DNA from: an uncultured virus (IMG/VR IMGVR_UViG_3300015610_000291)
Taxonomy: Duplodnaviria; Heunggongvirae; Uroviricota; Caudoviricetes
Strand: one strand, 5' to 3'
Length of the DNA stretch: 20,000 bases
IMG/VR virus record: IMGVR_UViG_3300015610_000291
Coordinates: 60,936 to 80,935 of that record
Positions 1-20,000 of this stretch are shown one piece after another. A program made the position numbers and the translations under genes. The notes under the pieces were generated by a model, which did no database searches, had not been told where the DNA came from, and saw nothing but the letters and a program-made list of their open reading frames with translations. Within the stretch, counting starts at the first letter, position 1; each line of letters starts with the position of its first letter.

Positions 1-240
1 AAACTCAAGTGCAGGAGCTAACTCAGCAGGGACTACCTGTTGTCGCAAATCATCATCAGAAAACAGGGCATAATCTTCTGGCTTCCACCATGAATGACAG
101 CCCCAATAGATTGCGCCTGTACTGTCAATTAACTTTACAGATAGATTGTTTTCACCACATCCATACAACTCTGCGATTTGATTGATAGCGTCTTTGTGGG
201 CATCGGGGATGATGTTTACTACGGATAAGTTGAATTTCAT
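1..240 (-). CDS. Hypothetical phage protein, 3' end outside the window (MKFNLSVVNIIPDAHKDAINQIAELYGCGENNLSV...YWGCHSWW...)
   Basis: Open frame from ATG at 240 to the window edge. The ATGA overlap with the stop of the upstream 306-aa gene indicates translational coupling. Not in the supplied ORF track. Confidence 0.85.
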   Translation of the reverse strand, partial: MKFNLSVVNIIPDAHKDAINQIAELYGCGENNLSVKLIDSTGAIYWGCHSWWKPEDYALFSDDDLRQQVVPAELAPALEF

Positions 241-1157
241 ACACCAGCCCTCTTGTTGAATTCTCGCGTAATTGCTGAGGTTTCACTAGGAGTTAAAGCC
301 CTGTTAATCACAATCAGTCCACAATGGTCAGTGTTGTCATTGTATGGTGTAGGGATTGTTTGATTTGTGAGAATCTGAGTTCCCACATTTGGAACGGCTC
401 GAATCACTGTGCAGCCTGTGAGTTGTGCAGGTAGTGTTGTTGTAAGCTTGTCGTCTACAGTGTCGTAGTCTAGTCGTTGAGGTGATGCGACAAGTAATGG
501 ACGCATTGATGATGTGGATTGGTAGGCGTGGTTGCCTGCTAGACCCTTAACACTAATATTGTCAATTGTTGCAGTCGTTCCGTTAATTCTTGCCCTAATG
601 TAAACATTGGCTGATTGTGCAACAATGTATTCAGTGTAAGTACCAGCAGTTGCTCTAATAGTCCCCAAGTTTGACCCCATAGCGCAACTAACAGACCCAC
701 CAGAAATACTGATGATAGTGTACGTTACTTTATAGAGCTGACCTACGATGAAGTTCGTTGGGTTTGCTTGTAGCACGAGTGCCCCTGACTCTGCGTTATT
801 GAAATTAACTACCCCACCTGAAATTGTTACTGTTCCGCTTGTTATCCAGCTTGTCGCCCCTGAGCTAAAATCACCATTCAAAACCAATTCAGAACTTAGC
901 GTAAGACCCTTACTCTTATCCAGCATCAACCCTACAGCCTGCCCCACACCAGTGACAGGCACAGTCCCCGCTGCATCTTGATACATTGTAGATAGATCAT
1001 TCGGATCGTAAGCAAAACCTTGCTCATTGTTTGCGAATAGGGATTTGATGATTTGGTTAAGTGTCAAATTAAAAACATTACCAACATTACCAAATGTTCT
1101 TGAAAAAATACTACTTATATCATTACTCAACACTGAGGATTTTCTTGAATAGATCAT
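237..1157 (-). CDS. Putative virion-associated (head/tail fibre or decoration-like) protein with a central carbohydrate-binding-module-like beta domain
   Basis: 306-aa ORF rich in Thr/Ser/Gly/Asn. The N-terminal LFANNEQGFAYDPNDLSTMYQDAAG...VGLMLDKS segment resembles phage structural proteins. ELVLNGDFSSGATSW resembles the start of CBM4/9-like modules. Function is inferred. Confidence 0.6.
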   Translation of the reverse strand: MIYSRKSSVLSNDISSIFSRTFGNVGNVFNLTLNQIIKSLFANNEQGFAYDPNDLSTMYQDAAGTVPVTGVGQAVGLMLDKSKGLTLSSELVLNGDFSSGATSWITSGTVTISGGVVNFNNAESGALVLQANPTNFIVGQLYKVTYTIISISGGSVSCAMGSNLGTIRATAGTYTEYIVAQSANVYIRARINGTTATIDNISVKGLAGNHAYQSTSSMRPLLVASPQRLDYDTVDDKLTTTLPAQLTGCTVIRAVPNVGTQILTNQTIPTPYNDNTDHCGLIVINRALTPSETSAITREFNKRAGV

Positions 1158-1159
1158 AG

Positions 1160-1411
1160 TTATACTTCTGATGTTAAGACAGTAATTTCAATAGTTTCTG
1201 CTGTTGGTGTCCATGCCCATAAAGGAAAACCAGCAGAAACAGATAGGTCGTTAGTTAAGATTTGACAATAAGGCGTAGTTAAAGGGTTTGGAGAAGCTGT
1301 TGTACAAGTAAAGCGTGTATTAGAACCACGAATCTCTTGGATATAAGCAGCCTTAGTTCCATTTAAGATTTGTGTTGGAGTTTGTGTTAGTGTAAATTTT
1401 TGAGCAGCCAT
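1160..1411 (-). CDS. Small beta-rich hypothetical protein, possibly virion-associated
   Basis: 83-aa ORF with AAGAGA SD-like sequence, 2 nt from the next gene in the same orientation. Confidence 0.75.
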   Translation of the reverse strand: MAAQKFTLTQTPTQILNGTKAAYIQEIRGSNTRFTCTTASPNPLTTPYCQILTNDLSVSAGFPLWAWTPTAETIEITVLTSEV

Positions 1412-1855
1412 TTTTATATCTCTTATTCAATTGTTTTTAGAATCTTGTATTATTGTATGTATTAACGACCACTCTAACCTGTCTTAATACTGAGAACACA
1501 GAAGTTGTTCCCCTCTCCACAACTAAAGCTGACATTGCATCAGCTAAATGTTATTATTTATTGTTGTTTTCTTTCTTATTATAAAACTGATTTATCAAGT
1601 AGGGCGTATGTTAAACTTAGCTGATACTATGTAACCACGAATGCTTACACTAACGGTTCGTTCAATAGTCTTTTAGACTTCCACCTACCTCTGTTTACAC
1701 CTAACAGATTCGTCACAAAGGGTTGTTATATGCAAGGATGACGGTGAACATATACAACTAACATCTTACGATTGATAAAACTGAATCAGTTGGTAGTCTA
1801 TTCCTGCCTGTCAACTATCGTCACCCTCCTCAACTAAACAGAGACTTTGGGAGGC

Positions 1856-1904
1856 TATGAGACCCATAAGGGTTTCTGTGTATCTCAACACTTCATCAGT
1901 CATA
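1856..1904 (-). ncRNA. Type I hammerhead ribozyme
   Basis: Minus strand reads TATGA-CTGATGA-A-GTGT-TGAGAT-ACAC-A-GAAA-CCC-TTAT-GGG-TC^TCATA. It shows the CUGAUGA and GAAA core, stems I, II and III, and a GUC cleavage triplet (cut predicted between 1861 and 1860). Stem I can extend via CAGAGAC (1912-1918) / GTCTCTG (1839-1845). Confidence 0.85.
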
Positions 1905-1996
1905 TTAACTTGTCTCTGCCTGAGCAACTACTTCGATAGTGGTGTTGCTGTAGGACTATTTTGTCTTTCGACAATCTTTAATATACAGGATACCCA

Positions 1997-2224
1997 TCAA
2001 TAGATGGGATTCTTCTGAGGAGTAACACAACCATAAAACATTTGCTGTTCTACAATACCTTCAAACTTTACATCTTTATTATAATCTAAATCTCGTAAAC
2101 TCTTATTCACTTCATCACGACAGACATTACAGAAAGTTTCCTCAATCTTCGACCCATCAGAGAGTGTTCTCATTCCTGTTGTTCTTCGTAGCACTACGTT
2201 ACAGCATACACATCTACCTGACAT
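1997..2224 (-). CDS. Small Cys4 zinc-finger-like protein
   Basis: CVCC...CNVC motifs. SD GAGGTG precedes the ATG at 2224. It is the only conventional CDS within the RNA island. Confidence 0.8.
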   Translation of the reverse strand: MSGRCVCCNVVLRRTTGMRTLSDGSKIEETFCNVCRDEVNKSLRDLDYNKDVKFEGIVEQQMFYGCVTPQKNPIY

Positions 2225-2288
2225 CAAACACCTCTTATTATTATCTTAAATACTTCCCTTTTACCGACACAGATAAGGGTGATCTGCT

Positions 2289-2750
2289 ATGAGGACAATT
2301 CTTTACCTGCCCTGTCTAGATTGTTTTATCTTCGTATAAGATACTTCTGTCAACACAAGGAACGCATTAATCTTCTCTTACACCACGACAATCCTAAGCG
2401 TACTTGTTAAACTTGTTTTAACATCTTAAACATGAAGTAATCTGTAACGACATTGCAAATAGTTACACAGACAGTCTAAATTAACGCGCTTGGGATAATC
2501 ATCAACAACTGAAAGGATGCTCTCGACCAATTACTTCTGTTTAAAATCTCATTAATTAGATTGACTAACTTCACAGATTAGTCTTGAGGGATATGAATAA
2601 TATTCAACATCCAACACCGTTTAATAGCCTACCTATTAGCACCCACCACACAACTCAGTAACGCCAAGTCAATTGTGTGTTTGTTTCACTACATCTTTCA
2701 GGGATGGTTGTATTTACTCGTTACCCTCAACAACCTCATGTGCATGACTT
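2289..2750 (-). ncRNA. Candidate large structured, multi-pseudoknot ncRNA downstream of the tRNAs
   Basis: No credible ORF. Many complementary segment pairs, several crossing: 2724-2730/2584-2590, 2719-2724/2658-2663, 2695-2701/2509-2515, 2530-2544/2426-2441, 2486-2496/2391-2401, 2468-2474/2312-2318. Boundaries are approximate. Confidence 0.55.
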
Positions 2751-2757
2751 TAAAATT

Positions 2758-2845
2758 TGGCAGAGAGCATCTTAATCGAAAAGAATGCACAAAGTACACA
2801 ATCTGTTTAGCAAACAGTTTCCAAGACCTCTTGGATTTACTCTCT
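2758..2845 (-). tRNA. tRNA-Ser(GCT), divergent T arm
   Basis: Acceptor AGAGAGT/GCTCTCT, G73 discriminator, encoded CCA. Anticodon arm CTGT-TT-GCT-AA-ACAG, long variable arm, T loop TTCGATT closed by T-A instead of G-C. Confidence 0.8.
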
Positions 2846-2846
2846 G

Positions 2847-2937
2847 TGGCGGAAGGTGAGAGGGTCGAACTCTCAAGGCTTTTACACTCGACTGTTTTCA
2901 AGACAGCTCCCATCGCCAGCTATTGGGTTGACCTTCC
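2847..2937 (-). tRNA. tRNA-Ser(TGA)
   Basis: GGAAGGT/ACCTTCC acceptor, G73 and CCA. Anticodon arm GCTGT-CT-TGA-AA-ACAGT, long variable arm, T arm GAGAG-TTCGACC-CTCTC. Confidence 0.96.
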
Positions 2938-3250
2938 AGATGACCTCTTGTGAACACGGGAGAGGTCTTAACCGTTTTACACACAAGACAACATGGTCTG
3001 CTGCACGCAACAGATAAGATAGTCTGCTATCTCGTATCTTTCAATCTACATTTCAACCAACAAATCCCGAAGCAATTGCGTCTATCGGAGGAGGTTAGGT
3101 AGTGGAACACCTATTAAGTAACCAAACAGTTTGAGCGTCTATCGAAGTGTCCCGATACAGCACAAGAGCAACCTCTCATTCTAGGCTTGTTTGGTGTTAT
3201 TTAACTACAAATCCCAACCTTCGTTTATGGTTTTAGGATTACATCCTTCT

Positions 3251-3283
3251 TTACCAAATCTCCTACAATCTGATACCTTCTTT
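3251..3283 (-). repeat. Copy 1 of a 33-bp motif (AAAGAA-NN-TATCAGATTGTAGGAGATTTGGTAA), inverted relative to 4257-4289
   Basis: 3251-3275 is the exact reverse complement of 4265-4289. Identity extends to 31 of 33 bp. Confidence 0.95.
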
Positions 3284-3286
3284 CAT
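3263..3286 (-). CDS. Putative 7-aa minigene MKEGIRL
   Basis: GGAG SD at 3294-3297, 7-nt spacer, ATG AAA GAA GGT ATC AGA TTG TAG. Lies 24 nt downstream of the tRNA-like RNA. Confidence 0.35.
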   Translation of the reverse strand: MKEGIRL

Positions 3287-3310
3287 AGAATTTCTCCGAT
3301 TATAGAAATT

Positions 3311-3398
3311 TGGAGTCCTCACAGTGAATCGAACACTTCGGCTACCTTCCCTCTGTTTAATGCCACAAGCTTAGAAGACTCGTGAGGGGAGCAAGGAC
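3311..3398 (-). ncRNA. Atypical tRNA-like RNA with Arg(TCT) anticodon loop, 8/4 acceptor/T fold and no canonical D arm
   Basis: GTCCTTGC/GTGAGGAC 8-bp acceptor plus T-CCA. T arm AGTG-TTCGATT-CACT. Anticodon hairpin CACGAGT-CT-TCT-AA-GCTTGTG. TCCCCT/AGAGGGA helix sits where the D arm would be. Confidence 0.75.
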
Positions 3399-3429
3399 AA
3401 CAATTAGTGTCGGTTACAATTATCCGACT

Positions 3430-3599
3430 CCACTAGCTAACTGTATTCCGAAGGAGATGACAGAATAAAGTCAGATGGATGACATAGGAGACAACTTTAA
3501 ATCTTGGAGTAGGGTTGGTGTCCCTACGGCTTGCAAGAGGAGTAGGAGTTCCTGATCAAGCACCTTCAGCGACAAGAATTAACATGTATTTTCTAGTGG
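3430..3599 (-). ncRNA. Candidate ~170-nt sRNA with multiple anti-Shine-Dalgarno (CUCC/CUCCU) motifs
   Basis: Starts right after the promoter at 3610-3638. Ends pair (CCACTAG 3593-3599 with CTAGTGG 3430-3436). Five CUCC motifs, four of them CUCCU. No credible ORF. Confidence 0.55.
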
Positions 3600-3609
3600 C
3601 TATATAGAC

Positions 3610-3638
3610 ATATTAACCCACGATCTTCAACCTGTCAA
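3610..3638 (-). promoter_or_regulatory. sigma70-type promoter of the RNA island
   Basis: TTGACA-17 bp-TAATAT on the minus strand. Predicted start near 3603. Confidence 0.8.
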
Positions 3639-4096
3639 CCCCTTTTCAGCACATAAACCAACCAAAACACACAAAAATATCAAAATTTATATAAATTCTT
3701 ATGAAATTTACACCAAATCACGTTTAATTCACAACAACTAGCACCAAATGGGTATAAATTTAATAAAATACGTTCTTGTCTAAGAGCAACACCAAACACA
3801 ATTAGTCAAGATAACGCAGTTAAACCTGTTTACACCTCAAACAGAAGTGATTATATAAATTATACATACAAAGACTAAATGAGATACATTCTTAATAAGA
3901 ATACTACTGTATGTGATCTAATCCCTATTAGATATGTAATAAGAATATTAATATATATACTAATTATATATATATAGTTTATTATATTTATATAAATAAA
4001 TCTAATTGTCTAGAATCATACATAGCTCATGTATTCTAGATATATAATATTATTTGTTTTTAATTAATATAGCTAATCCCCTTACCCCTTGATTTA

Positions 4097-4125
4097 AATT
4101 TAACATCGGTGTCAAGTCTTGTCAA
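4097..4125 (-). promoter_or_regulatory. Second leftward sigma70-type promoter
   Basis: TTGACA-17 bp-TAAATT with a TGn extended -10. Confidence 0.5.
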
Positions 4126-4214
4126 GTACCTAAAATCAAAGTTTTTTGTAACAATGACGTAAGTGTAAGAAAAATAAGAAATTAAATATATTTTGGTTTG
4201 TGTGCTAAAACCTA

Positions 4215-4243
4215 TTGACGTAGCTAAATTCTAGTTGTATAAT
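4215..4243 (+). promoter_or_regulatory. sigma70-type promoter of the rightward gene cluster
   Basis: TTGACG-17 bp-TATAAT. Confidence 0.85.
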
Positions 4244-4256
4244 CGAACTTAGAAAC

Positions 4257-4289
4257 AAAGAAATTATCAGATTGTAGGAGATTTGGTAA
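4257..4289 (+). repeat. Copy 2 of the 33-bp motif, forming a leader hairpin with a TGTAGGAG loop
   Basis: AATTATCAGAT-TGTAGGAG-ATTTGGTAATT hairpin about 12 nt after the predicted start. Matches 3251-3283 on the opposite strand. Confidence 0.9.
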
Positions 4290-4327
4290 TTCTAAACAAA
4301 CTAATTTAGCTAAAGAGGAAATATATT

Positions 4328-4678
4328 ATGGCGTTTGTAGTAAATCAAGATGAGACTGTATCGGTAACAGCGTACTCATTGCACGAGTTTGCATTTGACC
4401 TAGCTTATCTAGGAAGTAAAGGTTTTACACCTTCACTTGAGAATAAGTACTGTCCGTGGGGAGGTATCTCAGGTGGTATGTATAACGCAACATTGGTGAA
4501 GTTGACTGATTATTACATTGACTTACAAGGTAATCACATCAACGCTCCGAAAGATGATGTTGAAGTAGCTGTTGAGAGTGTAAAGCAAGTGACAACATCT
4601 AGTGTTGAACAAGATGTAGAAGAAACTCCACCAGTTGTGCAAACAACTCGTACACGAAATAAGAAAACAAATACGTGA
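4328..4678 (+). CDS. Hypothetical protein with a low-complexity C-terminal tail
   Basis: 116-aa ORF, SD AGAGGA, first gene after the promoter. Confidence 0.85.
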   Translation: MAFVVNQDETVSVTAYSLHEFAFDLAYLGSKGFTPSLENKYCPWGGISGGMYNATLVKLTDYYIDLQGNHINAPKDDVEVAVESVKQVTTSSVEQDVEETPPVVQTTRTRNKKTNT

Positions 4679-4686
4679 GGTGTTGA

Positions 4687-4881
4687 ATGACAGAGGAACG
4701 AAAGTTTGTGTTGGAATTAATCAAATTATTAGTTCCTCCTGAACATTATAAAATTATGTGCGGTTGTGATACAGAAAGTCTTAAAGATTATTGTCTAGGT
4801 ACAATAGAAACAAGAGTCCTAGCTATTGATTATCTGATTGGTAGGTTAGAACACTTCGACAAGGTTACAGAAACAAACTAA
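4687..4881 (+). CDS. Hypothetical protein
   Basis: 64-aa ORF, SD GAGGTG. Confidence 0.8.
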   Translation: MTEERKFVLELIKLLVPPEHYKIMCGCDTESLKDYCLGTIETRVLAIDYLIGRLEHFDKVTETN

Positions 4882-4900
4882 AATAAATTAACACAACATC

Positions 4901-4930
4901 TTGCATATCTTCTTGGTGTTGTGTTATAAA
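4901..4930 (+). promoter_or_regulatory. Putative promoter embedded in an inverted repeat upstream of phoH
   Basis: TTGCAT-18 bp-TATAAA with TGn. Inverted repeat TAACACAACA/TGTTGTGTTA at about 4889-4926. Confidence 0.5.
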
Positions 4931-4969
4931 AGATTATATTATTCAATATAACAACGAAGGAGATGTAGA

Positions 4970-5782
4970 ATGAGCAATAATGCACAACGTTATTCAGGTC
5001 ATGGTGATCGTGGTGTAAAAGGTCGTGGGAAGAAAGGTGATCGTAATACAAACAACCGTGAAAACAAAGTCAATCACGTTGGTAACTCAGAACCTAAACA
5101 AAAGTGGGAAGAAGATCGAGTAGAGCGTGGTAAAGCTATCCACATTCAGCCAAAGAACTTCCACCAAGAGCAGTTCTTAAAGAGTATGCGACAAAACATT
5201 ATCACTATCGGAACTGGCTCTGCTGGAACAGGAAAAAGTTACTTAGCTTGTCGATATGCTGCATCAGAATTGTTGGCTGGAAACATTCGTAAGATTATTA
5301 TTACACGACCTTATGTTGCTGTATCGAATCGTACAACAGGATATAAGCCTGGGGAAGATTTAGATAAACTTCGTCCTTTCGTATTACCTCTACTCGGTTA
5401 CTTATCTGAGGTGCTTGGTAAAGGTATGGTTGAAGAACAACTATTTCTTGCTGATAAGATTGAGTTAGCTCCTTTAGAATCTATACGCGGTCGAAACTTT
5501 GAGAACGCAATCCTAATTGTGGATGAGGCAGCTAACACAACGATTGGAGAGATACAAGCTCTTACAACACGAATTGGTGAGAACTGTCGTATTTTCTGTA
5601 TTGGTGATTGCGCACAATCGGATACACGAGAAAATGGTTTGAAGTGGTTTGAAGATTTGGTAATCAAACATTACATTCCTGATGTCGGTGTTGTTCGATT
5701 CAACCATGATGACATTGTTCGATCTGAGATGGTTAAGCAATTAGTTATAGCATTTGAACGGGAAGGTGGTTATGTCAGTTAA
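4970..5782 (+). CDS. phoH: PhoH-family ATPase
   Basis: Walker A GSAGTGKS, TRP, G(Y)KPG, APLESIRGRNF, VDEA, TRIGENC, GDCAQSD and DIVRS motifs are typical of PhoH. SD AAGGAG. Confidence 0.96.
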   Translation: MSNNAQRYSGHGDRGVKGRGKKGDRNTNNRENKVNHVGNSEPKQKWEEDRVERGKAIHIQPKNFHQEQFLKSMRQNIITIGTGSAGTGKSYLACRYAASELLAGNIRKIIITRPYVAVSNRTTGYKPGEDLDKLRPFVLPLLGYLSEVLGKGMVEEQLFLADKIELAPLESIRGRNFENAILIVDEAANTTIGEIQALTTRIGENCRIFCIGDCAQSDTRENGLKWFEDLVIKHYIPDVGVVRFNHDDIVRSEMVKQLVIAFEREGGYVS

Positions 5783-5797
5783 TAAAGGAGATTTGAA

Positions 5798-5986
5798 ATG
5801 ATTTATTTTGTATTTTGGTATTTAGTGTTTGTTCTCGCAATGACATCACTATTCGAGTTATACAAGTGTGTTTCTGTAAAAGGAACTAATGGAGAGAAAG
5901 TTGGTTTACTGATTGGAACGATCTTCCGACAAGGTGTTACAGCTATTTTCTTATACGCTGTTTATCCTGTATTACAATTTGTTTGA
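5798..5986 (+). CDS. Small membrane protein (2 predicted TM segments)
   Basis: 62-aa hydrophobic ORF, SD AAGGAG. Confidence 0.85.
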   Translation: MIYFVFWYLVFVLAMTSLFELYKCVSVKGTNGEKVGLLIGTIFRQGVTAIFLYAVYPVLQFV

Positions 5987-5999
5987 TAAGGAGATTTAA

Positions 6000-6674
6000 A
6001 TGACTAAACATAAAATGAATAACGAGTTTGATTTTGAAATGTTACAGATTCCTAATCAAATCTCTAAGCTACGAAATAAAGAGATTGTATCACAGTTTTA
6101 TGATTACAAATTGTTTGGAGACATCACAGAAGTTGATAATTACTTTGATTTAATTGATGTTCTTAACGATGCTTCTCCTGATGATGAATTTATTATTCGT
6201 ATTCATTCAGGAGGTGGTTTGTTAGGAACAGCAGACGTAATCATTAATGCGATCCAAACAACACAAGCTCACGTACATGGTCACATTGAGAGTTTATGTG
6301 GAAGTGCAGCAACAATGGTGTTCTTAGCTTGCCATTCTTACTCTGTTTCACCTCGATCTACCTTCTTCGTACATACTGCCTCGTCTGGTGCGATTGGTAA
6401 AGAGCATGAAAACTACGCTTCAATTATGTTTGATAGAAAACGAATCCACAGTGTAATTAAAGAAACTTATGCAGGATTGTTGACAGAGGGTGAGATTACT
6501 AATGTCTTAAACGGTCAAGACTACTACTTTGATGCTGAAGAACTTATGGAACGATTAGAGAAGTATTCTGATTATCAACGAGAGATGTTTGAATCTGAGT
6601 TAGAAGCTTTACAAAAGGAAGAAGAAGCCGAACAACCTTCACCAAAAGCTAAAAAGAAAATCTTGTTAAATTAA
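6000..6674 (+). CDS. ClpP-like serine protease subunit
   Basis: IRIHSGGG, catalytic Ser in CGSAATMVFLA, His in FFVH and DYYFDAEE match the ClpP/crotonase fold. Confidence 0.88.
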   Translation: MTKHKMNNEFDFEMLQIPNQISKLRNKEIVSQFYDYKLFGDITEVDNYFDLIDVLNDASPDDEFIIRIHSGGGLLGTADVIINAIQTTQAHVHGHIESLCGSAATMVFLACHSYSVSPRSTFFVHTASSGAIGKEHENYASIMFDRKRIHSVIKETYAGLLTEGEITNVLNGQDYYFDAEELMERLEKYSDYQREMFESELEALQKEEEAEQPSPKAKKKILLN

Positions 6675-6704
6675 TTGACACATAAGGATGTGGTGAGGTA
6701 AACT
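6675..6704 (+). promoter_or_regulatory. Putative promoter overlapping the terminator
   Basis: TTGACA-18 bp-TAAACT. Confidence 0.55.
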
Positions 6705-6722
6705 TGCTGCATCCTATTTTTA
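6685..6722 (+). terminator. Intrinsic terminator
   Basis: AGGATGTGGTGAG-GTAAA-CTTGCTGCATCCT followed by ATTTTT. Confidence 0.75.
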
Positions 6723-6740
6723 TGTTTGAAGGAGAAGTAA

Positions 6741-7124
6741 ATGTTGTCGTTATTGGAAAGGGTTAAGAACACCTTACAGTTAATACCAAATGAGTTTAGT
6801 GAACAAGAGATAACTCAAATCAAAGACATTTTTGGAGGAAATCTTCACAGTAAAAAGGCTTATTCTTTATATAACCCAGACAAATTGCTATCAGAATCTT
6901 GTCAATGGTATGATGACATACTTTATGTAGATTATGGATATGAAACAAGCTTGACAATTCGAAAAGGTGTTGTGACGGTAAATAAATACAGACTTTCTTA
7001 TACTAGAAAAGATCCAATAAGTTATATTCCAGTACAACACGGATTATTTTCTTTTGAAGAGACTTGGGAGACTTTAGATGATCTTAGAACGATAGCAACT
7101 AAATGGAAAGGACATGGAAATTAA
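6741..7124 (+). CDS. Hypothetical protein
   Basis: 127-aa ORF, SD AAGGAG. Confidence 0.85.
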   Translation: MLSLLERVKNTLQLIPNEFSEQEITQIKDIFGGNLHSKKAYSLYNPDKLLSESCQWYDDILYVDYGYETSLTIRKGVVTVNKYRLSYTRKDPISYIPVQHGLFSFEETWETLDDLRTIATKWKGHGN

Positions 7125-7458
7125 AGATATTATTGAACAACAGAAACTAGAGAAAGCTCTTGAACGTAGTAAGAAGAAGCAAGATGATTTTACACGTAAA
7201 GAGTTTCTTAAAGATTGTTATAAGTTTTGGAAGGAATACAAGAAAATTGAACATCCTTACACTTGGTGGTCAGGTTGGTTTAGTTTATGGAACATGATTG
7301 ATACTTTTTATTTAGATTGGTACAGATTAGACGCTCCTAAAGCCTACAAACAAAATAGTTGGTTTGAAAACAAGTGGAAAGTGACTGATGAAATGTTCCA
7401 TGTAAGGGTGTATAGAAAAGCTGATCCAAAAGAAAGAAGTATTTACTTTCATTATTGA
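7114..7458 (+). CDS. Hypothetical Trp-rich protein
   Basis: 114-aa ORF overlapping the previous stop. Confidence 0.8.
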   Translation: MEIKDIIEQQKLEKALERSKKKQDDFTRKEFLKDCYKFWKEYKKIEHPYTWWSGWFSLWNMIDTFYLDWYRLDAPKAYKQNSWFENKWKVTDEMFHVRVYRKADPKERSIYFHY

Positions 7459-7474
7459 CAAAGGAAAACTAATT

Positions 7475-7627
7475 ATGTTAGATTATATTGTAAGGTTGTT
7501 TTGTATGATTCTAGGGGTATTGTTAGTTATCGCAATAATTCCTCTGGTTGTCGTATTTATTGGACATGTAGTATGCGCTATGCTAGTGTTCTATGTGATT
7601 TGGTTTATTATTTTGTTATTTAAATAG
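7475..7627 (+). CDS. Small hydrophobic membrane protein (50 aa)
   Basis: MLDYIVRLFCMILGVLLVIAIIPLVVVFIGHVVCAMLVFYVIWFIILLFK, SD AAGGA, fills the gap between genes. Not in the ORF track. Confidence 0.75.
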   Translation: MLDYIVRLFCMILGVLLVIAIIPLVVVFIGHVVCAMLVFYVIWFIILLFK

Positions 7628-7637
7628 GAGATGTGAA

Positions 7638-7949
7638 ATGTTATTAAATATTGAAGCTAAAGAAATAAACGGTTATAAAATCTTTGACATTCTTGATGAT
7701 GGTATATATGTTGCTAAGTCAAAAGAAGATTTAATGGAGTATGTACGAAATTACGGTAACGTTGAAGAAGTTTACGGTGTAACTGAACAAGAACTTTTTG
7801 ATGAAATTGAAGAAATTCCTTTAACTTCAGATGAAGTTGTTACTGCTAAAAATTGGGATCACGATTACTGTAAATGTATTTATGATATTTATAAGAGTAT
7901 TGCAGAAAATGATAGTGGTACAGAAATTATCTTAACTTATAATGCTTAA
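7638..7949 (+). CDS. Hypothetical acidic protein
   Basis: 103-aa ORF, SD AGGAG. Confidence 0.85.
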   Translation: MLLNIEAKEINGYKIFDILDDGIYVAKSKEDLMEYVRNYGNVEEVYGVTEQELFDEIEEIPLTSDEVVTAKNWDHDYCKCIYDIYKSIAENDSGTEIILTYNA

Positions 7950-7960
7950 GGAGACACAGA

Positions 7961-8302
7961 ATGAGTAATCTTAAAAACAAAACAATCGTAATTGTATTTG
8001 AGAATAAATCTGACGAGATCGAAGAACAAGCTGTTAGTGTTTATCAGAAACTTAAAGGATTAGATTTAAATGCAATGTTTGGAACAAGTAAGAATCAACT
8101 TGCTTTAATCGAACAATATGGATATGATTTAGTTTATCTATTCTTGTACGATGGAAAAGAGGTTATGCACCCATCACAAGGCGAATCGTTATACCATCTT
8201 TACGATGTGACACAACCGAATAACTTTTGGTTAGATGATTTTACAAGAGTGTTTGATGCTGTAGCTTATTTTGAAGCTGTTGAAGAGGAATTAAGAGTAT
8301 GA
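7961..8302 (+). CDS. Hypothetical protein
   Basis: 113-aa ORF, SD AAGGAG. Confidence 0.85.
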   Translation: MSNLKNKTIVIVFENKSDEIEEQAVSVYQKLKGLDLNAMFGTSKNQLALIEQYGYDLVYLFLYDGKEVMHPSQGESLYHLYDVTQPNNFWLDDFTRVFDAVAYFEAVEEELRV

Positions 8303-8487
8303 AAGTATACACATTAAACTCTTTTGCTCAAGATGATGAAACAGGACGCTTCACTGAGTATTACGATAATCATGGAGTATTCATTATGAAGCATTATGCT
8401 GAACAGTTTGCAGATCAACATGCTTTAGAACACCAAGAAGTGTTTGGTGAAACTTTACATTATGTCATTGAGGAGTTTGAATTGTGA
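8299..8487 (+). CDS. Hypothetical acidic protein
   Basis: 62-aa ORF, ATGA overlap, SD GAGGA. Confidence 0.8.
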   Translation: MKVYTLNSFAQDDETGRFTEYYDNHGVFIMKHYAEQFADQHALEHQEVFGETLHYVIEEFEL

Positions 8488-8630
8488 TATTTAAATTCCT
8501 AAAACAACTGATATGTTTCCATAAATATGAAAGTGAATACGATAATACACCAAGCGTATTTGATGATGAGTGGTATGAACGGTGCAGATATTGTGGTAAA
8601 GAACGTAAGGTAAAGAAAGTTATTATTTAA
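8484..8630 (+). CDS. Small zinc-ribbon-like protein (CxH...CxxC, DUF1660-like pattern), 48 aa
   Basis: GTG start with GTGA overlap and SD GAGGAG. MIFKFLKQLICFHKY...ERCRYCGKERK. Not in the ORF track. Confidence 0.75.
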   Translation: MIFKFLKQLICFHKYESEYDNTPSVFDDEWYERCRYCGKERKVKKVII

Positions 8631-8640
8631 GGAGAAAGTT

Positions 8641-8901
8641 ATGCAATTATTATATATCAACTCTGATTTTGATGAACATGAATTAGAAACCAAAGTATAC
8701 ACATCTATTGAAGATTTTGTAAAAGATAGAATCGGTATTGCTTATAATATTACAGACTTAGAAATTCTAGCCGAAGATAGTGATAATATGGATGAGATAT
8801 TTGTCTTAGAGTTATTGAAGACAGGTTCACATGAAGGTGAGTGGAGTACAGAAGAAGTTTGGTTACTAGAAGATGGTAAATTCAAACAAGGCATTATTTA
8901 A
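8641..8901 (+). CDS. Hypothetical acidic protein
   Basis: 86-aa ORF, SD AAGGAG. Confidence 0.85.
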   Translation: MQLLYINSDFDEHELETKVYTSIEDFVKDRIGIAYNITDLEILAEDSDNMDEIFVLELLKTGSHEGEWSTEEVWLLEDGKFKQGII

Positions 8902-8912
8902 GGAGGTAGGGT

Positions 8913-10352
8913 ATGGCTAACGTTTTCTTCATCGGAGACATTCACGGAGGACACAAGAATGTCCATAAATTCCGTAAACAGTTCGATTCAGAAGAAGATC
9001 ATTACCAACACGTAAAAGATAACTTTCACAAAGTTGTTAAGAAACGAGATAAGGTTTTCTTTATGGGAGATACAGCATTCACATTAGAGAGGTTGAAAGA
9101 TATTTCTACATGGGTTTGTGATCGTAAGGTGCTTATTTGTGGAAATCATTGTCACACTGAAGACACAGAACTATTAACATCAAAAGGATTTGTTAATGTA
9201 GGCGAAATTACAAAAGATTGTGAAGTAGCTTCTGTTGACTTGAGCAGTGGTATTATGGAATTTGTAAAACCTTTGAGGGTTGTTGTAAATGAGAGTTCTC
9301 AGACATATTCTGTTAAAGGTGTTTGGTTAGATGAGAGGGTTTCAAGTGGTCATAATATTGTGTTAGACGGTAAATTAACTCCTGTTAAGGACTCCGTTGG
9401 TTCTTACACAAATCAAAGATTTACGCTTTCAGCTAAATGTAAAGGTTTGGGAGTTGAAACCACCAATAATATGATTAGACTGTTGACATGGATCGTAATG
9501 GATGGGACGCTTGTAAGATGCTCAGATAAAAAGACAAGAGTTCAATTTAAACTATCAAAGGAGAGAAAAATTGAACGCCTTGAAAATTTGTTATTAGAGA
9601 TGGGAGTTCCTTATACTAAGAGGATGTGTAAGAAATGTGGGGTAAATAAGTTACAACCGTATTATATCAGAATTTACGGAGAATACTCCTTGATGCTACA
9701 TAAGATTCTTGAGGATAAGAAACAGTTACCTAACTCATGGAGAAACTTATCTGAAGAGCAGGTGAAAGTCTTTCTTGAAGAATTATCTGTAACGGACGCA
9801 ACAAAAGAGGTTAATAAAATTCGTTGGAATACAACTTCAAAGAATGATGTAGATGTTGTTCAAGAAGCTTGCGTAAAAAATGGAATTTCATTTTATTTTG
9901 AAGAAAGACAAAATATTAGTGGTTTTAAGAACGGTAAACAGCAGTACGTTTGTAGTATTTGTGATGGTACAAATATTATTTCAAGTAAGGCTGTAACTAT
10001 TGAACCAACAGGCTGTTTAGAAAGAACGGTAGGTGTTACTGTGAAACATGGAACAGTTGTTTCTAGAAGAAACGGTAAGGTTTCAGTAACAGGTAATTGC
10101 ACAGACAACATCCCTATGAAGGTGTTATGTGAATACTTTGACGAAGTATACTCTTTGTATAAATGGCATGAGTTTTGGTTATCTCACTGTCCAATCCATC
10201 CAGACGAGTTACGTGGTAAAGTGAACTTACATGCACACGTTCATCACGCTACACTGAACGATAAACGTTATTTCAACACAAGTTTAGAGAACACAGGATT
10301 TTATCCAGTTGATTTAAACTTTATCCGTTCTGAAATTAAGTTGTTTGATTAG
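8913..10352 (+). CDS. Calcineurin-like metallophosphoesterase interrupted by an intein (about 163 aa after splicing)
   Basis: Motifs GDIH, MGD, GNH, LSHCPIHP and HAHVH. A 316-aa insertion follows GNH directly. Confidence 0.92.
   Translation: MANVFFIGDIHGGHKNVHKFRKQFDSEEDHYQHVKDNFHKVVKKRDKVFFMGDTAFTLERLKDISTWVCDRKVLICGNHCHTEDTELLTSKGFVNVGEITKDCEVASVDLSSGIMEFVKPLRVVVNESSQTYSVKGVWLDERVSSGHNIVLDGKLTPVKDSVGSYTNQRFTLSAKCKGLGVETTNNMIRLLTWIVMDGTLVRCSDKKTRVQFKLSKERKIERLENLLLEMGVPYTKRMCKKCGVNKLQPYYIRIYGEYSLMLHKILEDKKQLPNSWRNLSEEQVKVFLEELSVTDATKEVNKIRWNTTSKNDVDVVQEACVKNGISFYFEERQNISGFKNGKQQYVCSICDGTNIISSKAVTIEPTGCLERTVGVTVKHGTVVSRRNGKVSVTGNCTDNIPMKVLCEYFDEVYSLYKWHEFWLSHCPIHPDELRGKVNLHAHVHHATLNDKRYFNTSLENTGFYPVDLNFIRSEIKLFD
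9150..10097 (+). mobile_element. Intein with LAGLIDADG (DOD) homing endonuclease domain
   Basis: N-terminus CHTEDTELLTSKGF (block A), VSSGHNIV (block B His), IRLLTWIVMDGT and FLEELSVTDA (LAGLIDADG-like blocks C and E), C-terminus VVSRRNGKVSVTGN followed by +1 Cys. Confidence 0.93.
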
Positions 10353-10362
10353 GAGAACACAA

Positions 10363-10611
10363 ATGGAACAGAAAGAAATGATTGCTCTAAATGATCTTCG
10401 TAAAGCTTTGTTATCCATTAATGGAGCTTTTCTTAGATTGGGGGTAAATAAAGATGATGTGTTAATTGTACTACCTGTTGGTGACTTTACATACTTTAGT
10501 AATGTACTATCTTCAGGAGTTGGAACACTGTCTAATTTCTATATTAAAGTGAGTGAAGATGAATTTACTTTATCAGGGTTGAGGGTTACAAAGCTAGCAA
10601 CTAAGGGTTAA
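10363..10611 (+). CDS. Hypothetical protein
   Basis: Start reassigned to the ATG at 10363 (SD AGGAG). Confidence 0.8.
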   Translation: MEQKEMIALNDLRKALLSINGAFLRLGVNKDDVLIVLPVGDFTYFSNVLSSGVGTLSNFYIKVSEDEFTLSGLRVTKLATKG

Positions 10612-10621
10612 GGAGTGGTAT

Positions 10622-10876
10622 ATGATTACAAAAATCATTGATGGGTTGTACGGAACAGACTGGACTAAAGTTTATGAAGTTAGAAAAGGAGGTTGTTATT
10701 GCCTTTCCCTTACAACAGACTTAGAAACTTATTTAGAAGTTGAAGGTAGTGAAGAAGAGTGTGTTGATGAATTTATCAAAGAACTCAAAAGTAGTAATTT
10801 GATTTATGATTGCACAGTTTATGTAAAGCAAGAGAAAAGATTAAAGAGTGGTGGTGATTATGGCAACACAACATGA
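10622..10876 (+). CDS. Hypothetical protein
   Basis: 84-aa ORF, SD AAGGAG. Confidence 0.8.
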   Translation: MITKIIDGLYGTDWTKVYEVRKGGCYCLSLTTDLETYLEVEGSEEECVDEFIKELKSSNLIYDCTVYVKQEKRLKSGGDYGNTT

Positions 10877-11309
10877 ATTAGATATTGTTTATATGTCAAA
10901 TGCGGTCAACATGGCTACTTTGTCTAAAGCTGTAAGAAAGAAAGTTGGGTGTGTTTTAGTTACTCCAGAATCTATTCAAATAGGTTCATTTAACGGAACA
11001 CCTAGTGGGTGGGATAATAATTGTGAATATGAAGAAGTTACAGATGACCCTCACTTTAAACCAGATACGTTTTTAGTGAGCAAGCCTACCGTAATACATG
11101 CAGAACTCAACGCAATCCTTCATGCTGCTCGTCAAGGAGTAAGTGTTAAAGGAGCAACTTTATACACAACATTGAGTTGCTGTGTGCAATGTAGTGCAAT
11201 GGTCGCTCAAGCTGGCGTTAAGAGAGTCGTGTACAAGGAAGAATACAGAGATCGTTCTGGTATCAATCTGCTTATAGAAAATGACATCATAGTAGAAAAA
11301 CTTACATAA
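10860..11309 (+). CDS. dCMP deaminase
   Basis: VGCVLV, SFNGTPSG, HAELNAI and TLSCCVQC zinc motifs. Likely start ATG 10860 after GGTGGTGA. Confidence 0.93.
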   Translation: MATQHELDIVYMSNAVNMATLSKAVRKKVGCVLVTPESIQIGSFNGTPSGWDNNCEYEEVTDDPHFKPDTFLVSKPTVIHAELNAILHAARQGVSVKGATLYTTLSCCVQCSAMVAQAGVKRVVYKEEYRDRSGINLLIENDIIVEKLT

Positions 11310-11314
11310 ACGTA

Positions 11315-11348
11315 TTGACATCTTGAAGAATAAGCTTTAGGATGTTTT
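11315..11348 (+). promoter_or_regulatory. Promoter overlapping a terminator-like hairpin
   Basis: TTGACA-17 bp-TAGGAT. Hairpin ACATCTTGAAG/CTTTAGGATGT followed by TTT. Confidence 0.6.
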
Positions 11349-11370
11349 AAAAACAAAGGAGATTTTTAAA

Positions 11371-11622
11371 ATGAAATTTAGTAAAGAACAAATTACTCAC
11401 ATTGGTACATTTGAGAACGGAGCTACAACATACATGCGAAAGAATAAGTGTGGACAATGGAATGTTTTAACTCTTGATCGCAAAGGATACCGATGGGATA
11501 TGTTGAATTACTTAAATTATCCAAAGTCAATTTACGAGGTAACACAAAAAGAGCTAGAAGATCACGTATTTGAATCAACACGGCAATTAAAGGAGACAAA
11601 ACATGAAAAATCTAATTCTTAA
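11371..11622 (+). CDS. Hypothetical protein
   Basis: 83-aa ORF, SD AAGGAG. Confidence 0.85.
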   Translation: MKFSKEQITHIGTFENGATTYMRKNKCGQWNVLTLDRKGYRWDMLNYLNYPKSIYEVTQKELEDHVFESTRQLKETKHEKSNS

Positions 11623-11968
11623 TATATTCTCTGTAATATTGTTATCATGTCACCCTGTTTCTGTATCTGCTGAAGTAATTGATAACAGCTTAAACGTTAC
11701 AGGATTACAACTAACATTATGTGAAGAAATAGCTGATTTCTCTCAGAGTGTTTCATTAGCACATCAACATAACATCTCTTACGAATATGTTAAAAGTATT
11801 GCTCCAGAAGCTAATACACAAGCAGAGAAGCATATTAAGATTGTTCTTGATGCAATTATGTACGAAGCATATCAACTCCCTATTGTTGAAGGCAATGTAG
11901 ATAAGATGCTATTGAGTGAAGAGTTTAGTAAACAAGTTTATTTGGTTTGTGTAGGAGACTGGGTATGA
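11603..11968 (+). CDS. Putative exported/periplasmic protein with a signal peptide
   Basis: N-terminal MKNLILNIFSVILLSCHPVSVSA signal-like sequence, SD AAGGAG. Confidence 0.8.
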   Translation: MKNLILNIFSVILLSCHPVSVSAEVIDNSLNVTGLQLTLCEEIADFSQSVSLAHQHNISYEYVKSIAPEANTQAEKHIKIVLDAIMYEAYQLPIVEGNVDKMLLSEEFSKQVYLVCVGDWV

Positions 11969-12150
11969 TTAAGAAGTTTAAAGAAGTGACGCTTGAGTTA
12001 CATACAGACAATTTAGGAAAACATAACATTAGATTAGACAATGTTCTAAATGGTCAATATATTAATCTACTAACAACAACAGATAAATTACAAGCGTTGG
12101 TGTTGTTTCAGGATTTATACGATGTGTTAGAAAAACATAAGGAGAATTAA
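11965..12150 (+). CDS. Hypothetical protein
   Basis: Start reassigned to ATG 11965 (ATGA overlap, SD AGGAG). Confidence 0.8.
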   Translation: MIKKFKEVTLELHTDNLGKHNIRLDNVLNGQYINLLTTTDKLQALVLFQDLYDVLEKHKEN

Positions 12151-12153
12151 TTT

Positions 12154-12561
12154 ATGGAAATTGCTACATTAATCTTCATCTTATCTTTCTTAGCTATTGT
12201 TGCTACATTAGTTGTATCGGCAACACGATATATGTGTGAGCAGAAGAGTAAGGTAAGTAGAAATAGTTATAGTTTAACAAAAGAGAAAGCTGAACGAATC
12301 TCTAAGAATACAGAAATGTCATACTTAACTAAATACGGACAAAACTGTAACTCTGAATCTACAGAAATACTTGCAGATAGAGAAATAAGCAACCCTATTG
12401 TTGGTAAACTCTCTTATGAACTTGACACTTCTTGGTATCAAAAAGAAGTAAACGAAACACAAGAGAAATGGAAACTCACCATTCCTAAACATTCAACACG
12501 TATTAAGAATCGTAATAAACGTAAAGGACGCAGTAAAGGTGTCAGGAGTAAGAAGAAATGA
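12154..12561 (+). CDS. Membrane-anchored protein with a basic C-terminal tail
   Basis: N-terminal TM helix, K/R-rich tail, SD AAGGAG. Confidence 0.85.
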   Translation: MEIATLIFILSFLAIVATLVVSATRYMCEQKSKVSRNSYSLTKEKAERISKNTEMSYLTKYGQNCNSESTEILADREISNPIVGKLSYELDTSWYQKEVNETQEKWKLTIPKHSTRIKNRNKRKGRSKGVRSKKK

Positions 12562-12824
12562 AAGTTTATATCTTAAAATCTGTAGATTGGGAATTAAATA
12601 AATACACAGAAGGGGTATTCTCATCTTTTTCAGCAATGGTTACATGGTTAAAGAATGAACATGGTTATGAATCTGAATTAGATGAATCTTCAAACGAGTT
12701 ATACGGTGTATTTAAGAAAGAGACCAACCTAGAGAGTCTGATGGAGACTTTTAAACTTCATTATGAAGTGCATGATCTAATCGGAGAACAATGTTCTCGT
12801 ACTGGTTGTTTGAAGTTAGATTAG
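12558..12824 (+). CDS. Hypothetical protein
   Basis: 88-aa ORF, ATGA overlap, SD AGGAG. Confidence 0.8.
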   Translation: MKVYILKSVDWELNKYTEGVFSSFSAMVTWLKNEHGYESELDESSNELYGVFKKETNLESLMETFKLHYEVHDLIGEQCSRTGCLKLD

Positions 12825-12832
12825 GAGGTTTT

Positions 12833-13003
12833 ATGGAAACAGTGTATTACTTTATAATCTACACATTGTTATTGGTGTTCTGTATAGGAAAACTTCTACT
12901 CATATTTGGTCAAGACCCTAAGTCACCGATTATGAAAACTTTAACTGTGTTACTTATACTCACTTTCTGTGTTGGGTTTGCTTTAACACCGTTTATAATT
13001 TAA
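12833..13003 (+). CDS. Small membrane protein (2 predicted TM segments)
   Basis: Start reassigned to ATG 12833 after AGGAGG. Confidence 0.8.
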   Translation: METVYYFIIYTLLLVFCIGKLLLIFGQDPKSPIMKTLTVLLILTFCVGFALTPFII

Positions 13004-13024
13004 GGGCTTAATTGCCCTTTTTCT
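13002..13024 (+). terminator. Intrinsic terminator
   Basis: AAGGGC-TTAATT-GCCCTT followed by a T run. Confidence 0.75.
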
Positions 13025-13046
13025 TTGCCTATTATTTAATAAAGTA

Positions 13047-13075
13047 TTGACAAATTAATTTTATAACCTTAGAAT
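13047..13075 (+). promoter_or_regulatory. sigma70-type promoter
   Basis: TTGACA-17 bp-TAGAAT. Confidence 0.8.
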
Positions 13076-13104
13076 ACAAATATGTTTAATTAAAGGAGAT
13101 TGTT

Positions 13105-13497
13105 ATGAATATTAAAGAACGTATCAAACAAGATATTGCTAAGTTGACAGTATCCGAAGAAATTGAGATGTTACGTGTTGCCTTAAAAGACTATATAGTG
13201 CAATTAAACACTTACTTGTATCAACAAAGCAATATGACTTTTGATTATTATGGCGGTTGTTTTCATAATCATGGATATTTTGATTTCGATAAGGATGTTC
13301 TATTTCACCTAGATTGTGGTAATAACTCGGTTACAGTTCGACTTTGGTGTAATACGGCTTTTGATGCTGAGTTTAAATTCTTTGCTAAGACAGGTAACTT
13401 AACATACTGGTCACACACAGTTAAATCTTTACAAACTAAAGACAAGATAAAAGATTTAGTGCAGAACATTAATAAACGAGTAAAGGAGTTACAATGA
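13105..13497 (+). CDS. Hypothetical protein
   Basis: 130-aa ORF, SD AAGGAG. Confidence 0.85.
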   Translation: MNIKERIKQDIAKLTVSEEIEMLRVALKDYIVQLNTYLYQQSNMTFDYYGGCFHNHGYFDFDKDVLFHLDCGNNSVTVRLWCNTAFDAEFKFFAKTGNLTYWSHTVKSLQTKDKIKDLVQNINKRVKELQ

Positions 13498-13901
13498 AAT
13501 TACTACAGAAAGATACACAAATAACTTGGACAGTAGACAACCTACTTAAAGAAGGTTTTATTAAGGTAGGAAGTAAAACTTATGAGGAATATTGGAAGAA
13601 TACAAAGACAGATGATATTTTAACTCTTTCTGTTGTTGATGATTATGAAATTAAGGATGTTAATATAGAAGTAACTAGAAAGATAAATGGTTATTCTGTC
13701 TCACTAAAGAAACCAAATGTGATAGAGTTGTATATTGATGGGTGGTTAGCACGTTGTAGTAACAGCTATGATAACTTACAAGCAAGGTTGTTTGAATTAC
13801 TCTTTGACAAGATTCCTTTAACAGACAGGACAACCAAAGAAGTTATGGAATTATACTTTAACATACAATTACTATTTGATATTGCAAAACAGGAGCTATG
13901 A
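13494..13901 (+). CDS. Hypothetical protein
   Basis: 135-aa ORF, ATGA overlap, SD AAGGAG. Confidence 0.85.
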   Translation: MKLLQKDTQITWTVDNLLKEGFIKVGSKTYEEYWKNTKTDDILTLSVVDDYEIKDVNIEVTRKINGYSVSLKKPNVIELYIDGWLARCSNSYDNLQARLFELLFDKIPLTDRTTKEVMELYFNIQLLFDIAKQEL

Positions 13902-13902
13902 A

Positions 13903-14499
13903 ATGCTACCTCTTACCAAAGAAGAGATTTCTGAATTAATCAAGCAGAAAGAAGAACGAGATAAAGTCTTTGAGCACGAAGAACAAGAACGTGCTAAAGA
14001 GACAGAAATTATCTATCACAGAATTAAAGATTTGTTCTTAAAATATGTAATTGAAGAAAGTATCCTGAGAGGTTATGTATTGACTGATATTGCATATGAG
14101 ATATGCTTATGGAAAGCAATTGTTGAAACATCAAACTTAGATTTCAACCACAAGTTTTTATTTGGTTGTAATAACGCTAAAGAAATGGCAACGAATCTTA
14201 AAGAAAACAAGAAAGAAACCCTCGCTGCTTTTAAATTTCAACAATCGTATGACCGACACTTACTGGATAAAAACTTAACAAAATTATTGTTGTCAAATGG
14301 ATTTGAGAAGTTAGGGAACTTCGGTTTTAAAACATCTAAAAAAGCCTTACTTGGAGAAAGTAAGATTCCAGAGTACGTAGCACATAAACAAGCAGAAGCT
14401 AATGATATTGTTGTTGATACAAAGACAACAGGTTTGTTAGCTTTTATTGGGTTACTTATCGCAGTTGGTGTTATGTGTTGGTTAAAGAGTATTTACTAA
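13903..14499 (+). CDS. Hypothetical protein with a C-terminal TM anchor
   Basis: Start reassigned to ATG 13903 (SD AGGAG). Hydrophobic C-terminus GLLAFIGLLIAVGVMCWL. Confidence 0.85.
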   Translation: MLPLTKEEISELIKQKEERDKVFEHEEQERAKETEIIYHRIKDLFLKYVIEESILRGYVLTDIAYEICLWKAIVETSNLDFNHKFLFGCNNAKEMATNLKENKKETLAAFKFQQSYDRHLLDKNLTKLLLSNGFEKLGNFGFKTSKKALLGESKIPEYVAHKQAEANDIVVDTKTTGLLAFIGLLIAVGVMCWLKSIY

Positions 14500-14505
14500 T
14501 AAAAC

Positions 14506-14533
14506 AAAGGAGAGCTAAATGCTCTCCTTTTTT
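14506..14533. terminator. Terminator, probably bidirectional, between convergent genes
   Basis: AAAGGAGAGC-TAAAT-GCTCTCCTTT with flanking A and T runs. Confidence 0.85.
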
Positions 14534-14535
14534 AT

Positions 14536-15855
14536 TTACTTAACTAACTCCTCATCATTTGCCTCTAACCATTTAAAATACAAATCCCTCATCTCCTTAC
14601 TAGGCATGATAAGATACATCTTCTCTTTCTTACGGACACTCCCACGAAATATCCATTGAACCATACTACCAATAGCAAAGAGTTCTTTGTCAATAACAAC
14701 ACCTTTAGAATGACAGAAATTCCACAACACTGTGTTAGGGTTCTTACCAATAAGATAGATCAACACACTCTTATTTGAATAGTCATTAGTAGCTCTTGCA
14801 TCTGAGTATAACCAATCAGCACGACTAAAACCTTTCCCTTTAATTAAAGGACGTTTCTTAATCTTACCTTTTTCGGATACATAATCATCGTATTCATTAC
14901 TCAGAACAGAAGACCAATTGGCTTTAGGACACGTTACAAGAATGTTCTCTGTCTTTGCTTTAGTGATGGTAAGACAACTGGTTACAGCTTTCCTAATATT
15001 CTCAACAACACTCTCAACAGCAGAGTTACCCCACCAGAACTGAGAGTATGAGTAGTTCTCAATCTTTCTAAGAGAAGGTGTTACAATTACTTCAATACAG
15101 TCTTTGATATAAGCTTTAACTTCTTCTGTACTTCTATGTAGTTCTGGTTTAACACGAACAACTTCGATGTTATTAATTTTACACCAAGCAGACATGAAGC
15201 TACCTTCAAACAAGTAAGTTAACACCCACACCTCATTAAAAGAAGATAAGATTGATACAGGATACTCCCATACTAACAGTTCCCCATTAACATAGAAGAT
15301 ATGACCAGCATCACTAAGCTTTACTAAATCACCAAACTCCCATTCATCATCTGGATATAAGTCTTTCTCTCTATGATATACAAGTTTCATAGTCTCTTGA
15401 TCTACACTAAACACACCCTGCTCAATAAGTAGTGCTAGAGCTTTCTTACTAATATCTCTGAATTGTTGATAAGCATCTAAGCACTCATCAATTACAAGAA
15501 CATTATCATACTCCTTAATTAAATCAGAACAAGATTTATCTAAGTTAAGAAACAGATTGTGTGTAGCTGCGATGTTCTCTCCTTGATGTAACAACTCAAG
15601 AGAGTGACTACGTTTACTTCCCTTAACAGGTATTGGGTATCTGAAATTCATATCAGGTAATTGCTTCTGAATACGACCACCAAGATACTTGTTTGTCTGA
15701 TTGCACTTAACACCACCAACCTCAGTTAGCAATGGTGATAGATATACAAACTGCTTAAACTTACCAGAGTCATTCCACTCCTTCATCTTGTTCAACATCC
15801 AATGAGATTTACCACTTGACATGATCTCATCAACCAAATATATTTTCAATTGCAC
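14536..15855 (-). CDS. SF2 (DExx) helicase-like / possible origin-binding protein
   Basis: Walker A-like VDEIMSSGKS, YLSPLLTE (motif Ia), ATHNLF, VIDE (motif II), VLTYLF, QWIFRGSVR (motif VI-like). True start may be TTG at 15849 after AGGAGG. Confidence 0.75.
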   Translation of the reverse strand: MQLKIYLVDEIMSSGKSHWMLNKMKEWNDSGKFKQFVYLSPLLTEVGGVKCNQTNKYLGGRIQKQLPDMNFRYPIPVKGSKRSHSLELLHQGENIAATHNLFLNLDKSCSDLIKEYDNVLVIDECLDAYQQFRDISKKALALLIEQGVFSVDQETMKLVYHREKDLYPDDEWEFGDLVKLSDAGHIFYVNGELLVWEYPVSILSSFNEVWVLTYLFEGSFMSAWCKINNIEVVRVKPELHRSTEEVKAYIKDCIEVIVTPSLRKIENYSYSQFWWGNSAVESVVENIRKAVTSCLTITKAKTENILVTCPKANWSSVLSNEYDDYVSEKGKIKKRPLIKGKGFSRADWLYSDARATNDYSNKSVLIYLIGKNPNTVLWNFCHSKGVVIDKELFAIGSMVQWIFRGSVRKKEKMYLIMPSKEMRDLYFKWLEANDEELVK

Positions 15856-16017
15856 CTCCTTGAGAGTATAAATTAAGGTTAAAACACAATCTTGTCAATT
15901 TGAAAAAAAAACTTCCAAGAATTGTTAAAAAAGTGTTGTAACCTATTGAATATAATAGAGAAAAATAAAGGGTTCTTATATACCACTATAATTTAGATAT
16001 ATTTACCCCTAAAGATA

Positions 16018-16046
16018 AGTATAACACTAGAAATTAGATAAAACAA
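16018..16046 (-). promoter_or_regulatory. Putative promoter for the helicase-like gene
   Basis: TTGTTT-17 bp-TATACT with TGn. A second candidate TTGACA-17 bp-TAATTT lies at 15870-15898. Confidence 0.5.
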
Positions 16047-16061
16047 GAGAGATAAGAAAGG

Positions 16062-16576
16062 AAATATCTACTTTTAAGAAAAACACATAAGAATAAATTA
16101 AGATATTGGTGTTTTTATAAAAATCACACCTATATAAAATTTGATAATAGGTATAAATAAGAAAATAAATAATTGTTATAATAAAAATATCTATGTGTAT
16201 ATAATGATATAGATAATACTAATAAAGAAATATCTTAATATGTATGTAACTAAAAATATAATAAATCAATATAATACCTCTCTGTAAGAACACCTAAGCT
16301 CTACAAGAAATATCAATAAAATTCTATCAAAAATATCTACTATATCTATTGTTCTTTCATTGTTATTTTATTGTTATCAATCTATTGTTAAACCCCTATG
16401 GTTGTAAGGTTTCTTAAGAAATTACTAGAATCTCTAAAGTCTAGCTATTTTCTCTTACTTTTACTACTTATAGAAATATCCACTAGGGTACTTCCTAAAT
16501 TCTTAGACTATCTAAAGTGTTGCTTAACAACCCCCAGCACCCCATAAATCTAATCACTTATGATTCCAAAATATCT
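16062..16576 (+). repeat. Seven co-oriented AAATATC motifs in a long AT-rich non-coding region
   Basis: Copies near 16062, 16185, 16228, 16308, 16331, 16474 and 16569. Three extend to AAATATCYACT. Confidence 0.55.
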
Positions 16577-17299
16577 GATAATAAATATTCTAGTCTACTA
16601 GATGAGTAGTCCCTAAGATGTATGTTTCTTAAAGACTACTGTATGTGGTGATACTAATCGTTTAATCCTAAGACTACAACATGTCTACGTACTTCACTTA
16701 AAGCATCGTCATACCCATCTTGATAGTTCCTATCTAATTCTCTCTTAAGTCTAAACATAAGATCATCTATGTAACCTACACTTAGTGTTGTGTCTTGTAG
16801 AAGTGTTCTTTCTAGCTCATCTAAAATGTTCATCTTAACTACTCCTTATATAGTGTTCTTAACTCTTTAAGTATACCAACTATTTCCAGTGTTGTGTCAA
16901 TTAAATACATTCTTTTTATTCATACATAGTGCATCTATTCATAACTAACATATTTACTTGTTGATAGCGTTACATAATCAAGTTGTGTTCATCTAGTAGT
17001 TTACTATAGATACTAGTAACTAAAAGATATCTAAAGATGGATACTTGTTGAATAGTTTACAATTGTTTACTTTATAAGGGTTGAAGGGTCTGAGGTTATG
17101 TTGTTAAGCATTTAATAGCTAATGATATAACTAACAATATAGATAATACCTGCTTATATAGTTATTAATAGGTTATTAAGAGTAATACATATTATTAAGT
17201 TATCTATACTCTATGTACTTACTTGTAGATAATACATAGTTTATACATAGAGTATTGTATCCTTATAATAAGCTTTATATGTGTTATAGGTAATAATAA

Positions 17300-17317
17300 A
17301 GCCCTCAATTGAGGGCT
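17300..17317 (-). terminator. Terminator of the leftward small-gene cluster
   Basis: AGCCCTC-AATT-GAGGGCT perfect hairpin followed on the minus strand by TTATTATT. Confidence 0.75.
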
Positions 17318-17335
17318 ATTGTATTTTAATTAATC

Positions 17336-17413
17336 TTATACCAATTCATCTAAACTATTTGTCAATGATTCAAACAATAGGCTGTGTGCTTGCTGTAGTT
17401 GTTTAATGTTCAT
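17336..17413 (-). CDS. Micro-protein, 25 aa (MNIKQLQQAHSLLFESLTNSLDELV)
   Basis: SD GAGGT, overlaps the upstream gene's end, stops just before the terminator. Confidence 0.5.
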   Translation of the reverse strand: MNIKQLQQAHSLLFESLTNSLDELV

Positions 17414-17639
17414 TACTGCTTACCTCATTAATCATGTTAACAACTTCCACCAATCGTTTACATCCCTCCTCTACAACAAAAGCTAACCTTACTCTGCCGT
17501 TTGCTGCCAATACTTCACTTTGGATTTGTTTAACCACATGATTGATTAAGTCTTGCTGTTCTTTATTCATCTTTATTACACCCTTGTTACGTGCTTTTAA
17601 TTCTACCTTGTCTTGTAAAGCTTGTTCTATTGCTTTCAT
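17403..17639 (-). CDS. Hypothetical protein (78 aa)
   Basis: Start reassigned to MKAIEQ at 17639 (ATGA overlap with the upstream membrane gene). Confidence 0.75.
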   Translation of the reverse strand: MKAIEQALQDKVELKARNKGVIKMNKEQQDLINHVVKQIQSEVLAANGRVRLAFVVEEGCKRLVEVVNMINEVSSNEH

Positions 17640-17773
17640 GTCATAACCCCAACAACTAAAGAGAGTAATACCCCTACAATAAGCCCACGTACTAGCCAAT
17701 CAACATTAGGGAATAGGATGTAAAACAATCCGTTCATGATTAGTGCTGCGATAAAAACAAATACAAATTTCAT
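17636..17773 (-). CDS. Small 2-TM membrane protein, 45 aa
   Basis: MKFVFVFIAALIMNGLFYILFPNVDWLVRGLIVGVLLSLVVGVMT, SD TAAGGA. Not in the ORF track. Confidence 0.75.
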   Translation of the reverse strand: MKFVFVFIAALIMNGLFYILFPNVDWLVRGLIVGVLLSLVVGVMT

Positions 17774-17799
17774 AACTATAAATCCTTATACCAATCCAA

Positions 17800-17985
17800 T
17801 TATACTACTAAATACAAATCAGATAGTTTTGTATTTCTTACTTGTTCAAGATAGCATCTGCATTCATTCACTCTAACAAGCAATGCTTCATCTCTATTTA
17901 GTGCTTTTGCTGCTGATTCTTCCACTTTCTTAACTTTAGTTATTAAAGCTTGTACTTGTCTAAATGATAGTTTATTTGTGTTCAT
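17800..17985 (-). CDS. Hypothetical protein
   Basis: 61-aa ORF, SD TAAGGA. Confidence 0.8.
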   Translation of the reverse strand: MNTNKLSFRQVQALITKVKKVEESAAKALNRDEALLVRVNECRCYLEQVRNTKLSDLYLVV

Positions 17986-17997
17986 ATTGATAATTCC

Positions 17998-18093
17998 TTA
18001 ATTACAATAAATAATAGCTGATAAGATAACAAAACAGAAAACAAAAGTAAAGACAGTTAGCACATCTAATGATTGTTTGATTAGTTGTTTCAT
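17998..18093 (-). CDS. Single-TM micro-protein, 31 aa
   Basis: MKQLIKQSLDVLTVFTFVFCFVILSAIIYCN, weak SD (GGATGAG), fills the gap between genes. Confidence 0.55.
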   Translation of the reverse strand: MKQLIKQSLDVLTVFTFVFCFVILSAIIYCN

Positions 18094-18129
18094 TGATTCT
18101 CATCCAATGATTAGTATTAAACTATTAAA

Positions 18130-18384
18130 TTAATAACATTCGTTACGTGCTTGTAACTCTAATAGTAGTTCTTTATCACTATTGATATAAGTTACTTGTT
18201 CATCATATGGGCTGTTAGTACCATTATCTATGAAATTAAACTTACCGTAAGCTTTATAAATAAGCTCCATTTCAATGTCATAAGGTATGCTGAAATTGTT
18301 TGGGACAATTAGTATGTCATGGACAAGACGAGAGAAACGATAAAAACCGTAGTACTCAGATTCAAATTGGTTAAATTTATTCAT
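18130..18384 (-). CDS. Hypothetical protein
   Basis: 84-aa ORF, SD TAAGGA. Confidence 0.8.
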   Translation of the reverse strand: MNKFNQFESEYYGFYRFSRLVHDILIVPNNFSIPYDIEMELIYKAYGKFNFIDNGTNSPYDEQVTYINSDKELLLELQARNECY

Positions 18385-18406
18385 TTCATAATTCCTTATT
18401 TAATAA

Positions 18407-18634
18407 TTACAGTTTTAAACCTTGTTTAAATGCTAATTCTCTAACATGTGTGCAATATACATGATAAACATTATTTGAATATTGCTGATAATGTTTCAAT
18501 AATGTAAACAAGACATCATCTTTCACGTCTACATGTTCACCTATTGTTTGCCCTTTACCATTCATAACTAAGATAGAATGTTTCAACGGTTGATCTTGTT
18601 TCTTAGGATGCTTATAAGTTCTGATATGTATCAT
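18407..18634 (-). CDS. Hypothetical protein
   Basis: 75-aa ORF, SD AAGGAG. Confidence 0.8.
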   Translation of the reverse strand: MIHIRTYKHPKKQDQPLKHSILVMNGKGQTIGEHVDVKDDVLFTLLKHYQQYSNNVYHVYCTHVRELAFKQGLKL

Positions 18635-18637
18635 TGT

Positions 18638-19048
18638 TTAAGCTCCTTTTGTCCAATATGATAAATGCACTTGATTATCATCAAACAACTCTAAAGAATA
18701 ATCGTATGTGATAGATTCTAGCAAATCAACTAAGCTTTGGTTTAAATCTTCGTCTGAGAATCCGACACCATGTCCTTGTACATCATAATAAATACAATTA
18801 CCAATACGGTCTAAACTCAGTGAATTGGTTAACTCTAACAAGTCGCTTTCAGGGATGCGTTTTAAAATGTCTTGAATTAAAGATTTAATATTCTGAATTG
18901 ATTGTTCAGATAAATCTAATTCCTTGTCAAATAACCCATCTAAATAAAACCCTTCATCATCTCGAAAATCTGCATCTCCACCATCTGCAAAATACATTGC
19001 TTCGATAAAACCTTTTTCAATTTGTTCAATACGTGTATTCATCTTCAT
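18638..19048 (-). CDS. Hypothetical acidic protein (GHGVGF motif)
   Basis: 136-aa ORF. Start may be the second ATG at 19042 given the AAGGGTG spacing. Confidence 0.85.
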   Translation of the reverse strand: MKMNTRIEQIEKGFIEAMYFADGGDADFRDDEGFYLDGLFDKELDLSEQSIQNIKSLIQDILKRIPESDLLELTNSLSLDRIGNCIYYDVQGHGVGFSDEDLNQSLVDLLESITYDYSLELFDDNQVHLSYWTKGA

Positions 19049-19159
19049 TCACCCTTGCAAGATACCTTGCTATCATTGTTTGTACATAAATTTCATTTAG
19101 TGGATAACCTTAATAATAAAGTTATCCTAAAATAAAACTTGTAAAGCTTGTATTTAAAC

Positions 19160-19267
19160 TTATTCAATAAAACGGATATTTTGACCCAGTTTAAAAGCTT
19201 TTTCCATAGCTTCACCAATCGTTTCAGCGTAAATTACTGAATAATCTGTTAATGTAACTTTTAACAT
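19160..19267 (-). CDS. Micro-protein, 35 aa (MLKVTLTDYSVIYAETIGEAMEKAFKLGQNIRFIE)
   Basis: SD AAGGGG directly after the upstream stop. Not in the ORF track. Confidence 0.65.
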   Translation of the reverse strand: MLKVTLTDYSVIYAETIGEAMEKAFKLGQNIRFIE

Positions 19268-19277
19268 AGTATGCCCC

Positions 19278-19643
19278 TTAAATTGCACGCAAAAATTTGT
19301 ATGTTGCGTATTTGTTCCAATCGCTAAAGTCATGATCTACATTGCATAAAGCTTGTAAAAAATCTAAGTCTTGAACGTTTAATTTGTCATTACCTAAATT
19401 CTGTTTAACATACGTATCAGCAGCTTTTTGAATAGCAACACTAAGCTTGTCAAAACCGCATCCTGACACGCTCACTTGTACCATTTCTGAGCCGTATAGA
19501 TGCAAGTATAAGTACAATTTACCCATGCCATCGTTCGGATATTTAGCTGCCATTTTCCCGACATGCTTGCCTTGCTCGTTTACAATTACCCATGCTGATA
19601 CTTTAGCGAAATGCTTATCGTGTTTATCGTATACTGTAGTCAT
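19278..19643 (-). CDS. Hypothetical protein (SGCGFDK motif)
   Basis: 121-aa ORF, SD AAGGA, first gene after the promoter. Confidence 0.85.
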   Translation of the reverse strand: MTTVYDKHDKHFAKVSAWVIVNEQGKHVGKMAAKYPNDGMGKLYLYLHLYGSEMVQVSVSGCGFDKLSVAIQKAADTYVKQNLGNDKLNVQDLDFLQALCNVDHDFSDWNKYATYKFLRAI

Positions 19644-19691
19644 GTTGTATATCCTTTTGTGTTTAAAAGTTTGATTGCTTTCGATGAGTTC

Positions 19692-19720
19692 ATATTATAA
19701 AAATCAGATAACCCTGTCAA
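19692..19720 (-). promoter_or_regulatory. sigma70-type promoter, probably early
   Basis: TTGACA-17 bp-TAATAT with AT-rich upstream sequence. Confidence 0.75.
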
Positions 19721-19889
19721 CAACTAATTTTAAAATAATTCAAATTAATTCTAATAATTTCTATAACTCATTAATTTATATAGAAACATAGTTTAATTAA
19801 TACCGTACTAAATTACTTCATTTCTATATACACATCAAAACCAAGTCAATCATAACGCCATTTTATGTCAACCGATATAGGTAAAGCTT

Positions 19890-20000
19890 TTATCTATTCT
19901 TGCTGTATGGCTTGCATCCACTGGCGACATTTACTAGCTGGATTGCATCCGCTGGAGCTTCTGCTGCGACAACTGCTGAATCAAACAATTTTATATAGAT
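19890..20000 (-). CDS. 3' end of a hypothetical protein entering from the right edge
   Basis: Open frame ...IYIKLFDSAVVAAEAPADAIQLVNVASGCKPYSKNR ending in TAA at 19890-19892. Confidence 0.55.
   Translation of the reverse strand: MYIKLFDSAVVAAEAPADAIQLVNVASGCKPYSKNR

Follow-up and report, generated by a model that had tools for sequence, protein, structure and literature searches.

GOLLD and ROOL are large RNAs that lie near tRNAs in phages. In staphylococci, RsaE and RNAIII pair with Shine-Dalgarno (SD) regions through C/U-rich loop seeds, while in phage T4 early messages are silenced via their GGAG ribosome sites by RegB, an endoribonuclease protein. T4 also makes two stable RNAs, species I and II, whose function is, to our knowledge, still unknown. 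They are encoded together with eight tRNAs and segB in the T4 tRNA region. This region yields one primary transcript of ~1.75–2 kb, which carries an ORF and is the precursor of both tRNA and non-tRNA stable RNAs (PMC2330249). Genes in prophages can be flanked by hammerhead ribozymes, for which a role in the processing of long phage transcripts is assumed (Perreault et al. 2011, PMC3088659).

The window analyzed here comprises 20,000 nucleotides of an uncultured wastewater virus of the Caudoviricetes (positions 60,936 to 80,935 of IMG/VR record IMGVR_UViG_3300015610_000291). After a promoter, a minus-strand stretch of ~2.1–2.2 kb, hereafter the island, carries a string of folded RNA modules. 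The island lies directly upstream of the phage late (packaging and structural) block, and the genes that follow it on the same strand encode the terminase large subunit, portal, major head protein, minor tail protein and tape measure. With the T4 tRNA region it shares one promoter, a tRNA together with other structured RNAs, and an ORF, all on one strand. T4 has the homing endonuclease segB in its cluster; here, the related contig L046 has an HNH homing endonuclease gene between duplicated SL4–SL5 units. In contrast to T4, tRNAs are a minority in the island, where a single canonical tRNA stands beside at least four non-tRNA modules whose helices were tested, and a predicted self-cleaving ribozyme belongs to the unit. 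For T4 RNAs other than species I and II, neither sequence nor Rfam comparison revealed a relation to the island. Our main reading, to which we assign a probability of roughly 60%, is that the island is a processed stable-RNA operon heading the late block, as in the T4 tRNA/species I–II cluster.

The Rfam search that the first-pass annotation had proposed returned 0 hits in the window at gathering thresholds, and the island matches no Rfam family. At E ≤ 10, the region 1300–4400 gave only the tRNA (tRNA-Sec model, 34.8 bits) and one chance snoRNA hit. Since nothing was found in Rfam, there is no described family whose function could be transferred to these RNAs. A relation to GOLLD or ROOL, which that annotation cited as large RNAs next to phage tRNAs, found no backing: neither the window (gathering thresholds or E ≤ 10) nor 10 related loci (E ≤ 5) gave an Rfam hit to them. 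The likeness is that of a phage-borne non-coding RNA beside tRNA genes; however, the island is made of separately conserved, independently shuffling pieces and not of one 400–800-nt RNA. The large pseudoknotted RNA proposed for this locus likewise found no support as a single molecule. Relatives show independently conserved pieces, in four of which, each ~125–205 nt long, helices were tested, and comparative support for a pseudoknot was obtained within the hammerhead module only.

The island begins behind the following promoter:

3610..3638, minus strand: sigma-70-type promoter TTGACA-17-TAATAT, 10/12 matches

This promoter had been claimed from the letters alone, and the promoter-like site is indeed present on the minus strand (3638–3610). 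The -35 TTGACA occurs in the same place in 6/6 sequences with this stretch in view (window, L046, L089, L092, L094 and L009). Over 1000–4600 there is no general excess of promoter-like sites, with 12 found and 12.8 expected. Two more promoter-like sites lie within the island (3328–3299 and 3044–3016), so several transcripts are possible. G+C is 0.389 in 1412–3605, compared with 0.344 in the genome, and is raised to 0.41–0.45 across 2601–3600 (400-nt windows).

The first RNA behind the promoter, and the sequence elements related to its loops, are:

3402..3606, minus strand: 5′ structured RNA with hairpins SL1 to SL5, helix table of 8 homologues
3561–3529, minus strand: SL2, apical loop CUCCUA, 4 outer-stem and 4 inner-stem versions
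3527–3509, minus strand: SL3 of the 5′ RNA, 6 stem versions
3492–3483, minus strand: linker motif UCUCCUA of the 5′ RNA
3467–3444, minus strand: SL4, apical loop UCAUCUCCUU, 5 stem versions
3428–3409, minus strand: SL5, loop AUAAUUGUAA, 3 stem versions
3251..3283, minus strand: 33-nt element with GUAGGAGAU, complement of the three CU motifs, copy of 4257–4289
4257..4289, plus strand: the same 33-nt element in the divergent early-operon leader, inverted repeat I1, 94% complementary

Stem versions are our count from the helix table of 8 homologues. Within the apical loop of SL4, AUCUCCUU is invariant in 8/8 homologues, and the stem that surrounds it, with its 5 versions, covaries. The SL5 loop is invariant among the 8 homologues as well. 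UCUCCU is present in the SL2 apical loop in 7/8; the exception is L093 (L009 contig), where the scripted "SL2" row is the linker motif within its own hairpin. CU-rich, anti-SD-like motifs, in line with the anti-SD sRNA named by the first-pass annotation, exist and are conserved among the 8 homologues, and a pyrimidine seed complementary to ribosome-binding sites is kept single-stranded, as expected of an anti-SD regulatory RNA.

Complements of the loop motif are found on the messages of the phage. AGGAGA is located upstream of the start in 48/146 genes, and AGGAGAT in 18/146, by a rough gene call. GUAGGAGAU itself occupies 4270–4283 and 3270–3256. The element at 4257–4289 follows a promoter (4215–4243) and precedes by ~40 nt the true ribosome site belonging to the gene that starts at 4328, and a (G/U)UAGGAG motif is found upstream of the island, on the strand opposite the island RNA, in L009, L046 and L052. 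The anti-SD complementarity is 7–8 nt long and directed to a motif that is abundant in any SD-using genome.

From these sequences we infer an anti-SD function for the anti-SD-like loops displayed by the 5′ RNA. The CU loops would pair with ribosome-binding sites of the AAGGAGA(U) type, or with the GUAGGAGAU element of the early leader, and translation would thereby be altered. As in RsaE and RNAIII, repeated pyrimidine motifs complementary to ribosome-binding sites are left unpaired in apical loops; unlike them, the 5′ RNA is phage-encoded and heads a long multi-RNA transcript instead of being a terminated small RNA. If the anti-SD reading is true, the outcome would be that of RegB, as a functional analogy without homology: RegB is a protein that cuts RNA, whereas here an RNA would mask or compete.

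Five further modules are distributed along the island:

3121..3195, minus strand: module X, closed by an 8-bp stem, 76.7% identity in L052/L055
2938..3117, minus strand: module Y, from hairpin 3113–3096 to hairpin 2967–2942
2621..2757, minus strand: module M6, 91% identity in L054
2422..2547, minus strand: module M7, 126-nt RNA with an 18–19 bp closing stem, 9 copies in 8 contigs
1590..1778, minus strand: module M10a, multi-hairpin RNA of ~190 nt, 3 sequences

In the M7 alignment 94.3% of the cells are paired, compared with 33–47% in slid controls; 15/35 pairs are changed on both sides, and 0/500 shuffles scored as high on all five measures. Its inner hairpin, with loop UAUUUGCAAUGUC, is invariant. 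For M10a, 17/42 predicted pairs are changed on both sides among 3 sequences (window, L048 contig and L050 contig), and the loops UUCACCGUCAUCCUU, GGUGUAA and CAUUCGUGG are conserved. The inner hairpin of module X changes from GAGAG/CUCUU to AUGGA/UCCAU (fold z = -1.9). Module Y has partial homologues in L009, L046, L050 and L054, with compensatory changes in its two end hairpins, and the terminal hairpin of M6 (2638–2622) covaries with L009 and L046. The H-type pseudoknot proposed in M6 shows no sequence variation.

The pairing in M7 includes 42 G-U cells and 0 A-C cells. Since G-U pairs would be mismatches on the other strand, the pairing functions on one strand only. This bears on whether the inverted repeats act as DNA, as an origin, a packaging site or protein-binding palindromes, rather than as RNA. 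Cruciform extrusion is conceivable for long perfect AT-rich stems, among them the one that closes M7, and the island adjoins an AT-rich divergent promoter region (3650–4200, G+C 0.23–0.29) with frequent short repeats. However, besides the one-strand pairing of M7, the G-U pairs in SL4 and M10a point the same way, a canonical ribozyme core and a tRNA share the orientation, and G+C over the modules is raised, not lowered. We therefore give a DNA-level role very little credence.

Conservation and covariation among related phages had been named as a check, and in the tested modules helices are kept via compensatory changes. Support was thus obtained for the view that the stretch holds genuine structured RNAs, clustered on one strand after a single conserved promoter. 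This comparative sequence evidence shows that the modules are real minus-strand RNA structures that behave as separate evolutionary units. That X, Y, M6, M7 and M10a might bind proteins or RNAs in trans is a guess.

The tRNA and the tRNA-like element of the island are:

2847..2937, minus strand: tRNA-Ser(UGA) with encoded CCA, ARAGORN default settings
2758..2845, minus strand: doubtful tRNA-Ser(GCU)-like cloverleaf, ARAGORN at 80% thresholds only

The first-pass annotation spoke of tRNAs in the plural, but a default ARAGORN run over all 80.9 kb of the genome reports a single gene, the tRNA-Ser(UGA) at 2937–2847, which is 94.6% identical to the tRNA-Ser of Acinetobacter phages. In the tRNA-Ser(GCU)-like RNA, GCCA follows a 7-bp acceptor stem, the T-loop reads UUCGAUU, the variable arm is long and the D arm is abnormal. 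Its minimum-energy fold is a cloverleaf (z = -3.7), and 0/200 shuffles were as stable; a pattern scan found no homologue of it. One RNA-library contig diverges within this element. A poor "tRNA-Asp" call (3191–3115), at module X, also appears at the 80% thresholds only. In L009 and L046 a tRNA-Arg(UCU) stands in place of module X, and in L050 and L052 a tRNA or tRNA-like insert follows SL3.

One tRNA with two sub-threshold tRNA-like calls, other tRNAs at the same sites in relatives, and a homing endonuclease gene in L046, which implies active turnover, is also what would be seen in a decaying tRNA cluster with recombination scars, made mostly of functionless remnants. Decay, however, would not maintain helices by compensatory change, nor hold loops invariant where stems differ completely, and the supported modules are unlike tRNAs. 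We consider such decay highly unlikely.

Toward the 3′ side of the island lies a candidate ribozyme:

1825..1949, minus strand: type I hammerhead module, 3 divergent sequences
1949–1944/1928–1923, minus strand: helix Pu
1917–1912/1845–1840, minus strand: helix Ib
1904–1900/1860–1856, minus strand: stem I
1899–1893, minus strand: core CUGAUGA
1891–1888/1881–1878, minus strand: stem II
1876–1874, minus strand: core GAA
1873–1870/1865–1862, minus strand: stem III
1861, minus strand: C17, predicted cut 1861/1860
1854–1850/1829–1825, minus strand: helix Pd, pseudoknot with Ib

A hammerhead motif does occur where the first-pass annotation had placed it, with predicted cleavage at 1861/1860 and with helices kept in 3 sequences: the window, the cultured Acinetobacter phage vB_AQ1 and L041. 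All six helices are fully paired in 3/3; Pu, Ib, II, III and Pd each occur in 3 versions, and stem I is largely conserved. A fourth version of stem II is found in the L039 group, which is unrelated and has the same loop II, UGAGAU, as the window. The core consists of CUGAUGA, GAA, an A-U pair (A15.1-U16.1) closing stem III and a C at position 17 (1861), identical in the 3 sequences, and agrees with the conserved CUGANGA, GAAA and non-G at the cleavage site. Three helices surround it, of which II and III end in loops and I is open. Ib (6–8 bp) extends stem I past an internal loop and covaries in 3/3, and no specific loop contact was found.

At positions 10.1/11.1, A is opposite A in the window, vB_AQ1 and L041, so that the pair of the Rfam consensus, G and C, is absent; since the search patterns fixed the letters at 10.1/11.1, the other hits are not independent there. 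Scores fall far below the Rfam gathering thresholds (Hammerhead_3 in the window, 15.7 bits vs 48.5; HH9 in vB_AQ1, 17.8 bits vs 52). The hammerhead descriptor has 1 hit in the genome, both strands included, and 1/200 dinucleotide shuffles has any hit. The hammerhead is comparatively well supported, and self-cleavage is predicted from its sequence. Like the prophage hammerheads, it has a canonical core and a three-helix junction, a position between genes of a long phage transcript, and pairing at the periphery by which stems I and II could be kept in contact. It differs from them in being of type I, with a stem I extended by Ib, one strand of which is supplied by a downstream hairpin loop, in the A opposite A and the low Rfam scores, and in being single-copy in the genome rather than one of a pair flanking a gene.

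The coding content of the island is limited to one gene:

1997..2224, minus strand: coding sequence of a 75-aa CxxC...CxxC zinc-ribbon protein, ribosome site AAGAGG

As first claimed, there is one conventional coding sequence, and 2224–1997 is the only credible one on the minus strand in 3640–1412. Its product, present in 7 related contigs, is 72–83% identical in relatives; no Pfam family scored above cut-off, and its closest Atlas clusters are viral hypothetical proteins. ORFs of 25–92 codons are present on both strands, and the ORF lists could have missed several small proteins among them. None, however, has a ribosome site plus conservation, module indels are not multiples of three, and substitutions are paired across stems. 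In vB_AQ1, annotated "hypothetical proteins" of 30–40 codons overlie the hammerhead module. Missed proteins are thus the least probable account of the island.

At its downstream end the island meets the late genes:

1527..1545, minus strand: terminator-like hairpin with a weak U tract, putative 3′ end of the island transcript
1469..1588, minus strand: conserved leader of the 83-aa gene, with GGAGAGGGGA at 1518–1507, 76–79% identity in L046, L050 and L054

No good intrinsic terminator closing the island was found, hairpin 1545–1527 having a weak U tract only. Relatives have other hairpins in the equivalent position, immediately before the conserved GGAGAGGGGA. A longer leader stretch (1591–1166) is matched at 70.8% by L052/L055. 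Possible roles of the 1469–1588 segment are those of a late promoter or of an element in the 5′ UTR.

Related wastewater phages have the same island in mosaic form: from one to another, modules come and go, change place, are swapped, duplicated or interrupted. In L050, M10a precedes M7, and hence moves as a unit. This mosaicism matters for the possibility that the entire 2.2 kb is a cis-acting late-operon leader, controlling read-through, stability or translation and trimmed by the hammerhead. The island is immediately upstream of the late block on the same strand, no strong terminator separates it from the late genes, and 1588–1469, beside the first late gene, is the piece kept in the largest number of relatives, all of which favours a leader. 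Yet the modules shift relative to one another and to the late genes, as M10a does in L050; L004, with a late gene 89% identical, lacks any such leader; the stretch itself contains an ORF and a tRNA gene; and vB_AQ1 carries the hammerhead module in a different gene context. A leader role for the whole stretch is therefore unlikely.

Contigs from RNA libraries (59–380 nt; three libraries, three studies) match pieces of the island at 88–99%, although DNA carry-over is possible. The pieces are 1554–1786, 1978–2087, 2432–2538, 2613–2756, 2799–2937, 3114–3198 and 3308–3700. The contigs, which have no strand or end information, are a weak hint of expression.

For the processed stable-RNA operon, we infer processing into separate RNAs and the ends of the transcripts. 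The promoter at 3638–3610 would drive a minus-strand precursor of ~2.1 kb, containing in order the 5′ RNA, X, Y, tRNA-Ser(UGA), the doubtful tRNA-Ser-like element, M6, M7, the 75-aa mRNA, the hammerhead and M10a. Cuts would be made at the tRNA by RNase P and 3′ nucleases, at the long closing stems by an enzyme specific for double strands, e.g. RNase III, and at 1861/1860 by the hammerhead, the last leaving a 5′-hydroxyl on the downstream RNA. The mechanism put forward by the first-pass annotation, in which tRNA boundaries and the hammerhead are the points where one precursor is cleaved to give RNAs acting on translation, is plausible, with the T4 tRNA/species I–II transcript as a precedent (PMC2330249).

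A more far-reaching version joins two proposals: that the phage makes the 5′ RNA to compete for ribosome-binding sites, and that M7, M10a, X, Y and M6 are new classes of trans-acting RNA, exchanged as cassettes and excised by their hairpin closures or by the ribozyme. We hold this combination to be rather unlikely. As a competitor, the 5′ RNA would use its three (A)UCUCCU(U/A) motifs, which match the AAGGAGA(U) sites of the phage and the early-leader GUAGGAGAU. If this match beats the ribosome's own, early messages would be masked after transcription of the island, and translation would move to the late block.

Knowledge of stable-RNA clusters in phages goes back to T4 species I/II, and the processed stable-RNA operon proposed here would be a richer case. 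Across several wastewater phage contigs of ~80 kb, at least four non-tRNA modules have compensatory-change support and no Rfam family. In annotation pipelines such stretches currently end up as short "hypothetical proteins", vB_AQ1 being an example. Because this cultured Acinetobacter phage has the hammerhead variant in common with the window, the ribozyme is testable in a laboratory system, and the 5′ RNA provides a concrete, testable idea for RNA-based translational control by a phage. Modules shuffled as cassettes, with tRNAs and a homing endonuclease landing at fixed junctions, suggest a way in which RNA islands evolve.

Comparison with related phages forms the case for the modules of the island, which are very likely genuine RNA structures of the minus strand (probability of about 0.9). 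In IMG/VR, the virus record behind the window is 80,935 bp long and counts as complete, with terminal repeats; the window is its final 20 kb. The repeats of this record (G000) are direct by class, yet its first and last 100 letters differ when compared at that length. The gene layout places the island at the head of the late structural block, with the early block on its other side:

Divergent from the AT-rich region 3650–4200 (G+C 0.23–0.29), plus strand: genes for PhoH-like, ClpP-like and other proteins
3638–3610, minus strand: promoter-like site, TTGACA-17-TAATAT
3606–3402, minus strand: 5′ RNA, compared across eight homologues
3195–3121, minus strand: module X, at the place of tRNA-Arg in relatives, with an inner hairpin kept by compensation
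2937–2847, minus strand: tRNA-Ser(UGA), found by ARAGORN
2845–2758, minus strand: class II-like cloverleaf, tRNA-Ser(GCU)-like, directly after tRNA-Ser
2547–2422, minus strand: module M7, nine copies from eight contigs, aligned over 133 columns
2224–1997, minus strand: CDS encoding 75 aa, a CxxC...CxxC protein, 72–83% identical in relatives and preceded by a good ribosome site
1949–1825, minus strand: hammerhead module of ~150 nt, common to the window, Acinetobacter phage vB_AQ1 and the L041 contig
1778–1590, minus strand: module M10a, three homologues (window, L048 contig, L050 contig)
Downstream of the island, minus strand: an 83-aa gene and a 306-aa gene
Then, in the same minus-strand block: terminase large subunit, portal, major head protein, minor tail protein and a 1927-aa tape measure

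As a class, promoter-like sites showed no enrichment between 1000 and 4600 (12 found, 12.8 expected). The site at 3638–3610, where the first-pass annotation had also seen a promoter, is credible since its TTGACA (the −35) is conserved in relatives; the distance from TTGACA to the first hairpin is the same in the window and at five related loci (L046, L089, L092, L094 and L009). A further TTGACA, followed after 17 nt by GATAAA, lies at 2353–2320 upstream of the zinc-ribbon gene and is absent from the promoter-scan list; it might be an internal promoter. Between the promoter and the start codon of the 83-aa gene (ATG at 1411), the CDS at 2224–1997 is the only credible one, in line with the earlier claim of one conventional CDS in the stretch. 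No family was found for its 75-aa product. The remaining ORFs, of 25–92 codons, lack both conservation and an upstream ribosome site. G+C reaches 0.41–0.45 over 2601–3600, compared with 0.344 for the genome, and raised G+C is usual for structured RNA within an AT-rich genome. Elsewhere in the window, two ORF-poor gaps (15850–16397 and 16834–17402, G+C 0.215 and 0.267) with a few short repeats look like regulatory regions rather than structured RNA. The main rival reading takes the whole stretch, as it stands ahead of the late genes, for a leader that acts in cis on the late operon. Processing of a single precursor into several RNAs, as originally proposed, is an even bet.

The phage collection held no close relative of the island, its matches being the tRNA and one 150-nt match to the vB_AQ1 hammerhead. 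Syntenic islands were found in about ten IMG/VR contigs, several of them 79–89 kb long. When synteny was followed through the 306-aa late protein, 33 loci were recovered and only L009 had the island; in L004, where the late protein is 89% identical, ordinary genes occupy that place. BLAST of the island against its relatives gave a patchwork, in which some segments are shared at 70–97% identity and others are missing. Segment order also varies: the L050 homologue of 1752–1583 lies upstream of the L050 M7. Thus, the island is a set of cassettes and not a single conserved block. Four contigs (L009, L046, L049 and L050) carry tRNA-Arg(UCU) in place of tRNA-Ser, and where M7 lies, L046 has two units in tandem. 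An HNH homing endonuclease gene (NUMOD4 + HNH_3; L046:2544-3095) sits within the 5′ RNA of L046, between two copies of the SL4–SL5 unit. Downstream of the late genes of L009, outside the island, there is a group I intron (L009:9242-9506; Rfam Intron_gpI, 65.4 bits against a gathering threshold of 50). Full-text literature searches, whose coverage excludes subscription journals, surfaced no prior description of the island.

Single-sequence folding gave unimpressive z-scores for X (−1.9), the hammerhead module (−1.4), the 5′ RNA (−1.6) and M10a (+0.7), and the case for the structures is therefore comparative and not one of folding energy. The MAFFT alignment of the whole island was out of register in covarying helices, as was that of the hammerhead flanks, so helices were checked sequence by sequence. 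Pattern scans were noisy: one returned four loci, two of them chance matches (L056 and L057); another returned 44, including ten island homologues from eight contigs; and a further scan returned eight, six by chance.

Module M7 was aligned without L055, whose BLAST rows all equal those of L052. The RNA folds into a closing stem of 18–19 bp with one bulge; inside it are a small junction and a hairpin that does not vary, its loop being UAUUUGCAAUGUC. Standard pairs occupy 94.3% of the 315 cells, 15 of the 35 pairs have changes on both sides, and the closing stem exists in at least four sequence versions. On each of five measures, the observed value exceeded all 500 column shuffles, and sliding the partners by 1–3 columns lowered pairing to 33–47%. 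There are 42 G-U cells, and A-C accounts for none of the 18 unpaired cells; hence the pairing works on the minus-strand RNA and would fail on the opposite strand, which counts against a palindrome acting at the DNA level. The invariant M7 loop (window 2468–2456) contains the self-complementary UUGCAA, which could permit loop-loop dimers. Nine letters of the M7 loop region, UGCAAUGUC, recur in a terminator-like hairpin at 1545–1527. For M10a, 17 of the 42 predicted pairs have changes on both sides, the stems being wholly different and the loops conserved.

The 5′ RNA comparison excludes L099, L112, L104 and L105, which repeat the loci L091, L089 and L046. Its order is a 5′ hairpin, SL2, SL3, a single-stranded (A)UCUCCUA, SL4, GCUAG and SL5. 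SL2 consists of an outer stem, an internal loop AUC/CUUG and an inner stem, capped by UCUCCU(A) in seven of the eight homologues; at L093, on the L009 contig, the scripted "SL2" row holds the linker motif, set at that locus in a hairpin loop of its own. The apical loop of SL4 contains an invariant AUCUCCUU, and the SL5 loop reads AUAAUYNUAA. Pairing is kept through several stem versions: four each for SL2 outer and SL2 inner, six for SL3, five for SL4 (7–12 bp) and three for SL5. Inserts occur at fixed junctions, namely tRNA-Arg(UCU) after SL3 in L050 and 36 nt before SL3 in L091. An odd tRNA-like insert of ~116 nt also follows SL3 at L089:1189-1556 (L052/L055 contigs), with two T-arm-like hairpins and a CACCA end; ARAGORN accepted it at 70% only, either as tRNA-Asp(AUC) or within a permuted tmRNA.

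The three CU motifs of the 5′ RNA, (A)UCUCCU(U/A), are complementary to ribosome-binding sites, which is the basis for reading it as an anti-Shine-Dalgarno RNA. A rough gene call of 146 genes had AGGAGA within 22 nt before the start in 48 and AGGAGAT in 18; the upstream AGGAGA motif precedes 32/73 genes on the plus (early) strand compared with 16/73 on the minus strand. AUCUCCUU, in the SL4 loop, complements AAGGAGAU exactly. A 33-nt element is present in two copies of 94% identity, one in the island RNA (3283–3251) and one in the early-operon leader (4257–4289), the latter downstream of a promoter at 4215–4243 and ~40 nt ahead of where the first early gene has its real ribosome site. By base complementarity its core, GUAGGAGAU, offers each of the three CU motifs a possible 7-nt pairing, the register being shifted from one to the next. 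(G/U)UAGGAG occurs opposite the island RNA strand, upstream of the island, in L009, L046 and L052; compared with these three, the internal copy of the 33-nt element is particular to the window. We regard an anti-Shine-Dalgarno function of the 5′ RNA as a minority possibility and rather unlikely.

The first-pass annotation had proposed an Rfam cmscan, and this search yielded no family for any module beyond weak hammerhead matches. There was no match in the window at gathering thresholds. At E ≤ 10 over 1300–4400, no module family appeared and tRNA-Ser was matched through the tRNA-Sec model only; at E ≤ 5, ten related loci gave no module family, and the vB_AQ1 gap none apart from a weak hammerhead match. 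A scan of 161 nt likewise gave a weak hammerhead match. Since the scan of the ten loci reported none of the relatives' ARAGORN tRNAs and tRNA-Ser was reached through tRNA-Sec alone, the Rfam route may overlook weak tRNA-like elements. The plural tRNAs described earlier did not hold up: one tRNA is all that ARAGORN finds genome-wide, and it accepts the second cloverleaf at 80% only. This RNA has a 7-bp acceptor stem, GCCA, the T-loop UUCGAUU, a GCU anticodon loop and a long variable arm, and folds well (z = −3.7); its D hairpin, of 6 bp with a 4-nt loop, is unlike a normal D arm. A pattern scan matched no homologue of it. Among the smaller elements, the hairpin 3113–3096 follows X in the window and directly follows the tRNA-Arg CCA in L009 and L046, the hairpin 2967–2942 covaries with L050, and M6 (2757–2621) is 91% identical in L054 and has a possible pseudoknot without variation.

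The hammerhead module was compared in the window, vB_AQ1 and L041 (one sequence on three contigs, L041, L060 and L065). Checked one by one, all three sequences are fully paired in six helices:

Pu: upstream hairpin, three sequence versions
Ib: 6–8 bp, three versions
Stem I: 5–6 bp, sequence largely the same in all three
Stem II: 3–4 bp, three versions, with a fourth in the unrelated L039 group
Stem III: 4 bp, three versions
Pd: hairpin just past the cut site, its loop being the 3′ strand of Ib

This shared strand joins Ib and Pd into a pseudoknot. The core CUGAUGA...GAAA...UC is invariant in the three sequences, and its position agrees with the cut predicted earlier between 1861 and 1860. An architecture descriptor matched exactly one site in the genome on two strands, the hammerhead, and one of 200 dinucleotide shuffles contained a site. 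Two points count against a hammerhead: positions 10.1 and 11.1 are A and A, compared with G and C in the Rfam consensus, and the Rfam scores of 15.7 and 17.8 bits lie far below thresholds. The RNA likely cleaves itself. Passages of Perreault et al. (PMC3088659) describe hammerheads that flank genes in prophages, with a stem II that may be only two pairs and with frequent pseudoknot contacts, and suggest that they cut gene-length pieces from long phage transcripts. On the strength of those passages, the hammerhead at 1949–1825 is a new one of them.

A hammerhead pattern scan with nine loci gave one homologue (L041), three copies of another hammerhead-like site (L039, L040 and L044) and five loci dismissed by eye for missing stems. 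Seven metagenome loci comprised two repeats of L041, four CRISPR-array spacers fitting the pattern by chance, which are no ribozymes (L061, L063, L064 and L066), and one different small hammerhead (L062); the scan of genomes gave one locus, in a Bacteroidota MAG (L067). The sites L067:1501-1539 and L062:285-327 are small, type I hammerhead-like and of unrelated context, and their A at 10.1 and 11.1 was set by the search pattern. In vB_AQ1, 1.47 kb (L003:3654-5125) annotated as "hypothetical proteins" of 30–40 codons overlies the hammerhead module, and is probably another non-coding RNA region.

Parts of the stretch were present in 20 sequencing runs, one of them a DNA run that has 97% of the sampled words and is a possible source of the stretch; all are stored as contigs, from which neither ends, strand nor level can be read. 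Three RNA libraries, each from a different study, gave contigs of 59–380 nt (four runs compared) that match pieces of 1554–1786, 1978–2087, 2432–2538, 2613–2756, 2799–2937, 3114–3198 and 3308–3700, and one 126-nt contig amounts to a relative's M7. This shows that module sequences of relatives are present in RNA libraries, where DNA carry-over is possible. The hammerhead region 1785–1938 had no coverage in the three RNA-library runs (X15, X16 and X19), which is neutral; run X5, probably DNA, covers the hammerhead.

Among described systems, the T4 tRNA region comes closest. In T4, the primary transcript from a middle promoter is ~1.75 kb long; eight tRNAs and the RNAs of species I and II derive from it, and the mRNA of the homing endonuclease segB is part of it too (PMC2330249). 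The HNH gene within the L046 5′ RNA parallels segB as described there. The island follows this logic in other proportions: its tRNAs number one or two, and it has at least four structured RNAs that are not tRNAs, plus an ORF and a ribozyme.

Follow-up and report, generated by a model that had tools for sequence, protein, structure and literature searches.

We found that the hammerhead ribozyme motif on the minus strand of a 20,000-nucleotide stretch of phage DNA (the window) does not appear to be free-standing. Sequence comparison indicates that it occupies the variable loop of a larger phage RNA as an insert, and this host RNA, more than the ribozyme, is the surprise. We consider it quite probable that a real type I self-cleaving hammerhead is inserted here in a 136-nt double-pseudoknot RNA, with a role in end formation or maturation. 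Hammerheads are already known in phages, where their purpose is mostly open; what appears to be new is the fixed embedding of a hammerhead in an uncatalogued, permutable double-pseudoknot phage RNA.

The complete hammerhead extends from 1904 to 1856 on the minus strand. Every element of the minus-strand core and stems listed in an earlier note on this DNA, made from the sequence alone, is present at the positions given there, and the identification as type I is supported both by the anatomy and by covariation. Stem I pairs UAUGA (1904–1900) with UCAUA (1860–1856), and leads into the core CUGAUGA (1899–1893), which satisfies C3 U4 G5 A6 N7 G8 A9. Stem II pairs GUGU (1891–1888) with ACAC (1881–1878) around the loop UGAGAU, and is followed by GAAA (G12, A13, A14 and A15.1; 1876–1873). 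Stem III pairs ACCC (1873–1870) with GGGU (1865–1862) around the loop UUAU, so that the partner of A15.1 is the U at 1862 (U16.1). Nucleotide 17 is C (1861), that is, not G, as the hammerhead class demands. Hammerhead numbering applied to the helix map places the predicted scissile bond 3′ of C17, between 1861 and 1860 (U1.1 = 1860), which agrees with the cut predicted earlier. The Watson-Crick pair at 10.1-11.1, usually G-C, is absent from this hammerhead: the base of stem II is A-A (A10.1 at 1892, A11.1 at 1877).

To search for other sites we used a strict descriptor comprising CUGANGA, any nucleotides at 10.1/11.1, at least 3 further stem II pairs, GAAA, a stem III of at least 4 pairs with A15.1-U16.1, H17 other than G, and a stem I of at least 5 pairs. 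It matched a single site on the two strands of the 20-kb window, and 0 of 1000 dinucleotide-preserving shuffles. By a relaxed rule the whole phage genome (80,935 bp, 34.4% G+C, with 229-bp terminal repeats) contained the window site plus one far weaker match, and this genome scan found no second convincing hammerhead.

The earlier note had named the Rfam hammerhead models as a check, and these did not recognize the element: there were 0 Rfam matches in the window at the gathering threshold, the best weak match being Hammerhead_3 with 15.7 bits against a gathering threshold of 48.5. Relatives with a canonical G-C pair, described below, also score below gathering (22.3 versus 52 for contig L084, and 27.3 versus 48.5 for L016), which indicates that the Rfam hammerhead models are insensitive to this group and miss it as a whole. 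The copy in Escherichia coli prophages similarly scores 24.7 against a gathering threshold of 34.

A BLASTN search of phage records with the window gave one match, to Acinetobacter phage vB_AQ1 (73% identity), confined to window positions 1810–1960; the flanks and genes of vB_AQ1 are unrelated to those of the window. Seven helices comprising 37 base pairs can be compared between the two phages: 24 pairs are identical, 13 are changed on both sides, and 0 are broken. By a metagenome pattern scan we found a third lineage, represented by contigs L490 and L494, and we aligned the four sequences (window, vB_AQ1, L490 and L494; alignment A4). All 150 of the 150 cells in the paired columns of A4 can pair, compared to 81% in shuffled alignments and 28–52% when the partners are slid. 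Both sides have changed in 22 of 38 pairs, and the covariation score is 0.763, as against 0.337 for shuffles.

These comparisons delimit a structured RNA unit of 136 nt at 1814–1949 on the minus strand, as judged from the extent of the BLASTN match, the helix map and the covariation: a double-pseudoknot scaffold whose variable loop holds the hammerhead. The span of 1839–1918 first assigned to the ribozyme was thus too short. At the 5′ end of the unit is a hairpin, P1′ (1923–1949), in which AGCAAC (1949–1944) pairs with GUUGCU (1928–1923), with 100% pairing in the four sequences and double changes at 5 of its 6 pairs. The P1′ loop contains the 5′ strand of pseudoknot 2 (ACUAUCG, 1940–1934), whose partner CGAUAGU (1820–1814) lies in the 3′ tail; these 7 pairs are also 100% paired, and 6 of them are double-changed. 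The extension of stem I to CAGAGAC/GUCUCUG, noticed earlier, is present and covarying. It forms the distal stem I, which we call Ib (1918–1912 with 1845–1839; 7 pairs, 100% paired, 5 double-changed), and it encloses the variable loop. What looks like an internal loop of stem I is one strand of pseudoknot 1: a strand located 5′ of the 3′ strand of Ib pairs with sequence beyond an Ib-crossing loop (CCUCC 1854–1850 with GGAGG 1829–1825; 100% paired, with double changes at 3 of 5 pairs). Another earlier suggestion, that loop II (UGAGAU) contacts CUC in the internal loop, is not supported: CCUCC pairs with GGAGG and covaries with it, and its complementarity to loop II is not preserved in L490 or in the main family described below.

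Could the element be a chance motif or protein-coding sequence? Two annotated hypothetical genes, CDS0079 and CDS0080, overlap it in the vB_AQ1 record (PQ516282.1), and a 48-aa plus-strand open reading frame covers 1857–2003 in the window. Against this reading stand the lack of the motif in shuffles, the paired compensating substitutions in seven helices with no pair broken, and the fact that the similarity to vB_AQ1 ends at the borders of the RNA structure. We give it almost no credence.

Within the hammerhead, CUGAUGA, GAAA, A15.1-U16.1 and a nucleotide other than G at position 17 are invariant across the four sequences, so the core is conserved in homologs. The A-A at 10.1/11.1 is likewise real, and is kept in all four. 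Around these fixed positions the cleavage triplet is GUC or GUA, 2 pairs of stem I and 1 pair of stem III have changed on both sides, and one pair of stem II varies between U-A, C-G and U-G; in another copy, L062, stem II is wholly different. Loop II is of GNRA type in the relatives of the window subfamily (GAGA, GCAA or GAAA), and such a loop might possibly dock into a helical receptor in pseudoknot 1 or Ib.

We used patterns derived from the conserved 3′ part of the scaffold to search for more distant members of the family, and found 118 loci in IMG/VR representing 102 distinct elements. Pseudoknot 1 is a perfect 6-bp helix in 99 of the 102 elements; in addition, 88 have the Ib partner upstream, while in 9 it is found solely downstream. 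For 62 hammerhead-bearing sequences of the main family (alignment A3, in which the search pattern itself dictated some of the invariant columns), 94% of cells pair, compared to 72.9% in shuffled alignments and 33–42% with slid partners. Pairing is 100% for pseudoknot 1 and Ib, 98% for the 5′ hairpin and 90.5% for pseudoknot 2, with up to 6 pair types per position, and A15.1-U16.1 is AU in 62 of 62 sequences. The main family also has conserved unpaired strings (CGYGGAG, GAAUAACU, ACAUCU and CAC), and the 3′ strand of stem I belongs to the conserved scaffold motif.

The window shows the family's two pseudoknots and its Ib helix, and lacks several of the sequence features of the main family. The closing helix P0 (CUNG/CNAG) is absent, the corresponding nucleotides being CAGG/GUGA with no helix, and UCAUAG and UUUAGUUGA stand in place of CGYGGAG and GAAUAACU. 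The window subfamily shares GUGA/GUGC and UGAC where the main family has P0 and the conserved strings. When we searched the 20-kb window with a covariance model built from the A3 sequences with the window left out (R1), the sole match was the element itself (1847–1910, minus strand; 22.7 bits, E = 2.3 x 10−4). It comprises the hammerhead and the pseudoknot 1 strand and aligns to just positions 47–109 of the model, with no full-length match, and vB_AQ1 was not reported by R1 at E ≤ 1. The link between the subfamily and the main family therefore rests on architecture together with partial sequence similarity, and these point to the AT-rich window subfamily as a divergent branch that has the common architecture and lacks the P0 helix and the CGYGGAG/GAAUAACU strings. 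An intermediate, L487, has a shorter crossing loop together with the 5′ motifs of the main family.

The family extends to cultured phages and to prophages: DNA or model matches occur in E. coli lambdoid prophages, Mycobacterium phage Gaia, Arthrobacter phage Constance, Enterobacter and Pectobacterium phages and, as described above, Acinetobacter phage vB_AQ1. Among the first 120 pattern matches in contigs of bacterial genomes, only 11 passed a test for pseudoknot 1 and Ib, which suggests that the scaffold family is mainly a phage feature. The scaffold had no match in Rfam 15 at E ≤ 1, and a literature text search with conserved 12-mers from the scaffold returned unrelated papers only. Two other patterns were less productive. 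The pattern GAAAC..GTC..GCCTCCCAA gave at least 115 loci, mostly noise: a core regular expression flagged 17 of the 117 matches listed, about 50 of those listed came from the opposite strand of one protein-coding gene, and the real members were confined to the L006/L007/L106/L108, L062/L119 and L084 types. The pattern ATGACTGATGAA..AGAAAC gave at least 112 loci, with 0 real members among the matches listed.

With this larger sample, we examined positions 10.1 and 11.1. Of 101 distinct upstream regions, 51 passed a strict hammerhead parser, and in these the 10.1/11.1 combination is G-C in 22, A-A in 13, U-U in 13 and G-U in 3, while nucleotide 17 is never G (C in 34, A in 16 and U in one). Canonical G10.1-C11.1 hammerheads, such as those of L084 and L014, sit in the same scaffold. 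Loop II is of the (U)GNRA(U) type in 26 of the 29 hammerheads without G-C but in only 4 of the 22 with it (Fisher P = 2.8 x 10−7, not corrected for relatedness). The window hammerhead thus appears to be a member of an uncommon but recurrent sub-type that has A-A at 10.1/11.1 and a GNRA-type loop II.

An alternative is that the hammerhead-shaped domain might be catalytically dead and serve as architecture only, useful cleavage having been abolished by the A-A at 10.1/11.1. The mismatch strikes the most conserved pair of stem II, which the main text of Perreault et al. 2011 (PMC3088659) places second in conservation only to 15.1-16.1 among hammerhead pairs. The same text reports active natural hammerheads with a U10.1-U11.1 mismatch, but in the mutagenesis that it describes the best-tolerated 10.1-11.1 mismatch is U-U, not A-A, so the rate of cleavage in the window RNA may be low. 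The text also states that matches mispaired at 10.1-11.1 were discarded unless their activity had been measured. In the paper texts that we searched, we found no hammerhead paper naming A10.1 or A11.1. Rfam scores far under gathering fit a dead domain too, as does the occurrence of the scaffold without any hammerhead, which means that cutting is not needed for the scaffold itself. On the other hand, the 4 subfamily sequences and the 51 parsed sequences all preserve the catalytic core and a nucleotide other than G at position 17 while their stems vary freely, and mere architecture would have no need of the core. The recurrence of A-A and U-U in many lineages, together with a specific type of loop II, looks like a selected variant rather than decay. 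Furthermore, one copy (L180, which matches the Mycobacterium phage Gaia region) has a covarying U3/A8 core pair, a compensatory change known to be active according to the main text of PMC3088659. On balance we think that a dead domain is unlikely, and we favor a self-cleaving one.

The scaffold occurs in three forms. The commonest, which is also the window's form, has the hammerhead in the loop. A second form lacks the hammerhead and has a short loop or some other insert in its place (for example L135, L151, L197 and L248); 23 of the 102 distinct copies fall into this group under a rough rule, one that takes in truncated copies and variant cores as well. Both pseudoknots are also found in copies without a hammerhead. 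The third form is circularly permuted, with the order hammerhead, 3′ half, linker hairpin, 5′ half, and was seen in at least six lineages (the L420 type, L363/L410, L449, L452/L481, L416 and L478). The covariation of pseudoknot 2 and Ib persists across the permuted order. The hammerhead of the permuted copies abuts the 5′ side of the same point in the scaffold, and the predicted cut is therefore at an identical structural place in both layouts.

The copies of the family occupy several genomic settings. They lie within 300 nt of a tRNA gene at 22 of the 118 loci, always on the strand of the tRNA and in 0 cases on the opposite strand, and one copy is in a tRNA array together with an RNase P RNA gene. 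Copies without a hammerhead are not significantly nearer to tRNA genes (8 of 23, versus 14 of 79; Fisher P = 0.09). In one setting a copy follows a T7-like capsid gene. The lambdoid prophage copy is located between the Q antiterminator and holin genes; 148 of 5426 complete E. coli genomes carry it, with no annotation at the site. We tentatively propose that the scaffold could be a new and widespread class of phage RNA, a double pseudoknot of about 105 nt that exists in three forms and has the hammerhead as its built-in maturation device. As we envisage this class, it would travel with tRNA arrays, tmRNA, RNase P RNA and late-operon leaders, and the window would contain a divergent, AT-rich member. 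The hammerhead would open one and the same loop whatever the layout, and so produce an RNA in two pieces or with new ends.

In the window, the gene just upstream of the element is a minus-strand 76-aa open reading frame (1997–2227) with two CxxC pairs and a hairpin at its end, and tRNA-Ser(UGA), the sole tRNA of the genome, lies 900 nt upstream of the element (2847–2937, minus strand). Downstream there is an ORF-free interval of about 400 nt that includes a terminator-like hairpin (1545–1527), after which come minus-strand open reading frames of 83 aa (1160–1411), 306 aa (237–1157), 113 aa and 117 aa; the segment 1–1411 holds the first two of these late, structural-operon genes and the start of a further one. 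Virion genes follow in the genome: terminase large subunit, portal, protease, decoration, major head, connectors, tail and tape measure. The minus-strand gene order therefore places the element at the head of the late operon, and the earlier expectation of virion genes downstream is borne out at the level of the operon (terminase to tape measure). Promoter-like sites occur on the minus strand at about 4125–3016, in a number at chance level. When sequencing runs were compared over 1100–3100, the contigs of three metatranscriptome runs left 1787–1977 uncovered, a gap that is uninformative about expression or cleavage, and contigs of a probable DNA run bridged the element (record 25, 1713–2042).

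The element is missing from all 33 phage loci where relatives of the 306-aa protein occur. The locus L371 retains conserved DNA of the 76-aa open reading frame and carries a small membrane-type ORF in the syntenic gap in place of the element. The element thus seems to be dispensable for an operon of this kind, and the unit of about 150 nt behaves as an exchangeable module.

Given this context, we suggest the following mechanism. The unit would be transcribed from the minus strand within a long RNA that runs from the tRNA-Ser/small-ORF region into the terminase-to-tail late operon. Hammerheads cut 3′ of position 17 and leave a 2′,3′-cyclic phosphate and a 5′-OH. Cleavage in the window RNA would most likely occur after C1861, nicking the scaffold loop and leaving a 2′,3′-cyclic phosphate on the upstream RNA and a 5′-OH (U1860) on the downstream late message. 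The new 5′ end would be 6 nt from a pseudoknot strand and still embedded in the folded scaffold. RNAs with a 5′-OH or a structured 5′ end are poor substrates for 5′-end-dependent decay. The purpose, which we infer along with cleavage in vivo, may be to give the late message a defined and protected 5′ end and/or to make a two-piece scaffold RNA. After the predicted cut, 19 bp still join the two halves (7 in distal stem I, 7 in pseudoknot 2 and 5 in stem I), which speaks against a simple separation of the transcripts; cleavage may instead yield one nicked RNA in two pieces. That an open loop here in the scaffold is the desired product gains support from the permuted copies.

The intimate junction between scaffold and ribozyme would also suit an allosteric arrangement, in which the scaffold senses a ligand or protein and switches the hammerhead via stem I, tuning the RNA of the late operon. 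The unpaired nucleotides of the scaffold are strongly conserved, the scaffold is joined directly to stem I, whose 3′ strand is in the scaffold motif, and copies are positioned at the starts of late operons. However, about one-fifth of the distinct copies have no hammerhead by the rough rule above, many copies are inside tRNA arrays, as would fit a stable RNA that stands alone, known riboswitch families give no match, and no conserved class of neighboring gene points to a ligand. We regard allosteric control as very unlikely.

These results give the ribozyme a fixed partner, one conserved knotted RNA, with the same predicted cut position whatever the gene order. With them, a spacer hammerhead becomes a step in the maturation of one defined RNA that can be tested, and experiments should be straightforward since the family includes culturable systems. 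The natural series of G-C, A-A and U-U variants at 10.1/11.1, linked to a GNRA loop II, bears on the importance of the 'most conserved' pair of stem II.

We compared the scaffold to several known RNAs. A conserved CAC after the terminal 7-bp helix could suggest a tRNA mimic, but only 3 of 81 copies have NCCA and there is no T-arm motif, so we rejected this candidate. We also rejected HDV-like, twister, theta and tmRNA identities, as their topologies fail to map onto the scaffold and Rfam reports nothing at E ≤ 1. A resemblance to the pseudoknot sequences of twister and tmRNA was considered and dropped. The T4 species 1 and 2 RNAs (rnaC and rnaD) are small stable RNAs encoded in a phage tRNA cluster, a setting shared by some scaffold copies. 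However, rnaC ends in a tRNA-type T arm and the scaffold has none, and a search of the T4 tRNA region with R1, filters off, gave only matches with E > 1 and no similarity to rnaC or rnaD. Phage PaP3 had no R1 match.

Circularly permuted (two-piece) tmRNA genes share with the scaffold family the phenomenon of permuted gene order, and the two can be neighbors: in L478 a permuted scaffold copy lies about 170 nt upstream of a permuted tmRNA called by ARAGORN, and the E. coli prophage copy has a tmRNA-like tag frame 177 nt upstream of it. Unlike tmRNA, the scaffold lacks a T arm, an encoded CCA (present in 3 of 81) and, at pair three of its terminal helix, a conserved G-U, and neither ARAGORN nor Rfam calls it a tmRNA. 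HDV-like theta ribozymes, as described in the main text of Kienbeck et al. 2024 (PMC10879173), are also small self-cleaving ribozymes near phage tRNA genes, for which self-processing independent of host RNases was proposed; they are of another ribozyme class and fold, and are located directly at tRNA 3′ ends. That text does not mention hammerheads (0 occurrences).

The closest parallels are other hammerheads. The type I hammerheads of phages and prophages (RF00163), as presented in the main text of PMC3088659, share with the window hammerhead the core, the three-stem junction and capped stems II and III. They too are intergenic in phage operons, and the role proposed for them is the processing of long phage transcripts. 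The window hammerhead differs from RF00163 in having A-A at 10.1-11.1 and in scoring below every Rfam gathering threshold, and its stem I, instead of being an open helix, continues into the conserved double-pseudoknot RNA. The natural U10.1-U11.1 hammerheads of the same text likewise have a conserved non-Watson-Crick base of stem II, whereas the window has A-A. Lastly, in pseudoknot-stabilized hammerheads, as far as the texts of PMC3088659 and PMC11300833 describe them, a pseudoknot links loop I with loop II or its tail, whereas both pseudoknots of the window lie within the host RNA, one between the internal-loop strand and the 3′ flank and the other between the 5′ hairpin loop and the 3′ tail.

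Between the scaffold RNA with its type I hammerhead (136 nt, minus strand, 1949-1814) and the late genes of the window we found a non-coding stretch, at 1559-1786. Contigs from three metatranscriptome runs belonging to two studies cover approximately 1589-1786, 1605-1772 and 1668-1783 of the window and are 90-99% alike to it; one metatranscriptome contig diverges at position 1783 and continues as unlike sequence. The stretch at 1559-1786 may represent a conserved RNA or leader of its own, common to relatives that do not have the hammerhead unit. A terminator-like hairpin (AGCUGAUGCAAUGUCAGCU) followed by UUAGUUG is located at 1527-1545 on the minus strand, after the element and before the late ORFs begin. 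The window also has, at 1997-2227 on the minus strand, an ORF of 76 amino acids that contains two zinc-ribbon-like CxxC pairs. It has a good ribosome-binding site, and its stop codon falls within a CCCAUC/GAUGGG hairpin. This ORF has no family match in PHROG or Pfam, and its DNA is conserved in one of the other loci we collected (L371).

The copy of the scaffold in an E. coli prophage (L483) is of the permuted form, and we found that it lies, together with its hammerhead, in the loop of a hairpin of about 17 bp (ACAGGUAAGAGCAUU ... AGUGCUCUUUCCGUUGU). A second copy of this hairpin, with a loop of only 31 nt, is present 250 nt upstream; the two copies are at 2790-2855 and 3040-3246. In our reading, the pair looks like one empty and one filled site. 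This prophage copy lies between Q and holin, and 177 nt upstream of it the same interval contains a tmRNA-like tag frame, ANDDVVLMAA, at 2905-2960, with two stops and an A-rich lead-in. Its Rfam matches are weak (tmRNA_permuted, 26.3 bits versus 47, and also beta_tmRNA), and searches with Rfam and ARAGORN gave no tRNA-like domain.

Other scaffold copies have known structured RNAs as neighbors. On one phage contig (L478, reverse complement), a permuted hammerhead-scaffold is followed after about 170 nt by a tmRNA gene of the permuted two-piece type, as called by ARAGORN, at 1911-2294 and with the tag ANESTFLKVA. In a 190-kb phage contig from IMG/VR (L418), a complete gene for bacterial type A RNase P RNA (3695-4046; 261 bits) is embedded in a series of over 20 tRNA genes that also contains a scaffold copy without a hammerhead. 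In L014, the copy of the hammerhead-scaffold is followed about 100 nt downstream by an int-alpA RNA (RF02996; 53.6 bits, exceeding the gathering threshold), at 147-214 on the minus strand.

In Acinetobacter phage vB_AQ1 (PQ516282.1), the structured RNA is overlapped by two CDS annotated as 'hypothetical protein' (2971-3084 and 3133-3258), which are unlikely to be real genes. Around the match to our search pattern, two loci (L008 and L009) have another phage type I hammerhead, which does not belong to the scaffold family. It has a C10.1-A11.1 mismatch in stem II, at the pair that is usually G-C and is A-A in the window element, and its layout is UCCUAA-CUGAUGA-C-GUGU-AAUA-ACAC-A-GAAA-stem III-UC-UUAGGA.

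Follow-up and report, generated by a model that had tools for sequence, protein, structure and literature searches.

What is encoded by the 460 nt of minus strand (2289..2750) that directly follow tRNA-Ser(GCT) in this uncultured virus? The initial annotation proposed one ornate RNA of about 460 nt, held together by long-range pseudoknots and possibly a divergent member of the GOLLD or ROOL families. The window, as used here, is the whole stretch of 20,000 nt that was analysed, which is the last 20 kb of a complete virus record of 80,935 bp.

A non-coding array upstream of the terminase and virion genes

On the minus strand from about 4300 to 1420, only one gene was convincing, a cysteine-rich ORF of 76 aa (2227-1997) whose zinc-ribbon and RING matches were all sub-threshold and whose Atlas clusters are unnamed. 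The terminase and virion genes follow downstream of this ORF, and the non-coding array lies just upstream of them (Table 1). In every array compared, the array ends at the 76-aa ORF. Two further ORFs, 2675-2953 on the plus strand and 2698-2913 on the minus strand, were rejected; neither belongs to a protein family and both overlap tRNAs. On the plus strand, PhoH-like and ClpP-like genes (4970-6674) are transcribed away from the array. Two conserved non-coding blocks lie 3′ of the 76-aa ORF on the minus strand: one at 1786-1583 is mobile and is found 5′ of cassette C in L059, and one at 1593-1460 contains a terminator-like hairpin and matches about 35-39 of 57 loci. In two relatives, group I introns are located downstream of the 76-aa gene (L006 9242-9506 and L056 7163-7429).

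The tRNA that anchored the initial annotation is real (2845-2758). It has an 8-bp acceptor stem, a 4-bp T stem, a long variable arm, a G73 discriminator, an encoded CCA and A as its first base, and so belongs to the 8/4 tRNA-Ser class as defined in PMC5389517. ARAGORN missed it at the default threshold and recovered it at a relaxed threshold, and Rfam misses it too. A promoter match at 3610..3638 may be used by the array; the match is weak on its own because 12 such sites were found compared to 11.0 expected. The host is probably Acinetobacter, judging solely from RNAs held in common with Acinetobacter phages and a plasmid; among cultured phages, the terminase is closest to that of a Pseudomonas phage (47% identity).

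Table 1. Features of the array, in the 5′ to 3′ order of the minus strand (window coordinates; counts refer to the 41 other arrays unless stated).
Feature	Position	Strand	Observations
Sigma-70-like promoter, proposed for the array	3610..3638	-	10/12 consensus match; similar motif upstream in 13/42 arrays
F1, upstream framework cassette	3106..3204	-	constant closing stem, variable interior; in 16/41
F3, pseudoknot frame with its own insert, then hairpin cassette 3044-2994	2994..3110	-	frame ends common to relatives, interior differs
F4, small H-type pseudoknot	2940..2975	-	shorter form common among arrays
tRNA-Ser(TGA)	2847..2937	-	ARAGORN; 94.6% identical to an Acinetobacter phage tRNA-Ser
tRNA-Ser(GCT)	2758..2845	-	sequence and fold (z -3.7); homologue in L098
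A, ~106-nt four-way junction	2639..2744	-	7-bp loop-loop kiss, 2725-2719 with 2663-2657; in 4/41
H2, linker hairpin	2622..2638	-	16 copies over the 42 arrays, following various cassettes
B, 5′ tail and 3′ hairpin H3 constant, hairpin between them variable	2560..2621	-	in 2/41, neither with A
C, ~20-bp closing stem and ~85-nt core	2423..2548	-	in 15/41, plus truncated copies
Short hairpin 2423-2405 and segment D (2404-2289)	2289..2423	-	one or two putative cassettes; D in 0/41
E, 32-nt H-type pseudoknot	2256..2287	-	just outside the 460-nt interval; in 1/41
76-aa cysteine-rich ORF	1997..2227	-	closes the array; anchor for locus comparison; 58-85% identity in relatives

The listed pairings are not above chance and no known RNA family matches

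All eight pairings listed in the initial annotation were found on the minus strand, and the C-A mismatch was confirmed in helix 2496-2487/2400-2391. As a set, these pairings are not above chance. Watson-Crick helices of at least 7 bp numbered 9 compared to 6.5 ± 2.5 in shuffled sequences, and 42 of 200 shuffles were as high. With G-U pairs included, there were 77 long-range helices of 7 bp and 34 of 8 bp, compared to 89 and 35 after shuffling, and 71 compared to 67 for helices of 10 bp with one mismatch and G-U allowed (100 shuffles each). The minimum free energy of the stretch had z-scores of -0.34 (minus strand) and -0.92 (plus strand).

We searched for the known families with covariance models. 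In the window, the Rfam scan at E ≤ 1 returned nothing besides one tRNA, and positions 2240-2770 gave two weak matches only (E 3.2 and 9.3). RT-7 (E 3.2), REN-SRE, alpha-tmRNA fragments, mir-290 and anti-hemB were all rejected as below the Rfam threshold, and no cassette matched any Rfam family or, within these scans, a host RNA. GOLLD (RF02032) was not found at the gathering score in the whole genome record, although the same search scored 206.3 bits on the L062 record, nor at E ≤ 10 in 2240-2770. The ROOL model (RF03087) matched nothing in the window, the genome or 2240-2770, the genome search being one without a positive control. The window thus holds a match to neither family, and the proposed kinship with GOLLD or ROOL fell away. 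The 3′ domain of GOLLD is inherited as one unit, whereas the 3′ part here, D, was missing from all 41 other arrays; and ROOL is an RNA of about 580 nt with six junctions and three covarying pseudoknots, whereas the cross-module pairs here are unsupported. The location directly 3′ of two tRNA-Ser genes is that of GOLLD and ROOL in phages, and is not specific to them. The group I intron model (RF00028) found nothing in the window while detecting introns in L006, L056 and L057, and the flanks of the stretch are not halves of one gene. In blastn searches of the 460-nt interval against cultured phages, only tRNA matches or matches with E ≥ 0.5 were returned.

Two more specific candidates were also rejected. 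The hammerhead core consists of CUGANGA and GAAA with a stem II and a cleavage base other than G. Module A has no Rfam match to this ribozyme, has two bases instead of one, lacks stem II and carries G at the cleavage position, and its CUG pairs locally with a wobble exchange. The model of ToxI (RF02519), an antitoxin that neutralises ToxN-type toxins, exceeded its cut-off in 0 of 5 records, and weak matches occurred likewise in 10 of 14 controls.

The modules of the stretch recur apart in related loci

We used the 76-aa ORF as an anchor, which yielded 16 virus loci and 40 metagenome loci. After excluding loci with ≤150 nt upstream and 7 duplicates, and adding L044 from a pattern scan, the comparison set consisted of the window and 41 other arrays, some of them close copies (L087/L101). 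In 31 of the 41 there are at least 450 nt of non-coding upstream DNA; absences in the other 10 mean little because they have less than 450 nt. All copies of A and B and 13 of the 15 copies of C fall in the 31 longer arrays. With an earlier anchor, a 306-aa ORF, the region was present in 1 of 33 loci.

The whole 460-nt unit recurs in none of the 41 other arrays. The modules co-occur rarely (A+C in two arrays, B+C in one, C+E in one, A+B and A+B+C in none), and their neighbours change. A is followed by a different cargo in L075 and L077, and B by a different cargo in L083; A directly abuts C in L089, and in L054 the two are about 330 nt apart, with A upstream; in L044, E comes before C. Where A, B and C co-occur, their order is constant. 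Contigs from public sequencing runs (two of the four runs are probably DNA) show neither expression nor strand, and parts that they leave uncovered carry no weight. They gave the same picture: a 2,471-nt contig from run X1 follows the window from 1563 to 4329 and keeps B as the sole part of the 460-nt interval, and a contig from run X15 joins A straight to C.

These comparisons separated the eight listed pairings into two groups. Four lie each within a single module and are kept in relatives, while the four that cross module borders all lack comparative support; their partners are absent, changed or part of a local helix. For the pair between A and B, TTGAGGG and its partner (2584-2590) never occur together in any of the other arrays, and base 2725 is changed in 2 of the 4 other A copies and takes part in A's internal kiss. 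For the pair between A and C, the partner of CTGAAAG (2509-2515) is altered in 6 of the 15 copies of C, and in the two arrays that contain both modules it has one mismatch; three of its bases form part of helix P2, which shows covariation. The two pairs between C and D occupy C's hypervariable loop or a P2 strand, and D has no homologue.

A single ornate RNA of 460 nt, or an intact ancestor of which pieces survive in relatives, would require pairing of A with both B and C, and of C with D. The listed pairings do exist, the order of A, B and C is kept, a 6-bp helix (2739-2734/2294-2289) could close the whole stretch, and L062 has a true GOLLD at this locus. Against this, A and B are never found together, all four other A copies have a different 5′ strand for the closing 6-bp helix, and the four 7-bp matches between A and B+C+D were equalled by 11 of 71 unrelated array stretches and by 53 of 243 genome tiles. 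We therefore regard a single RNA as highly improbable and largely refuted. What stood of the initial proposal is a structured, tRNA-adjacent phage RNA locus that is non-coding, lies on the minus strand and has no Rfam family. Its minus orientation, first deduced mainly from the tRNA context, is supported independently by G-U/Watson-Crick exchanges in A and C, and is settled because these wobble exchanges work on the minus strand only. Taken together, the locus comparisons indicate that the stretch is a row of four or five small folded RNAs rather than one giant RNA. This removes a false candidate for a large ornate RNA and shows how such candidates arise, with adjoining small cassettes yielding long-range pairings by chance.

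The GOLLD of L062, a distant relative, spans 4122-4491 of that locus (206 bits); it lies within a large cluster of tRNAs, and the same 76-aa ORF follows downstream. L063 contains a similar stretch.

Folds of the individual cassettes

Upstream of the tRNAs, the interior of F1 ranges from one short hairpin to several, and F3 has a spacing that presumably resembles that of ToxI. In the four long-form copies of F4, stem 1 occurs in three fully paired sequence versions and stem 2 in two.

In A, five helices are kept in all five copies, with three G-U/Watson-Crick exchanges, none broken and no two-sided change. Hairpin 2735-2730/2711-2706 and stem 2679-2671/2655-2647 are invariant in the five copies, and the GTAACG/CGTTAC kiss extends to 7 bp, with G-U swapped for A-U in two of five. 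Alone, A folds no better than shuffled sequences (z +0.4 to +1.4), and a scan for its pattern returned only the L054 contig again. H2 is likely to serve as punctuation and as a recombination anchor.

C was aligned from 15 sequences, excluding L101 and truncated copies. Its core consists of a variable hairpin, P2 with a variable P3, and a near-invariant P4 with a UGCA loop. Of the cells in its 30 pairs, 97.8% are paired, and 9 pairs are changed on both sides compared to 2.8 ± 1.3 after shuffling (0 of 500 shuffles reached this number; the alignment itself supplied the structure, and the shuffle takes no account of relatedness). Eight of these nine pairs sit in the closing stem, which is the listed 15-bp helix (2544-2530/2441-2426) and contains 16 pairs, 8 of them with changes on both sides; P4 varies so little that it is uninformative. 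In the loop at 2461-2449 on the minus strand, UGCA is invariant in 15 of 15 copies and is flanked by U/A in 13 and by G/U in 2, and therefore the hexamer stays self-complementary; it may form either a homodimer kiss or a closed tetraloop. The P3 loop (2493-2491, minus strand), which is otherwise hypervariable, begins with CCA in 11 of 15 copies as counted by eye. A relaxed pattern for C gave two additional virus matches and two bacterial ones, all four without other C features, and covariance model R1 of C found no distant C in 79 sources. Plus-strand matches of R1 at 25-39 bits were rejected as distant copies of C, since they are really the common closing stem around other cargos.

Segment D had no homologue in the 41 arrays or in any locus compared, apart from a partial piece in run X21, and its pattern scan gave 9 matches, none with further similarity. 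In E, 11 pairs are kept in five of five copies with one two-sided change, which is not above shuffles (94 of 500). Taken together, the paired changes show selection on pairing in C and F4, and suggest it more weakly in A and E.

Cargos are exchanged between phages in slots with common borders

The breaks in homology between arrays coincide with short recurrent elements, namely the hairpins H1, H2 and H3, an A/T-rich spacer and the arms of the closing stem. Among the 25 cassettes that the stem pattern picked up, the closing stem of about 20 bp with one bulged A surrounds 10 types of cargo; the pattern missed the window's own diverged stem and five others. Another slot holds 6 cargo types in 14 cassettes. 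One representative of each of the 10 cargo types folded with a z-score of -2.2 to -5.1, much of which comes from the common stem, and 4 of the 10 have a T-loop-like hairpin. Cargo type did not cluster on the anchor-gene tree (14 changes compared to 13.5 shuffled, in 26 rows on a weak tree with 3 of 23 branches starred). In 10 of the 42 arrays there are HNH-type ORFs, no more than 2.2 kb upstream of the anchor.

Cassettes are also common to phages BS46, Acj61 and Phab24 and to the Acinetobacter plasmid pANC7919.1. In BS46, cassette G and H1 lie behind the tRNAs and before the terminase, this phage also having a cargo enclosed by a stem, and a tRNA-like cargo is found in Acj61, Phab24 and Aeromonas phages. 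E is present at 97% in pANC7919.1 and also in two further virus records, in different arrays with related linker hairpins. We conclude that A, B, C, E and the upstream cassettes are very probably separate units, that hairpins and the closing stem of about 20 bp bound the slots, and that cargos are exchanged between phages, as the distribution of the cassettes indicates. The phage tRNA locus carries a hypervariable, slot-organised array of structured RNAs that are uncatalogued; the full explanation, with the processing and function proposed below, we consider reasonably likely. The literature covered, mostly non-subscription, did not describe phage tRNA loci with arrays in which structurally different RNAs occupy defined slots. 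The supplementary tables of PMC10690425 contained no match to the cassettes, and single cassettes may be catalogued in its alignment and model files.

Several related elements were observed alongside these arrays. Other non-coding arrays of about 1 kb, with related GGAAAGAC hairpins and ending in pseudoknot E, occur in L131 (3060-4110), L142 and L143, which are an Acinetobacter plasmid with phage-like genes and two virus records of about 61 kb. The terminal cassettes of L056, L060, L069 and L077 contain stem-enclosed cargos that end in a T-loop-like hairpin and have no Rfam match, and that of L060 has a 6-nt anticodon-like loop; we take these cargos to be reminiscent of tRNA-like Y RNAs. A tRNA-like element (L121 3006-3095, L122 3501-3592, L098 and L100), called tRNA-Ile(TAT) by ARAGORN in some copies, occurs in the T4-like Acj61, in Phab24 and in this clade, without annotation in those records.

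Proposed function of the array

We propose that one transcript from a promoter near 3610 would span the array, and that host tRNA-maturing enzymes would cut it at the tRNAs and RNase III at the long stems, releasing single RNAs. The length of the closing stem fits RNase III. The conserved linkers would supply the homology arms through which phages recombine during mixed infections, possibly aided by the HNH homing endonucleases present in many arrays. The released RNAs could then work in trans and engage host defence proteins or RNA-processing machinery, as decoys or as ligands. A counter-defence (decoy) role, which we put forward by analogy and at slightly less than even confidence, is favoured for two reasons: strict folds together with rapid turnover would suit targets that vary among hosts, and phage tRNAs and pseudo-ToxI RNA act in this manner, both being described as countering host defences (PMC11555353, PMC3475682). 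Against a decoy role, the ToxI model gave nothing significant and the Rfam scans matched no cassette to a host RNA.

Other roles were weighed against the same evidence. The RNAs might tune host translation or RNA metabolism, as tRNA mimics or as ligands of the ribosome or of synthetases, with no connection to defence. The tRNA context, the atypical 8/4 tRNA-Ser in the same row and the T-loop-like hairpins of terminal cargos fit this idea, but A, B, C and E have no tRNA features and a housekeeping task predicts a stable set rather than free turnover, so that we consider it rather unlikely. A role purely in cis is a further alternative, with the cassettes as processing signals and barriers to nucleases through which tRNA levels and the level of the 76-aa gene are set. 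Exonucleases can be stopped by small pseudoknots, the long stem resembles an RNase III site, and the array always ends at the same ORF. A cis signal, however, needs neither 10 unrelated cargos in one stem nor an invariant 25-nt loop hairpin in C, and many arrays have few or no tRNAs; this role is unlikely. Still less probable is a selfish or near-neutral hotspot, spread by gene conversion through homing endonucleases, with folds kept as relics. It would explain the HNH ORFs, and SegB, which remodels tRNA loci (PMC13096335), is a precedent; but the compensatory changes in C and F4 and the wobble exchanges in A point to selection on RNA pairing of one strand, and E is nearly unchanged in unrelated elements.

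The favoured counter-defence role can be taken further, to an RNA-only arsenal of recombining slots in which each RNA is aimed at a different host defence and is traded among unrelated Acinetobacter phages and phage-plasmids. This extension is speculative and somewhat unlikely. Within it, A would be an aptamer-like junction with a signal molecule or a protein as its possible ligand, C would be an RNA released from its stem and perhaps able to form dimers via the self-complementary loop, E and F4 may be antitoxin-sized pseudoknots, and other cargos may be tRNA decoys. Whatever the function, a natural library of uncatalogued small RNA folds remains. Since swapping defines the borders of the cassettes, each can be cloned and tested alone, and the cultured phage BS46, with its small version of the array, makes the role of non-tRNA RNAs in phage tRNA clusters directly testable.

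Comparison with known systems

Phage T4 carries RNAC and RNAD in its tRNA cluster. Like the cassettes, RNAC and RNAD are small non-tRNA phage RNAs of unknown function (PMC9697503), but they are two fixed RNAs compared to well over a dozen interchangeable cargos in defined slots here. GOLLD (RF02032) and ROOL (RF03087) are likewise structured phage RNAs of unknown function beside tRNAs (10.1101/2024.12.08.627333, PMC5737381), and GOLLD occupies the very locus of the array in one relative. They are, however, single conserved multi-junction molecules (581 nt on average for ROOL), whereas the units here are 32-126 nt long and occur apart. A stable and abundant transcript that forms nanocages is a further feature of GOLLD and ROOL.

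The UG27 reverse-transcriptase ncRNA arrays are also phage arrays of structured RNAs that gain and lose units (10.64898/2026.09.22.753630). In UG27 one common fold serves an adjacent reverse transcriptase, whereas the folds here differ from unit to unit and no reverse transcriptase was seen among the window proteins scanned. E and F4 are H-type pseudoknots of 32-36 nt, the size of a ToxI monomer, and in this they resemble the pseudo-ToxI of phage PhiTE and the type III antitoxins (PMC3475682, PMC5086642); unlike ToxI, they are single copies rather than tandem repeats, and the Rfam ToxI model had no significant match to them. The anti-defence tRNA-rich regions of T5 and T6, together with remodelling by SegB, share with the array a variable tRNA locus with homing endonucleases and RNA products that could out-titrate defences (PMC11555353, PMC13096335). 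The active RNAs there are ordinary tRNAs, whereas most cargos here are non-tRNA. If these cargos are decoys, RNA-based anti-defence would be far broader than pseudo-ToxI, tRNAs and CRISPR-like RNAs.

Follow-up and report, generated by a model that had tools for sequence, protein, structure and literature searches.

Two undescribed RNA modules with anti-Shine-Dalgarno-like motifs in a tRNA-linked non-coding region of uncultured phages

Small RNAs that lie beside or between tRNAs and are freed by tRNA processing include 3'ETS-leuZ of E. coli and stable RNAs encoded within the tRNA cluster of T4, and to our knowledge few regulatory RNAs of lytic phages have been described. The cuckoo (alpha-r14) sRNAs of Alphaproteobacteria are described as having 2–4 hairpins side by side, with stems that vary and loops that all bear CCUCCUCCC (PMC4615179), and NfeR1, which belongs to this group, is reported to pair with translation initiation regions (PMC10746234). 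The C4 antisense RNA of phages P1 and P7 is described as being excised from a longer transcript by RNase P, with loops that pair with the target mRNA and occlude its ribosome-binding site (RBS) (PMC5320573). In T4, early genes are reported to have frequent GGAG in their Shine-Dalgarno (SD) sequences; RegB targets this motif in the translation initiation regions of early mRNAs, whereas late transcripts escape (PMC3014915).

We analysed a 20,000-nt stretch of DNA (the window), which forms the final 20 kb of a viral contig that is 80,935 bp long and has direct repeats at its termini. The PhoH protein of this phage shares 68% identity with PhoH of the Acinetobacter phages TaPaz, BS46 and Phab24. 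Pfam and PHROGs scans placed the lysis, tail, capsid, portal and terminase genes at genome positions 40300–62346 on the minus strand, the head of this late block corresponding to window 1–1411, and the remaining blocks hold small early genes together with replication and nucleotide-metabolism genes. Between the head of the leftward late block and the rightward early operon that contains phoH, translation of window 1411–4328 with table 11 revealed no ORF that was convincing, and an alternative genetic code (TAG=Q or table 4) was discarded because it opened none in 1400–4330. This non-coding region contains, on the minus strand, the two RNA modules described below and, downstream of them, a tRNA-Ser(UGA) called by ARAGORN (2847–2937), which is 94.6% identical to tRNA-Ser of Acinetobacter phages.

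Modules A and B are a real, undescribed pair of phage RNA modules. Module A (3506–3600, minus strand) is a promoter-proximal leader, found in one copy in each of 12 loci with scores of 76–118 bits (model R2). It comprises a tentative hairpin P1 (3596–3573), the fold of which is uncertain, a single-stranded AAGGUG (3566–3561), hairpin P2 (3561–3529) with the loop ACUCCUAC at 3549–3542, and hairpin P3 (3526–3510) with the loop ACACCAA. Compensatory changes were detected in the outer and inner stems of P2 and in P3. In L088 and L134, AAGGUG is replaced by AAGGCG and the P3 loop reads AGUCAA; a pseudoknot between GGUG of the linker and CACC of the P3 loop was rejected, as both sides change in these two loci without compensation.

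Module B (3403–3497, minus strand) is supported by covariation and contains a linker motif UCUCCUA (3491–3485) before P4, the long hairpin P4 (3479–3429) with a 10-nt apical loop UCAUCUCCUU at 3460–3451, an invariant GCUAG (3437–3433), and hairpin P5 (3428–3409) with the loop AUAAU..UAA. An independent RNAalifold analysis of 8 sequences yielded 24 pairs on the minus strand, 20 of them with compensatory changes (−18.8 kcal/mol), whereas on the plus strand P5 alone was left (7 pairs, −7.3 kcal/mol). Across 13 copies, in an alignment that is itself model-fitted, 92.6% of cells pair, compared with 63.5% in column shuffles and 32–39% with slid partners; both partners vary in 20 of 24 pairs, and the covariation score was reached by 0 of 500 shuffles. 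L134 and L167 each carry two copies of module B, the duplicate lying about 580–640 nt downstream.

Protein-anchored and pattern scans revealed both modules in 12 uncultured phage genomes, the window included: six from viral_contigs (L007/L016, L009/L017 with L008/L014, L010/L011/L043, L015/L049, L088/L160 and L134/L135), four from metagenome_contigs (L021, L022, L026 and L029), and one locus (L167) on a 2.7-kb contig assigned to a gammaproteobacterial MAG. Many hits of the pattern scans were discarded as chance matches in coding sequence (5/10, 6/10 and 3/4 in three scans), and in one pattern scan 9 of 110 loci passed the motif filter and were judged homologous. No Rfam family apart from tRNA matched the window, the region 1300–4400 or the relatives, and searches of 50,697 phage records (megablast and blastn 'distant') returned no homologue of the modules, and no cultured phage matched them. 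TaPaz and Phab24 lack the modules; searched in full with the two models at unfiltered settings, the TaPaz genome gave noise only (best E 0.19–0.47 at about 15 bits). No description of the modules was found in the open-access papers and preprints searched.

Upstream of module A lies a sigma-70-type promoter (TTGACA-17-TAATAT; 3610–3638, minus strand) scoring 10/12, and module A follows the promoter directly in 12/12 loci. The −35 element is TTGACA in 11 of the 12 homologous loci and TAGACA in one, and a −10-like hexamer is kept after it in these 12 loci, with intervening spacers unrelated in sequence. All tRNAs adjoining the modules, in the window and in the relatives, are co-oriented with them. 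Module A folds about as well on one strand as on the other, so the modules were assigned to the minus strand from the conserved promoter, the orientation of the tRNAs and the strand-asymmetric covariation of module B. Transcription would start at about 3603, a few bases before the right-hand boundary of the interval 3430–3599 singled out by the initial annotation, and this interval would represent the 5' portion of a minus-strand non-coding transcript. No intrinsic terminator was found after the modules, and one weak terminator candidate was found on the transcript (1545–1527).

The initial annotation had presented the interval as the first module of a longer transcript, closed by a CCACTAG/CTAGTGG helix. 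Its placement at the start of a longer transcript is retained, on the minus strand and as non-coding RNA; the single closed module is not. Both heptamers are present (3430–3436 and 3593–3599), and their pairing appears in the minimum-energy fold of the window, in competition with the basal part of P4, which covaries. Relatives have a tRNA, 25–115 nt or an 846-nt gene insert between the two halves. With a gap of variable size between A and B, the closing helix is specific to the window and not a conserved feature. Its 3' arm, CUAGUGG, coincides in part with the invariant GCUAG and with the 3' strand of the covarying basal P4 helix.

The opposite orientation had also been proposed, with a plus-strand RNA whose GGA repeats, held in loops, would sponge CsrA/RsmA. 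Plus-strand hairpins would display AAGGAGAU and UAGGAGA, and the fold of module A is compatible with either strand, but no plus-strand promoter or terminator frames the modules, it is the minus strand that carries the conserved promoter and the tRNAs, and the G-U pairs used in the P4 helix become C-A on the plus strand, in line with the 7 pairs against 24 obtained for module B. On these grounds, we regard a CsrA/RsmA sponge as extremely improbable.

Contigs of relatives in Logan from two metatranscriptome runs cover parts of 3406–3728, without indicating strand, ends or level and with DNA as a possible source. One such contig of a relative carries a 90-nt insert between 3485 and 3509. Two short X15 contigs span exactly 3414–3600, which may equally reflect assembly breaks at mosaic junctions.

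Other parts of the non-coding region were also characterized. The remainder of the 2.2-kb non-coding transcript (1461–3151, minus strand) is a mosaic of blocks (1461–1786, 1978–2234, 2423–2513 and 3097–3151), each 76–93% identical to a different relative; the block 1978–2234 includes a 75-aa ORF without a family, and further RNA modules may lie within 1461–3151. Just after module B, the segment 3305–3402 (minus strand) shows a 7-bp acceptor-like helix and a T-loop-like motif GUUCGAUUC, and its part 3311–3373 is 98% identical to a stretch of L009. Neither ARAGORN nor the Rfam tRNA model called a tRNA in 3305–3402, and its folding was no better than that of shuffles (z = −0.33); it may represent the remnant of a tRNA or serve as a handle for RNase P. 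The spacer of about 560 bp between the divergent promoters (3650–4215) is very AT-rich (22–29% GC) with TATATA-type runs. A closely spaced TGTCAAG repeat pair at 4107–4126 recurs in relatives and reads on the minus strand as TTGACA −35-like hexamers, and the spacer could contain an origin, operators or an extra upstream promoter at 4125–4097.

The motif UCUCCU(A/U) of the modules is, in its sequence, a near-copy of the 16S rRNA anti-SD. Five CUCC motifs had been reported in the interval, and the corresponding plus-strand GGAG at 3453, 3487, 3506, 3539 and 3545 were confirmed. The 80.9-kb genome contains 210 GGAG, a mean of 0.44 per 170 nt, and reaches at least five per 170 nt at 3 places including this one, so that the density is unusual but not unique. 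As for the suggestion that all five serve as seeds, three are conserved and predicted to be unpaired rather than buried in helices: AUCUCCUU in the P4 apical loop (3458–3451), invariant in 13/13 copies, with an unpaired probability of 0.96–1.00 in 6/6 folds; CUCCU in the P2 loop (3548–3544), present in 12/12, with a probability of 0.99–1.00 in 4/6 folds and of 0.43 and 0.82 in two insert-bearing variants; and UCUCCU in the linker before P4 (3491–3486), present in 11/13, being absent from the two second copies of B, with a probability of 0.57–0.92. The other two drop out. CUCC at 3542–3539 is the 3' arm of P2 and is replaced in L088 and L134 by ACUUC with a compensating change, the stem becoming GAAGU/ACUUC and the loop motif being retained, and CUCC at 3509–3506 lies in a window-specific flank and is missing from most relatives.

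We consider it plausible, at a little under an even chance, that the modules act in trans by pairing with AGGAGA-type SD sequences. Such complementarity is generic, as every SD is matched by every motif of the anti-SD type, and the seeds have a length of only 7–8 nt. A narrower version, an antisense regulator specific for phoH, rested on CGAAGGAGATG at 3449–3459, which is indeed identical over 11 nt to 4955–4965, just before phoH (ATG 4970). AAGGAGAT likewise precedes the starts at 5798, 6000, 11371 and 13105, and AGGAGACAA precedes the start at 11603. The exact identity in this genome favours phoH as the target, but 39 of the 71 AGGAG-bearing RBSs of this phage have at least 11 nt in common with another RBS, and in 4/4 relatives (L007, L008, L009 and L010) the phoH RBS differs and matches the corresponding motif no further than the AGGAGA-type core. 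The match is at chance level and unconserved, and specific targeting of phoH is very improbable. What survives, once corrected, is the general idea of an RNA complementary to SD sequences, without the proposed closing helix and without phoH as its target.

The arrangement of A, B and the tRNAs was compared among the relatives. Nothing lies between A and B in the window, L007, L049, L134 and L167 (gap −2 to 8 nt), whereas a 25-nt insert was found in L009 and L021 (27 nt), a spacer in L029 (58 nt) and L088 (115 nt), tRNA-Phe in L026 (76 nt), tRNA-Arg in L043 (87 nt), and an inserted gene, by eye homing-endonuclease-like, in L022 (70–915, minus strand; 846 nt). L026 carries A, tRNA-Phe, B and tRNA-Arg in this order, separated by 0–3 nt, and L043 carries A, tRNA-Arg and B; in L007, B is followed by tRNA-Arg. 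The tRNA starts 3 nt after module A in L026 and 7 nt after it in L043, and begins 1 nt past module B in L007 and L026. The window differs in that 466 nt separate the modules from the nearest tRNA called downstream. Downstream of the modules in the related phage G002, ARAGORN called a tRNA with a four-base anticodon (caga) at L049:11642–11735 (plus strand). Since the modules adjoin tRNAs in relatives, tRNA processing probably releases them, and the layout suggests that RNase P and tRNA 3'-end enzymes would free them as RNAs of about 95 nt.

The same layout bears on the possibility that the modules are structured RNAs that work without SD pairing, either as cis leader elements of the tRNA/late unit (for processive antitermination, transcript stabilisation or as a processing scaffold) or as protein or 30S sites, with UCUCCU serving as a protein or tertiary-contact motif. 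This possibility is consistent with the invariable position of module A immediately after the promoter, with the location of the unit at the head of the late gene block in 4/4 complete genomes, and with the occurrence of module B twice in one operon. It also gains from the other invariant unpaired nucleotides, AAGGUG, AUC, GCUAG and AUAAU..UAA, which SD pairing does not account for and which suggest a protein partner or a tertiary fold. However, the space between A and B can accommodate tRNAs and even a gene insert of 846 nt, and tRNAs directly flank both modules, so released RNAs fit better than a single cis element; moreover, the transcript offers no clear terminator to override, and no Rfam leader or antiterminator family was matched. 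A role without SD pairing is possible, but we hold it to be on the unlikely side.

A potential partner for SD-type pairing was found on the other side of the divergent region. The early operon is preceded by a promoter (TTGACG-17-TATAAT; 4215–4243, plus strand) scoring 11/12, with equivalents in relatives, and its leader starts about 700–770 nt from the modules on the opposite strand. About 10–20 nt past the inferred start, the leader forms a hairpin (4262–4291, plus strand) whose 10-nt loop (UUGUAGGAGA at 4272–4281) ends in UAGGAGA, an orphan SD-like motif; the true SD and ATG of the first early gene lie 25–45 nt beyond the hairpin (ATG 4328 in the window). RNAalifold analysis of 8 genomes gave 10 pairs, of which 7 show compensatory changes, with UAGGAGA invariant, and a ninth genome, L167, has GUAGGAGG. 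The hairpin was present in 9/9 module-bearing genomes with enough sequence (L026, L029 and L134 are too short), and GGAG is missing altogether from the corresponding leaders of the module-less phages TaPaz and Phab24, a co-occurrence that amounts to one clade against one clade. The leader loop is complementary over 7 nt to UCUCCUA, which occurs in the linker and in the P2 loop of most genomes, or to CUCCUAC in the window. Small ORFs behind AAGGUG or behind the orphan SD of the leader were judged by eye to be unconserved.

A second copy of the early-leader element (3251–3283, minus strand) lies inside the non-coding transcript and matches its counterpart at 4257–4289 (plus strand) in 31 of 33 nt. 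Both copies have the same orientation relative to transcription, each about 10 nt past a promoter-like site (3328–3299, minus strand; 4215–4243, plus strand). Among the loci searched, the minus-strand copy was found in this genome only.

The leader hairpin also bears on another interpretation of the anti-SD-like loops, namely that they mimic the 3' end of 16S rRNA and act as decoys for a factor that recognises the anti-SD, for instance a ribonuclease of host defence cleaving this region, instead of regulating mRNAs. Toxins that cleave rRNA are known, as are RNA decoys; AUCUCCUU, the invariant loop that is exposed, is similar to the anti-SD tail, and several copies are present per transcript. 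Nevertheless, we found no candidate partner, nothing in the neighbourhood points to one, and the conserved complementary hairpin in the early leader would be left unexplained, making decoys of this kind very improbable.

Pairing with SD sequences, the reading we favour, was then set against SD usage across the genome. Using our own simple ORF/RBS caller (ORFs of at least 40 aa, start by best SD; 136 genes in this genome), we found that AGGAGA is the commonest SD, in 51 genes compared with 5 for AGGAGG. GGAG was present in the RBSs of 3/24 late genes and of 81/112 other genes (P = 6.5e-8). A comparable split was observed in three relatives, G001 (late 9/31, other 72/102), G002 (late 6/19, other 68/101) and G003 (late 4/25, other 64/110). 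SD type is bimodal, in that early and middle genes mostly have AAGGAGA(A/U) SDs, and late structural and lysis genes have GAGGA or AAGGA types, with GGAG mostly avoided. Duplexes predicted between the three seeds and translation initiation regions were weaker for late genes, with a median best energy of −8.6 kcal/mol as against −10.6 kcal/mol for other genes, a difference equalled by 3 of 200 shuffled-seed sets. TaPaz, which has no modules, also prefers GGAGA over GGAGG and shows a weaker split (late 12/32, early block 23/29; P = 0.0017). Co-evolution of RBS type with the RNA was rejected as an explanation, since this module-less phage has the same split and the same preference; the RBS pattern is consistent with SD pairing and is not evidence that the RNA shaped the RBSs. 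A six-frame search of the genome for a RegB homologue (PF10715) gave 0 matches at E up to 1, and none appeared in Pfam scans of 101 and 37 ORFs, so the split is not otherwise explained by RegB.

Taken in sequence, the proposed mechanism would run as follows. A minus-strand transcript would start at about 3603 and extend through the tRNA region towards the late packaging, structural and lysis genes. Modules A and B would be cut free by tRNA-processing enzymes, presenting three exposed copies of UCUCCU(A/U), two in hairpin loops and one in a linker. The first target would be the orphan UAGGAGA in the loop of the divergent early-leader hairpin, and wider targets would be the AAGGAGA(U/A) RBSs that dominate early and middle genes, so that translation or stability of early mRNAs would be lowered progressively and late genes, with SDs largely lacking GGAG, would be spared. 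The promoter at 3638–3610 looks constitutive or early, and the RNA would therefore be made along with its proposed targets; this and the lack of an intrinsic terminator after the modules count against the mechanism. In its full extent, this amounts to an RNA-only counterpart of the T4 early shut-off, in which tRNA-operon RNAs would kiss the leader hairpin and mask AGGAGA RBSs, and early, middle (and host) translation would fade as the stable RNAs accumulate while GGAG-avoiding late genes keep their ribosomes. We think this complete scenario unlikely.

The analysis defines two new covariation-supported RNA modules common to at least 12 uncultured phages, and together with the complementary, conserved hairpin of the early leader they constitute a concrete and testable RNA-RNA pair. 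If the pairing is real, phage gene timing would be set by a ribosome-mimicking RNA released by tRNA processing, an RNA would do what the RegB and RegA proteins do in T4, and the early/late split in SD type would allow such control to be recognised in phage genomes from metagenomes.

Compared with the described systems, the modules resemble the cuckoo sRNAs, as far as the published descriptions cited above characterize them, in having hairpins with variable stems and a constant anti-SD-like loop motif. The motif itself differs: CCUCCUCCC occurs in none of the modules, whose loops and linker carry UCUCCU, ACUCCUAC and AUCUCCUU, with UCUCCU(A/U) as the common element. Cuckoo RNAs are described as chromosomal bacterial sRNAs, whereas the modules are phage-encoded and sit in a tRNA operon without a terminator of their own; they also carry further invariant motifs and have no Rfam match. 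Given the different loop motif and the lack of an Rfam match, the modules are not members of the cuckoo group. C4 is likewise a phage RNA, with three stem-loops in its published description, but its loops are target-specific and the motifs here are generic anti-SD sequences; release here would rely on flanking tRNAs, and the proposed target is on the divergent transcript. The Rfam C4 model had no match in the window at the gathering score, none in the region 1300–4400 at E up to 10, and none in the relatives at E up to 1. RNAs of the CsrB/RsmZ type differ in that the transcribed strand here carries CUCC and not GGAG, and classical terminator-ended trans sRNAs differ in that no terminator-like site was found at 3400–3430 (minus strand). 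With the T4 RegB system (with RegA), as its source describes it, this phage has in common a split between GGAG-rich early and GGAG-poor late genes; RegB is a protein nuclease, whereas here, with no RegB homologue, recognition would hypothetically be carried out by RNA. Finally, like small RNAs derived from tRNA precursors, the modules belong to one transcription unit with tRNAs, which they directly abut in L026, L043 and L007, and they differ from those RNAs in sequence and fold and in carrying anti-SD loops.
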